A stretch of 63,459 nt of DNA, the filler included, from Choristocarpus tenellus KU-1152 (lineage: Eukaryota; Protista; Phaeophyceae), in NCBI GenBank assembly GCA_964200185.2. It is 7 parts of 7 records of this genome, joined end to end, with 100 filler letters (N's around TTAATTAATTAA, not from the genome) between each part and the next. Parts side by side here need not be neighbours in the genome. Positions count along the whole stretch, not along the records: positions 34,398 to 39,542 come from CAXNAD020011722.1; 6 more parts are not named here. One strand, given 5' to 3'. A program made the position numbers and the translations under genes. This document shows, one piece after another, positions 1 through 63,459 of this stretch (its first letter is position 1; each line of letters opens with the position of its first letter). Below the pieces are notes generated by a model. It saw only the letters and a program-made list of their open reading frames with translations, was not told the origin of the DNA and searched no databases.

Positions 1-226
1 CCCTGTTTGTCCATTTGGGGCTTGACTTCCCTCAGGGTTTTTATGACATTTTCCTACTCCAAAAAATTTCGGAGTAAGTAGAATATATACGTTGTGAAAA
101 AGTGTGTCAGGAACAAGGATATTGACACTTCTTAACAAACACGATAGCCAAAATTACATCGAAATCGCAACATTGGATTTTGACCCCCAAATGGACGTCG
201 CTCTACCCTCTAAGATACTTTGGCTC
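1..226. mobile_element. MITE family A (~258 bp), left-truncated by window edge
   Basis: Body matches the copies at 19641 and 62019; ends in TIR TACCCTCTAAGATACTTTGGCTC. Confidence 0.9.
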
Positions 227-849
227 AAAAAGTCCGTCAATGAAATCATGGACTCTTGACTGGGAACCTCAATTGGTACCACGGTATAACGGTGTATGGC
301 ATACGGCAATAACGGTATAACAACAGGCAAACATGCTTTCCACATATTGTATATTATATACTATGGAATGTTTTGCATTGCATTACTTTGAATTGTACTC
401 TACTTCGAAGTATTATGTCACATTATGTGATATTTCACGATATTTGATTTACATTATGCTTTGAGATATTTTGCTATATTCTAGTTTGTCACCTTGCATT
501 ACATTGTATTAGATTGTATTACATTGCTATATTACACTATTATTATACTTCGATCTATTCATTACTTTTATATTTCTTTGTATTATATTACACCCTTTCT
601 TTCATACCTCAAAATTCCTGGGTCGGAACCTTGATATATCTGTTACCTATTATATGTGATGGAGGAGAACGTCAGCAGGAAGGAGGGGAGACTTGGTTGT
701 GTGTTGGTTCAAAATGAACCAATATATATTTATTTTTCATATTATCGGCAATGCGTAACCTTTACCTTGAAAACAATTTGAGACATACTCCAGACCAATT
801 AAGGCAGGACCACACACCCACTGTATAGCTAAACCCTCTTGAATTGTGT

Positions 850-1030
850 GTCCCAAAGTATCTAAGGGGGGGGGAGGGTTCTATACCAGGGTGTCCATTT
901 GACCCCAAATCAGGAAAAGTGCATTTACATTGTCCATCCGACGTATGCAACCAAATTACCCAAAAATCGTGACATGAAAAAGTTGACCCCAAATGGACAG
1001 CCATCACCCCTCCCCCAGATACTTTGAGCC
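850..1030. mobile_element. MITE family B (~180 bp)
   Basis: TIRs CCCAAAGTATCT+G-tract ... C-tract+AGATACTTTGAGCC; body shared with 30181 and 45561. Confidence 0.85.
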
Positions 1031-1426
1031 ATATATATATATATCAATTTTGTATACACTCTTGTGCAAATCTAACCAATCAAATTGATCGCATTTCATG
1101 GTGTGAGGAAGATGACTTGGAATGCAGAAAGGTTCAAACTTGCCTACCTCACAGTTGGTTTATAGCTCACTACAAAAAATGTGGTGGGTACAACACAGAC
1201 GTGTGAGCACGGTATGATACCCCGAGTCACACACATACACGCTGAAGATAACTTTGAGGGGATTGGCACGATTCCTCCTGAGTGAGTCGATGGGATCACG
1301 CGGCCCTCTACGTGTTTCCAACTTCAAGGTAGGAATCACATCATAACACTGACTTGGTGCAGTCAACTCTCCAGTGTTGAGTTCTACCTGGTTGACCCGT
1401 CCTTCATAAACACACACACAACATAG

Positions 1427-2877
1427 GAACAACACCACAGAGCAATATTCTGCCTGGACAGAGGGGCAGAGCGGGGGCGTCAGGGTCAAGGGGAGGGGGG
1501 CAGGGATTTCGGCTGAGGATAGCCCAGTCAAAGAGCAAGGTGAACTGACAGGACAAGCAACAAACCTTGGGATTTGCAGCAGGTGCTGCCGCACAAGTCA
1601 AGGGGGACTGTTCTCCCTCACACATTGTCACGCACATTTCTGAAAAAACACGACCCGGAGTATCTGAGGGGGGGGGGGGTCTACACCAAGGTGGCCATAT
1701 GGGCCAAAATGAGGAAAAGTGAATTNNNNNNNNNNACGTTCCCATGGGATGTATGAAACCAAATCCAACAAAATGCGCGATTGGAAAAAATTCACCCAAA
1801 TGGGCACCCCCCCCCCCCCCCCCCCAGATACTTTGAGCCACTGATAAATTCTGCTTAGGGGTACATGAGACATTTTTTTACCTCCCTTATGACGTAAGGC
1901 GGTTTCTAGCTCTTGCTCTGTTTCAAGGAGAACTCGAATTTCATGTCCTCCGCTCCAACTCTCTTTATATAGCAATTGTTGTTACTCTTCTGTTTCATTC
2001 CTCCTTTTTTTTCCAAATCAAGACTCCAGCCCGTGGCAGTCTCTAGAGAAACAATAAAAGGACATCCCTCAGACCATCCACTAGAAAACATTTGATCTCC
2101 TCAGGAGTTATGTTCTCAGTAGACACTATTCTGAACCCCATGGTAATGAAAAAACGCGGACCCCTGCTCTCCTGAATCATCCTCAGGGAGGGGGACAAGA
2201 CTGCAAGGAAGAAAAGGTTGAAGGGGATGGTGAAGAAGAAAATCAGTCCAATGAGGAGCGAGACCGAAGGTCTGCATATGAGACACACCTTGTCCTATTC
2301 GTAGACCCAAGCCCCGATTCCCAAATTTATACCCCAATCTCATCCCGTATCCTGAATCAATCATTGTACCTACCTTTTTCCCTTAGGTGTACCGCTGACT
2401 CAGACTGAACCCAAAACTGACCTCTGAATCCTTGAATTGTATCACAGCCCTATAGTATTCTTAATCTTGGAAATTTTGATCTAACTATTACCACCACGAC
2501 CACCACCACTGCCACCACCACTGCTGCTGCCACTGCTGCTGCCACTGCCACCACAACCACCACCAAGACTACTACTACAATGATACTACTAGTACAATTC
2601 CTCCTCCTCCTCCTACAATCACTACTATTACTACTACTACTACTACCACTACTACTACCACCACCACCACCACTACTACTACTGCTGCTGCTGCTGCTAC
2701 TACTATTACTACTCATATGGGATGTCTATTAAGGTGATGATTGCCCGGTGACACAACCTCTTCCCCTCAATTGTCTGGGCATTTGCGTGTCTACTCCCTA
2801 TGGCACTACTGCTCAGGGAGTGGGAGAGGGAGTTAGAGATGATGGAAGTCAGAAGGGATCTGCTGAAACCTCCCAAG
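1427..2877 (+). CDS. Candidate internal exons of an unknown charged/low-complexity protein (1427-1582, 2120-2269, 2817-2877)
   Basis: AG/GT boundaries with matching phase-2 junctions give ...EEENQSNEERDRREWERELEMMEVRRDLLKPPK; no family recognised; acceptor of the middle exon uncertain. Confidence 0.4.
1652..1839. mobile_element. MITE family B (contains 10-N gap 1726-1735)
   Basis: GACCCGGAGTATCTGAGGGG ... CCCCAGATACTTTGAGCC termini and shared body. Confidence 0.8.
2484..2712. repeat. Compound trinucleotide microsatellite (CCA/CTG/CTA/CCT)
   Basis: In-register runs of related triplets. Confidence 0.9.
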
Positions 2878-3347
2878 GTACAACAAACTTTGCTAGGATG
2901 GTATCCGTACGAGTCTACCTTTGATGTTAAAATACCATCCTGGTTGTCTTCCCTTCCCCTCTTGGGGAAATATCACCCCCTGTCTCTGTTCTGGGGTCAG
3001 TTCTTATGTGTATGTATACCTCCTAAACGTTTCATAATTAACGCCCTTTCCATCTCCAGCACCCTGTGTTGCCAATGGAGGGTTCATGGTCAATGATATC
3101 TCCAGTCCCAAATATTTTCCTACTCCATCCCTACCTAACCTACCCAGTGCTTTTTTCCCACCAGACCTTTTGACATCACAAAGGTAATTTTTGTGAAATT
3201 TTTTGTATCAAATGAAACGTGCATCATGCCCAATCTCCATACCTGAGCTCGTAGGAGTGGCAATGGTACTTTGAAAGGAAAAATATTGAATTCTTCAAGA
3301 ACTTCGCCTTGATGCCTAGGTTTGTGTGGATTGATGATGTATCGTGT

Positions 3348-3421
3348 GACCCAAAGTATCTGGGGAGGGGGGGGGGGGGGGGGGGTCTCCACCGGGGGTA
3401 TAATTTCAAAAAAAACCAGAA
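3348..3421. mobile_element. MITE family B end, truncated by contig end
   Basis: GACCCAAAGTATCTGGGGAG+G-tract. Confidence 0.75.
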
Positions 3422-3521
3422 NNNNNNNNNNNNNNNNNNNNNNNNNNNNNNNNNNNNNNNNNNNNTTAATTAATTAANNNNNNNNNNNNNNNNNNNNNNN
3501 NNNNNNNNNNNNNNNNNNNNN
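3422..3521. other. Artificial contig-join linker
   Basis: N44-TTAATTAATTAA-N44, exactly 100 nt; the core has stops in all six frames; identical at six places. Confidence 0.97.
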
Positions 3522-6500
3522 CCTCCCTTCCCACTTCGCAATATCAGAGCCACCCGTGTCTGATATACACTGAAGTGTCCTTCCTTAGATAGATCAACTT
3601 GGACAGTCACAACAACAGATCAGACAATGTAATAGTTTAGGTTGATCTAAGTCCAATAACACACCACACCACTGAAAAGTGCCCAAAATGCTCCCGTCAC
3701 TTTCCTGTATTATTTCCGAACCTTTTTAGGTAATACACAATCTCTCAGTCTTGCCCCCCACACCGCTGCCACCCTGGGATGTGCGTGCGGCTGGGGGCTC
3801 CCCTATGAAATTACCGGTCTCCTCAGGGATCAATGGTGTTGGTTAAGGGCACTTTGCTTCTACTGCAAGGGCAGAGCCACGAGTTATACTCTCCTAGTAG
3901 CAAATGAAGAGCCTTTGGTGCGTTTTTCCCAGTTATCAAAAGTACTCCCCTAAGGAAAGCCCAATGATAGAAGGCAATGGAAGGTCAGGGAAGGGGGGTG
4001 GGGTATGTTTAGGGGAGGGAAGGGGAGAGTAAATTCTACCTGTTTTGCCTATTGTTGAAGTCAAGACATGTGAACCTGTACAATATCTATTTCATGATAT
4101 AGATACAAGGGGTTCTGTCACTTCAATAAAAGCAAGAGGAGATGCATAGGATAACACGCCTTGGAGAGATCTCCTGCTGGCACGTTCCCATGCCTTGAAC
4201 TTTAGGTAAGACTACAGAACTAGTTGAACTTGAAGCCAACAAATATCTGAGGGAGGGCGAAAAGCTCGCACGTTTTTACTTTTGGGGAAAGGAAGCATGA
4301 GCTGCCCTTCGTCCTGAACTCCACACAACAACAATGTCCCAAAGAAACGGCTCGCCAGGTACACATGTTGAACACTTACGCAACATGACAAATTGTAGGA
4401 CATACATACATACCATATCTATCCGTGACAACCAAGTCACCAGACTTGGGTTAGTATATGGATAGCACAGATCACCACTCTAGACTAACTACCCATCAAA
4501 CAGTTCCCCAACGAATCTGCAAGAATAAGACAACCCGAGAGTTGTTCACCTAGTACTTGAGGAAGGGACAACAGAGTCGATCACAAAACACGACCATAAC
4601 AGCAGTATTCCTCTTAGAAAGGAATTGCTGTTGATCTGCAGATTTCTCTTGGTTTCAACCATCGAAGTAGCACACTAATCATGCATAACTTCGTTGTGGG
4701 TGTACTTCAAAAAGGTGATACTCACTCGAAAACTACTGAAAATCGCATCCAAGTTGTAAAAGTATCTTCACGACGATCAACTACCACCTATAGGTCCCTC
4801 AGTTACACAACTAGTTTACTATTCTTTCCAACCGACCGCTGTAAGAACCCTGGCATGTTCACAAGGTGCGAAAGTTGCGACAACGAACCCATCGCATCCA
4901 AAAAATACCCAGTAAGGTACAGCAAGTGGTTAAGGGTCGAAAGCAAGACGTATAACCCCTCTACCTCTTATCAAATTACTCCGTAAAGATTAATGTAGTC
5001 GATTTTTCCTAGCATACCCTGCCGCGGTTCCTCTCCGCTTCGCACGGACGTGTTATCGCTTGTGGAACGCCAAATAACAAGACAGTGCGGTGGGACCAAA
5101 TTTTGGTCACAGGGCTAGAAAAAACCTCTTTCGAGGGAATAAGAACGCTTATTACAGCTAAAATATTAGTACCTGGACGTGGTGGGTCTGGTACCCAGGC
5201 GAGCAGAGCGCCTCACGCTGCTTTCTAGGCCCACCCTCGTTGAGGACTTTGACTCAAGTTTTTACCCCATCGTCCATTCAGGGTTAGGGTTTTCTACGGA
5301 CGCCTCCTCGACCGCGCGCAAACTGTGCGAGAAATCTTACGCGCCTGTCGTGCGCATAACAAAAAATTAATAGTTCAACCATCATTACAATTTTTACACA
5401 AAAAAATATTATACATGTGACAGCCTACCGGTATTGACCCTGATCACACTTTTTCATTAATTAAATAAGGGTGGAACACAAAGATAGTGAAAAAGCAGGA
5501 CTGACTCGTGGGATTCTTCCCATGTCTCCAGATCCCTTAATAGTTCCACTGTATTGAGTATTATTAGTTATGTGTGTATCACGTAGTAGGTTTCTTTGGT
5601 TGTAGACGTGGTACATATTATGCAAAGAAGTGATACAGAAGTGTGTATGGAAGGTGTCACATTCATGTTTTAAATTCCTAGCATGTAGAGTATTGGTGGT
5701 GGTGGTGCATCGGAGGACCTTCATTGTAATCGGTACATACCTTGTCGCTTGTGGTTGCTGTGTTCTCTTCATTATTGCGTGTTACTCCTTGTCCCTCCAC
5801 AACAAGTGTCTTATCTGCGAATTGTCAGTGGGTATAAAATAATGCCACGTGTAGTACAGCAGGTTGCTAAAGTGGGAGCTATAATATACCATGTGTCAGG
5901 TGGTCGTCAGTCAGTACAGGTAACTAACTGCCGTGTGCAGAGGTGGCTGTGGTGGTGCAGGACAACCAGTCAGTGGCATGAATGCCCTTTCTCTTCCCTG
6001 ATCAACCTCAACGCTGGAAGCATGCCACCTGGTTGACTCTTCACCTCGAGTAGAATGATAGTAGGAACTAAAGGAACCTGGTCTTCTCCGTTCCGTTTGT
6101 TGATAAATGGTGCTGAGAGTGTGGGAAACCAAAGAGCCAGAAGCTCCATGATGGAGGGGTTCCCCCGCTATTTTGGTAGCCTATGTCAAGAATATTATTC
6201 ATACTTTTAGTGAGTGTTAGTCTGCTTTCTTTTCTCACTGATTTGCACCTTACCCTAACTTTAGTAGACGGAATGGGGTGTAGCTCGGATGAAAGGAAAA
6301 AACAGCTTTGGGTGTTGAGAAACAGACGATCTTTTAGTAGTAGTGTTGCTCGGTTATAACTTTAGAGGACCAGGAGGACTTGTTCAGCAACATAGTAGCA
6401 ACAGTGTGGTTGCTACACATCATTGCAGCATCGGACACTATTCCATGGTGGTATGCCGCAGCCTCATGTGTGTCCAGTAGTATAGCTGGCAAAAACAGAC

Positions 6501-9402
6501 GCTACAGAGAGAGAGGGAGTGGTCATTGATCAGCATACAGCGGTTGACCAATACTAAAATACTTGGCATCAAAGCAGCGTGCCATATGGTCTGCTCACTT
6601 CGTCGCATGTTTGGCTGTATGTATGCCCAGCAAAAAAAAAGGCACTGGTGGCTGTGGATCAACAAAGGGCACCTGATCAAACGTGGAAGCGAGTGAGTGT
6701 ACGAGGGTTAACGCCCTAGCCCAAGGAGCAAAGAGAAATCCCACATGTAATGCGGCCCATTCCACATTGAACAATTGCATGTTGGATGCATGTGGCCTAA
6801 GGTGCAGATTCAGACGCAGGGGCTCTGTACATGTATGTGTACTTGTTTTATATTAGGTACCGTCATGACACGTCACAGAGATGTATAACCTATAACGAAA
6901 AGCCTCTCATGCGATAAAAAAAAATCTATGCGATAACAGCGACAACAAACGGACCACATGTATTATTTCTATGCATTACGTGTAAATAAAGGTTCTTGTT
7001 GTTTCTGGTTGGTACTTTCATTGCCATCTTGTTGTTGTTGATGATTCTTCTCTGTCACCAAAAGAATAAGGATAGTAATAAGCAGTAGTTTGGTAGCAAT
7101 ATCATTGGACTATATTTCTGCCAACACACTCAAGACAAACAGGAAGAACGTAGTCTGAGTCTTGCGCTTAAAACGAAGCTGCTACAATGGCCAAAATTGT
7201 TTAAATATTTTTATTACAAATTGTAAATAATCCTCGCTCTGTGTGGTACATATACTACTACCACCACCACAACAGTGTAGTTATAATTCCAAGTTCATTA
7301 TGTACGACAGGGAAAACTGTGTGGACAATGAAGACTTCGTCCACCACTTTATTAGTACCACTTACAGGTTGCCATAATAATATCAAATTCTCTGAAGTAT
7401 ATGGTACGGATTGCTTGGTGTGCGACACCCGCTGCAGGCATGTATGTAGTACTTGCGCTCCCCACCCAAGTTTTGTCCCCTTGTTCTTCCTCCACGATAT
7501 GAAAAGCAAAAGGTTCCAATGATCATTTTTTTGGTGGGGGGGCTGCTCCTGTTCTACAGGAAACAAAGAGCGACGTTTATATTAGGTGGGGCAAGGAAAG
7601 GGGGAGTGTTCAGGGCAAATTAGTAACAAACTCGGTAGGGGTAAATTGCATCTTCTTTCAAAGGTATCCCGATAAATTATATCATTATACAGTAGGTACT
7701 GCTACTGTGCTATTCTACCGATCTCCTTGGAATATTGCACATTCCTGCTTCTACTTAGATATTTCGTCATTGTTCTGTACATCAATACATATTGCACAAA
7801 ATAGTCAGGTACTTTGACCCTTGACTGCTCGCTAGCGAGTTCTTGCCACGTCTAGTGTCCTTGACTGCTATGTTGAATGTTAGAAATCATACCGGATTAT
7901 TTCAATGCTGACATTTGATCGCCAATGCACCTTGAAAACACCAGGACAATGAATGATGCAGTCAGAAAATGAGAAGTACTGCTGAGCCATTCCCGCCTCA
8001 TGGATACAAGCCTTGCAGGTTGCAGGTTTAACGGTTGTGTGCTGGTTGCCTTGGTGTCTGTTATTGTTAAGGATATGTGGATTAGTGGAGTGAAAGGCAT
8101 TGTACTTGGATGCAGCATATGTTCAGGGTTTTCCACACAAGTGGGAGGGCATTCCTGGCAGTCGAACCAGCAAAACGACCTTTTTTGCCCACAATATCAA
8201 CTGCCAACCCGTCACCTGATATCTTGGGTGCTTCGCATGCCATCTACATTTGTAACCCTCGCACTCTCTTCCCCCATCTTACCACTCCCCGTGGGTTCGT
8301 ATTGTTACATTAGAAAGTCTACTGCCAGTAGTGGTACTGTTACAACACGCTCCAGACGCTTACCTCCACAGAATATATAGCTCCAGTGCACAAGCCTATA
8401 GATGACGATGATGCACGTAACGGACTCCTGATACACAAGTCGTCAAGTATGCTGGATCTCTCTCTTGGATCATTCCCTTCGTAAGTATCATCACAATAAC
8501 ATCATATAAAAAGGTACTGACAACGATGTACCAATTGGGGGCAAGATAATAAATAAATAGTAAATATATAGCCAATGAGTACAAATATATAAAATCTAGT
8601 ACTTCAAGGTCGTAATGATGTTTATGAACCCGCCATCAAGATATATCGCCTGTAACATGCCCCCCTAGCATGAAGCATAACTGCTTCAATGCGATAAACA
8701 GGCGATTGGACAAGGAAATATAATATCACTCCTTATCCTCACTCCTTATCCTATCACGAACGCAGCAGGAATGAAATGAATGTCACTTCCGGGTCCTAAC
8801 ATACTAGTAGGCAGCGTTGGAAATCCAACGGAGGAGGAACCTGGAAGAAAACCCCTCTTCCAACGATTGTTTGCCCTGATGACAGATATGCTAGCGCAAC
8901 ACTCGCACCTCACGGCACTCACTCTGCATTTGACTAAACGTCCAAAAGAAAACCTCCTACACCAGAGTCTCTCACACACACGTGAAAAGTAGGGTACTGT
9001 CAAAAAGGACTCCCACCTCCTCTAAGGTTAGAGACACAAGTACAGACACAAAACCATAGTAGCACTGAACTTGGGTACTGCCGTAGAGTCTCTCTCTTCA
9101 AAACTAAAACACAGCAACTACAGGACACCAAGGCAACGTCTCACGGTCACAAAAAGATATTCGGTGCTGCCATAGAAAGGCTTACCCTCCCTAGGAACCA
9201 CAAATATATCCAACAACAAAAAAACATAATACAATAAAGTAAAAATATGGAGTGTCTCAGCAAGTCTCTCCCTCTTCACAACCATCAACAAAAGTGAATA
9301 CAGGCACAAAATTACAACAGCACTGAAATAGGGTACTGACGTAGACTGCCCCACTTCACAACGTGTCAGTAATCCTCCGTCAAAGCATTTATGTTAAACA
9401 AG

Positions 9403-9481
9403 GAGTGAAACTATCTTAGAGGGTACAATTTTTTCCCTGTTTGTCCATTTGTGGGGCTTGGCTTCTCATGGGTTTTTTTAT
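9403..9481. mobile_element. MITE family A end, truncated by contig end
   Basis: GAGTGAAACTATCTTAGAGGGTACAA...CCCTGTTTGTCCATTTG. Confidence 0.85.
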
Positions 9482-9581
9482 NNNNNNNNNNNNNNNNNNN
9501 NNNNNNNNNNNNNNNNNNNNNNNNNTTAATTAATTAANNNNNNNNNNNNNNNNNNNNNNNNNNNNNNNNNNNNNNNNNNNN
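9482..9581. other. Artificial contig-join linker
   Basis: Same 100-nt N/TTAATTAATTAA/N spacer. Confidence 0.97.
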
Positions 9582-10012
9582 CCCCCCACTCGTCTAACAA
9601 AAACCAACTTATTGGAAAAAAAAAAGGGGGGGGGGGGGGGGGGGGGGGGGCGGGTATTAATAGTACACGCCTTCCAAGTAGTCGAAGTAACGGAGAGCCC
9701 AAAGTGCGTTTTGTCTGGAGCACACGGCAATATAACATACATTATATATCACATATCACCCAAAAGTTGCGTAGACAGTTTCTTGGAAGTCAGTCCCTCA
9801 TCCAGGTCAAAAACGGGGGCGGTATACCATGCGCAGGATCAGTCAACAGGAAGTCGACCTCTGGCAGACCGATCCCTGTTAACTTTTGAAACAAAAACAG
9901 AACAAGCAACCCCTGTTAAAATAAAATAAAAATCTATCCTCTATCTCCGAGTCCCTTGGTCTCTCCTCCTTCCGGCTTCCCCCCACTCAAATCCCTGGGA
10001 AAAAAAAATATC

Positions 10013-13000
10013 TCAAGCCCCGTGATCATCTCCTACCTCCGGATATCGTTCCAACTCTCCCCATTCCTTATGTACAGATTCTTCTACATCCCCTGGCATC
10101 CTCTCTCCCTGAGCCCTTCCATCTACGACACTTACTCCATCCGGCTCGCAGTTACATCCCGCCCGTGTCGAAGCCGAGAATGCGCCTGCGCCAGCAGCAG
10201 CTAGGGCACGCCGGAAGGCGATGGGGGCAGAAACAGAGCTCAACAGAAGGGCCCACACAACGGCGGAGTAATCACGCGCCTCCAAGATGCCCTCCTCACT
10301 CGCCTCCTGCGCGATGAGGAACGAGAACTCTCCCCGCCCGTTCATGGCCCACCCAAGCGTGGCAAAGCCCAAAGGAGTCAGTGGGATCGCGAACAGTCCC
10401 ACCATCATCTTCCCGCCAACAGCCGCAACGGTCAGGACCAGTCCACGCCAAACCGACTCTAGCTGGAGCAGTCCTCCGGAGTCAACGAGGGAGGGTATGC
10501 TGAAGGCCACCGTCGCTGAGAAGAAGAGCCGCACGCCCCACAGCGAAAACCGCTTGAGCTGCCGGGCCCACGCTGTCTGAACACCAGGCACTCGTGAAAA
10601 TGCCACGCCTCCCAGAAAGCAGCCCAGGAGGTCGGAAGAACCCACGAGGGCGGACAAGTAGGCCATGAGGGTCGAGAGGCTCAGGACCATGACTAGCAAG
10701 ACGTAGTCTCCTCTACTCTTGCCTTCTGCCCTCACTGTGGCGGTGGAGCCGGAGAGACTACTGGCAACAGTGTCTTGGGTCTTACCTTTGTCGCCCAAGG
10801 TGAGAGGGTTGTAAGGTGCACCGGGTCTGCAAGGAGAGGGCGTTGGCCTTGTGCTGGTTAAGCAGTTCTCCTTGACATCGAGAGAAGATAACCACACTCT
10901 CAGGGCTTGAGACTGTCCACTAATGAGTACTGTTGTGATGATGCCCACAACAACTGATCCGACTGAACCTGCCACTGGAAGAGCGTAGTCATGCCACTTG
11001 TGTCACACATTGTTTAAGGGGTGTAGGGTGAGGGAAGGGGGGAGGAACGGCCTTGAGTTCCGCGTCTGTTGACGCACTGGCATGCTCACGCACACAATTC
11101 TGGATCCAATGGCAGGGGGTTCTATGCCTTGTTCGCTCTATAGTACTAATCCTGCTTTGATAAGGATGGAAAATTAGGCCCAGAATTACCATTACTGGTG
11201 CTGCTTTTGCAAATTCTAAATCAGCAGGTCAAGCGCCCCCAAATGTCAAACTTAGGTACAGCACAGTTGCTGTTCATTGGAAAGGATTAACTGTTGTGCA
11301 GGTGTGGAGGACAAAAAGAGGTGGAGATGGGGTACACCTACCGAGGGCTTGTTCCTTGAGTGGATGTGTTAATGCTAAATGCCTGGGGGTGTGGAAGCAT
11401 AGAAAGCTGTTGGGAATGGCAGTGAGTAATGGATTCATGTCATGGCATATCACTTCTTGCTTTTGGCTGCTGTTGTGTGTAAGAAATTTGTCAACCTAGC
11501 ACGATCACCCCCATGCGCATGGTTTTTGTTCACCCTAACCCAACAACAAATTCATTTACCTATCAAAGTAGCACCACAGTCCACTGTCCATCCACCGCTC
11601 GAAAAACCAGTTCGAATCTCCCTGAAAGGCCACTTTCTACCAACCAGGAGTTCAGTGTAAGGGCAAAACTCAATACAGAGAAAAGTCCTTTAAATCGCCG
11701 CCCTCTATTTCAGAACACCTTTTCCAAAAGTGTTACAGGGGGAAATAGTAATGACAAATGATGGTATCTGATCAGCCTTCAGAAAGGCTGTGCCTGCGCT
11801 TCCAGATTCCAACCTCATTGTAGCTCTGTAGCACATCCAAACAGAATTATCACCGCCACATAGAAGCAGACTAGGCAGAGATGGCATCGTGTGTTTGCAC
11901 TTTGGCGGCATAGCATCTATTGAAATACACGCTCTTGAAGTACCCAGTGTTACACTGCCAGCCTGTCCTGTTTCTAGAACAGACCCACAAGGAAGAAGGG
12001 GACAGATCAAATCTCTGCTGCATATACTACTAGAAGTAACCGAATGAAACTGCCAACCGTACATGTCCTAAACACCGTTGACAAGGGAAGAATGAGGCAA
12101 GCAAAAAGGAGGAGGGGCGAGGGAGGGGTGCCCCCTTGGTTCTCATATCAGACTATCTGAAGGTCTAACCCATGTTGCATCAGCTATTCCAGTCCCCAGA
12201 TACCTATGTGAATGGATTAACGGTCTAATTGTTCTAAAAAACAAGGCAGTTCTTGCACGGGGCAGTATCAAGTGAGCATTGGGAACGGCTTCTTCTGATC
12301 AATGGCCCTTACTATCTGCGGAGCCACAATGGGATTCCCCAGCATTCCGAATGGACTTGCCAAAGTAAGCATAGACCTGGCTGGTGAATGCCAATCCACA
12401 CACAAGAACAAGCTAGCTCAGGCGGCTCAGCAGATTGGTCGTAAGGCTTCAGCAACTACATCTACAAATGCAGCCACCAGGGACCAGCAAGGAGAGTTCC
12501 AACATCAAACAGGCTTCAAAAACGCTATGCAACGATTCAACCTCTCCCTGACATCACCATCTGCTTATGCTCCTTTTCCCAAGTGCGCGGTAAACCACTA
12601 CAACCGACTTCATCCGTCTCTGATATACTACACAAAGTTGGCTTCAAACATCTGCATGGAAGGCTAACCCAACGCCCACCTGTATTAGGTCAAGTATTAG
12701 GTATCTCAGCAGCCTCTTTTTGCTAAGCCAAGGTCCTGTACCACATCGGGTTTCACTCCCCCATTGGTCCCTAGGGATGTGCATCACCAAGGTGACACCT
12801 ACAGCCTTCACACGCACATAGCACTATCTCCCTCTGCTCAATGTGCTGGACCCTCCTTGTCAACACAAGGAAGTCCACTGCTAATCAAGACAATACCATT
12901 TCTCAATATCCCAAAAAGATTCAGATTTCAATTGACATTTCCCTCCATCCCCGACTCACCCCACAGTGGCGGTCTTGGTCCTGACATGATGCCATAGAAC

Positions 13001-15049
13001 ACAGTCACAACAAGGGTGTGCCACCTCATCACTCCTCAATTTGACAGTTACATTTGGGACACAAGGTTCTACGCCTCTCGGAAAGATTGTTATTTCCAGA
13101 CAGGATAAAAAAAACTTGTCTGCAGTTTACAAAGCAGCGGCGTTCATAATACATTATCTTCAGCAGCAATCAGACATTCATTTTATTCAATCATCGGCCG
13201 GGGACCCTGCCACGTCTTGTCTTTAGTTGAATGAAATGCACAGAAGGATGCAAAGGTAATATACACACACATGGTTGGAGAAAAACACTTCACACAATAG
13301 CTGCTGCAAGTGTGCGAAAATACATGTATGATATGAGCAAAGTGGACAAAAAAAACCCCAGGCACATCGACTCGGTAAGGAATACGTAAAAATGTTTCAC
13401 CTCAAACTCTTCACGGTTTCACGTTCCACTGATGAGTCGAGTTTCATCCCAAAGACATTTTCAAATGATGCGCACGATAGGGTCATATCCTTGCTACACC
13501 ATTCGAAAAAAAAAAAATGGGGTCTACCAACACGGGTGGTAAGAATTTTCCTCAGGAGATTCCTGGAGTTGTCATACACCACGAGGGGGTGTTTAGATAT
13601 CAATATCTTGGGGCCATGCTGACCTATCCTTGGTAGTAGTCACGACGATATACTGTCACAAATTCCACTAGTTTAGTTCGAAGGCCTTAGTGATTGTACA
13701 GTATCATAATAGGGCCCCAGTCATATTCTGGAGGTGGGTACTTTGTAACGGCATAGTCTCTCAACAAAATGAATTGAGAGCACCCACTAGAGGATGTTGA
13801 CGATACTTTATATTTTCTAACTGGTATTTGACTTTTCGATACTGTTTCTAGGGTAGCAATTTATCTTTATCAACAGGGATCTGCATACCCAGTGCAGCTG
13901 AACCTACAACCAGGTTAACTTGTTTGTGATATTCAAGACTCTCTTAACATGCTGACACTACTTGCCCTTTCAGATAATAAAAGTGCAGAACTGATGCAGA
14001 CAAGTACTCCGAGTAGCTCTCTTTATCACAGCCGTGTCTAATCTCACAAGAAAACAGGGGAAGCTAGCGCTGCAGGGGTTACAGTAAGTAAGAAATGGGG
14101 ATGCATATTCCTTTCCCCAATTTACTGCGGCTAGTAGTACAGATGTGTTCCTCTAGATACTCAATATCGTTCGGAGTGGTAAGTCGTAGTTCTTACCTTA
14201 GGGTTGTCATTCCCCAGTGCTTGGACCTCGGCAAGCAGAAGCAGCGAGATCACGTCGTCTACAACCGCTGCGGTACAGATCAGCTGACCAGACAGAGACT
14301 TGAGCTCACCCACCTCACCCAGCATTTGAGCACTGAACCCCAAACTGGTGGGTGCAAGTGCTGCCCCCACAGCTAAAGTAGTCTGGAATCAGCGGGTAAG
14401 GGCATGAGAGCAACAGCAGAAGCACAAAAGTGGTTTGTGGTAATCTTTCCCTCAAGGCAAAAGAAATGTGGAGAGTGAAGGTAAATGCATAAAGCAATCG
14501 TAGGAGCGCGAGTTATTTCCATTCTCTTGTGTGTAACAATTAACCTGTGGCCACGCTCTGAAAGAGGCTTGGCAAGGGATTGGAGAACCACATTGACCAC
14601 GAGAAGAGCCACCTAGATCTAAACGTCCCTTCGCAATTCTTCTTCAACATAAACGAAGTGGAGCATCCACCACTGTATATGTCCCCCTCTTTGAGAGCCT
14701 TACCTACCTTCCATCCAGCTCCGAGCAATCCAGAATAGAAGATGAAGCTCAAAAGCACTGGGAATATTACTCCTGTAGTTGCAGCAAAAAATGCTCTGAC
14801 ACCAACTTCGCGCACTTCACTCAGATCGACTGAGAGACCAGATTCTGTAACGAGTATCATGACCCCTATCTTTCCCAGAAGACGAAAGGCGTCGGTGTAC
14901 GGGATTACATCAAGCAAAGCAGGTCCGACAATCATCCCCGCGATAATTTGGCCAATAATAGGTGAAGCATTGATACGCTTGCACCCTTGTTCCGTGAACC
15001 ACACAATCGTGAGAAGAAATATGACCTTCAGCTCTTCATCAAGTGCCAT
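10013..15049 (-). CDS. Cation/H+ antiporter, CPA2 (Na_H_Exchanger) family; exons 15049-14708, 14382-14197, 10996-10013; ~503 aa
   Basis: Phase-0 GT-AG junctions join GAGWK|TTLAVGAALAPTS and NDNPK|WHDYALP. Family motifs: IIGQIIAGMIVGPALL, ESGLSVDL, AAVVDDV (DD motif), LLGCFLGG, MNGRGEF. Many hydrophobic segments. Confidence 0.9.
12300..13000 (+). mobile_element. Possible highly decayed non-LTR (CRE-like) RT remnant in antiporter intron 2
   Basis: Scattered motif echoes FKNA..FN (~12515) and VHHQGD (~12780, cf. GVxQGD) in the expected order; frames broken. Confidence 0.3.
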
Positions 15050-15298
15050 GGTGTCCAAACGACGTGCACAATAGTACACAACTGATACATTGTGGTATGG
15101 TATCTTCAAAATTGGAATGCATTTACAGACGCCTCCTCCACACTTTCGAGCGTTTCGGCATTTTTTTAGTTCAAGTGTAGCATCACCATAATTTGTAGGT
15201 AGTCACAACATACGTGCGTAGACACCACAAAAGAACGAGTCACGGAGAACTAGGGAAAGCGAAGAAATTCCTTGTCAGGTTTGGGTTACCACTTGAAA
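15050..15298. promoter_or_regulatory. Putative bidirectional promoter region
   Basis: Only 249 bp separate two divergent start codons; no specific motif identified. Confidence 0.55.
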
Positions 15299-18200
15299 AT
15301 GCCTGCGAGCAAGGCTGGTTCGGTTGGCTCTTACTCTAACTCCAGCGGGAGTGTGAATGGGAGCGATGTACTTAACAAATATGGGAAAAACACTTTAAAA
15401 GTCGACATTAGGAAGGTACGCCGCAATCACACCAACCACGTAAGGCGGGAGAAAGTACTTGAGTGTATTAATTCAACTTACAGCATGGGAAGATACGATT
15501 GGTATTATTGGCCTTGAAACGTGCTTAAGTACAGACGATGTTGGTAAACGTTGATGGATTCCCCTTCCAAAGGCTGAGAAGGACCTTGCCAAGTCCAAAG
15601 GAAAGACAAAGAAGGAGCGCAAGGTAGAGGACGACAGCACATCTGTGGGGACCATGAATTCTGCTGAGGGAGAGGATATCGATAAAGGACGCGATGGAAT
15701 TGAAAGGACAGAAAGCTCCTCGAAGGATGTGGTCAATATCTCGGAGAGTCTGCAAAGGCTTACCCCAGGGGAAGTATTTGCGCGTTTTGACACAGATAAA
15801 AGCGGACTCATTGACTTCGACGAGTTTCGTACCATGCTGCCACAACTGGGTATCAATATATCCACTCCGAAGGTAAGAATGATACGACCTACCTGGTGAG
15901 AGCATTTTTCTGGAGTTTGGGCTGGACGTTTGCGACTCACTTGCCATGATCGAAGAAGTAAAGTGGTGAAAATATCACTGAACAAGCTTGAGCGTGTATG
16001 ATAAGTATCACCTGGACCACTTGCTTGCAGACGCTCTTTAAGACAGCAATGACATACCCCACATCTGGGAACAGGCGATGCGGTACTTTCGTATGTGTGA
16101 TACAGATGGGACTGGGGAGATCGACCTGGAAGAATTTAACGTGGCCCTTTTTGCTGTTGATCCCGACAATGGAAACCCTGTTGGTTTCAAACCAAACGCC
16201 CTCATATCGCCCCAAGATGCTTTTGAGGTGAGACTCGGCGCATACATTCCTTCCTCAGCATTTTCTCAAAGACCTGCTGGGTGGTAGGCAAAGATAAACA
16301 AGCTCAAAGTATCTGGAGGGGGTTGGCAGCTGTCCACCCGGGTCCATTTTTCCATGTCGCGATATTTTTTGTGATTTGGTTGCATGCGTCGGATGGATAA
16401 CGTAAGTTCATTGCTCCTGGTCAGGGCCCGAACAGACAACCTGGTGTAGATTCCCCCCCCCCCCCCCCCCCTCCCCTTATGCCACAAACCCACCCACCAC
16501 ACCCAATAATACCAAAAACTTAAAATAATAAAANNNNNNNNNNTTCCCTCCCCCCCCCCTCAGATACTTTGAGCCAACATTCCACACAAACTCGTATACT
16601 TACACTAATTATGCAATGGATAGGATATACTTTCGATGTAGTCCTTGCCAATTACTAGTATTGAATAGTATTCAACTAAAAATATTTTCAACCTGTCATA
16701 TACTCGACCTCGAGCGATAATGGAGAGCTGGTGAGGAAAGGAGAAGATTTGCCTAAGGGACAAACACCCTTGCGTAAGTCAATGCATATACTTCAGTTGG
16801 GAGAACTCTCCTCCATGAAGGGGGACCCGAACCCGATACACTCTATGCACAACATACTAGAAATAAGATAAACAAGCACCTCTGACATACATATTGCCTC
16901 CTTCCATGGCTTCCACCCTTTCCCTTTTCTGGAAGATGTTTGATGAAGACCAAAGTGGGAAAATCGATGAAGATGAGTTCTTCTTCCTACTTCAGTTCCT
17001 GGGGATGGAGGTAGGTTGTCAGGGCCAACCTCAGGCACATAGGTTTTCACAAGTTCATATTTTAGTTCCACTCCAAAGACATAGAGTAAGTACCCACTTC
17101 CCACATCTACATAGGCTGCAGAAGAATTTCAAGTGTAGGCTGCTCTCATCGGACACTCCATCGTCTGATTTGGTCAAGGCAAAAAATAGAATGCATATGA
17201 AGGAAAGTTGGAACGGTCATCATCGATGGGGGAACCAGGGTCTTCAAATAAAGAAACGGAGTAGCAGATATGACCCTCTGTGTGCACCTGCAAAGAGAAT
17301 AGTCAGGTTACCTTGGATAATGCAAAAAACTAGTGCTCAAAAAAATTACCCAAGATCAATCTCCACGTCAGCCCTCTTCTTGACTTTGGCAACTTCTACT
17401 GCCCTAGGTGAGTGAGAAGAAGCTAGAAGAGCTGTTCAACAAGTACGACCATGACAATTCTGGATACATTGAGTACAATGAATTCAAGAAGATATGGGCC
17501 AGACTTGCAAACGTAAAAAATGAGCTCGTGAGCCGAGGGGTGAAGATTCCTAAGCTCGCAACCAAGAGCATGCTGATCAAGATGCTGGAGAAGGTCCTGG
17601 ATGAAGAGGAAGATAGGTGACAATAACAACACTATGGTATCAGCATACCACATGGCCAGGGAGTATGCGAAGGGCAGAGGCTGACTCCACCTTGAATAGT
17701 CAGGACACCACAGGATGGGGAAATTTGAATAATTTTCTCAGATATGCATTGGATCTACAGTCCGTTTACCTTACAGCATTTGCTTAGGATTTTTTCCTTT
17801 CATTATACATGGGAGAGATGAAGTGTGGAGCGAAGAAGGAAATAGGTTGATCTATTGATCATTGATTAATTAAGAGGTGGCATCTTGAACTGTCTAAACT
17901 AGAGTAAAGTCGCTATTGACTTTGGTAGTGGAACCTCCCTCCTTCAAGTAGCCCCTTCATCAACCCTGCCCCAACCAGAGCGGAGACCAAAATACAGCAA
18001 TAAACACCATGTACACGGCATGATAATGAACAAGAAGTTAATTGGACCACCATCTCACAAGGCCATTGTTTAGTGGGTAAAAGAGGAAAAATGATGCCCA
18101 TACATTGAATTCCTCTCAACAATCAACAATCAGCCTAACTGTTATCCCACCTGCCACAAATGATTTCTGAGAGTAGTCCTCTCCATTTCTACTGGAGTTC

Positions 18201-21200
18201 CATTCCTACTATACCTCTATGTCAAATAGGTGCTGTTTGTGAAACATTCTTTGTTCAATTTATCCACCTCTTCTGCCAACTTCCCATCCGTTGTGATTGC
18301 TCTTTTGCCCCCACTGACTCTGTAGTTACAATAACACGCCTGATAAGGGTTATCGTATTTGCTTTTCTCGACATGTTATGCAGAGAGGAACGGGCACTAG
18401 CCGAGGCAGAGCGCTGGAGGACTTGGCAAATCCTCCTTAAGGACAAACGAAGAGCATATGAACGGGCAAAGAGGAGGAGTGCCATTGAACTCAAGGCGGC
18501 GTTTGATTCTGCAGGGTCGGTGTGGGTGTTTGGGACTGGGCCCTTTGGAGAGTTCCGTGGCAATCCACCCATGACCCTGCAACAAGGGCAACACATTTTT
18601 GACCACTACGACATTGTCAGGGTGAGGGTACACTGCTCATCATGACCGACAATTGCTGATAGAAGATGGATACCCTATTAGAGGAGAATGGAGGAGTTTG
18701 AAATCGGTTGGATTCATGTACAGTGACCTCTATCTCTATCTATGCTGTCAATGAAACAGGAGGTTGGATAAATAAAAATATGATAGCGAGGTAGTTGTGA
18801 TGTCGCTATTGGCGATGGCTTGAATGGCTAGAAATATATAGCAGTGTTTCGAAGTAGGAGTTCTTCCTCTTTCCTACCAGTAGAAATGAGTCGGTTTGCA
18901 ACTGGGATGCTAAGTTGTGGAAGGGCACAATCATGCTACCAAAAATACAAGGTTGGCACGTTTCGACCTTGCCCTGAAGACAACATTTGCCACTCTAAGT
19001 TTTGTTAATCCACAGTGCTCTTGTGCACCGAAGCTCTGAGGTGCAGTCATAGGAAGCTCACGGCAAGTCCTTGGATTTGCTTCACAGATCAGCAGATAGT
19101 AACAACAGAAAATTGCCAAGATGCCAGATGTAGATGGTAAGTACAGCATTTCCCAAGAAATTGCCTTCAGCAGTTATCCGTTTGTTTCTTTAAATTCACC
19201 CTATGTCTTACCACCCCCCTTTAAGCCCCCACTCTCTCCCCTGACCTTTTTGCCTCACCTGCCAACTGATTGCCTATGCTGTCTCATATCCGGACTTCAC
19301 CTGAAGAATATGTGGAACAATCGAATTCATCCGCCCAAAATACAAGAAGAAAAAACAACTGTCAGCAAGAGGGACAAGAAGAGGAAGGCCAAGCAGGTTG
19401 GTCAAACTTTTGAGAGCAAGGGATGAGTTGCTTCAACAAGTGGTCTACTAAAATCGAATTTGTAGATCTCAAAAATGATCTTGGCCATGCCGACTTTATC
19501 ATCTTGTTTTGTCATCCTGGTCTGCTCACCTGTAGAATGTCGTAATATCATGGAGCTAGGGGTGTGAAGGCATCAAATTTGTACTGTGGGGATACTTGGG
19601 ATATTACACACACTAATTGGAAGCTCTAGTTCTTAGTCATGAGTGAAAGTATCTTAGAGGGTACGAATTTTGCCCTGTTTGTCCATTTGGGGCTTAGCCT
19701 CCATGTTTTTTTTGTGACATTTTCCTACTCAATAATATTTCGGAGTAGGTAAAGTGTGTATGCTATGAAAAGGTGTGTCTGGAACAAGGATATTGACAAT
19801 TCCAAACAAAACACAATAGTCAAAATTTCATCCAAATCGGAACTTTAGATTTTGGTCCCCAAATGGACGCTTCCCTACCCTCTAAGATACTTTGACTGCA
19901 TATGTTGTAGGTCATTCACTAGTCAGAACCCTGGATAACCAATTTGTTTTTTGGCTACAGTACCTATGTTGTTCTTTTCATGTGTCCATTTGTTTGATGT
20001 GGTCTTGTTTTCAAGAGTTAAAGTAAACGAGAGAGATGTCCAGGTTTTGACCGTTTTGCATCTTAACTCTATTTGTATTATGTTTGTTGCAAGTTGCCCA
20101 CGTTTCTAAGGATGAAGTTCTATTTTCGTTTTTTCTTGAGATTGTTCGTATCTCTATTGTTTGAAACATTTCCAACACAATTAACAAAATATCCCATGCA
20201 CATCGGCGCAAAAATCCAATTGTGCAACTATTTTTCAGCATCGTTAAGACTTGTCAACAATCTTATTGACCCAAATGTTTGCTTTTGACTCTTAGCTAAG
20301 AGGAGGTGTCTTACGTAAGAGCAGGTGAAGCCAGTTCCTCACCTGTGATTACTCCACCTCTGCAGTTCACTAATCCTTCTCCCACATACACCTGTGCACA
20401 ATTGAACCCAACCTCCATGCTAATACGGACTAAAATGTTGTTGAAGGAGTCTCTTGCTCTCAGTGCTGAAGGTGGGGAGGAGGAGAAAGGTGAGATGGAG
20501 CAAGGAAGTACATCTCTGATATCTCGGGACACTCAAGACCCAGAGTGCAATGCTTCTCTCAGCCCCTTTGTTGGTCTGACCATTGGTCAATGTACAGCAG
20601 CACTTTGGGGGCGACGAGTGGCCTCAGTTGCTACCACTGACAGTACTGCATTCGCACTCAGCGACTTGGGAGAGGTCAGGAAATCTTCCGCCCTTTGTAA
20701 CTTTCCCTCCCACACTCAGCACATTTAGCATCCTCGATCCTCACTCTTCTTGTGCCTATCATTTCTTTTCTAGCTAGATCGACTTGGTCTCATTCTCACA
20801 CTTGACACAACTTCAAAACACATGATTTAGTGTATTGACCCTTGTAACTAGGTCGATTTCACCTCCTTTTCCACCAATGGCCAATCCTTGATGCCCACTA
20901 GTTGTTCTTTTGGGCGACTCTTACAGAAGGAGCATCCCTGCTGATCCTCATGGACAGCCTTTGAAAATATGAGTCAAAGTATCTTAGTGGGTAGAGCTGC
21001 GTCCTTTTGGGGGCCAAATCCAATGTTACGGATTTGATGTAATTTTGGCTATCGTGTTTGTTAGGAAGTGTCAATATCCTTGTTCTGGACACACGTTTTC
21101 ATAACGTTTACATTTTACCTACTCAAAAAATGTTTCGGAGTAGGAAAAATGTCATAAAAAACTGTGGGAAGCCAAGCCCCAAAACGGACAAACAGGGAAA

Positions 21201-23589
21201 AAAACGTACCCTAACCCTAAGATGCTTTCACTCATACAAAATAACTTGCTGTTTCGTATAGGCTTGCAAACAGTTGGGTTATGTGATGGGAGGATGACCG
21301 GCACATGTTCTGGGCTTTCGGACCATTTCGGCCTCTGAAATTGAACTCTTGTTTGGTATGCCGATAAGGTGATAACATTTCACACACAACCACTGCTCCA
21401 TTCCTTGCAACTGGTATGCACATCTCTGTAACGTGAGCAACAGAATTGTATATTCTTTTTGTGGTTGTTGATAAAATATAAAAGACCATGGATGTGTCCA
21501 GTGGAAGCAATCCTGTCTTTGAATATGAATGGAGTTTCCTCTGAATGCTGTGGGTCAAAGTATCTGGGGGGGAGGGGGGTGGTTGTGAGGGGGCGTCCGT
21601 TTCGGCCAAACAACGAGTGAAAGTATCTTAGAGGGTACGAGTTTTGCCCTGCTTGTCCATTTGGGGCTTGGCTTCCCTCGGGGTTTTTTATGTCATTTTC
21701 CTACTCCAAAATATTTCGAAGTAGGTAAAATGTATATGTTATGAAAAGGTGTGTCCGCAATAAGGATATTGACACTTCCTAACAAACACGATAGCAAAAA
21801 TTACATCAAAATCGCAAATTAATATACTAAAAGGAGGTGGCTCTACAATATGAATTACTTCGGCTCAACCCTTTTTTTTTTCTGAAATTTCAAATTCGAC
21901 ACGTGCGACCAAATCACACCAATAAAGTGAAAATCGAGAAAAGGGTGAAAAACGGACGCCGACACCCTCCCCCCAAGATACTTTGACCCTGTCCAAGGGC
22001 AGAGACCGTAGCTAACACTCTATATTGACCCCTTCCCTTCTTCCTTAGGTATTTGCGTGGGGAGGAAAGGATCACTGGTGGTTTGATATTACTCCTGACT
22101 CGTACTGGCAAAGGCACTGGAGGGGGGACACAACAGAGCGCAGTCGACTCCTTCTTCAGGTTTGGGAAACATCATCCAGACCACAGGATTAGGGATTTTG
22201 CAGGTTAGGGACACTTGACGCAGCTTAGACAACTTACGCTGATGCAAGGCTAGACTTTACCTCTGAACCTGCTGTTGGTTCACATGAGAGGGCTTTGTAC
22301 CTGATACACTCAGCTTAAGGTGCAGAGTCAGAAGTGGTGTAAGTGCAAATCCCACACAAATGTTCTTGTTTCATGTACATGTACTTCGATATGACTTGTT
22401 GCAAGAGAGGTACCTGAGTAATGTACCCCCAACAATGATTCTCCTCCTGTTACTTAATCCTTGCTGCTAGACCCTTCACAAGGCAGAACCGATGGAGAAA
22501 ATCGAGGAAGAACCAGAGGATGATATAGAAAAGCAGGTAAGAATATGAATGTGGAGTTTCAGCAGTGATTGATTACCCTTGCCTCATAGCTATCTTCCTA
22601 ACCTGGTGATGCCACTTTCCAGTCACACCCATCATCAGACCTGATCTCCTCATCAATCAACTTCGGCTTGCTCGTTGTCTCTTGTCAGTTTGAACTTGAA
22701 CTGTAGAAAATCTCTCTGGGAGACACTGCCTGAATTTATTATACCATGTTTGTTTGGAATACCTCGAGTAATAGTGATGAAAATACGTAGAACCCTGGTT
22801 AGGGAGGGCTATTGCATGTTCAGGTGAAATGATAAAGGCTAAGGTGAGAACAAGGGAGAGGGTTGTGTTCAGTTTTCACCCCAACAGAAACACCAGAAAA
22901 CTGGCAAGTTGTTGATTACATTATCACTGCTGCCACCGTTGCTATCACTTGATTTGTCTATGCCCATGTCGTCATTGTCACTGTCACCTATTGCATCAAT
23001 ACTCTATGAAGTTGGAGATGTAGGGATCTTAAAACGCGTTTCTTACTTCTGTTGACTTCGGAGGGATTGGTCTTAAATACAACTTCGATCACATTCCTTG
23101 TGTGATGCCTGGATGACTACTGTCTGGTTTGGAATCATTTCTACACGGAACAGCTGCATGCTTTGGCTTTGGATCATGTTGATGAAACGTATGTGAGCTT
23201 GGTGGTGTTCACCTCCGTGGTGTACACCCCCCGGAGGCATCCGAGCACAACAGTTCCATAAATATACTAGATCACGCAAACGTTGCACACAGCCTAGTGG
23301 TATGTGGATGTGTTGTACTAGTACAATTTAGTGTCATCTCAGCTTGTTTGCTTGATTAGTCAGACTGCTACGCATCATCCCTTCATTTATTAATCCACTA
23401 GAATTCACCGGACACACAGCACTTCCCATCATCATCAATAGCACCCCTTGAAAGACATCCTATGTCCGACCCTTTGCACAGATTGAAAAGCTGAAGACAT
23501 TAACCACATACTTTGGAGTGTGGAAGCCTCCGCCAACCAATCTCAGACTGGAATACATTCGTGGAGAGCTTCTTCCCAAGATAAGGCAG
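15299..23589 (+). CDS. Four-EF-hand protein with RCC1-like repeats, 3'-truncated by contig end; exons 15299-15415, 15573-15872, 16075-16227, 16936-17010, 17408-17616, 18384-18621, 19307-19396, 20447-20674, 22049-22159, 22471-22536, 23482-23589
   Basis: Ten phase-compatible GT-AG introns. EF loops DTDKSGLIDFDE, DTDGTGEIDLEE, DEDQSGKIDEDE, DHDNSGYIEYNE. RCC1-like AGSVWVFGTG and STAFALSDLGE|VFAWGG, the latter split across an intron. Confidence 0.85.
16301..16575. mobile_element. MITE family B (spans 10-N gap 16534-16543), AACA flanks
   Basis: AGCTCAAAGTATCTGG ... CCAGATACTTTGAGCC with AACA on both sides. Confidence 0.8.
19641..19898. mobile_element. MITE family A, full length, CAT flanks
   Basis: ~23-bp imperfect TIRs GAGTGAAAGTATCTTAGAGGGTA / TACCCTCTAAGATACTTTGACTG. 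Confidence 0.9.
20015..20291. mobile_element. MITE family G, diverged, inverted relative to 49466
   Basis: Start GAGTTAAAGTAAACGAGAGAGATGTCCAGGTTTTGACCG matches the reverse complement of the 49707 end; terminates TTTTGACTC. Confidence 0.6.
20971..21233. mobile_element. MITE family A, full length, inverted
   Basis: GAGTCAAAGTATCTTAGTGGGTA ... CTAAGATGCTTTCACTC; flanks ATAT/ATAC. Confidence 0.9.
21552..21989. mobile_element. MITE family C carrying a nested family A copy; TGT flanks
   Basis: GGGTCAAAGTATCT ... AGATACTTTGACCC; the right arm matches 39492-39542 in reverse complement. Confidence 0.75.
21615..21817. mobile_element. MITE family A, right-truncated, nested in family C
   Basis: Family A terminus and body up to ...AAATCGCAA, then divergence from the family sequence. 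Confidence 0.85.
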
Positions 23590-24014
23590 GTGTCTTTGAT
23601 AGGACAAGGATAATGTGGAGAAAATTGCTAGATGTGAGGGTGTCCGGATTGGGGAACATCGAGTTGTATGTATGCATTGTGCTGAACCTGAACTATATCA
23701 TAGTATACATGGGGTTCTTGGATCTTATTAGCACTAATTTTTCTGCACACACACCACAATAAACCACACGCAATGTGTAAGGCGTCTTCTGATTTACTCT
23801 TTTCCACAATCTGTGAGATGATGTTTTCAAAATTTGTGTTGGAAGATGTTGAACATCTGAGTTACCTCAAACGCCGATCCTTGATAGACGGTCTTTCTTG
23901 TGTACTCACAGTGACAAGAAGTGCCTCATACCATCTAATAAAAGTTCGCTGTAGGTGAATAATGCACCAATGAGTAGTACATACCAAACAGTAGCAGGTA
24001 GATGAGAAGAGTTA

Positions 24015-24224
24015 GGAGCGTAAAAGACACATATCATCATTCCCAAGATACTTCTAAGTAGGATTGATCTATGTGAAATGGTACATGGGAACAGAGAAAT
24101 GGCTACGTATATCTACCTTCGGAGCGTAAAAGACACATATCATCCTTCCCAAGATACTTCAAAGTAGGACTGATCTATGAGAAATGGTACATGGGAACAG
24201 AGAAACAGCTAGGTATATCTACCT
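24015..24224. repeat. Tandem duplication, 106-bp unit x2
   Basis: GGAGCGTAAAAGACACATATCATC... begins at 24015 and 24121. Confidence 0.9.
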
Positions 24225-24474
24225 CTGAGTGGTAACATCGTTCAGGAGGAAAGGGAGGCTGCAGGGTCAACACAATCCGTTGGTTCAATGTGATACATTG
24301 AATATCTTTACTGGTGAAATGTTAATTTTCAAACCATACCCCCCTACCCCACTATTTTCTTACAGTTATCATTACAGCCATTGCTGACTGTACTGGTCTG
24401 ATCATAGGACGGAGGCATAAGTGGAAATAGCCCAGGGTGGAGGAAAACACTTTTCAGTTATATTCCTCAAAGTA

Positions 24475-24545
24475 GAGCCAAAGTATCTGGGGGGGGGGTG
24501 GTGGATGTCCATTTGGGGCCAATTTTTTCATGTCGCGATTTTTGG
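24475..24545. mobile_element. MITE family B end, truncated by contig end
   Basis: GAGCCAAAGTATCTGGGGGG...GTCCATTTGGGGCC. Confidence 0.8.
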
Positions 24546-24645
24546 NNNNNNNNNNNNNNNNNNNNNNNNNNNNNNNNNNNNNNNNNNNNTTAATTAATTA
24601 ANNNNNNNNNNNNNNNNNNNNNNNNNNNNNNNNNNNNNNNNNNNN
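24546..24645. other. Artificial contig-join linker
   Basis: Same 100-nt spacer. Confidence 0.97.
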
Positions 24646-24655
24646 GTGTTGTCAT

Positions 24656-24836
24656 CGTCGAAATTATCTTCGGGGTGGGGGTGGCGGTTGTCCGTTTGGG
24701 ACCGATTTTTTCATCTTGCGATTTTTTGGTGATTTGGTTGCATACGTCAGATGGATAATATAAGTGCACATTTCCTGTTATGAGTCACATGGACACCCTG
24801 ATGCAGACCCCCTCCCCCCACCAGATACTTTGGGTC
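24656..24836. mobile_element. MITE family B, TCAT flanks
   Basis: Degenerate left TIR, intact right TIR CCAGATACTTTGGGTC, shared body. Confidence 0.8.
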
Positions 24837-25169
24837 TCATATTCACTCATGAAATAATTGTGATTATCACAGATTTCCTGGTGTCACATCGATTTATGCA
24901 CACAACCTAAATCTAACTTAACATGGTAAAATCTTACTCCAAAATATGCACTCATAGAAGTCAAGGGCATCAAACTAGAGCTTTAAATATCTTGACCACT
25001 GAAATTACAAATCTAGTGTGTGATTGAAAAAAATGATTTGACTGCGTGGCCTCTAAATTTTTTAACCAAGGGTACACTTAGGAAAGATGGTGACACCAAA
25101 CAAAGGGGCACAAATCCTTAATATTCTAATCAACCATGCATGGATCTATAATCTCAAGGATTTGCTGAC

Positions 25170-26693
25170 CTGATGGTAAAGTACATCCCCAAGAAGTTGA
25201 AGAGGCCGCATCCCATCATGAGTAGAATATCTCGCAAGCCCCCAGAGTATGTAGAAATTGATGTGAGCATGAGGGCCACCGATGAAATAGCAAGTGACAC
25301 CATTTGATGCCAGAAAATCATTGTTGTGACCCTTGGATTCTCCTCTACACCGCTTTTGGGGATACTGGGCACATTGTTGATGAATGTACCAAGCACACCG
25401 AGAAGGATTGCAACCGCTCGTCCTTCCCAGGGGTCATCCTCATCGCCAGCTGTCACATACCTCGCCGCAGGATAATACGCACAACACAAGTTTGGCCTTA
25501 CAATGATCAAAATCCCCATGGCAGAGATCACGGCCCCAATGATGTTGTCTCTGTGAAACCATTGCCCCCGTGAGCCTGATGTCAAGATAGCCGAGAAGGT
25601 GCAATATGTGAACTGCAGAGAAACCTGTACCGTCCAGTTTTTCGATCAAGGGTGCATCCATGCCATTAGTGCGCTGGGGGCTACGCCGAGAGAGCATAAT
25701 GGCAGTTATGCCTGCAGAGCACATCGAGGAATTTCAGTACTGGGTAGAACACAGAAAGCAGCCCCTCTTTGAAAAATAACCATGCGTATACACACCACGG
25801 TTGGAAGAGAAAGTAGTCTCAAGGAGAAGTACAATGCTGTTGAGGAGGCGACGCCTTTGCATCCCTGGAGGAGCGTGCTAGGCCAGAAGCTGTGTGATAG
25901 GAGTTTGATGCGCATGCAACATAAGTAGAAAGGAGAAAATTAGTCACTAGGCATCCATTTTGATCAAGAAAAATCACACATAGTTCAAACGAACTTCCCT
26001 AATGTATCATTGATTGTTGTGGGCGACTAGTGTTGTAGATCGTCATCGTAGCATTCTTGCCAAATGTAGTACGGCTCTGGTTTTGACGAAGGCATGAATA
26101 TTAACGAAATATATATCCACTTGGCAAACCTGGTTTGAGCTCAGGTTCACACACAAAATTTCGCACCTGGGTGAAGGAAGGAGACCACTTAAACAGGCCT
26201 GTCTTCTCCTGCGATTGCTCACGACAGCAGTGGCCAGTGCAAGCAACACCTGGCTAACACTACTACCAAACCCTATCATAAACATATCCTCATTCATAGA
26301 CACAAGTTTGACCATGAGGAAGAAGATGCTGAACGAAAACGATGCCAAGGAAGTATTCGCAAAGTTGGTGGCACAACGCGCTAGAAGGTCGAAATAGTTG
26401 TCTGAGACTAATTCATTCCCACGTGTTGGCGTAATCCCACACAGTTCGCTATTCAATCTGTCCTGGATCGTAACATGGGACCCCCCCTCTAATCCATAGT
26501 ATGAAGTTGTATGCTTCCCATCCTCTATGTTTTCCTCATCCGTTGGTGTGATATGTCCAGATCGATGCGATATGGTTAAGATCATCCCCTGTATTGCTGT
26601 AGAGAGCCATGTGAGTACGACTGAACTCTGGGACTGAGTGTTAATCGGTTCATTCTGTAGGTTTCGGTCATGGTTGGTACAATCCTTCCGCAT
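25170..26693 (-). CDS. EamA/DMT-type membrane transporter, 3'-truncated; exons 26693-26167, 25889-25796, 25624-25170
   Basis: Phase-compatible GT-AG junctions give ALYFSLRLLSLPTV|VSLQFTYCTFSAIL...IIGAVISAMGILIIVRP, an EamA-like pattern; multiple TM segments; start codon less certain. Confidence 0.7.
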
Positions 26694-28099
26694 CGATCCG
26701 AAACACTAGTTCAGTTGATGTCCTGTATAAATTTTGGAGGGTGTCATTCAGATTCAGATATGTTGAAAATTGTTGAGTCCTTTTTCTTGTTTTAAGTATG
26801 AATTTTCATTGAAAAGTAGATATTTCTTCTATATTTCTATTGTTGTTTGAGTATAACAATATTGTATTTTGTGAGATGTCACCTTGAAAAATTTATATTT
26901 GGTTTCAATATTGTGACCTACCTGCCATCATAATACTCAACATATATATGTTCTGTATCAAAGTAATCACATCATATAGATATGTGTGTTTCAACTCCAC
27001 GAAATATTACTTCATGTTAATATTTCGTCTGATTCTTACTATGATTATTATTCTGATCTACATCTGATTTGTATCTGATGTATCTTCCTCACCTACCTTT
27101 TCCTGCTGTTACATTATATTCTTGAATAAATAATCTGTTTATGTAGAATGTTCCTATATATTAGGGATGATCAGAACTATCACAGATAACATGTAAGAAG
27201 TGAGAGATGGGGTTTATGCATACTCTGTGTACGTTGAGAGCTTCAAGGTAGGATGTTGTTCAATCTCTACTCTACTATGATTTGTTGTGGCCAGTTAGAA
27301 CAGACACACAATATCTGGATTTACTGGTTTGAATCCATCATTAATAGGGTTACCACAAGGTGGTCATGTGTCTTACCCACACCACATCACCTTCACTGAC
27401 CTCAATCCCAAAAGGCTTGCGCGCGCAAATGCATATGAATGCACACATTAACTATGTCGTTGTGGGGAGATGTCAAACATGGGACGTGTTCCTGACATTA
27501 CCCCCTCTATTATGGATCCTATTTGACAAGAACAGAAAACTGGCTAGCCATCACTTCATGTGGAACAGTTTCTTCATTAAGAGAAAATCATAGTGGTTGA
27601 ATCTACTAGGGGATTTCTTGGTTTAAAAAGGAGAAAAAAAGGTGGGGGGAAGTGGTGATCGGTCCTCCTACATCAAACTCTAGTTCAACGTAGAAATCCT
27701 GTGTTAACTGGTGGAAGTGTAGTGAGGAAAATGGCGCGAACCAGTCCTTCGCCTACGTGCGCCCAAGGATTTGAGTGGATAGAGGTCGGTACCACTACAA
27801 CTTTGGCATCATTTAGTCATCAATTAGGAATGCTCCAGGGATAGTGTTCGAAAAAACCTGGTCTAAAAATGCCAACCAAAGCGGTTGGAAAGTCAGAAAA
27901 AATGACCCTTCTTAGTGTATTTTTAATGTTCAGAAAAATATGCAATCTTCTCACAGGTAGGACCAACCTGTGTAAGTGTCTCCATGTACAAGCTATGTTT
28001 CTACCCCACAGTCCTGAGTCATCCGATAGATACGCCCGAAATACCACCAGGACCGTGCCATGGTATGGTCTTCGAGAATTTATCAGTGTCGCTTCCACC

Positions 28100-29750
28100 A
28101 TCTTGGAAATTAAGAAATATCTACTGTCTGTGGACTCCGATGGCAACTCATCTAGTCAGCATCCCGCTACTATACAGAAATTCATCTCAATTTCGGGTCG
28201 TCCAAGAGGGTTATCTCAAACATTAGAGGAGGCGAGGTTGCTTGTTGGTGGACATCTAGTTGGGTATAATAGTTCTTCGGTTGTGTAAGGGCAGGAGCCT
28301 TTCTTTCATGGCTAGTCGCTTGGTCAGTGGCTTCCCTAACTCGTTCTCTACTCTGTGGGCTGCTATTCTGCATATTCAGGTATTTCATTGGGTTGCGCCA
28401 TATCATTGACCAGTGAATATTCTTGAAGGCAGAGCCTGAACATATAACTGCGAGTGGTCTTTCCTCCCACATATCGCTTGTGATCAACAAGCCCGCGACA
28501 GTGTGTGACCCAATACTTGAACGTATCTTTGATCCTCATCAAGATCTGCTTTGGGCAATACCTGTCCTAAGAAAAGTGAATGAAGGGCATCCATGCCAGG
28601 TTGAGTAGGTCCACCTTCTTTAAGGAGTTTGAGTCTGGCCATATTAAGTGTCACTTCACATCAGTCTTCCAAGCGTTCTATATTTTTTACATTGATTGGG
28701 TGTTCTACATAATTTTACTTCGTATGGTCCTCTTCATGGGGACAATAACTTGGGCTTTGGTGTATCAGCTGAAGCATGTGGTTTTGTATGGTCCATATTC
28801 GAATGCATGGCCAGCATACCATGCATTGTGGAATTAATTATTTCGCATATAGTGTTACTTTAGGGTCAATATGCCGTAGTCTTGGTTTTGTGATAAACAT
28901 ACACTTTCCTTATCTCTGCCAGGAGTTTAGTCTCGAATTCTTTACCTTGATCAGAGTGGAATGTTTCAAAGGACCAAAAATGGAAAAGGGCGATCGGCAA
29001 TCACTTCAGCACCAGGTTTTTCTTCCTTATTTTGAATGTCAATCAAGATTATCAATCTTGGAAGTTGGTCTTCGGCAGATAACACGTATTTTGCACCTTC
29101 TGGCGTGGTCTTATATTTAACTAGGACAATGGCAAGCCATTGAGACAGACATTTTAGCAGGCATGTGTCCGGTAGGTAGTGAAGTAGGAGTATGGGAGGT
29201 CTCCCGTCTCTGACATGAGTTGTAACTTTCACACCAATTCCCAGCATCTTTATGCAAGGTCGGCCACGAAAATCTGTCTCTCAAGCAGTCAAATGTGTGC
29301 TTGAAGGCAAGTTGATCTGAACTTTATGTAGAATCATGTAAAGCAAGTAAAATTAAACCCAAGGCTTCAGATGGGTATACTAGTTGATCATCAAATTCTC
29401 CATTCCTGTGGAGATTACTGAGTTGATAAGACCGGGGTAGTAAGAGGTCACCTTGCCTCTCATGTGTGAAAAAAAAATGACATGGTGTAGGCCACTTCCT
29501 TGTTGGGTAATCTCGAGTTCTCAGGGTCTTCCAAATATTTAATATTTGCTTCAAACTGATCACGTTGAGCTTTGACGAGAACTTCTGTATTCACTACTGG
29601 ATACCATTTGACGGAGCTATGGAAGGACTCAGAGTCATTTGCTACCTTAGAGATTCCACGTCGCCAATCCACAGACAATTCGTAAGCAAGATATACTTTG
29701 CTTGCTTGACAAGTTGAATTTGTGATTTCTACTCCCACATTTCGATATAC
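28100..29750 (-). mobile_element. Decayed Ty3/Gypsy pol (integrase region)
   Basis: QLVYPSEALGLILLALHDS (zinc-binding region start, ~29330-29385), KTTAY*P (~28870) and KLLS..RGPYEV (GPY/F motif, ~28715-28750) in the correct order; many stops and frameshifts; boundaries approximate. Confidence 0.55.
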
Positions 29751-30107
29751 AAGTGTCAGGGTTACTTAGTCAGATTCAGGTTAACTGAACTCTTCGACTT
29801 GAGGATGTGACGACATAAGTGGATGTAATCTTCCAGCTTTATGGAAGACAGTAAAATCAAAACTCTGCAGAAACTAGACCCATCTAGTGAAGAGACGGGA
29901 TTTGTCTTCAATAGTAAGCAGCCACGATAGGACTGAACAGTGAATAACAACTGCGAAATGTTTCCCCCATATATATGTTCTCCAGTGTTGAACGATCAAA
30001 ATAACTACAAGGCGCTCTTTTTGTGTAACAGAGAACAACCAAACCAATTGAGAGGTTGGCAGGTTTCAACCATTTTACATTATGTGCCACCTATATTACC
30101 CCATGGA

Positions 30108-30465
30108 ATACACTCTATTTCATTGCTTTACGTACATAACAGTGCGCAAAATTGATACTCCCCCTTTCCACTCTCAAAGTGGCTCAATGTATCTGGGGGT
30201 GGTGGCGGCTGTCCATTTGGGGCCAAATATTCCATGCGGCGATTTTTGTGTGAGTTGGTTGCATATGTCGGATGGATAATGTAAGTGCACTTTTCTGGTC
30301 ATAGTCCAAATGGACACCCTGGTGTAGACCCCCCCCCCCCCCCCCCCCCAGATACTTTGGGTCAGTAAAGCCTCTTTCTGCAACCGTACAAAATAGTGTC
30401 TATCTAACCTTTATCTGGATCCTTGAAATTCAATCCTGCCTACGTCTCAATTTGTTTTGCTCAGA
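30108..30465 (+). repeat. Dispersed repeat family D, interrupted by a MITE B
   Basis: AATACACTCTATTTCATTGCTTTAC...CAAAATTGATA...CCCCTTTCCAC shared with 46870 and 36228. Confidence 0.75.
30181..30363. mobile_element. MITE family B, AGT flanks
   Basis: GGCTCAATGTATCTGGGG ... CCCCAGATACTTTGGGTC. Confidence 0.9.
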
Positions 30466-30562
30466 ATATTTTCTCTCTGGTAGGGGGGAAGTAAACCACC
30501 ATGTTATATAATAATATCGAAATCCCCAGGGTTTTTCACACACCGCCAAATTTAAATAGTCT

Positions 30563-30835
30563 CGTCCACTGCCTGGACCGGTCCCACAATTATTTAACAT
30601 GTCCCAGTCCATTTCCACTAGTTATTGAACTGGTCCTTAACCATGTCCAGGCTGGTCCCACAACTGTTTAGCATATCCTTGTCAATGTCCACCAGGTATT
30701 GCACCTGTCCATGTCTGCTGGCCAGACCAGGTCAAACATTCTCTAACATGTCTGGACAATATCCACAGGAGGATATTGTACTGGTCTATGTCCACTGGCT
30801 GGCCAGTCTAATTTTTTCCTCGCATGTCCGGACCA
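30563..30835. repeat. Degenerate ~75-bp tandem repeat x~4
   Basis: GGTCCCACAA..AACATGTCC-like cores at 30580, 30654, 30730 and 30805. Confidence 0.6.
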
Positions 30836-33800
30836 TGCTCACTTGTTTTGCAATTGTGAATATGAGACATTCACACACGCGGATCACAAATCACCCCAGA
30901 CACCCAACAGTGTACTTGTATTCAATTTACTTTTGTCAAAATTAAAAATAAAACACCATAAAATAAAATACTGGTACCACTATGTATAATATGTTGCGCT
31001 ACAGATGTGAAATTAAGGAGATGTGCTTCCCTAACTCCTCGCTCTGTGGTGTAGGGCTAAGCTAGGTTGAAGACATAGGAGGGCAGTGGTGTAACATGGC
31101 TGGTAGTCAAGTAATAGTTAATAGATGATAGAAAAAAAAGCCTCTTTCACATTTAAAACAACTGGTACTTTTGGAGGAGTTCTTACGGTATTGAATTGGT
31201 TTTTACCCTGACACATCTGGAAAATGCAGAAAACACATTAATATGTATGTGAGGGACAGGTTTTTGGGGGGGATCTCCCACACACACGTTTTGTGGATAT
31301 GGTGCGCAGCCATTTACAATTGCGTGCGCCAGCCACGTCATTGAACTTTCCCATATCGACCAGTCCACAAAACCAGACACACCCACAAGATCCAGATTTG
31401 ACCAAATAGTCAGAAGGACCGTCAGAACGAAGATCCATTCCGATTCTCACTGATCCATTTTCCTTCTCTGACATTGCTCACTCATTCTGTGATACCTTTT
31501 GTGCAAGAAGGATGCGGTTCTTTTCTGAATTTCCTCAACTGGCATTGGGATACTAGGGCAAGACCTGTGGAACTCCATCTCAATTTCTGTAATAAAGAGA
31601 TGTGTGGTGATTTGGATTGTTGCTTTGTGTAGCGAACTTTGAGCCTTGACATTTCCACATATGCAATTTTGAAGAAGAGTGGCAAAGTATGTAATGGAAG
31701 TCTAACCATGACAAGGTCGGGCCAAGTGTAAAACAAATATTTCCTGATGTGCTATAGATAAATGTTCTAACATGACCAAGATTATGACCATCGCTTACTC
31801 AACATGACTGAAGTGACTGGACGCCCATCCAGAACCAAGTTTGAACATCGGCGAGTCCAGGGCCATCACTTACTCTGCATTACAACGCCCCCCACTAAGT
31901 TCGAACATGATCAAATTCATGACCATTAGCTGTTTCATCAGTGGACATGCCTGGTATCAAAAAATGCCCTCAAAATTTCCATCTTCATTTTTGTGGTCCA
32001 ACAATGTCTTTTCCCCAACATTACTCACATCTGCACACATGTGTGGAAAAAAATATGGGAAAAATCAGGAAAGTGTGGAAGTGGACCCATGGTTAAAAGT
32101 CGTTTCCACTTGTCAAAAGTAGTAGTATTTCCACCCATTTTAGACGTAAAATCACTTCCACCGTTTTTTTTGTCTCTTTCGGACTGCACGATATATTTTG
32201 GTACTTTCCTCTGTGTTACTATATAGTTCAAAAAAGTTTGATCATTTTTTCAGCACGTATGAATAATGTGATTCTGTGGTGACATGGTTCACTCAGGTAA
32301 GGGTGGCGAAGAGGATCGCCAGGCAAGATGGACCAGACAGACCAAGACGAACCGTAACTTAGAGGACAATATTAAGGTTGGACAAGTACAAGACTACAAA
32401 GGACTTGCAGAAAAACTGTGGAGTGACAAGTGATGAGAATCTTACGAGAGGGGGATCATCACAAAAGTCAAGACGTGACAACAAAGAGAATCTTTGATGT
32501 GTGACATCTCTGGTGAAAGAGATATCCACACCTCAAATATTCGTAAGACCCTCCACTGAAATCGGGGATTCCTGACAAGGAAACCTCAAACAGTTTATGG
32601 CATCGGCAATAATGGTATAACAACAGACAGACATGCCTTCCATGTCACCCGCCCTTCTGATCAGCCTTGAAGCCATGTAAACGTGATTCTAATACAGCCA
32701 AAAAGTGGGCTTTGGGAGCGAAATGGGAAACATGTGTGACCGTTAGTATACTAGTGCACCATTGTATTACACAACTCAATTAATACAAATGGGTTGTACT
32801 ATATAAATGAGGCATTAATCAATATTTGATCAGGATAATATTAGCCAAAGGTTGATGGTGTGTGGTCAACACACCAATCAAGGTTACGAGGTCTGAGTGT
32901 ATGGGATCAGCATATCAATCAGCCTAACGATGAGGCGAGAGGTATATGTGGTCAGCATGTGGGTCTCTAATACAGAGAGGGTACTCAGAACGGGGATATG
33001 AGGAGCAAACGCTATACAATGTAAATAAGCAGTTTGACTAGAATTTGTGATTTGACATTGCTATACAGGTGTTATACGATGGTTTAATCACCACTCCGAT
33101 GCGCGAAAACATCATTGTGTGATTACATGACCAAATCAACACAGCAAACAACGAAATCAAATGTGGGCACCAATTCTTCTTTCTCAATTCTGATATCGAT
33201 TGGAATATTGCTCAAGACGGCTACAATATTCCAAGTGGACAACTCAGACGTACGGTGTTGGTGGCTCAACTCTCCTAAATGATATGAGGTGACTGTATGG
33301 TTATTACATCATGTCGGTGAGATCATGCCACTCGAAAAATAAATAAATAACATGTATGACTCACCTTAAGTCTCCATCTCTTACCTAGTGATAGACTTGA
33401 ATTTTCATTTTTGTTTTATTATGGGGTTAGTCATTTCATGATTATCAATAAATCCATTTCATGAAAACGTGACATGATGAAATGAACAGCCACCACTAGC
33501 ACACAAGTGCTTATGTGCTCGGCGATACAGTCTCTTCACCACCGCATGTGTCCGCTCATGCAAACGAGGAGAGTTGAGAGATAAAATTAATTGTATTATT
33601 AATTTATTCAAATCCATCAACATATATGTATAGTCTATTTGCAAGGATTGATAAACCTGGTAAACACGAGAAGTCAAGTCAGAGCTGGTCATGAACAGGT
33701 TAACTGACATCTGTTACCAGTTATTTCATCTCTTCGCAAAACGATAGGCTATACCCATCTATGACAAAATGACAGACAAACGGTTTGTCTAAACTAAATG

Positions 33801-34297
33801 GTCAACCCATGTAAAGGATTACAGTATGTGGGTACAACGAGATCTGGTCAAGGGACACTAGTCTTTAAAAAACAAACACAATTTTTTTTTGGCAACGATC
33901 TGTACTTCAAATATATACAACAATCTCTTTACTGAAACGATAGGTTAAAACACTACAGCAATGCATAACATACAGACTATGCAAAAGAGTATGATAATGG
34001 TAAATACGAATTCTCAAGTCAAGACTGTGTGGGACAAGAATTTTACTGGTTATCCAATCCATTTGCTGCATGATAGACTGCAGTAATTTCATGGCATTGT
34101 GGGATTGTTCTATTCTTTTGTCAAGATCACAACACAGTCCTTAGCCACAAAGGCAAAGACGATAGATAACAATAGTGGACGAATGATGACCAGGACCAGG
34201 TCTATGTCCAACAATGCTATCAGTAGTGTAGTTAATTCAAATCTGGTGTGGGAGGTTGGACTTGAGGATAGTAACACTTCATTCTACCTAGATGAAC

Positions 34298-34397
34298 NNN
34301 NNNNNNNNNNNNNNNNNNNNNNNNNNNNNNNNNNNNNNNNNTTAATTAATTAANNNNNNNNNNNNNNNNNNNNNNNNNNNNNNNNNNNNNNNNNNNN
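34298..34397. other. Artificial contig-join linker
   Basis: Same 100-nt spacer. Confidence 0.97.
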
Positions 34398-34500
34398 GTG
34401 CATACAGTATTATCCTTCCTTATGGCAAGGCGGGAGATGATCATTAACACATAAACATCATTTAAAGAGTGATAGTAATCGTTTCCATCCTATCCATGAA

Positions 34501-34606
34501 GCTTCTGATTGATTTTCCAGCTCGCCACAATTAATTAGTCACTTCGACGATTGATTTCCCAGCTCACCACGATTAATTAGTTGCTTCGACGATTGATTCC
34601 CAGCTA
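34501..34606. repeat. ~41-bp tandem repeat x2.5
   Basis: GATTGATTT(T/C)CCAGCTC..CAC.ATTAATTAGT repeated. Confidence 0.85.
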
Positions 34607-35144
34607 ACCCTAACGCTAATTACTACAAAACCGATATTATACCTATTGATTCTGTGCCGCTTTTTTAGGGCATACCCATGGGTGAACAAAATCGGGGTAG
34701 GTACTGTAGATAGAATAATGTCTTTTATATTTACAACTTTTACTTTTACATGGTTGTTCCGATATTTAATTGACCTTTCGTTTGTTTTTCCCCTGACATA
34801 TCTGGAAATGTCAAGGTCAAATTTTTTCATATATTTAGTATGTATACAATATGTATCGGAAATAAAATCGTCTAAGGACTTTTTTTTTTAATCTTGTGGG
34901 ATTGAAATATGCATCAGTCCCCTTTAACATTTTCCAGATGTTTCGGGGAAAGTACAAAACCATCATTCACAATCCGTAACTGTCACATTCTTGGGATGTT
35001 TCCTTCACTCCTCGCCCGCTTCTACAGGGGCTGAGGTTAGAACAGCCGATTTCAAAAATTGAGGATGGAGCTTTTCATTGCGGATGGGCTTGACCCAAAA
35101 TTGACTGGGATAAAGTGTCGATATGATTTTTTTTTAAATGACCA

Positions 35145-35318
35145 GTTAACATGGCATTAGACATAATAACCCGTCTTCAGGCAGAAGTGCATGTGGGTAA
35201 ACTCAGTATGACCTTGTGAAGACGCTATGTCTTACCCTGGGAGATCTCTCATTATGTTCTACACTTAGAGCTAGAGATATAGTGATATATCTTAATGTAA
35301 TAGGAGAAGTCAGCAGAG
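35145..35318 (+). mobile_element. Group II (IIC-like) intron ribozyme fragment: 3' part of DI, DII, start of DIII
   Basis: GAAGACGCTATGTCTTACCCTGGGAGATCTC ... GAGAAGTCAGCAGAG matches the DI/DII/DIII junction pattern of bacterial IIC introns. A perfect 7-bp hairpin AGATATA-GTGA-TATATCT (35275-35292) carries a GNRA loop inside DII. Confidence 0.75.
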
Positions 35319-35452
35319 TGCATAAGCTCATTCGGAAATTTCTACAAGCAGGCGTGATGCATAATGGAGTCTGTATACGCAAAGGGCAAGGCACTGCCCA
35401 GGGCAGTCCGCTTTCGCCTATACTCTCTAACATTATGCTTCATGAACTGGAT
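35315..35452 (+). pseudogene. Group II intron reverse transcriptase/maturase fragment
   Basis: RVHKLIRKFLQAGVMHNGVCIRKGQGTAQGSPLSPILSNIMLHELD fits the GxPQGxPLSPxLxNIxLxxLD motif; ends before YADD. Confidence 0.9.
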
Positions 35453-35712
35453 TAAGACAAAAGAAGCAACAAACACAGCATTTAGTAGATATAAATAGCC
35501 TTAGAGAAGACAAGAGAGTAACTGTAGGTATACATGAAGTGTTTGGCCAAATATATAAAGATATTGGCTATGATAAAGTATTCAAAAATCCAGCAAGGCA
35601 AGTTGCAGCCAGTAAGAAACTGTTTAACATAGTAATGGCACGTTTAGCCAATCCCTCCTCCAAAAGGTCTTCTGTTTTAGAATTAGAGAAAAAAATTGGT
35701 ACCAGCTTACGT
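35453..35712 (+). pseudogene. IS1634-like (IS4-related DDE) transposase N-terminal fragment
   Basis: Stop-free frame LVDINSLREDKRVTVGIHEVFGQIYKDIGYDKVF...LFNIVMARLANPSSKRSSVLELEKKIG resembles the GIHEVYG / VMARIANPxSK pattern I recall for IS1634 transposases. Confidence 0.7.
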
Positions 35713-36227
35713 TGGTCATTTAAAAAAAAATCATATCGACACTTTATCCCAGTCAATTTGGGGTCAAGCCCATCCTCAATGAAAAGCTTCATCCTCAATT
35801 TTTGAAATCGGCTGTTTTAGGAGGTATAGGAGCAATGTAGTGAAAACATTAGAATTACAAACCTCTAAGAGAGTGTTGGAGTATAGTTGACATAGAAATA
35901 GCAAATGATTTTTGGGAAAATTTTTACATTCACGACAATTAATTGTTACTGCGACAGGAGTCGTTGTGATATTGGCATGACGTTTCCCCTGATACATGTA
36001 CGAAATGTCAGAGAGCATAATAACATACATACACGTATAGTCGTTTACTATTTCATTATATACCTACATTGTAAATTGAAGGTATGATAATAATATAATA
36101 AATAGTATGGGGGTGAGGGGTGGAACGATATTGTAGGAAAGGGGTTGTAAAGTCCTGTTTGAGAGAGTGTCTGTCACTGTACAAGTGACTCGCTCGAGAC
36201 CCACCCGATGACTTTTTGTGCACCATA

Positions 36228-36372
36228 GTGTACACAAAATTGATAAACCCCCTTTCCACACGCAGAGTGAAACTACAATTAATGAAAGTCTCTCTTGGCG
36301 TTGTACAGAATGTTTTATTTTTCATTTCTCGGGATCCTTCTTAAAACGCAACCTTACCTACTTCTCAATTAC
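36228..36372 (+). repeat. Dispersed repeat family D
   Basis: GTACACAAAATTGATAAACCCCCTTTCCACAC...GGGATCCTT...AAAACGCAACC. Confidence 0.65.
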
Positions 36373-37265
36373 TTTAATGAGTGGGTGCCCATGATAATTA
36401 AAATCAAATACCAATCGCTTCATGTCTAGCGATTGCTGTTACTGTTATACTAGAAGTAGTAGACATATTTTTGTGAAGCGAAGTTGAGGTTTTCAAATTG
36501 TTCAGGAAGACTTAGTTTTTAGTAGGATGCAGTGCTTTTTGGGTTTTGCATGGATTTTTAGATCGTAAGCACCATCAACAACGGCTGTTCTTCACTCACT
36601 GTACGTAAAATGAACTTCTTTCGAAGAACTCCAGTTGTACACTAGACACAATAGGGCTGCTTGCCCTTGTTCAGATAGTCAAGATGGAGTCCCTGGTTGC
36701 CTGTAAGTGAGAGAAGTTCTAATATTTTCATGGGCGTAGACAGATAATTGATTTGATTGGTATTGGAAGTAGTAGCAAGGAAGCATCGATCAGATCTGTC
36801 TTCTTGCGTCTTGTGTGTAAGAAATAACATCACAAACATTCCACAACTCTTCTACTGCATTAGTCCTCCTCCTCCTGTATAATACACTGTTGTTACAGTA
36901 AGTAGTATAAATATTATTAGTACAGTTTTTTTTTTTCCATTATTACCCTGTTGTGCTTGGATAAATAACCTGTGACGACCATGTGCCACAGGAGTAGGAG
37001 AAAACAGCGAAAAGAGAACGAGATGCAGGGCGTCCATACTGTCGGTTACAAAATGCCAACAACTATATGCGTGTATATTATTATGCCCTCTGACGTATCA
37101 TGATACAAAAGTGTAAGACACACCACAACCCTGATACCAATGTCATTGTCTCTCTGTCCTTTGCACACAAATAATATCACGTACCCATCGCACCTCACAC
37201 ACTCGATCATTGCATTTATCTCGTATCGACCATACGCATGCATGCCACAAGCGAGTTTGACCATC

Positions 37266-37448
37266 AACAGCCGATTTCAAAAATTGAGGATGGAGCTTTT
37301 CATTGAGGATGGGCTTGACCCAAAATTGACTGGGATAAAGTGTCGATATGTTTTTTTATTAAAATGACAGTACAAAAAAAAACTTATCGACACTTTCTCC
37401 CAGTCAATTTTGGGTCAAGCCCATCCTCAATTTTTGAAATCGGCTGTT
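37266..37448. mobile_element. Family E element without cargo (183-bp foldback)
   Basis: Same arms as 35041-35816 joined by a short AT-rich centre; the right arm lacks one internal ATTGAGGATGG-containing unit; flanks CATC/CATT. Confidence 0.9.
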
Positions 37449-39491
37449 CATTCCTGGAGGGTTCAACTTTTCCCTTGTGTATTAAATCCTTTTTATCAAG
37501 ATCTTGGACTGTGTGGTGCTGTGAATTGAAACGGTTCAGTTGAGTCGATCGGGTTCAACTAAATTTTTTTGATTAGTCCACCATTCCCTTCAAAATTTCC
37601 TTGTAATAATGCTTCACTCCAATTGAGTACACAGGATTGCTACGAGTGCATATATTATGATGTAATCGCAAATCCTTTCGATTCACAGCACTATGATTCA
37701 GTCTACTATGGAGTCACAGCAATGCTCACCCGAAGAAGAGTAGACAAACTATTCATAATAGTACCTCTTCCTACTGTTGTTGTCGTACACTGCTTTTTAC
37801 CACGCATACAATTGAAAATAACCTGGTGCTGCATAGGCAGGGAAGGGTTCACAGCATGTAGCAAGCAGGCCATCAACCATCAAATAATAACACTTTACGA
37901 GGAGGCCACCTACACTCGAAAGACATCAAAAAATTCACAGGGCCAATTAATACAAAATGTTGGACTGAGTGACTCTTGCTTGACTGTGGCACAGCAGTGC
38001 ATACATACATCACAAACAGGTCATCAGTGGGGTTTTTTTGCTATCCATCTTACATAAGGATAAGTGAATGAGTGCAGAAAAAGTAGTGTGAGCTATCGTT
38101 TTGTAGCAGACAATGGGGAAAACTTATCAATTAACCTTGTTCTTCATCCAATGCATACCCTTTTGACTGATGGATGTATTGCATGAAGATCTCTTCATAA
38201 GGTAGCAGATACACCCAGTCAAATACAGGGATCTCTAGGTACCAAGAATATCCAACAAATGCTGTGTCAGTAGGTCCACCGCTCAGTTAAGACATTGAGA
38301 GTCTCTCCCTGAAATTGTATCACCCACCCTTCCTGATGCAGCTACTATATTAAGTCTGTGTTGGAAGCATACTCTTGTTTGTTCAAGGAGCACCAGCATG
38401 CAGTAAGAGCAGGCCGATAGGACACACTCATCAAGGCAAGAAGCAACATAACACATTTGCTACCTGAAACCATCCTAAACTCACTCCCTTCTCAGAAGTA
38501 CATCGAAAACTACACTCCATTTCCCTTTCCTGCACAATATCCTTACTGTCGTCTACAAGACAGTCAAAGTGAGCACACACTACATACAGCCAAGAAACTA
38601 CCGTTTGGACCCTTCCCCCTCCCTTCCCCCATTTCCTAAAAAACTACAAAGAAGTAGGGCTGAACAAGAGCACAGAGGAGCAAAAGCAAAATCCAAATGT
38701 ACCCAACATTCCTGACTGAATCCACCTCCCTTTTTCTATCTGAATGGCCCAGCAATCACTCCTCAAACACACACACAGCACTGTTGCACGTTCTGGTGTG
38801 CACAAGGGATCAACGCTGTCTTGACATGCCTGCCTACTTCTGGGAAAAATGGGAAAAATGTGCAGCACTTCCTTGGACTCCAATCCCCCATAGCTCAATA
38901 CATTCTCAACTTTCAGTTCCTACCCCCATTATTCCCTCATGCCTCTCCTTACGCCTTGGAATAAGTCTTACCATCCCCAAACTCTTCTGTCCAGGCCTGT
39001 TGGTATATGTCCATGATAGGGGGGGTAGGGAGGCGGGGAGGCAGGGTATGGAGATGCAGCAATGGATAGATACACATAGCTCAGATGGGGATGGAAACAG
39101 GTGGTTCAATACATGTATCCAAAAACTGATGTGTACAGTTATGCACTGGCACACAAAGCAAATAAAGATAGGACACGCGCTAGACACAGTAACTGTTCTG
39201 GACTTAGTGGGTGCAACAATAGAGTTGTACCGATACATACAGGTTCAAGAGTCCATGACCAGAACCATGATGAGACACTACAGAGGAGTTAAAAATAGGA
39301 CCTTTTTTGGTGGACCATGGAGAAAATCTGGGAATTTCCTGATTTTTTCTCAGGTGCAAAAATTGGGGGCAGGTGGAGCAGAATGACATGGCAGTATGAG
39401 CAATTAGGCACACAACGTCACATCTTCATACATAGCCATATTGTACAAAAATCTACACAGAAAACCCCGATGAATTGACTACCTGAGACCA

Positions 39492-39542
39492 GGGTCAAAT
39501 TATCTTGGGGGGGGGTGTCGGCGTCCGTTTTTCACCCTTTTT
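39492..39542. mobile_element. MITE family C end, truncated by contig end
   Basis: GGGTCAAATTATCTTGGGG...GTGTCGGCGTCCGTTTTTCACCCTTTT. Confidence 0.8.
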
Positions 39543-39642
39543 NNNNNNNNNNNNNNNNNNNNNNNNNNNNNNNNNNNNNNNNNNNNTTAATTAATTAANN
39601 NNNNNNNNNNNNNNNNNNNNNNNNNNNNNNNNNNNNNNNNNN
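39543..39642. other. Artificial contig-join linker
   Basis: Same 100-nt spacer. Confidence 0.97.
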
Positions 39643-40257
39643 GGGGGGGGGGGGGGGGGGGGGGAGGAAGAAGGGAACAAAGAGGATAAAGAAAGAAATT
39701 GAAGTCAAACTTAACCACTAGCAATTTCCTAGAATAATCCTTTGGGGACCGAAATGGTAAACCATTGAATTAAATTAGAACGGATTATTGATGATCCCAA
39801 AAAATAATTATCCGATTGAAGCAACCGATACTCATTTTCCTAGCCAATCAAAATGCTCCAAAAGGTTGTATTATATGAGAAGACTCATCATCACTACTAT
39901 TTTTATTACTACTACTACTAATATTATTACTTTTATTCTTTGTTACTTCAAGGTACTACTATTGAGATGTCTTTGTTTATTATCACATCCAGACATTTTC
40001 ACCATTCAAAAAAACATCACTTCCAATACATAAAAATCAAGTACAAAATAAAAAATAGACAGGAGAAAAAGTGTGTAAATATTTCTTGAAATTCAAAAAT
40101 AAATAGATAAAAGACAAGCTCGAGATATATGAACATAAATAAATATATTTTGTACACAGTCAGTCCCCCCCAAACAAAAAAAAATCCAGTGCACAAGCCC
40201 ATATTCTACTGTTGAAAATTAAAAATTAAAAAAATCCCACCAATTTCCAACAAAAAC

Positions 40258-40472
40258 AAAAGTCATACAGGGTACAACCAGTTCCCTCACATACATTAAA
40301 CCACTCTAATGATTCACACACTTTCAAAAGTCATACAGGGTACAACCAGTTCCCTCAAATACATTAAACCACTCCAATGATTCACACACTTTCAAAAATC
40401 ATACAGGGAACAACCAGTTCCCTCCCATACATTAAACAACCCCAACGATTCACACACTTTCAAAAGTCATAC
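40258..40472. repeat. 68-bp tandem repeat x3.2
   Basis: AAAAGTCATACAGGG... at 40258, 40326, 40394 and 40462. Confidence 0.9.
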
Positions 40473-41276
40473 GCCCTCCCCCCCACGCCCACCCCCACCC
40501 CCACCCCCCACACCCAACCTCGAAAAGCAACCCTAACCCTAATGATGCTAAGATTGCCGAAGATAGAGTTAGGGGATGTCACAGGTAAAGCATAGAAGCA
40601 TCAAGTCATCAGTGTATGATATGGCATATTGGTCTATGATCCCCCCCCAATATTGATGTTACTGCTTATCCCCAATACCTCTAAACATGCCAAGTTTCTG
40701 ACCTCCATCCTACCCATTCCAAATATCTTAAAATACACATAATTATGTACATATTGGGTTGACCAGCCGCATTCTTGCGTATTCTTATGCATATATGTGC
40801 ACTTAAGCACGTGAACAGAAGGATTACTTCTTACACCATGTCAAATATATTATGTGGGGAAAATGCCTCCCCATGGTGCTGGAAACTCCTCTGAGAGTGG
40901 AATGAAAAAGGTCGTTTCAGATAGAGCAATACCCTTTTTATTCTTGAACATCAATAGTATGCTTTAACACACAACACCAAGTCAACTTCTAGGTATGCAC
41001 ATACATTTTCAAAACCTTGCACTCTAAGTGAATCTACAAAATATCTCCTTCACACAAATAAACAAGAACACAATCCAGGAATGATATGTCCCTATGACAA
41101 AAAAACATTATTAGAATAATAATAATAATAATAATAATAACAACCCAAACATTAACAACAAAACAGAGCAGAAAATACAGCCCTGACAAAAATACTGCAA
41201 CCTATCAATAATAATAAAAAAGCAAATCAAGTATCAATGACAATCAAAGAATAAAAATAAGAATAAAAATAAAATA

Positions 41277-41455
41277 ATAAAAATAAAATAATCACATCAT
41301 TTAAAAAATAATAAAAATAAAACAATCACATCATTTAAAAATAATAAAAATAAAATAATCACATCATTTAAAAATAATAAAAATAAAATAAATCACATCA
41401 TTTAAAAATGATAAAAATAAAATAAATCACATCATTTAAAAACAATAACAAAAAC
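41277..41455. repeat. ~35-bp AT-rich minisatellite x5
   Basis: AATCACATCATTTAAAAA core repeated five times. Confidence 0.9.
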
Positions 41456-41469
41456 AAATTTCTTCTCAC

Positions 41470-42691
41470 CTGTGCTCTCATCCCACCCCCCGTCTCTCGC
41501 CCTGATACCAGCCCCAACCCTGTCACTCCACCATTCCCATCACCGCCTACCAATGTTCCACAAACCTGCCTCTCTAGGGCCTTGACCCTTGACAATGTCT
41601 CTCCAGCTTTGACCTCAGCAGAAACAGCAACATCACCCAGGGATGCCACTTGACCCAGCAACTGTCACAATTATTATCATTTAATCAAAGTATTGGAATT
41701 AGGGTTAGGGTTAGGGTTAGGGTTAGGGTTAGGGCAGCAAAAACAGACATCTAGTACCATACATCCCACAAATACCTTGGGATAGGGTTAGGGTTAGGGC
41801 TAGGGTTAGGGTTAGGGTTAGTGTTAGGGAGGTTGGGGGGGGGGCAAACAGTCTTCAAAATGAAAATATTCTCCTATTTTCAAGTTAACCCTAAGTGCTC
41901 AGTGCATCGATCTTTTTTATAAAACTACAAAACGTGTGGGTGTTTTTTTTGTATTAGATGTGTGTAGTTCTTAGTAGTAGACTCCAAAAAATAACAGAGT
42001 GCTCGCAGCTCGAAAACGCACCGACGCACATAGGTACTGACCATGCACCATCCGCATAGGCATTTATCCTCTCATCATTTTAAAACCATTAAAACCCTTG
42101 CTTCCTCAATCATAGTTTTCTTTTGTTGTACTGAGATTTTTATTGTTCTTATTTCTCCTGATAAAATGTAACTGTCTACATTGTACTTCTATGGCATGTC
42201 TGCGATTCAATCAGTTTCCCCCATTGAGAGACGACAAGATCTGAAATTGATTCTTGATAACATCTTCACCTTGCATCAACAAACAAATGTGAAAGGACAT
42301 GAAAGACATGAAAGACAACTTAATCAAAGACTGGTGCTTCGAGACAAATATTGAAAAAAAAAAAGAGATACATGAAAAAAAGGAAACTATCACGAGTTTC
42401 TTCCAACCAAATACGAAAAAAATAAAAATAAAAAATAAAAAACTTTTTATTTGCTCTTACGAGATCACACCCTCTCCTGTACAATAATACTGTTGAATAG
42501 GATTAGGGTTAGGGTTAGGGTTAGGGTTACACCCTCTTCTGTACCATTAATACTGTTGTATAGAGTTAGGGTTACATGTAGCACAGCATGTCCCTACTTC
42601 AAGTTAAAAGATACGCAATGTGAAATATGCAGCAAACAAGACCACTGTCAATCAATGTCAAAAGCAATATTTGAAGGTGTAGGGGGGGAAT

Positions 42692-42723
<32 letters not shown>

Positions 42724-45700
42724 GCATGGGATTCCTTAAAAGTTAGAGCACCTAAACTCCATTCTTACTTTCTGTGACCCCAACCCAGGCAGTAGTACAT
42801 AAGTCTTTGGTGGGAAAGACTGATCTTTGGCGGGAAAGACTGACCTGTTCCATCCCTTCCTGAATGAATCGAAGTGTGTCCATCTGTTCCTTCCTTGTGG
42901 CCTGGAGAAGGTTCTACATTTGAAGCACACAAAATACACACATAGACATATATACATACATATATACATATATATACATGTGTATGTACAAACGTTAACA
43001 GTAAAAGATACCAAGATATCATAAAAATCACTTTGAAAGTTCAAGAATGGATTGAATGCCACTGTGTTAGAAACCAAGGGAATTCGGTGGAGGGTGGGCT
43101 GTAAAGTGTGCTATAAGGGGCATGTTTGTCCAGGAATGTAGAGGAAGAGGGATGTTGGGCCTAGAACAAATTGAGTGAGAGTTGAGGGGGGACCTAGAGC
43201 TGACAACAACAGCATCCTCAAACATCTGAGGGTAAGGGTTAGGGCATGCTGGAGATGGATTGAGGGAAGGATAATAACCTTTTCCTCCAACCCTAACCCT
43301 TATAGAAAGCCGTAACTATTATATATTTAATCAAATATAGTCAAATATAGTCAAATATAGTCAAATATAGTCAAATATAAAATGTTGAAGTCATTAAGCT
43401 GTGGAGGAGATCACGGTGGTCGATAGTTAGTGGCCATTTATAAAATTATTGTTCACACGTACTTCAAACTTGGCTAACATTAGTATAGTTCAACAACAGG
43501 GTAAAATTTTAGGAGGCGTTATTGAACAGAACAGTGTTCCACATTGGATGTAGCCGGTAGAGGCAAAGGGTAACGCCAACGGAAAATGAATGTTCTTGCT
43601 CTCTCTGATTCATGAAATAATCAAGCAAAAGGGATGGGGTTTGGGCTGGGACTTTAGGGATGGGTTCATCATGTTGCAATCAGGACAATGGGCACACAAC
43701 TTGCTTAGTTAGGATGGGCTGCACTAACTAAAATTGTACCTGTCTGGATGGAGCAGGCAAAGTAACCGATTCTAGGGGTGATATTTCGAAGTGGTAGGAC
43801 ATGTACTAAAGTCTCGCCAGGTGGGTGACCTTGACCATGTTATCCGCTGCAATATTTATCATAACATCAGGATAGGTGTCAGGATATATTTCGAAAGCTC
43901 ATGCGAAAGGGACTTATGTACAAAGAAAGACGTATGTACGAAGATTGCAATGGCAAGGTTCTTCAAACTCGGGCTATAGAGTCACATGTCACATGAGCTG
44001 AGGATCAGCAACAAAGAACAGAGAGAGGATAAAGGTTCACGGAAATACGAGAAAAGCAAGCTTTCATAAGTCATCTTTGTGGAGGCTCAAGAGCACTTCA
44101 CATTCTTCATGTAGGTCCCCGTATCACGCACAACATCAGGAAGGTTAATAAGACCAATAACACAAAAGCTAATCCACACAATCTTGGTAGAATGGTGCTG
44201 CCTGCAATAGCATCAGTGAGCACCTGGCTTTGCCGTATCAACAGTGCACATAGAGTGCTCGAGATCCGCAAGTTTGCCTGAAGCGTCTTAAATCGTGTGT
44301 CCTCATCACGCCATTTTTCTTCCTTCCAATGCCACCCACAACCCTCAGTCTACCATCACATCACCTTGCCATTGCCACACGTTTTCTACCTGTAATTGTC
44401 GAAATTCACAGTAGATTCTTTCCAATTCTATAGATCTACCTGACCTCAGGGTCCATAAAAAGTCCTGTAAAAATGACCAATCTGGGACCATACATTCGCT
44501 AAGCAAAATCTATATTTCCTTCTCTACACACCGACCTCGCGCACAGCTCATACCATTGAGACTCCAAGGATTTCGGCCAAAAATTGTCCAGCTTCCACAA
44601 GAAACAAGGACATTTCCGCAAACACCTTTGAGTAACGCTAGTCACAAACCCCTTGGCAACCATTCATCCACGCTAGGTATTCATATCTAACGAGCCAAGA
44701 CTCATTGTGAACTCATTGCGCCTTTTACACAGCGCCGTTGTCATCTCTCTGTTTGAGGAACTAACACTGCGGGTAGGCTCTTGTTGTCAACTCAACTCTG
44801 TCTAGTATAGTAATACACACAGCATTGACACAAAACCAAATTATCTGGTCTGAAACTGCAATGTCGAGCAAATCAACTCCACAGCAATCCAAAAGGGTAA
44901 CTTGTCCTCCAGTTTGTCCAGATATTTGAGGAAACGCTGATGGGAGTCACATCAACTATTTTAGGATGCTGACACCTTCACATAGACACCATCTATGCCA
45001 CAATTCAAAATACATATTCACCATGATATCCCTTGTATCCATAGGAGATGCCCTGCTACTGTAGTGAGCCATCGCTTCCTGTTGGTGAGCACCCTCGATT
45101 CCTCTCCCTGATGCTATTGATGTTCATCAAAGTCAGGGAACGAAGGGAAATTTCAAGGACGTCAATGAATATTCGATATAGCACCAACATAATCACCTCC
45201 GGAGGAACAGTAAATAAATCAGGGTACTACACAATTCACATCAACTCTGATAAAAATATTATTACAACTACGATTATTGTACACTCGATAAAACATACGT
45301 ATCACACGAGAAAATACCTTCCCAGAAGCAAGCCAAAAGAAAGTAAACCGAATTGTTTTGGAACAATTTCAAAGACGGCCATTTAAAAGGGTAGTACTTT
45401 CAAAGTTTGAAACTTGTAAGGGTATTCTATTTTTTCGAGGTGGAAAACAATAATCTTTTTCTCTTCCTCGTGGAGTTTCTCAGTGTCGAGTAGGCCAGTC
45501 AACGTAGGCTTCACACCAAACATGGTCTTGCAAGTATGTGTTGCTTCTTTGATAGGATATGGCTCTGAGTATCGGGGAGGGGGTTGGCGGCTGTCCACTT
45601 GGGTCCATTTTTCCATGTCACAATGTTTTGGTGATTTGGTTGCATGTGTCAGATGGATAATGCACGTGCACCTTTCCAGGCCAGGGTCCAAATGGACACC

Positions 45701-45963
45701 CTGGTGTAGACCCCCCTGCCCCACCCAGATACTTTGAGGTTATGAGGGGAGAGAGTCCTTGTCTGGCAGAGAATCTCTACCATGTTGGTGTGCTCAAGTG
45801 GTGGATTACCTTCACCTTCACCCACTGTTAGTTTGCCCGTGTATGCACGTGGTCTCTCTGTATTATCTCTTGACTCCAGTGGGGGTATTTGTAGTAGTAG
45901 AATGGAGGTAATGATTAAATTGTTGCAATTATGGCGAAGACAAGGACGGAATGATGATGTCAT
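41470..45963 (-). CDS. Candidate multi-exon gene, unknown coiled-coil-like protein; exons (?)-45810, 45113-45022, 42913-42845, 41661-41470
   Basis: Phase-compatible GT-AG junctions read ...SPMDTRDIM|NLLQATRKEQMDTLRFIQEGMEQ|LLGQVASLGDVAVSAEVKAGETLSRVKALERQ; both ends undefined. Confidence 0.5.
41699..41829 (+). repeat. Interstitial telomere-type (TTAGGG)n tracts (41699-41734, 41783-41829)
   Basis: Six perfect units, then about eight imperfect units. Confidence 0.9.
43331..43379. repeat. 10-bp tandem repeat (TCAAATATAG) x5
   Basis: Directly visible. Confidence 0.9.
44100..45000 (-). mobile_element. Possible decayed DIRS/Ngaro-like RT remnant
   Basis: Faint motif echoes KIVDV..AFPQI..LQF across frameshifts at ~44850-44965. 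Confidence 0.25.
45561..45740. mobile_element. MITE family B, TAT flanks
   Basis: GGCTCTGAGTATCGGGG ... CCCAGATACTTTGAGGT; shared body. Confidence 0.85.
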
Positions 45964-46869
45964 GATGTCCCCAACAGTTAGGAAAGAGAGGCAGTCACCA
46001 TCGTGAACTGCTGAAAGTGAGTGATGATGTTCTTTTTACTTGGTTTCTACTATGCTCTACTGTTGGTGCTACTATGAACTACATCAGGACTGCCGATCAT
46101 GGTGCTGGAAGTTGTTGGTACTATTAAGAGAGTAATGTTCTATAATGTATGATGTGTGTTGGAGTTGTGTGCGATAATCAAGTGATGAATGGCAGGCAGT
46201 CTGTGTGTGTCTACAAGCTGCCACCACAAAGAACGGACGATGAAGCAGGATGATGATTGTTGTTGCGTACATTGTTCGTTAGTACATAGTACATACAGTA
46301 CGTTGTGTGTGACATACACATGCATCCTCTGAGTAAGTTGTAAAAATATGCGCAACGAATAGGCTACTGGTATGAGTATTACGCATCATGCCTGATCGTT
46401 AGCACAACCACACACCAAAAGAATATGAAATGAAAGTGTGTACTGTGATATTTAGTGGTGGTATCATTCGTCGTGTCAACCTCTTGCGTCTGAAACGACT
46501 CAACACACATCTTCTTCTTAGTCAATGAGCCTCTTGACTGCAGGTATCTGATGGAATGAAAAATCGTGAAGCATTACTTATTCCTCGTTTAATGACAATT
46601 GATCGTTGACACACACACACACACACACACACATACACACACACACACACACTACATACTACGTACTTGGAGTACATTCAGAAATGCAATACACATCTGA
46701 AAAGAGGCATTACCCGCACAGTCTACCCCAATCTGTTTCTTCCTTTTACTCTACCCCAGACGACTATCGCCGGCATCATCTCCGCCATCTCCTACATTGA
46801 GTCAAATCAATTGAGAGGTAGGCAGGTTTAGACCCTTTTGCATTCTAAGTCATCTTTCTTACCGTATGC

Positions 46870-47062
46870 AATACACTCTATTTCATTGCTTTACATTCAC
46901 AATGAGGTACACAAAATTGATATTACCCCTTTCCACACAAAAAATGACACCACAATATAGCAAAGACTCTTTCTGCAATAATCATGAAAAATGGCATATT
47001 TTTACCCTTTCTTGGGGTCCTTAAAATGCAACCCTATCTAACCTTCAATTGGTTTTGCTCGA
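46870..47062 (+). repeat. Dispersed repeat family D, uninterrupted copy
   Basis: Colinear with 30108-30465 once the MITE is removed. Confidence 0.75.
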
Positions 47063-48172
47063 TACCAGCAGCACTATCATCTAAGGCATCATCTGTTCGT
47101 GTCGTCCATGCTGTAAACGACCTCATGGTCGGAATCCCCCTCTGATATCAAGCCCATGTCCTCATCATTCTCAGGAGAGCTTGTTCCCTGTCCAATGTAC
47201 AAGGCGTTATCAAGGTCGAACTTGACCGCGTCCTGTGCAATCTAATTTACGGGATTGACCCTCCATCGTATGGCTACATACTGAGCAGCGTGCTGATAAT
47301 GCTCTGCAAGGGGGGGAAAATTAGAGGACAAGGGGAAATAATTTTGTTGAAGAAGACCAAAAATGATTACTTAGTAGGTGGTAGTTGCTCAAGGCAGGTG
47401 TGTGTGACTTGCATCTGGTATTATTAGTGGGGGGGGGGAGCATTGGTGGAGGAAAGCTTTTTTGTTGTCAAAGGGGGATTGGAATGAGGGCACCACTGTA
47501 TTGTCAATAGTATGGAAGTATTTTAGAAATTACCTCCATGCCAAGAGAATGGAGGGACCTGGAACAGAACGTTTTCTTATGCCAACCCCCACCCCCCAAG
47601 CCAGCTTGCAGCCCAGTCCCATCACAACTACCCGGTCCAGTGTAAGGCCCTGGTCATTGTACTTCATAGTGACAAAAGGGAAATATGTTCAGATTCTAAG
47701 GAAGATACATGAATCAGCGGAGGATGGTATCACCTCAATATCGTCTCTCCCATCACCTAAGTACCATCAAGTGAGTACCACCTTTCTCATTATGGTAGTG
47801 TGTGTGGATCTCGCGCGATTCCCTTTGTTTCACTTCACACAGATTGAGTACCTGGTACACACACTAACTTACTGTTCTCCTCATCTTTCATTCTGGATAC
47901 AATAATACTTTGACTTGTACTACTATTAGTATGTTTAAATTACTGGCACTGTACTTCTTGCCTATAGTAGTAGACTATATTCAACAGTCAAAAAGGAAGG
48001 GGGATCCGAAATAAGTTACAACTTTCAAGTATCAGTTCACCACCTTCAAGTATCGCCCGAAGGAGCCAAACATATTCATCTTCTTCCTCTCAAAAAGGCC
48101 ACACTCGGGCCATGATATCAGAATCGTAATCTCAAAGGACCAAGTCGATCTCAGTTTGGTCGGCCCACATGC

Positions 48173-48209
<37 letters not shown>

Positions 48210-48718
48210 AAACATATTGTTTGAAAAATATACCGTATAATAATACAGGTGCTACTTACTACTGTGCGATAATACTTGATGTATATTATTCAAGAGATTG
48301 ATCAGGCGGTATTTATTCTCACCTCTTCAAATGAGTTTAATTCATTGAAACATCAGACGAAAACAACACACGAACAAGTCAAATGATTTCTTCTCCAGTC
48401 AGTCGTGGACCAAGCTTCTTATTTGATTAAATATTTGAAATATACGGAAATATACGTTCTCAGCAGTAGAATTTTGTGGACAGGCAAAGAAAAAGATTTT
48501 TCTTCTTGGACTGAGCCTGGGCAAAAAAAAGAAAGGTAACAGGGCTGGGACGCGAGCCGACGAGGGTGATGAGGTCATTTAAGGGGCCGCCGATAGAGGT
48601 GCTCATAAAATGGGATGGGACCAAGTCGTGGCCCGGACCGACTGGTTGACTACCCTACCGACTGGTTGACTACCCACCCCCCTCCGCCCAGAGAAGAGGA
48701 GCGAGTGACCGTAGACAG

Positions 48719-48724
48719 AAAAAA
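48719..48724 (-). terminator. Pol III terminator (T6) of the tRNA
   Basis: TTTTTT a few nt downstream of the tRNA 3' end on the minus strand. Confidence 0.7.
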
Positions 48725-48731
48725 CTAATTA

Positions 48732-48805
48732 AGCTCAAGGCGAGATTTGAACTCGCGAATCTCCTCTTTACAAGAGAGGCGCCTTAACCACTGGGCCACT
48801 CGAGC
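48732..48805 (-). tRNA. trnT: tRNA-Thr(UGU)
   Basis: GCTCGAG/CTTGAGC acceptor stem, D-loop AGTGGTTA, CCTCT-CTTGTAA-AGAGG anticodon arm, GCGAG-TTCAAAT-CTCGC T arm, U discriminator, no encoded CCA. Confidence 0.93.
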
Positions 48806-49465
48806 TCCTTCGACCACCCATACTGCACCACAAACCCTCATACAAACTTCATACTACTCCCCTCGTCGTTCCCGCCATAATAACGAATTGGAGGAATAGT
48901 TGAGTGTATTTGTACAATCCACAACATAGTCATCTACACCAGAATTCGGAAATTCTTTAGTAGAAAATGTGTTCAGAGCAGAGACGAGAGTCCTGGAACA
49001 TGCTTGCCCTGAGATGGTGATGAACTCTTGGTGGTGTATCCGAAGGAAACCTTTTTCTGTAAGAAATACTGACCAACTCTATTGTTGTTGTGTTTGTTGA
49101 TGATCTCCAACGTATGTGAACAAGAACAACATCTGCAAGGTGTAAGTCAACGTGGTATTTACTCTGTCGTGATGATGATGCGACTGAAATATTACTTCAC
49201 TTGTTCGATTCAAATCTAGTGATGCTCTGAGATTTTTCTGGCAGGTGTTGTAAATAGCTATTTGTTGTACTGTGACTAATTGTGCTTCCTTTGTTCATGC
49301 CTTGCTCCTTGCGTGTTGAGTTCAGTCATTCCATCGCTTGTCGCCCCACCTCCTCAAATGTTTTGCTGAACTCACCTTGGCATCTGTCGGCAATGAAGCC
49401 TTGCCACCTACCTTGTTCTTAGTCAGGCGTTTTTTTCGATATAGCCACGAAAGGATACTATTAGT

Positions 49466-49707
49466 GAGTCAAAGCAAGCGAGAGGTGCCCAGAGTTGCGT
49501 TTTAAGGTTGTTGATAAATACGTGAAAAATTTGCCTCTTTCACAAATGCATATAGGATACTTTCTGAATTCTGTTGAAAGCCTCAAACGAATAAGAGAAA
49601 TCTATGCTCTCAAGTCAAACTTACCACTTCTATGGATGCATCATATTCAAAAACTGGCTTAAAATAAAAGACGGTCAAAACATGGATACCTCTCGCTTCC
49701 TTGACTC
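49466..49707. mobile_element. MITE family G
   Basis: TIRs GAGTCAAAGCAAGCGAGAGGT / ACCTCTCGCTTCCTTGACTC; body shared with 53537. Confidence 0.75.
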
Positions 49708-49719
49708 AGGTGTACAATC

Positions 49720-49900
49720 TGCAGCACATGCCACGCGGACTTTGGGGAGTAGAAAGTAGATATCCATGCAAAGAAACCTGGTATCACTGTATGGGCTTCC
49801 AAGCTATATCATTCATATGGAGAACAGCCTACATTAACCACAGAGCCAAGAGGACGTTGAGGGGATCGTGTTCTACCAACAGGATATGTTCTTAAGTCCG
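49720..49900 (+). mobile_element. Possible decayed Ty1/Copia RT remnant
   Basis: SLYGL-QA...W across a frameshift (cf. LYGLKQA). Confidence 0.3.
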
Positions 49901-51069
49901 CCACTGACGGCTGCATATTAGCATTTTGAAGGCTACAAGCTAGTCATTGATTATCTTCAGTCACCTTCAAACAATGACAAGCAACAGCAAGTGTTACAGG
50001 AACGCTCCAGAAGGTTACCTCCAACATATGCGTATCTCCAATCCACAGACCCATAGATGACGCCTATGCACGTACAAGGCTCCCAGGATGCTCTCACGAC
50101 AAATGGAGCCCAATCCACAGGTTAGCAAACGTCAGCTCAGCAGAACAAGGGTACTTTTGATGAATCAATCAGCATATGAAAAAAAATGATGATATCAGTA
50201 GAAGCGATCTGTGTGTCTCTAACTCGAGTAGAGGCATTCGGAGCCGTTTTTAGGACCTCCAATCATCATTTATCATTGGGGCTTCTTTGACTTAATAATA
50301 TTGGAATATATCTGAGAACCCTTTGCGACCTTTCCATCTGGGGACCTTTACAACTTTGCCTGAGTTACGGATTCTACTCTGCAACATTTTAGCAAATCGG
50401 AGTTTCCCCTTTGGGGGTTCCCCGCGCGTGTACAGTGTTCACGCCGGTTACAGAACAGGAAGAAATACTCGTGCTACTTGTCTGTAACACAACCAAACTC
50501 TGGGGCAGACTATTTGTGTGTGTTTCGATTGGCTCCTTCTTTCGAACGAATGGGTGGACGTTGGTATTGGTGCTGGAGAATACTGGAAGATCGTTTGGTT
50601 GGTACACCAAGATACTTAACTTGCTTTCTCATTTTGCTGCATCTGAGATTTTCCTTTTTGTTTTTTTTATATGTTCGTTAGACTAAAAACGGAGGAAGCA
50701 GGCCTTGGACCGGGTCCAATCAGGGACAGGATTAGACCCATATATAGAACCAGGCCTTAGCCCGACTTAAACGGGAATAGGATTCGTCCCAACTATAGAT
50801 AACAGTGACGTCGTTAAGGCCCAATATTTATATTAAGTTTTCTAGTTTCAGGTTTAACATTTTGTAGGAACTTGATATCCACCAGCAATAGTAATTTCCT
50901 AATCTAGGAAATTACTGTCGCATTGATATAATATTATTATGTCCTCTGAAAAGTCAAAGCAATATCACAAGGACTCCATTCCAGAAGGCAAGCTGGATCA
51001 ACATAAGAAATATGTCAGAGCTATTCACTAGGCTTTCAACTCCGTTCAGTAAATACAAATCTGAGAATG

Positions 51070-51470
51070 CCCGAGGGCACATCAATAAAACTAATAACAA
51101 ACATAAAAATAGTTATAACCTCAACACCTTCGCGATGGGAAGTTTTGGGCGTCTCAGTAAACAAACGTTACGGAAGGTTTTTCTGGATGAGATAGCTACG
51201 CACATGGTAGGGGAGAGAGGGACAGGAGCCTGCAGCAGAAAAGGGACTGTAAAATCCCATCTACGCTAGGTAGTCTCAGTCATAACACAAGTAGCCCTAT
51301 CTAGACGTGTCATGCGCCTTAAGCTGGTGACGCCAGGTAGATAGGCAAGGAGGGGCTTGTTAGATTCTTGGGATGCTTCACTAGCTCCTCACCCTGGGTG
51401 CAGGACTAAGCTAGGTTGGAGGCACTGGAAGACAGTGGCACAGCATAGCTGGCAGTAAAATAAAATAGTA
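51070..51470 (+). mobile_element. 3' remnant of a restriction-like-endonuclease non-LTR retrotransposon (CRE/R2-like)
   Basis: NKHKNSYNLNTFAMGSFGRLS...FLDEIA...LR*VVSVITQVALSRRVMRLKL resembles the RLE C-terminus; A-rich tail-like end at ~51455. Confidence 0.5.
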
Positions 51471-53536
51471 AATTGATTAACGTATTTAACATTTTACGAC
51501 AACTCTTTACCTTTTGGGGGATTTTCCTCACATGTTCATAGTTTTCATTGGTTTTCCCCTGACACTTCTGTAAAATGTGAGAGGGCATAATGATAAAAAT
51601 AATAACAATAACAACAATCACAACAATAGTAGCAGTGCTACTAAATATAGTGGTAACAATATATCTATGTGAGAGAGCCAGTGACAGAGCCAATGACACC
51701 CAGTAGGCAATCTCAAGATTTTTTTATGTGCGGCTAAACTCAGGTGGGTGAGGCTGAGAGAAGTGTCCAATCCATTTCTCTTAACAAACAAAAAAATCCC
51801 CTCTTACCTACTTTATCGACAAATCAAGAGATTTGAGCGATTACATTAATTGTACATGCCCTTCCGATTTCCTGCATTTTACAATCTATCTTCAGAGTCG
51901 AAAGAAAAATGGTATGAATATGTCATGGTGTTGATTTCTTGTACACCAAACAATTACCAGACGCTTGAAACAAACCCTGGAATATCCTGAAACAGTCCAA
52001 GCCCATCTAGTCGCATACGGCAGAGACCACGGACCACAAATGCAGTTGTTGCTATTCTAGCCCGTAGAAGCTCTAGACCCTATCTTCCTGTACACCGAAG
52101 ATGTTCATCATGCAGGTCCACTGCATTAGCATGCATGGTCCTCCAACTTAGAAGGCCAGTTCCCAACGACTTGAAAATGGTTGCAAAGTATCCATACAAC
52201 ACAACGAATCGCACTATGTTCGCAACAACTGTAAGAACTGTGGTGATTATCCGTGCAATAGTTTTGGAATTAATGAGAAGAACGATAGCAAATGGGGAAC
52301 AAATGAAGTGTACAGAAAGTAATAGAAACTCCCTTGTTGACTCCTGGAAGACAAGGAACTCTCCAACGGAAATATCTAGTGGAGCACGGAGCACAACAGG
52401 CATTCCACAAAAACAAAATACGAAAATACAGCAATGCAGTATCGTCGACATTTGGATTTGGGCAATAAACGATCTTGATTTTTTTTGTATCAGAACAAGA
52501 ATTCTACTCGAATTTGGGGTGGGTAGAATTTTTCGTGTTGCATCTTGCCACGATAGGGAATACTAGTCTTTAGAAACGGGTCTAGGTCATCCACTGTTGT
52601 ATATTGACCCGCTCTAGCCATCACCATGACCGTATATCATTTCAACCTGGTCTCCTCCATCGAATTCTCATCATAGATCGACACTTTTTACTATCAGGGA
52701 CATACAGGATCACCGTGAACTCCATCACCTGACCCAAATATTCTGGCATACTAGAATTTTCCCCTTCTTTCTCAAATAAAATTTTCCATCACAAGGGCAT
52801 CTGATATATTGTTTTTGTCAGGACTTGTTCTCATCTGGCATACATGAAACAGTCAAACTCATTGTTCTCCAGAGGAACATTCTTCACCTTTCTTCATGTA
52901 CTGAGGTGGGGGTGAGTTCAAGATCATATTTCAGACTTTCGTTGAACATGACTACTAAAGTGACTACTCCACCCTTTTCCTGCTCGAGAATGACCACCAT
53001 GAGGAAACTCTCCTCGTATATCACCCTGCTGCAAGGTTTCCTTCATCTAGCGCCAATTCCTCCAACCTCATCCCAAACTTCCAAGGCATGATACATACAC
53101 GATGTGAGCTGTTAATAGCTGTGGTTGCGAATCGCGGTGATTCCATTAAAATAATAAAAATGATCGAAATTCAAAATGTAGGGGTTAGATTGGATCGGTC
53201 AATTTTCGCGCGCGTGTTGTGTCCTCTGATGGATTTTCCTTGCACCGGCTCGGCTCATCGTTCGCCTCGCTTCTTATGCTGCACGCACGTTTTCACTCTT
53301 GTGATCTAGTATATACACCCAAAGTTGGTAGCCGATCAGCTATTTTCTCACCAAGTATTTTTTGGAGGACGCTAATGACATGCCAAGTTCAAGCATCGTA
53401 TCACTTCATCTGCCACATACCAGGACCTTTTAGCTTACCGGATTGCCAGACTGGTAGTTGAAATGAGCTTCTGAACACTCACCCCTGTGTACCAAATCGT
53501 ATACTCTATCCAAACACATTGCTTTGCACTATTAGT

Positions 53537-53760
53537 GAGTCAAAGTATACAAATATGTGCAATAGTCGACTTTTTTTACAAATATGCATAGCATATTTTC
53601 TGAATTGCGATGGAAAAGCTTCAAACAATAGAGAAATAAATGCTCTCGAGTCAAACTCAGAACTTCACCCACACAAATGCAGTGGATTGCAAAAGATTGG
53701 AAAACGGACTAAAAATGGAAAAACAGACAAAACTTGGGTACCTCCCGATTACTTTGCCTC
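53537..53760. mobile_element. MITE family G
   Basis: GAGTCAAAGTA ... TACTTTGCCTC; internal ATGCTCTC.AGTCAAACT shared with 49466. Confidence 0.7.
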
Positions 53761-56700
53761 ATCATCGTGCCAAAACAATCCGAATAGTCCCACTACCATG
53801 TAGTATGCTTTCTATGACTAGACTCTGGCCGTACATATTCGGAATATATGTACTCTTCACCCGTCAGGTGTAAGGGCGGAGAGCCGCATTATGGTAGTAG
53901 TACAAGAGGGTGTGGTCCATATCGATCCAACATCTTCCTCTTGTTTTGGATGGATAGATTCAATAATATTTATGAGGCAGAGAGGAAAATGCGTTACAAA
54001 AAGTACACCTGACGTTCCTGTACAAATCCAGATCACGTCTCCCTCACCTTTTGGATGGAAAATTCATTCAGTACTGCTTACGAGGCAGAGAGGTGCAACT
54101 GAGTCACTCAAAACCCACTTCGTCGCTTCTGCGCACCTTTAGCTCCCACAATAACGCACAGACACACACACCGCTACGTTAAGTCCAGCTCGAAACGTTG
54201 GAGTTCGACTGCTCACTCCTTTCCATACTCCCCCAAGATGTGCCACTCTGCTGCCACGGTAACAACAGTCCACGCGCCCAAGTAGCATCTCGCTACTTGC
54301 AAGCAAGCACACCCCTACATACAATAGTTGTATGTCCTTGAGGCGAACACTACTTCCCTTCCTGTTTCATGCAATAGTTTTGAAAGCTGAATATTAAGCA
54401 GCCGTCTTTCCACTTTTCGCTGTGCAGACGCATCGGTATGCTTATGACGCTTGTACCGAAAGTTGTTTAGGGTGGTTTTGCCAAAAGAAAGATGCGTTTT
54501 CAAAAACTTGATTTATTCGTTTGATCGTTAGAGACTCCGCAGGTTACAACACGGCTACAACATTGGCAAACCGTAATTGTTTTGTCAGAGATCCGGTAGA
54601 TAGGTCTCAGATATTGATCCTGATTGAAGTCCCCTCTCAAACCAAGTCAAGCGGATCGTGTATTGAATATTTCACTGCTTGCTATATCTTTGTTCACTAC
54701 AACAACACGCCTAATCAATATATCAAAACTGAGAAGATTCTTCCGATCAATACTCGGAACGAGATCATTGCCTCTTACATGACACATACTACTTTCTACC
54801 TTGGAAGGTTGAAGTCCTTCCTCTCTCTCTCAAACCCAGTCCATTGACACATTAGACTGCTCGCTACATATATCTAGTACATCTGTGCGAAGTAAGAACT
54901 CAAAACAAAGAAAAAGATTCTTCTGTTCGAAAAAAAAAATCGATCGTTCCCTCTTCACGAAAATACGTTTCTCCTGTCATTCAACACGCAAAGTCCTCTC
55001 TCTAAAAGCAAGTCCACTGCTGCATCAGACTCCTCAATGCATCTCTCTAGATAATAGTCAGAACTGACTAAGAACATCCTTCCAGTGTTTGGAAGGAATC
55101 CATTGGTTCCTTACAACACAAATTACCTTGCAACATGAAGTCCTCTCTCAACTCAAATAAAATACCAGTGTAACGGAATATTTTGGTGTAGGTATTTGGA
55201 ATAGATGATAGTCAGAACTGACAATATGCTTCCAATTTACGAAAGGACTATTTCGTCTCCTCAATCCAACTACTCGACCAATCTCGAGCGTCGACGCGTC
55301 GACTCAGCGGCCACGGAAAAATGTCGTAATCACACATCAACCTACAATCCCCCCTCCCTCCCTCTTGCCCCCACCTGGTCATTCGTAACGTTCGTGCCCT
55401 GGTCGAGGCAAGTCAGGGTGTCTGTCCCCACGTTTCAATCGCTCCTCCACGCTTCGCAACACCACTATCGTCTATGTGCCGTAAACGCGCCTTTGACTTG
55501 TCCTATTTTCCAGACGTTACGATTCCACAAGGGAAAGTTTCAATTCGCGGCATAACGATCCTTGTTGTGGGGAGTTCTAGGAGTGTGTTCCATGTGCTTC
55601 AAAGACAGGAGGGCACCTATCCTACGATTCTTCCTTGTCGAACGCCCCACGTCATCCTCTCTCTCGCCTGTCCTCCATTGCCCCTTGTCTTCCTTCTGGA
55701 AGCAGATGGAAAAGGCAAATCGCTGCGGACAAACCAATATAACCAAGAGCCCTACTCGATTCGTCGCAGCTGATTTCTCCGCAACAAGGAGGCTAGCTCC
55801 ATTTCACGAAACTTTCTTTGATTCTCCTCTTCGTCAGAGAATCGTTTGGACTAGCGCCTCGGTCAGTCAACAGCAGGGCACCAGGTGAGTCTCGTGGAGG
55901 CAGCGTCTCAAGGAGTTGGTATTGATCCACCTAAACACTTATCCATAAATCATGCGACTTCTGGTCACTTGACAACGATGTGTTCTTGGTGTGGCATAGG
56001 CCAAGAGGAATAGTACAACTCTCCCTTGCCTTGAGCAGATGTGCCCAAGTTGATTGGCCCATTGCATAAATAGCGCAAGAAGGAATCAAACTCGATTGGT
56101 GTAGAAATCAAACCGTCTTACTGGACCAAAGGACACATTGGACCAGTTTCTTCAACTCTTTTTGTCCTTTTTTCGCATGAGGGTTCTTCCATTTCGAACC
56201 ATTTTTTGGGTATGTGGATCAGGCTTTCAAACATCAATGGGTTTCTTTTGGGAACATTTTGAGGCAACTCAATTGAGACCTAGTCAGGGTTGCATTTTAA
56301 GAATCCCGAGATAGGGTTAAGGGGAGCATCTTGTACAATTCCAGAAACTTCAAAAACTTTGCTGAATTGTGGTGGTGTTACTTTTCTGTGTGGAAAGGGA
56401 GAATATATTTCCTGTGTGCATTATTGTGTACATAAAGGAATGGAATGGAGTGTATTGAAAAGGGTAGGAAAGATGGCCTAGAATGCCAAAGGGCACAAAC
56501 CTGCCTATCTCCCAATTGTTTTGACTCTTTCTCCCATATTTGATGTCTTGACATATATTGTATATCCATTTGTGAATGCTTTGAGGCATATTTTGAGTTA
56601 TGCTTTGAGTTCTTTTCTGAATCAGACGTTTTTGCTGGACTGAGAGACGTTTTCAAGGAAGATAGTTGGTGAGCTTGTCTTGTTTTCTGTGGTATTTTCT

Positions 56701-57499
56701 GGTCCTAGAAATATTTCCCCACCAATATTTCATTATCCAACATTTTCTGTCGGTTTTGAGCACCACTTTCTTAAGCTCCTTGTTGGACTATTTGGACTTA
56801 CCATTTGCTGTGCAAACATTTGTGGTTAAGGAATATCTCCCCTTTGTTTCTGTTGTCAATATTTGTTAAACAAAAGTGATATTATGCCATATCGGTTGTG
56901 TCGGAGGTGGCATCACTGTATGCCATTTGAGATCCGTCCCCAGAACCCGAATTCCTGCAACTTTCAAGTCGTGCCTTGCACCAGATGAAGGCCAGGAGTC
57001 TCAGTGAACTAACCCACTGCAGTATAGCAACCTCCCAATGGACCAATCTACAATTAGTGTACCTGCAGTGATTCACAAAGGAGTTTGTTGATCATTGTGT
57101 AGTCTGATGTTGACTTCCCTATGCGTCTTGTTTTTGGTTAAGTACTGCTTCTATTCTCCAACCTCTTCTCATCGAGGATACACAATCGCACCAGTCCTGG
57201 ACTTGTGTCAACTAGTTTCGCGAACGCCATCTGTTGAGGGTCGACTAATTTTTGTTGCCTTTCAGGTGGTGGCACATGCACATTGAACGGCACGGCGTTT
57301 GAGTGTGGATCCTCCTGCAGTGTGAAGGAGTAAGGAAGGAGGAAGGTGTTGTATAGTTGTAGTAAATCCAGGGAAGGAGCCGTGTGTGCTTCAGAGAGAG
57401 GTTATTCTTCTTTCCCTCTAAGGGTGATATGTTCATACTATCACAAAGAGTGGGCTGGGTGGAATAGTTATAGTGTATACACCATGTCAGCAAATGGTC

Positions 57500-59680
57500 T
57501 GGTAGAGCAATTTGCTGTGGAACTAGATGCAGGGAGGAGGGTATGTAATATTTGGTGAAGTTGTGAATAACTTGTCATAGGACTATACATAGAAAGGAGT
57601 GTATCAAGTGCTGTGTATTTGATTGTTGTGTGAGAGCGTCGTGCTTGTTATGGAATTACGTGCACAGAGGAGTGTACAAAATGTGTTGAGAATAGTGCCA
57701 TTGAGGTTCTGCCGTGGAACTATGTTTGTAGAGGACTGTACAAAACATTTTTGGATAGGATGTGAATATTGTGATTTAGTAGCACTGCATATAGAGAGGA
57801 GTGCACACGATATTTGATGACAGGGTGTGAATAGCAAAATTGTTTTTAGGACCATACAGAGAGTGGAGTGTGTGAAGTATTCAGTAACAGGGTGTGAATA
57901 TCATAGGCACGACGTGTGCAGAGGAGTGTATGTACCACTCTTGGATAGAGGGTGTGCATGAGGTCTGGTTGTATCATTAGATGTGTATTGAGGACTACAT
58001 GGAACGTTCTTGGGAAGGGTGTCAATACCGTGGTTGTTATAGCACTGTGAATAGGGAGGAGTGTGCAAAGTATTTGATGACAGGGCGCGGGCAATGTGTT
58101 CGTTGTAGGGACCACATGTAGAATGGAAAGTAGTGAGTGTTTTGTGATATGGAGTGTATATCACATTTGATCTATGAATATGCATGGAGTACAGTGATTC
58201 AAGTACTCAGGATATGGTTACAAGGTGTGGATATCATGCTTGTTGTGGCCTTACGTGTAGAAAAAGGTGCATGTTACATATTTGGACATAGCATGAACGA
58301 GGTGCTGTTGTGGCATCGCAAGTGTAGACTGTATAAAACAATTTTGGATAGGGTGTGATTATCATGTTTGTTGTAGCACTGCACGTAAGGAGGAGTGTAC
58401 GGAGTATTTGATGACAGGGAGAACATATCATGTATGTTAGAGGAACATACACAGGGAGGAGTGTATGAGGTATTTGATATCAGGGCGTAGATGTCATGCT
58501 TTCTATGGCACCACATGTACAGTGGAGTGTGCAAGGCATCTCTTAGGATAAAGTGTGGATGAGGTTTTATTGGGGGAATAGCTATATGCTGAGGAGATGA
58601 TGAAACCATTTTGGATAGTGTGTGAATATTGCTTTAGTTGTAGCACTATATGCAGGGGGTAGTGTATGAAGAATGTTTTTGATAGGATGTGAATAACGTT
58701 ATTGATATAGGACCATACATAGAGTGGAGTGTATCAAGTACTCCGCATTTAGTGATAGGATGTGAATATCACTTTTGTTATGGCCCTACATGTGCAGAGG
58801 AGGTTATGTGATATTTTTGGACATAGTGTGAATGAGGTTTTGCTTTGGCATTACACGTTTGTAGGGGAACGTATGAAACATTTCTGGACAGGGTGTGAAC
58901 ATCGTCGTTTTGCAGCACTGTGTACTTACAATGTGTGAATATCATGCTTGTTGTGGTACTACATGTAGAGTGGAGTGCATGAAACATTCTTGGACATAGT
59001 GTGAATGATGGTTTGTCTTGGCACCACATGTGTATGAAAATTCCTTGATAGGTTGTTGATGAGAACTGTGCTGTGGAACTAGATATAGGGAGGGGTGTAT
59101 GTTATATATGTTTGCTTGGTGTGAATGACTTGCTTGATACAGGACAATACATAGAGCGGAGCGTATCAAATACTCAGGATATAGTTACAGGGTGTTAATA
59201 TTTTTCTTGTTATGGCACTACATGTACAGAGGAGCGTGTAAGACATTTTTTGTATGATATAGTGTGAATGAGGTTTCGTTTCGGCAACACATGTGTAGGG
59301 GAGTGTATGAAACATTTCTGGACAGGGTGTGAGTATTGTGCTACTGTAGTACTATATGTGAAGTGAATGAAGTATTTGATGATAGGTTGTGAATATCATG
59401 TTTGTTGCTGGACCATAAATAGAGTGGAGTGTGTTAGCATGTGAGATAGTTGGTATGTGGCAACAAGGTGTGGATTTCATGTTGGCTATGTTACTACATG
59501 TATAGAAACGTGCGTGTGACATTTTTGGAGACAGTGTAAATAAAGTTTGTTGTAGCATTACAAGGGTATAGAGGACTATATATAATAGTATGGAAAGGGT
59601 GTTCATGTGGAATTTGCTCTGGGACTAGGTATATAGGATGGAGTGCATATAGCAATTGGTGACATTATTGAATAAAATTG
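57500..59680. repeat. Degenerate ~66-bp satellite (~30 monomers) with higher-order structure
   Basis: GTGTGAAT-like anchors recur every ~60-74 bp; consensus approximately GTGTGAATATCATGCTTGTTGTGGCACTACATGTAGAGTGGAGTGTATGAAACATTTTTGGATAGG. Confidence 0.85.
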
Positions 59681-60559
59681 TTGTTGTAGGTCTAACCATT
59701 GTGTCTCTGTGCAGTTGTTGAGAAACTGATCCTTGTGCACAACCACATTGGTGTTTCTTGCCTCGACTTGCTTTGTGATGTTGGGGTTTGGTGTGTTTTG
59801 ATCAATTGGAAGCGGATGTATGGATGTATGGAATGGGTGTGGTGATAGATGAGAGAAAGTGCTGGACTATTCTACTATCATTTGGAATAGATGCCATGAT
59901 AGATTCAAACAGTACTACATAGAATACAGGATAGTAATGAATTAGAAAGGTGATGGTGTGTCTTGACCTGGAACTTGGGACAAGCATTGGTTGGTAGGAT
60001 ATCAACCAACATTCAACAATATGAGATAATAATGAGTGAATAAAAGTGCAGTATATTAGAAAGACAAAAGTACATCACCCCCATTTTGTACCTTACAAGA
60101 AGGACAATGCTATTGTGCCTGCTTTGGTGGGCCTGCCTGTGATGGTGCTTGGACAAGGAAGGGTAAGTTCTCAGTTGTGCTACGTTATATATATATTTCT
60201 GATCATCTACTTTGGGAACTGTTTTGCAAAACACTATTTGTGTTCTCGCACTTTGAATGGACGATAGTTCAAACGGATTCATGATATGGAAGGCAGAACA
60301 AGAAGACGAAAAATGTACTATAGCAAAATAGAAACGATACGTATGTACATGCATGAAAATCAACAAAGAGCCTAGGAAAGAAGAAAGTAAGGGACACATG
60401 TAAAAACACATCAAGGCACAACAACGGCAAAGAAAGGTCTATTCCAAGACAGTTCTTCCTGTGTGTATTACTGGTTGTGTATAGCAGGCACTACTACTAC
60501 AACATGATACCATCAACCAGGCCTTTCCCAGGAAAAGGACATAAAGTATGTGGGGGGGG

Positions 60560-60659
60560 NNNNNNNNNNNNNNNNNNNNNNNNNNNNNNNNNNNNNNNNN
60601 NNNTTAATTAATTAANNNNNNNNNNNNNNNNNNNNNNNNNNNNNNNNNNNNNNNNNNNN
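60560..60659. other. Artificial contig-join linker
   Basis: Same 100-nt spacer. Confidence 0.97.
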
Positions 60660-60680
60660 CCCTCCCAGATACTTTGAGTC
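60660..60680. mobile_element. MITE family B terminus at contig start
   Basis: CCCAGATACTTTGAGTC. Confidence 0.65.
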
Positions 60681-60928
60681 TTTCCCTTCAGTGTTATTTG
60701 GTCAACTCCTTGTACTTTGCATGAAGCGTTGTGTACTTTCAAGTACTTGGGGCATATGATACACCTCCCTGCAATATATTTTATACAAACTAGACATTAT
60801 GACAGAGTAATTGTTTGTAGTCGGCTTCTCTCTCACATGAGATGTGAATGTTTTCCCCTGCAAATTCCATATATATTCTATAACGTTTGATATTGTTGAT
60901 TGCACACTATGTTGCCGTTCTTCTGCAG

Positions 60929-63023
60929 CTAGAGATACTGGCTCGCCAAAGAATAGATATGGAAGAACTAGCCAAGGAGCGGAGGAGACTGGAGGAGGAA
61001 CAGGTGTGGTACATGCCTAATACACTCAATATATCTATATTGAGCTCTTGATCTTCGGCAGAATGAATTGTTGCAGGCCTTATGGTGGCTGCTTGCATTT
61101 GTTCTACCCAAGTATTGAGTACTCCGAGTGCTGCTTCATACTCGATACGTTCCGAGCATCAGAGACATGGAAGTATCTTGGACTGTAATAAGGTCTTATT
61201 GGAGCACTATTCAGACCAAGCAGAATTCAAGTAGCATTCAAAAGGGTATAGATGCAGTGGCAAGTAGAACCTGACTTACGACAGTTCATTAAAGGATGAG
61301 GGATATATTTTGGGAAATACGAGAGTAGTTCTGAGTAGTGCAGGAGCCAAAGTATCTTAGAGGGTAGAGCTGTGTCCATTTGGGGGTCAAAATCCAATGT
61401 TGCGATTTTGATGTAATTTTGGCTATCATGTTTATAAGGAAGTGTGAATATCCTTGTTCTGGACACACCTTTTCAAAACATATATATTTTACCTACTCCG
61501 AAATATTTTGGAGTAGGAAAATGTCAGAAAACCCCCGAGGGAAGCCAAGTCCCAAATGGACAAACAGGGAAAAACCTGTACCCTCTAAGATGAGTTCACT
61601 CCAGTGATGTCATGGCTCTATCAATTGGCATAAGGAATGCTTATCTCTTATGTTCCTACACAGGTGACCCGTCTGAGGCAACTAGATGAAATCAAGAAAG
61701 AGGTGGAGCAAAGGCATTCAAAAAGGGAGGATCAATTCAGGCATATTATGGGGTGTGCAAAACACCTGCAAGAACATGTACCAGATGGCACCGGTGTGGT
61801 ATCCCTTGTCCATTACTGTGTGCTTGGTAGTATAGCGGTCTCCTTCTCGTTTTTCCACTCCAACCCATCCTTGTGTCGGTTCGGATAAGGGTTATTACTT
61901 GTAGTACTTGTGTAATCTTTATAAAACATTTGAAACATTTTCCAGCAGTAGTACACTGATGTTGATCTTGCAGTTAGGAATGGACAAGACACATCAAGAA
62001 CAGGGGATGAGGTGCTGAGAGTGAAAGTATCTTAGAGGGTACAATTTTTGCCTTGTTCGTCCATTTGGGACTTAGCTTCCCAAGGCTTCTTTTATGACAT
62101 TTTCCTACTCCAAAATGGTTCGGAGTAGGTAAAATGTATACGTTATGAAAAAGTGTTTCTGACACATAGGTATTGACACTTCCTAACAAACACGATGGCC
62201 AAAATTACATCAAATCGCAACATTGTATTTTCACCCCCAAATGGACATGGCTCTACCCTCTAAGATACTTTGGCTCCTGACAATGCCCCAACCTACACGT
62301 AATAAAAATAAAGGTTCATTATGCATAGGTTTGGGGTTTATAGGTGGTAATCCCAGTCCAGGGCAACAGTTGCATTGGTCTCTGTCCTTCATGACTAATT
62401 GAAAAGGGAGGTCCATCTTTGTTTGGTAGGCAACAGGTGCATGTATCTTGTGATGAGTCTTGCAACAATAAAGTTGATGAGGGGCTACTTTAATACAATA
62501 TGCAAAAGCAGAGCTGTGAAGATTAAATTTGTTATTGTCTTGGGAAGGCCAATAAACACACTTGCGACATTTGCAATCAGTCATAGTACCTGTTTCCAAT
62601 CTCTATAGTTGATTCCATTGGAGTAATTCAGAAGACTTACACATCACAAGTGTATATCTTGTGAAGCTCTCATGCAAGACTTCCTCCAGGTGCTCATCAC
62701 CTTCCCACTTCTCAAGCAAATGGGATTTCAATCAACATTAATGTGATAACTAAAATCGTGTCATGTACCACTTGGAATCGAATTACGAATATCTGTACCA
62801 TTTGTCAGTTGGAGCCTTGAAACATGAAACCCCAACCCTAGCCCTAATCTGATGTCCTTGTTGCTCTGTGTATTCCGTGCACCATGTCTACATGTCGGAA
62901 AGACCCAGTATCCCTAACCATCAACAACCAAGATGATGACAGGGAAGAAATATTGGAGAACAATAGAGGAGTGAGAGCTGATCTCGGACGAATATTGGAA
63001 GGAGTTGAGGTCATGAGACAAAG
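60929..63023 (+). CDS. Internal exons of an unknown coiled-coil protein (60929-61003, 61664-61740 or 61793, 62933 or 62943-63023)
   Basis: LEILARQRIDMEELAKERRRLEEEQ|VTRLRQLDEIKKEVEQRHSKREDQFR...EEILENNRGVRADLGRILEGVEVMRQR; CAG/GT phase-0 first junction. Confidence 0.6.
61344..61601. mobile_element. MITE family A, full length, inverted, CAG flanks
   Basis: GAGCCAAAGTATCTTAGAGGGTA ... TACCCTCTAAGATGAGTTCACTC. Confidence 0.9.
62019..62276. mobile_element. MITE family A, full length, CTGA flanks
   Basis: GAGTGAAAGTATCTTAGAGGGTA ... TACCCTCTAAGATACTTTGGCTC. Confidence 0.9.
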
Positions 63024-63432
63024 GTCAGCCTTAATCCGAATTAAGCAAAACTTAAGTATATCTAAATTCTGCTATTCTGTATCGTTAAGTCTAGACCTTG
63101 TGTGCAATGTCCACTCCAAATGCTGAGGGCTGGGATTAGACATCTATAGTTATCTTGTCACACACTGAACCTCAGCATTATCTACCCTGACCAAAATTTC
63201 AGAAAGATGCAGGAAGGCAAAAGGAAGCACCAAAGGCTTTGCCTAGACCTTGACCTCCAAAGCGCCAGTTTGTCCCAAGCACAACAGGAGCTCATTAATA
63301 AGAAAAGAAAGGTGCTGGTGTGCTTATCATAGGACATCCCAGATCGGTTTGATTTTACAACTTCCAGGTTGAATACTTGAAAATTAGCTGGGTTTTACAT
63401 CTGTACAAAATGTAAATGAGCATCTTCTTTGT

Positions 63433-63459
63433 GACCCAAAGTATCTGGGAGGGGGGGGG
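63433..63459. mobile_element. MITE family B terminus at window end
   Basis: GACCCAAAGTATCTGGGAG+G-tract. Confidence 0.7.

Follow-up and report, generated by a model that had tools for sequence, protein, structure and literature searches.

Fragments of intracellular bacteria lie without function in the DNA of their hosts, as in the Wolbachia-to-host transfers of insects and nematodes and in the organelle insertions found at breaks. Such endosymbiont insertions have arbitrary end points with little or no microhomology, they are rich in the mobile elements of the symbiont, and the samples that carry them still contain donor-like sequence. Pack-MULEs, Pack-CACTA, and Tgm-Express have in common terminal inverted repeats (TIRs) and a target-site duplication (TSD) around foreign fragments that lie on the same strand and come from more than one source. 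In Pack elements the cargo is made of host gene fragments, many copies with different loads exist, and remobilization takes place; the TSD of MULEs measures 9-11 bp. Foldback elements and palindromic MITEs act as fragile sites, where nearly the whole element forms a hairpin and the change occurs at the tip of the loop; hairpin-opening nucleases cut at this tip, and end joining captures filler DNA. Palindromes and inverted repeats are known to extrude and to be opened or broken (PMC3299998, PMC10164571).

Here, we analyzed a window of 63,459 nucleotides (the whole stretch of DNA under study) from Choristocarpus tenellus KU-1152, and found a foldback MITE that encloses a short mosaic of bacterial mobile DNA. 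The inverted repeat pairs 35038-35144 with 35713-35819 (107 nt, 96%), and 568 nt separate its arms. Counted exactly, the left arm (35041-35144, plus strand) and the right arm (35713-35816, minus strand) are 104 nt each with three mismatches, at 35068, 35081, and 35097, and the letters TTAG can be read directly at both 35037-35040 and 35817-35820 as a 4-bp TSD; the arm length, the number of mismatches, and the TSD agree with a preliminary description of this DNA. Each arm extends intact to the same inner base, which places the cargo exactly between the two. Two bases, GT (35711-35712), lie between the end of the insertion-sequence homology and the right arm and may be filler or a remnant of the loop. 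The flanks carry a satellite and further MITEs, and no Pfam domains or tRNAs were found in them. We consider it probable that the locus is a small, functionless bacterium-to-host transfer, in which symbiont DNA would have been joined, as a single copy, into a break at the palindromic tip of the MITE by end-joining repair.

The MITE itself is unremarkable for its family, a foldback-type one that is very abundant in the eukaryotic host and has TIRs, a TSD, and many dispersed copies; the earlier view of a long-TIR host element is thus borne out. The usual form of the family is shown by a second, empty copy 1.4 kb downstream (37266-37448, plus strand), which has a short A/T-rich center between its arms and a 19-bp deletion in the right arm, and whose left arm (37266-37363) is 97% identical to that of the loaded copy. 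It folds as a single hairpin (-77.3 kcal/mol, z = -17), and three of the four letters of its TSD match (CATC/CATT), so that two copies give a TSD of 3 or 4 bp and do not fix the superfamily. The family is present at high copy number in X1, the best of the public read runs, in which 5388 contigs match the MITE-bearing piece and the bins of the arms reach summed depths from tens of thousands to about 160,000. In X1, 44 contigs cease to resemble the window at 35041 (equivalent to 37266), which identifies this boundary as a family-wide terminus. The terminus was not found in viral contigs, and in the metagenome run X5 the match was confined to 31-33 nt within a MITE arm (90-95% identity).

The first part of the cargo is a remnant of a group II intron. 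Its RNA portion (35145-35324, plus strand) is truncated at the 5' end and runs from the 3' part of domain I to the D3/D4 linker motif. Rfam model RF01998 (group-II-D1D4-1) matches 35271-35350 with 37.1 bits, above its gathering score of 35, and an nhmmer search with a profile of 33 group II introns hits 35224-35324 (E 3.7e-11); this hit takes in a conserved block that played no part in the choice of the introns. By blastn, 35210-35251 is collinear with the contig L078; 35145-35223, or 35145-35209 once the L078 match is counted, is presumed intron RNA. The reverse-transcriptase (RT) portion is an open frame (35315-35454, plus strand) that corresponds to about residues 154-199 of the maturase model and shares about 10 nt with the RNA motif at the deletion joint. 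Its stretch 35315-35452 matches positions 154-199 of 353 in TIGR04416, the group II RT/maturase model (E 6.5e-15), where its 46 residues score 55 bits against a cutoff of 300, as a piece of a gene and not a whole one; Pfam RVT_1 is matched as well (E 0.0014). Among solved structures the best relative is the GsI-IIC RT (44.4 bits), followed by LtrA (30.3) and the Roseburia/Eubacterium RTs (26), a comparison of 46 RT residues that are too few for a phylogeny and that does not involve the class of the RNA. The preliminary label of group IIC for the RNA is accordingly tentative, the IIC relative being that of the RT piece.

As in bacterial group II introns, the D3/D4 motif, the domain I block, and the RT motifs occur in order and on the right strand. 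Unlike them, the remnant has no 5' end, no domains V/VI, and no RT N-terminus, thumb, or maturase domain; only the D1-D4 segment of the six ribozyme domains (I-VI) was found by RF01998, and the Intron_gpII model (D5/D6) gave no match to the catalytic domain V at E up to 10 in 35100-35760. The RNA motif and the RT stretch are 693-716 nt apart in intact introns and 10 nt apart here, and the two pieces are collinear and belong to a single intron that has lost about 0.69 kb internally. The remnant is truncated at both ends and can neither splice nor move. When plasmids were searched by blastn with the cargo, nothing beyond the generic RT motif was hit (E. coli ltrA, about 80% over 68 bp); viral contigs did not contain an exact 22-mer taken from the intron motif, and no donor of the intron part was found. 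The intron piece is unlikely to be of organellar origin, because the nearest RT is of the bacterial IIC type and the piece is joined to an insertion sequence (IS) known only from prokaryotes.

This IS piece (35455-35710, plus strand) is an internal, open-frame fragment of an IS1634-family transposase gene, covering codons about 83-168 of a protein of 551-553 aa and lacking the ends of the IS. Taken alone, 35455-35712 matches the IS1634 model weakly (NF033559 positions 34-89, 86 codons, E 0.0017). The homology is nevertheless secure through two contigs, L003 and L113, and through full-length proteins to which the piece is 41-54% identical and for which the NCBIfam IS1634 model gives 349-384 bits. 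Over 35461-35710, the DNA is 93.6% identical to L003 and 96.0% to L113, and roughly 140 nt are identical between the window and L113. L003 contains an intact IS of 1904 bp with 21-nt inverted repeats and an ORF of 553-578 aa; its identity with the fragment extends over 250 bp with the frame kept. The fragment, in contrast, has neither the DDE domain of a transposase of ~480-580 aa nor terminal inverted repeats, and thus is a piece of a family member rather than a member itself and cannot transpose. The preliminary reading of the cargo as debris of bacterial mobile DNA is therefore upheld by Rfam, by TIGR04416, and by the DNA identity to the IS. The 21-nt repeats of the L003 IS are absent from the window, in which only 35461-35710 aligns, and they are unrelated to the MITE arms; the possibility that the arms are bacterial IS ends, under which the first interpretation would have failed, was checked and is rejected.

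In searches with the IS piece, representative proteins reached an identity of at most 54%, the two contigs matched in that search (L001 and L002) were uninformative on the donor, cluster look-ups yielded no helpful names, tblastn against plasmids gave no match, and a scan of genome contigs with the 86-aa fragment found no relative. Two ORFs of the window run across the internal joints, and no identical product of either is recorded anywhere.

The identities first given to the three pieces (intron, RT, and IS1634) have stood, whereas their three separate sources have not, since the RNA and RT pieces come from one deleted intron and the mosaic therefore has two source elements. Where it was assembled can be addressed with the run X3, from a different organism (B), in which 35380-35647 is present at 100% identity, whereas the unique flanks of the locus are absent and the MITE is almost entirely so. 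An identical RT/IS joint thus exists outside this locus, and the mosaic may pre-date the transfer and have arisen in the donor. It is more likely that the intron and IS pieces were already contiguous in decayed mobile-DNA regions of the donor than that they were put together in the host. The X3 joint fits a donor bacterium common to both organisms, and it keeps contamination scenarios alive as well. Construction in the host, in which the same nuclear insertion would have received two or three bacterial fragments by ligation or template switching in one repair event, is decidedly unlikely. The two elements behind the pieces are indeed unrelated, the pieces break off at arbitrary places inside them, the overlap of roughly 10 nt at the RNA/RT joint could be microhomology, and multi-fragment filler is known at repaired breaks. 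However, RNA and RT are collinear and share a strand, which is what the simple loss of an internal segment from one intron predicts, and the 100% identity of the RT/IS joint in X3, a run that lacks this locus, suggests that it had already formed in the donor.

We then considered whether the reads join cargo and MITE. In X1, one unbranched contig of 370 nt covers 35115-35484 with 0 differences at a depth of 16.8, and so crosses the left arm/cargo junction and both internal junctions: it begins with 30 nt of arm (k-1), takes in the entire intron/RT part, and passes the RT/IS joint. Depths of the unique flanks are 18.1-21.4, and the contigs that lead from flank to arm are also at host depth. These figures argue against an assembly chimera or a contaminant. 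X1 may be the source data of the window assembly, and for this reason it is not independent evidence. The preliminary description would have been undone by a lack of junction reads: the left arm/cargo junction is present in reads at host single-copy depth, while the right junction (35712/35713) is covered by none of the contigs listed. No single listed record bridges the repeated arms, and because the arms are repeated, k-mer contigs cannot tie the cargo to this copy of the MITE rather than to another. The insertion is probably nuclear.

In X2, a second sample of organism A with a depth of about 7, the bin 35258-35429 has a depth of 0, either because coverage dropped out there or because the stretch is polymorphic for absence. 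In the IS part, the contig break falls at 35455-35484, one variant has a depth of 86.9, and IS copies about 97-98% identical occur in other contexts within the host's own libraries. The match to the window ends after 35710 in L003, in L113, and in a variant contig of X2, the last of which continues as IS sequence and not as MITE arm. Marine, coral, biofilm, and macroalgal metagenomes contain 8-16% of the sampled words, shares for which the stretch identical to L113 might account.

These observations bear on whether the locus is an artefact, in which case assembly, a chimeric molecule, or cross-sample carry-over would have attached bacterial DNA from the sample to MITE arms, with no insertion in the nucleus. 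Such an origin would agree with the near-identical bacterial-type IS copies at several times host depth in the same libraries, with the identical RT/IS stretch that another organism's run contains without the flanks, and with the right junction and the X2 intron/RT part, which are missing from the listed contigs and from that sample, respectively. Yet the arm-to-cargo k-mers are unbranched at host single-copy depth and so represent many reads and not one chimera, the arms share no sequence with the IS or the intron that might mislead an assembler, and the cargo, whose ends are arbitrary within genes, lies exactly at the axis of the palindrome between two intact arms. We regard an artefact as quite improbable.

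The same depths, together with the other copies of the family, bear on Pack-type capture, by which the MITE or an autonomous partner would have gained its cargo in transposition-linked gap repair or template switching and would serve as a recurrent mobile vehicle. Foreign same-strand fragments, amounting to 568 bp, do lie inside TIRs and a TSD, as in Pack-MULEs (PMC1947982); the highly amplified family is or was mobile; and several MITE joints are marked "between: not known", which leaves room for longer interiors elsewhere. The intron/RT cargo, on the other hand, forms one unbranched contig at single-copy depth, indicating that the loaded element has not been amplified, and in the other copies listed, at the best-supported joints, the arms are no more than 3-28 nt apart. 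The TSD is accounted for equally well if the MITE was inserted first and loaded later, and the extra copies of the IS part run on as IS and not as MITE arm. No remobilized or multiple cargo was seen among the listed copies, and the locus has a 4-bp TSD instead of the 9-11-bp TSD and MULE TIRs of Pack-MULEs. Compared with Pack elements, then, the cargo is bacterial and single-copy, and its sister elements are short-centered. The capture system and transfer vehicle first suggested for this DNA consequently appear unlikely.

Under the preferred reading of a single end-joining event, the cargo likely came from an AT-rich associated bacterium, as first suspected, given that the related IS contigs have 33-36% GC and that the gene next to the IS on one of them looks rickettsial. 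On the metagenome contig L113, a deacylase gene lies beside the IS, and its best named relatives (68-72% identity) belong to Rickettsiaceae MAGs and a Candidatus Megaira endosymbiont; the assignment to Rickettsiaceae comes from this one neighbor gene on one low-coverage contig, whose own identity to the cargo is no higher than 96%. Microeukaryotes are the hosts of Megaira symbionts (PMC9098888). For a neighbor gene on L113, an Atlas search gave only "Pseudomonadota". The full L003 transposase reaches at best about 52-57% identity across many phyla among the GTDB species representatives, so the donor is not one of them. To judge from these sequence matches, the donor was probably a Rickettsiaceae or "Candidatus Megaira"-like endosymbiont present in the same samples.

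A foldback break site, which had been offered as the alternative to capture, is the mechanism that we prefer, and we infer it from the geometry of the site alone, the junctions carrying no telling microhomology. The near-perfect palindrome would extrude as a hairpin or cruciform and be cut at its tip, and the break would then be repaired by end joining with stray symbiont DNA taken in as filler, so that 568 bp from an AT-rich intracellular bacterium may have been joined exactly at the axis of symmetry of the MITE. As in the fragile-site systems, nearly the whole element can form a hairpin (-77 kcal/mol) and the change lies at the tip of the loop; in contrast to them, breakage is hypothetical here, both arms are intact, and no deletions or rearrangements accompany the insert. 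A broader version of this scheme, in which the foldback family is a recurrent trap and carrier whose centers often break and take up DNA of a Rickettsia-like endosymbiont, with loaded copies still open to movement by the family's transposase, is very improbable. If it were true, thousands of hairpin centers would be entry points and shuttles for bacterial sequence.

The insertion is recent, single-copy, and without evident function, most likely functionless. Third codon positions account for 15 of the 21 differences from L003, and the reading frames of both coding pieces remain open, which indicates little decay since the transfer. The empty copy gives sub-threshold Rfam matches to plant miRNA-precursor models, which are generic matches of long hairpins. 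We give almost no credence to a functional hairpin locus, in which a transcribed stem with a foreign loop would make small RNAs against bacterial mobile elements. The arms would indeed pair as a stem of 104 bp, and these miRNA matches could be cited in its favor; however, all of them score far below their gathering scores (64 against 200, for example), dicing would target the stem, which is MITE sequence, and not the 568-nt loop, bacterial elements are beyond the reach of eukaryotic RNAi, no RNA run contains the stretch, and the locus is single-copy. The small-RNA archive imagined at first is likewise unsupported, since the cargo would be in the single-stranded loop.

Taken together, our analysis suggests that the site is most likely a small symbiont-to-host transfer of the kind already known from Wolbachia and its hosts. 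It shares with them non-functional fragments of a presumed intracellular bacterium, a high content of mobile elements, arbitrary end points with little or no microhomology, and donor-like sequence in the same samples, and differs from Wolbachia transfers in its very small insert (568 bp), its apparently Rickettsiaceae/Megaira-like donor, and its position exactly where the two halves of a palindromic MITE meet. To find several foreign mobile elements side by side is in itself no proof of a capture system, and a bacterial-looking stretch within host repeats is not to be discarded by default as a contaminant. The locus offers a clean, datable example of bacterial DNA entering a eukaryotic genome, for which the entry point (the axis of a hairpin transposon), the probable donor lineage (Rickettsiaceae-type endosymbionts of aquatic eukaryotes), and donor-like copies in the same samples can all be named.

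Within the piece of the window at 34398-39542, the repeat analysis found an inverted repeat of 107 nt at 96% (35038-35144 and 35713-35819) with 568 nt between its arms. A base-by-base count put the arms at 35041-35144 and 35713-35816, 104 nt each, with three mismatches (35068, 35081, and 35097) and TTAG directly outside each arm, which confirms the TIRs, target duplication, and 568-bp interior of the preliminary description. The second, empty copy of this MITE (37266-37448) consists of arms around a short A/T-rich centre only. Its left arm is 97% identical to that of the loaded copy, 19 bp lying between a pair of short direct repeats are missing from its right arm, and it folds as one hairpin (-77.3 kcal/mol, z = -17). 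The usual family form is therefore a foldback MITE of ~190-220 bp, and the loaded copy is the same MITE plus 568 bases. Both arms of the loaded copy reach the same inner base, so this cargo lies exactly on the axis of symmetry. The empty hairpin (37302-37431) drew sub-threshold Rfam matches to the plant miRNA-precursor models MIR841 (64 bits versus 200), MIR7996, and MIR847 and, on both strands, to Wolbachia WsnRNA46; these are generic long-hairpin matches and no evidence of an RNA gene. The proposal that the element archives foreign sequence as small RNAs has no support, since the miRNA matches are far below threshold, the cargo would sit in the hairpin loop, and no RNA run contains the stretch.

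Logan contigs of four public runs were aligned to the same piece; 5388 contigs matched in X1 and 3041 in X2, two samples of organism A. Summed contig depth was tens of thousands to ~160,000 in the arm bins and 18-21 in unique stretches, and 44 X1 contigs lose similarity to the window exactly before terminus 37266, which corresponds to 35041 of the loaded copy. The arms thus belong to a family of very high copy number and defined terminus; we give its size only as "thousands" because summed depth is not copy number. Among the sister copies listed, 3-28 nt separate the arms. No tRNA was found in the flanks and no Pfam domain in any of their ORFs of 84-229 aa; besides a 42-bp satellite they contain other small inverted-repeat elements, and they look like eukaryotic non-coding DNA. 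We infer that the locus is nuclear.

Other repeats lie around the MITE copies. The 42-bp tandem repeat (34507-34609; 2.5 copies, 88% matches) belongs to a satellite with a summed contig depth (bins 34398-34741) of ~88,000-150,000 in X1 and 18,000-28,000 in X2. Just upstream of the loaded MITE is an inverted-repeat element of ~180 bp with 28-nt arms at 79% (34781-34808 and 34931-34958), probably another MITE family; a similar end motif occurs at 35983-35997, and X1 and X2 contigs connect 34747 or 34808 to 36003. Inverted repeats of 28 nt at 86% (36002-36029 and 37072-37099) stand 1042 nt apart, and contigs of both samples connect 36031 to 37074, leaving out 1042 bases, which suggests that 36002-37099 belongs to a further family of TIR elements, with an interior that differs or is shorter in the other copies. 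The final 150 bases of the piece (39386-39542) are very high-copy (summed depth 63,184 in X1), with many contigs diverging before 39492-39507; another repeat family starting at the contig end probably accounts for the assembly stop there.

The right-hand part of the cargo (35455-35712) is an open frame of 86 codons. The IS1634 model matched this fragment alone weakly (E 0.0017). A HMMER search of 1.84 billion representative proteins returned 192 matches, the top-scoring ones at 41-54% identity; the fragment aligns to residues ~90-170 of these ~550-580-aa proteins, five of which score 349-384 bits on the IS1634 model. A metagenome scan led to L003, a 2151-bp contig (33% GC) carrying an intact 1904-bp IS with 21-nt perfect terminal repeats and an ORF of 553-578 aa, to which 35461-35710 is 93.6% identical at the DNA level. 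The fragment search found a second metagenome contig, L113, at 96.0% DNA identity over the same interval. Homology to the window stops at 35710 in both contigs, and two bases, GT, stand between that point and the right arm. The MITE arms show no similarity to the IS ends, and we therefore rejected the arms as bacterial IS ends.

The left-hand part derives from a group II intron. Rfam group-II-D1D4-1 matches 35271-35350 (37.1 bits; gathering score 35), the core of the match being the conserved D3/D4 linker motif. A profile built from 33 of 38 viral-contig loci carrying this motif matches 35224-35324 (E 3.7e-11), a match that includes a conserved block, upstream of the motif, on which the choice of loci did not depend. 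One motif-bearing locus has a collinear blastn match at 35210-35251, and independent support for intron RNA thus begins at 35210. The stop-free translation of 35315-35452 matches positions 154-199 of 353 of TIGR04416 (group II RT/maturase; E 6.5e-15); among solved enzymes, the group IIC GsI-IIC RT is best (44 bits, versus 30 for LtrA). Intact introns among the fetched loci have 693-716 nt between the linker motif and the RT stretch, both on one strand, whereas the window has 10 nt between them, with slight overlap; we therefore read the two as one intron remnant with ~0.69 kb deleted internally, not two captures. The intron RNA, RT, and IS1634 identities proposed in the preliminary description stand, whereas its three-way fusion does not, RNA and RT being one deleted intron.

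The join between arm and cargo is carried by one unbranched 370-nt X1 contig (35115-35484; 0 differences, depth 16.8), which spans the entire intron/RT part, the RT/IS joint, and 30 nt of left arm, exactly k-1 and the most of a repeat that a unique contig can hold. The X1 contigs that lead from the unique flanks into the outer arm ends are at 21.4 and 18.1; the passage from arm to cargo is therefore covered by many reads, at the single-copy depth of the host. Neither one chimeric molecule nor an error of the assembler explains such a depth, and arms and cargo have no shared sequence able to mislead an assembler. X1 is possibly the data underlying the window itself, the right arm/cargo junction is in none of the contigs listed, no single record bridges the repeated arms, and X2 (host depth ~7) lacks any contig at 35258-35429.

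The 370-nt contig stops at 35484 and the next begins at 35455 (depth 44), exactly the RT/IS boundary, which indicates that other molecules share the sequence from 35455 on and differ leftward. A variant with two synonymous changes (35610 and 35616) reaches a depth of 86.9 in X1 and of 13.8 in X2; its X2 contig stops matching after 35710 and continues with 43 unlike bases, the behaviour expected of a genuine transposase gene. The host's own libraries thus contain donor-like IS copies, which stem either from a symbiont at low titre that has many of them or from further integrated DNA.

X3, a run of organism B from the same study, holds a 268-nt contig identical to 35380-35647, across the RT/IS joint; it agrees with the window at 35581, 35610, and 35616, whereas each of the two X1 contigs covering that stretch differs at one or two of these sites. 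Organism B has only diverged versions of the 42-bp satellite (~90-93% identical), so the two organisms are related but distinct. Carry-over of organism A DNA into X3 is unlikely, as the MITE would then have come along in vast excess, whereas X3 contigs include almost no MITE and no unique flanks. The contig is most simply read as a sign of the same bacterium, with the joint already in place, in the company of organism B; the mosaic would then be donor-made, the host taking up one contiguous 568-bp piece. We lean towards formation in the donor over assembly in the host.

Among GTDB species representatives, the IS has only distant relatives (at most ~52-57% identity) in Ignavibacteriota, Bacteroidota, Rickettsiales, and others. 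On L113 (36% GC), the IS adjoins a rimK/deacylase/rimB cluster. Among named sequences, the closest relatives of its deacylase fragment (68-72% identity) belong without exception to Rickettsiaceae MAGs or to a "Candidatus Megaira" endosymbiont. This one gene is only moderate evidence for a putative Rickettsiaceae or "Candidatus Megaira"-like donor lineage. The cluster is truncated and split on L113 (934-2541; 99, 79+206, and 94 aa) and intact on another contig, L115 (9077-11490; 305, 338, and 158 aa), reflecting either symbiont gene decay or low-coverage error (L113 coverage 0.98). Megaira live as symbionts in microeukaryotes (PMC9098888), which fits the marine, coral, macroalgal, and biofilm runs sharing some words with the stretch. 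Metagenome runs X5-X20 (marine, coral, macroalgal, biofilm, and sediment) were listed with 8-16% of the sampled words of 34900-35950; a run of ~140 bases identical between window and L113 could lie behind these shares. No X5 contig was placed on 34900-35950, the only match being to 31-33 nt of the second MITE copy's arm. Of the 21 differences between window and L003, 15 affect third positions of codons, and the frames of both coding pieces have stayed open, which indicates divergence mostly under selection in bacteria and little decay of the inserted copy; the insertion event is young. The cargo is, as first proposed, bacterial mobile-DNA debris within a long-TIR element of the host, and its source was probably an AT-rich bacterium associated with that host.

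The cargo sits exactly at the hairpin tip of a single loaded copy with both arms intact, its ends fall at arbitrary points inside genes, and one end has a 2-nt filler. Repaired breaks capture filler DNA. The palindromic MITE may have extruded and been cut at its tip, and symbiont DNA would then have been taken up as end joining mended the break. It is established that hairpins are opened and that inverted repeats are fragile (PMC3299998, PMC10164571). The tip position and the intact arms make a foldback break site, offered earlier as an alternative, the probable origin. A Pack-type capture system, in which capture is linked to transposition and the loaded element is then remobilised, overreaches: it predicts amplified or diverse loaded copies, and there are none among the best-supported joints listed.

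To our knowledge, symbiont-to-host DNA transfers from this putative donor lineage have seldom been described. The locus is probably a further case of a known process, the transfer of endosymbiont DNA to a host together with filler insertion, and its entry site is unusually clear.
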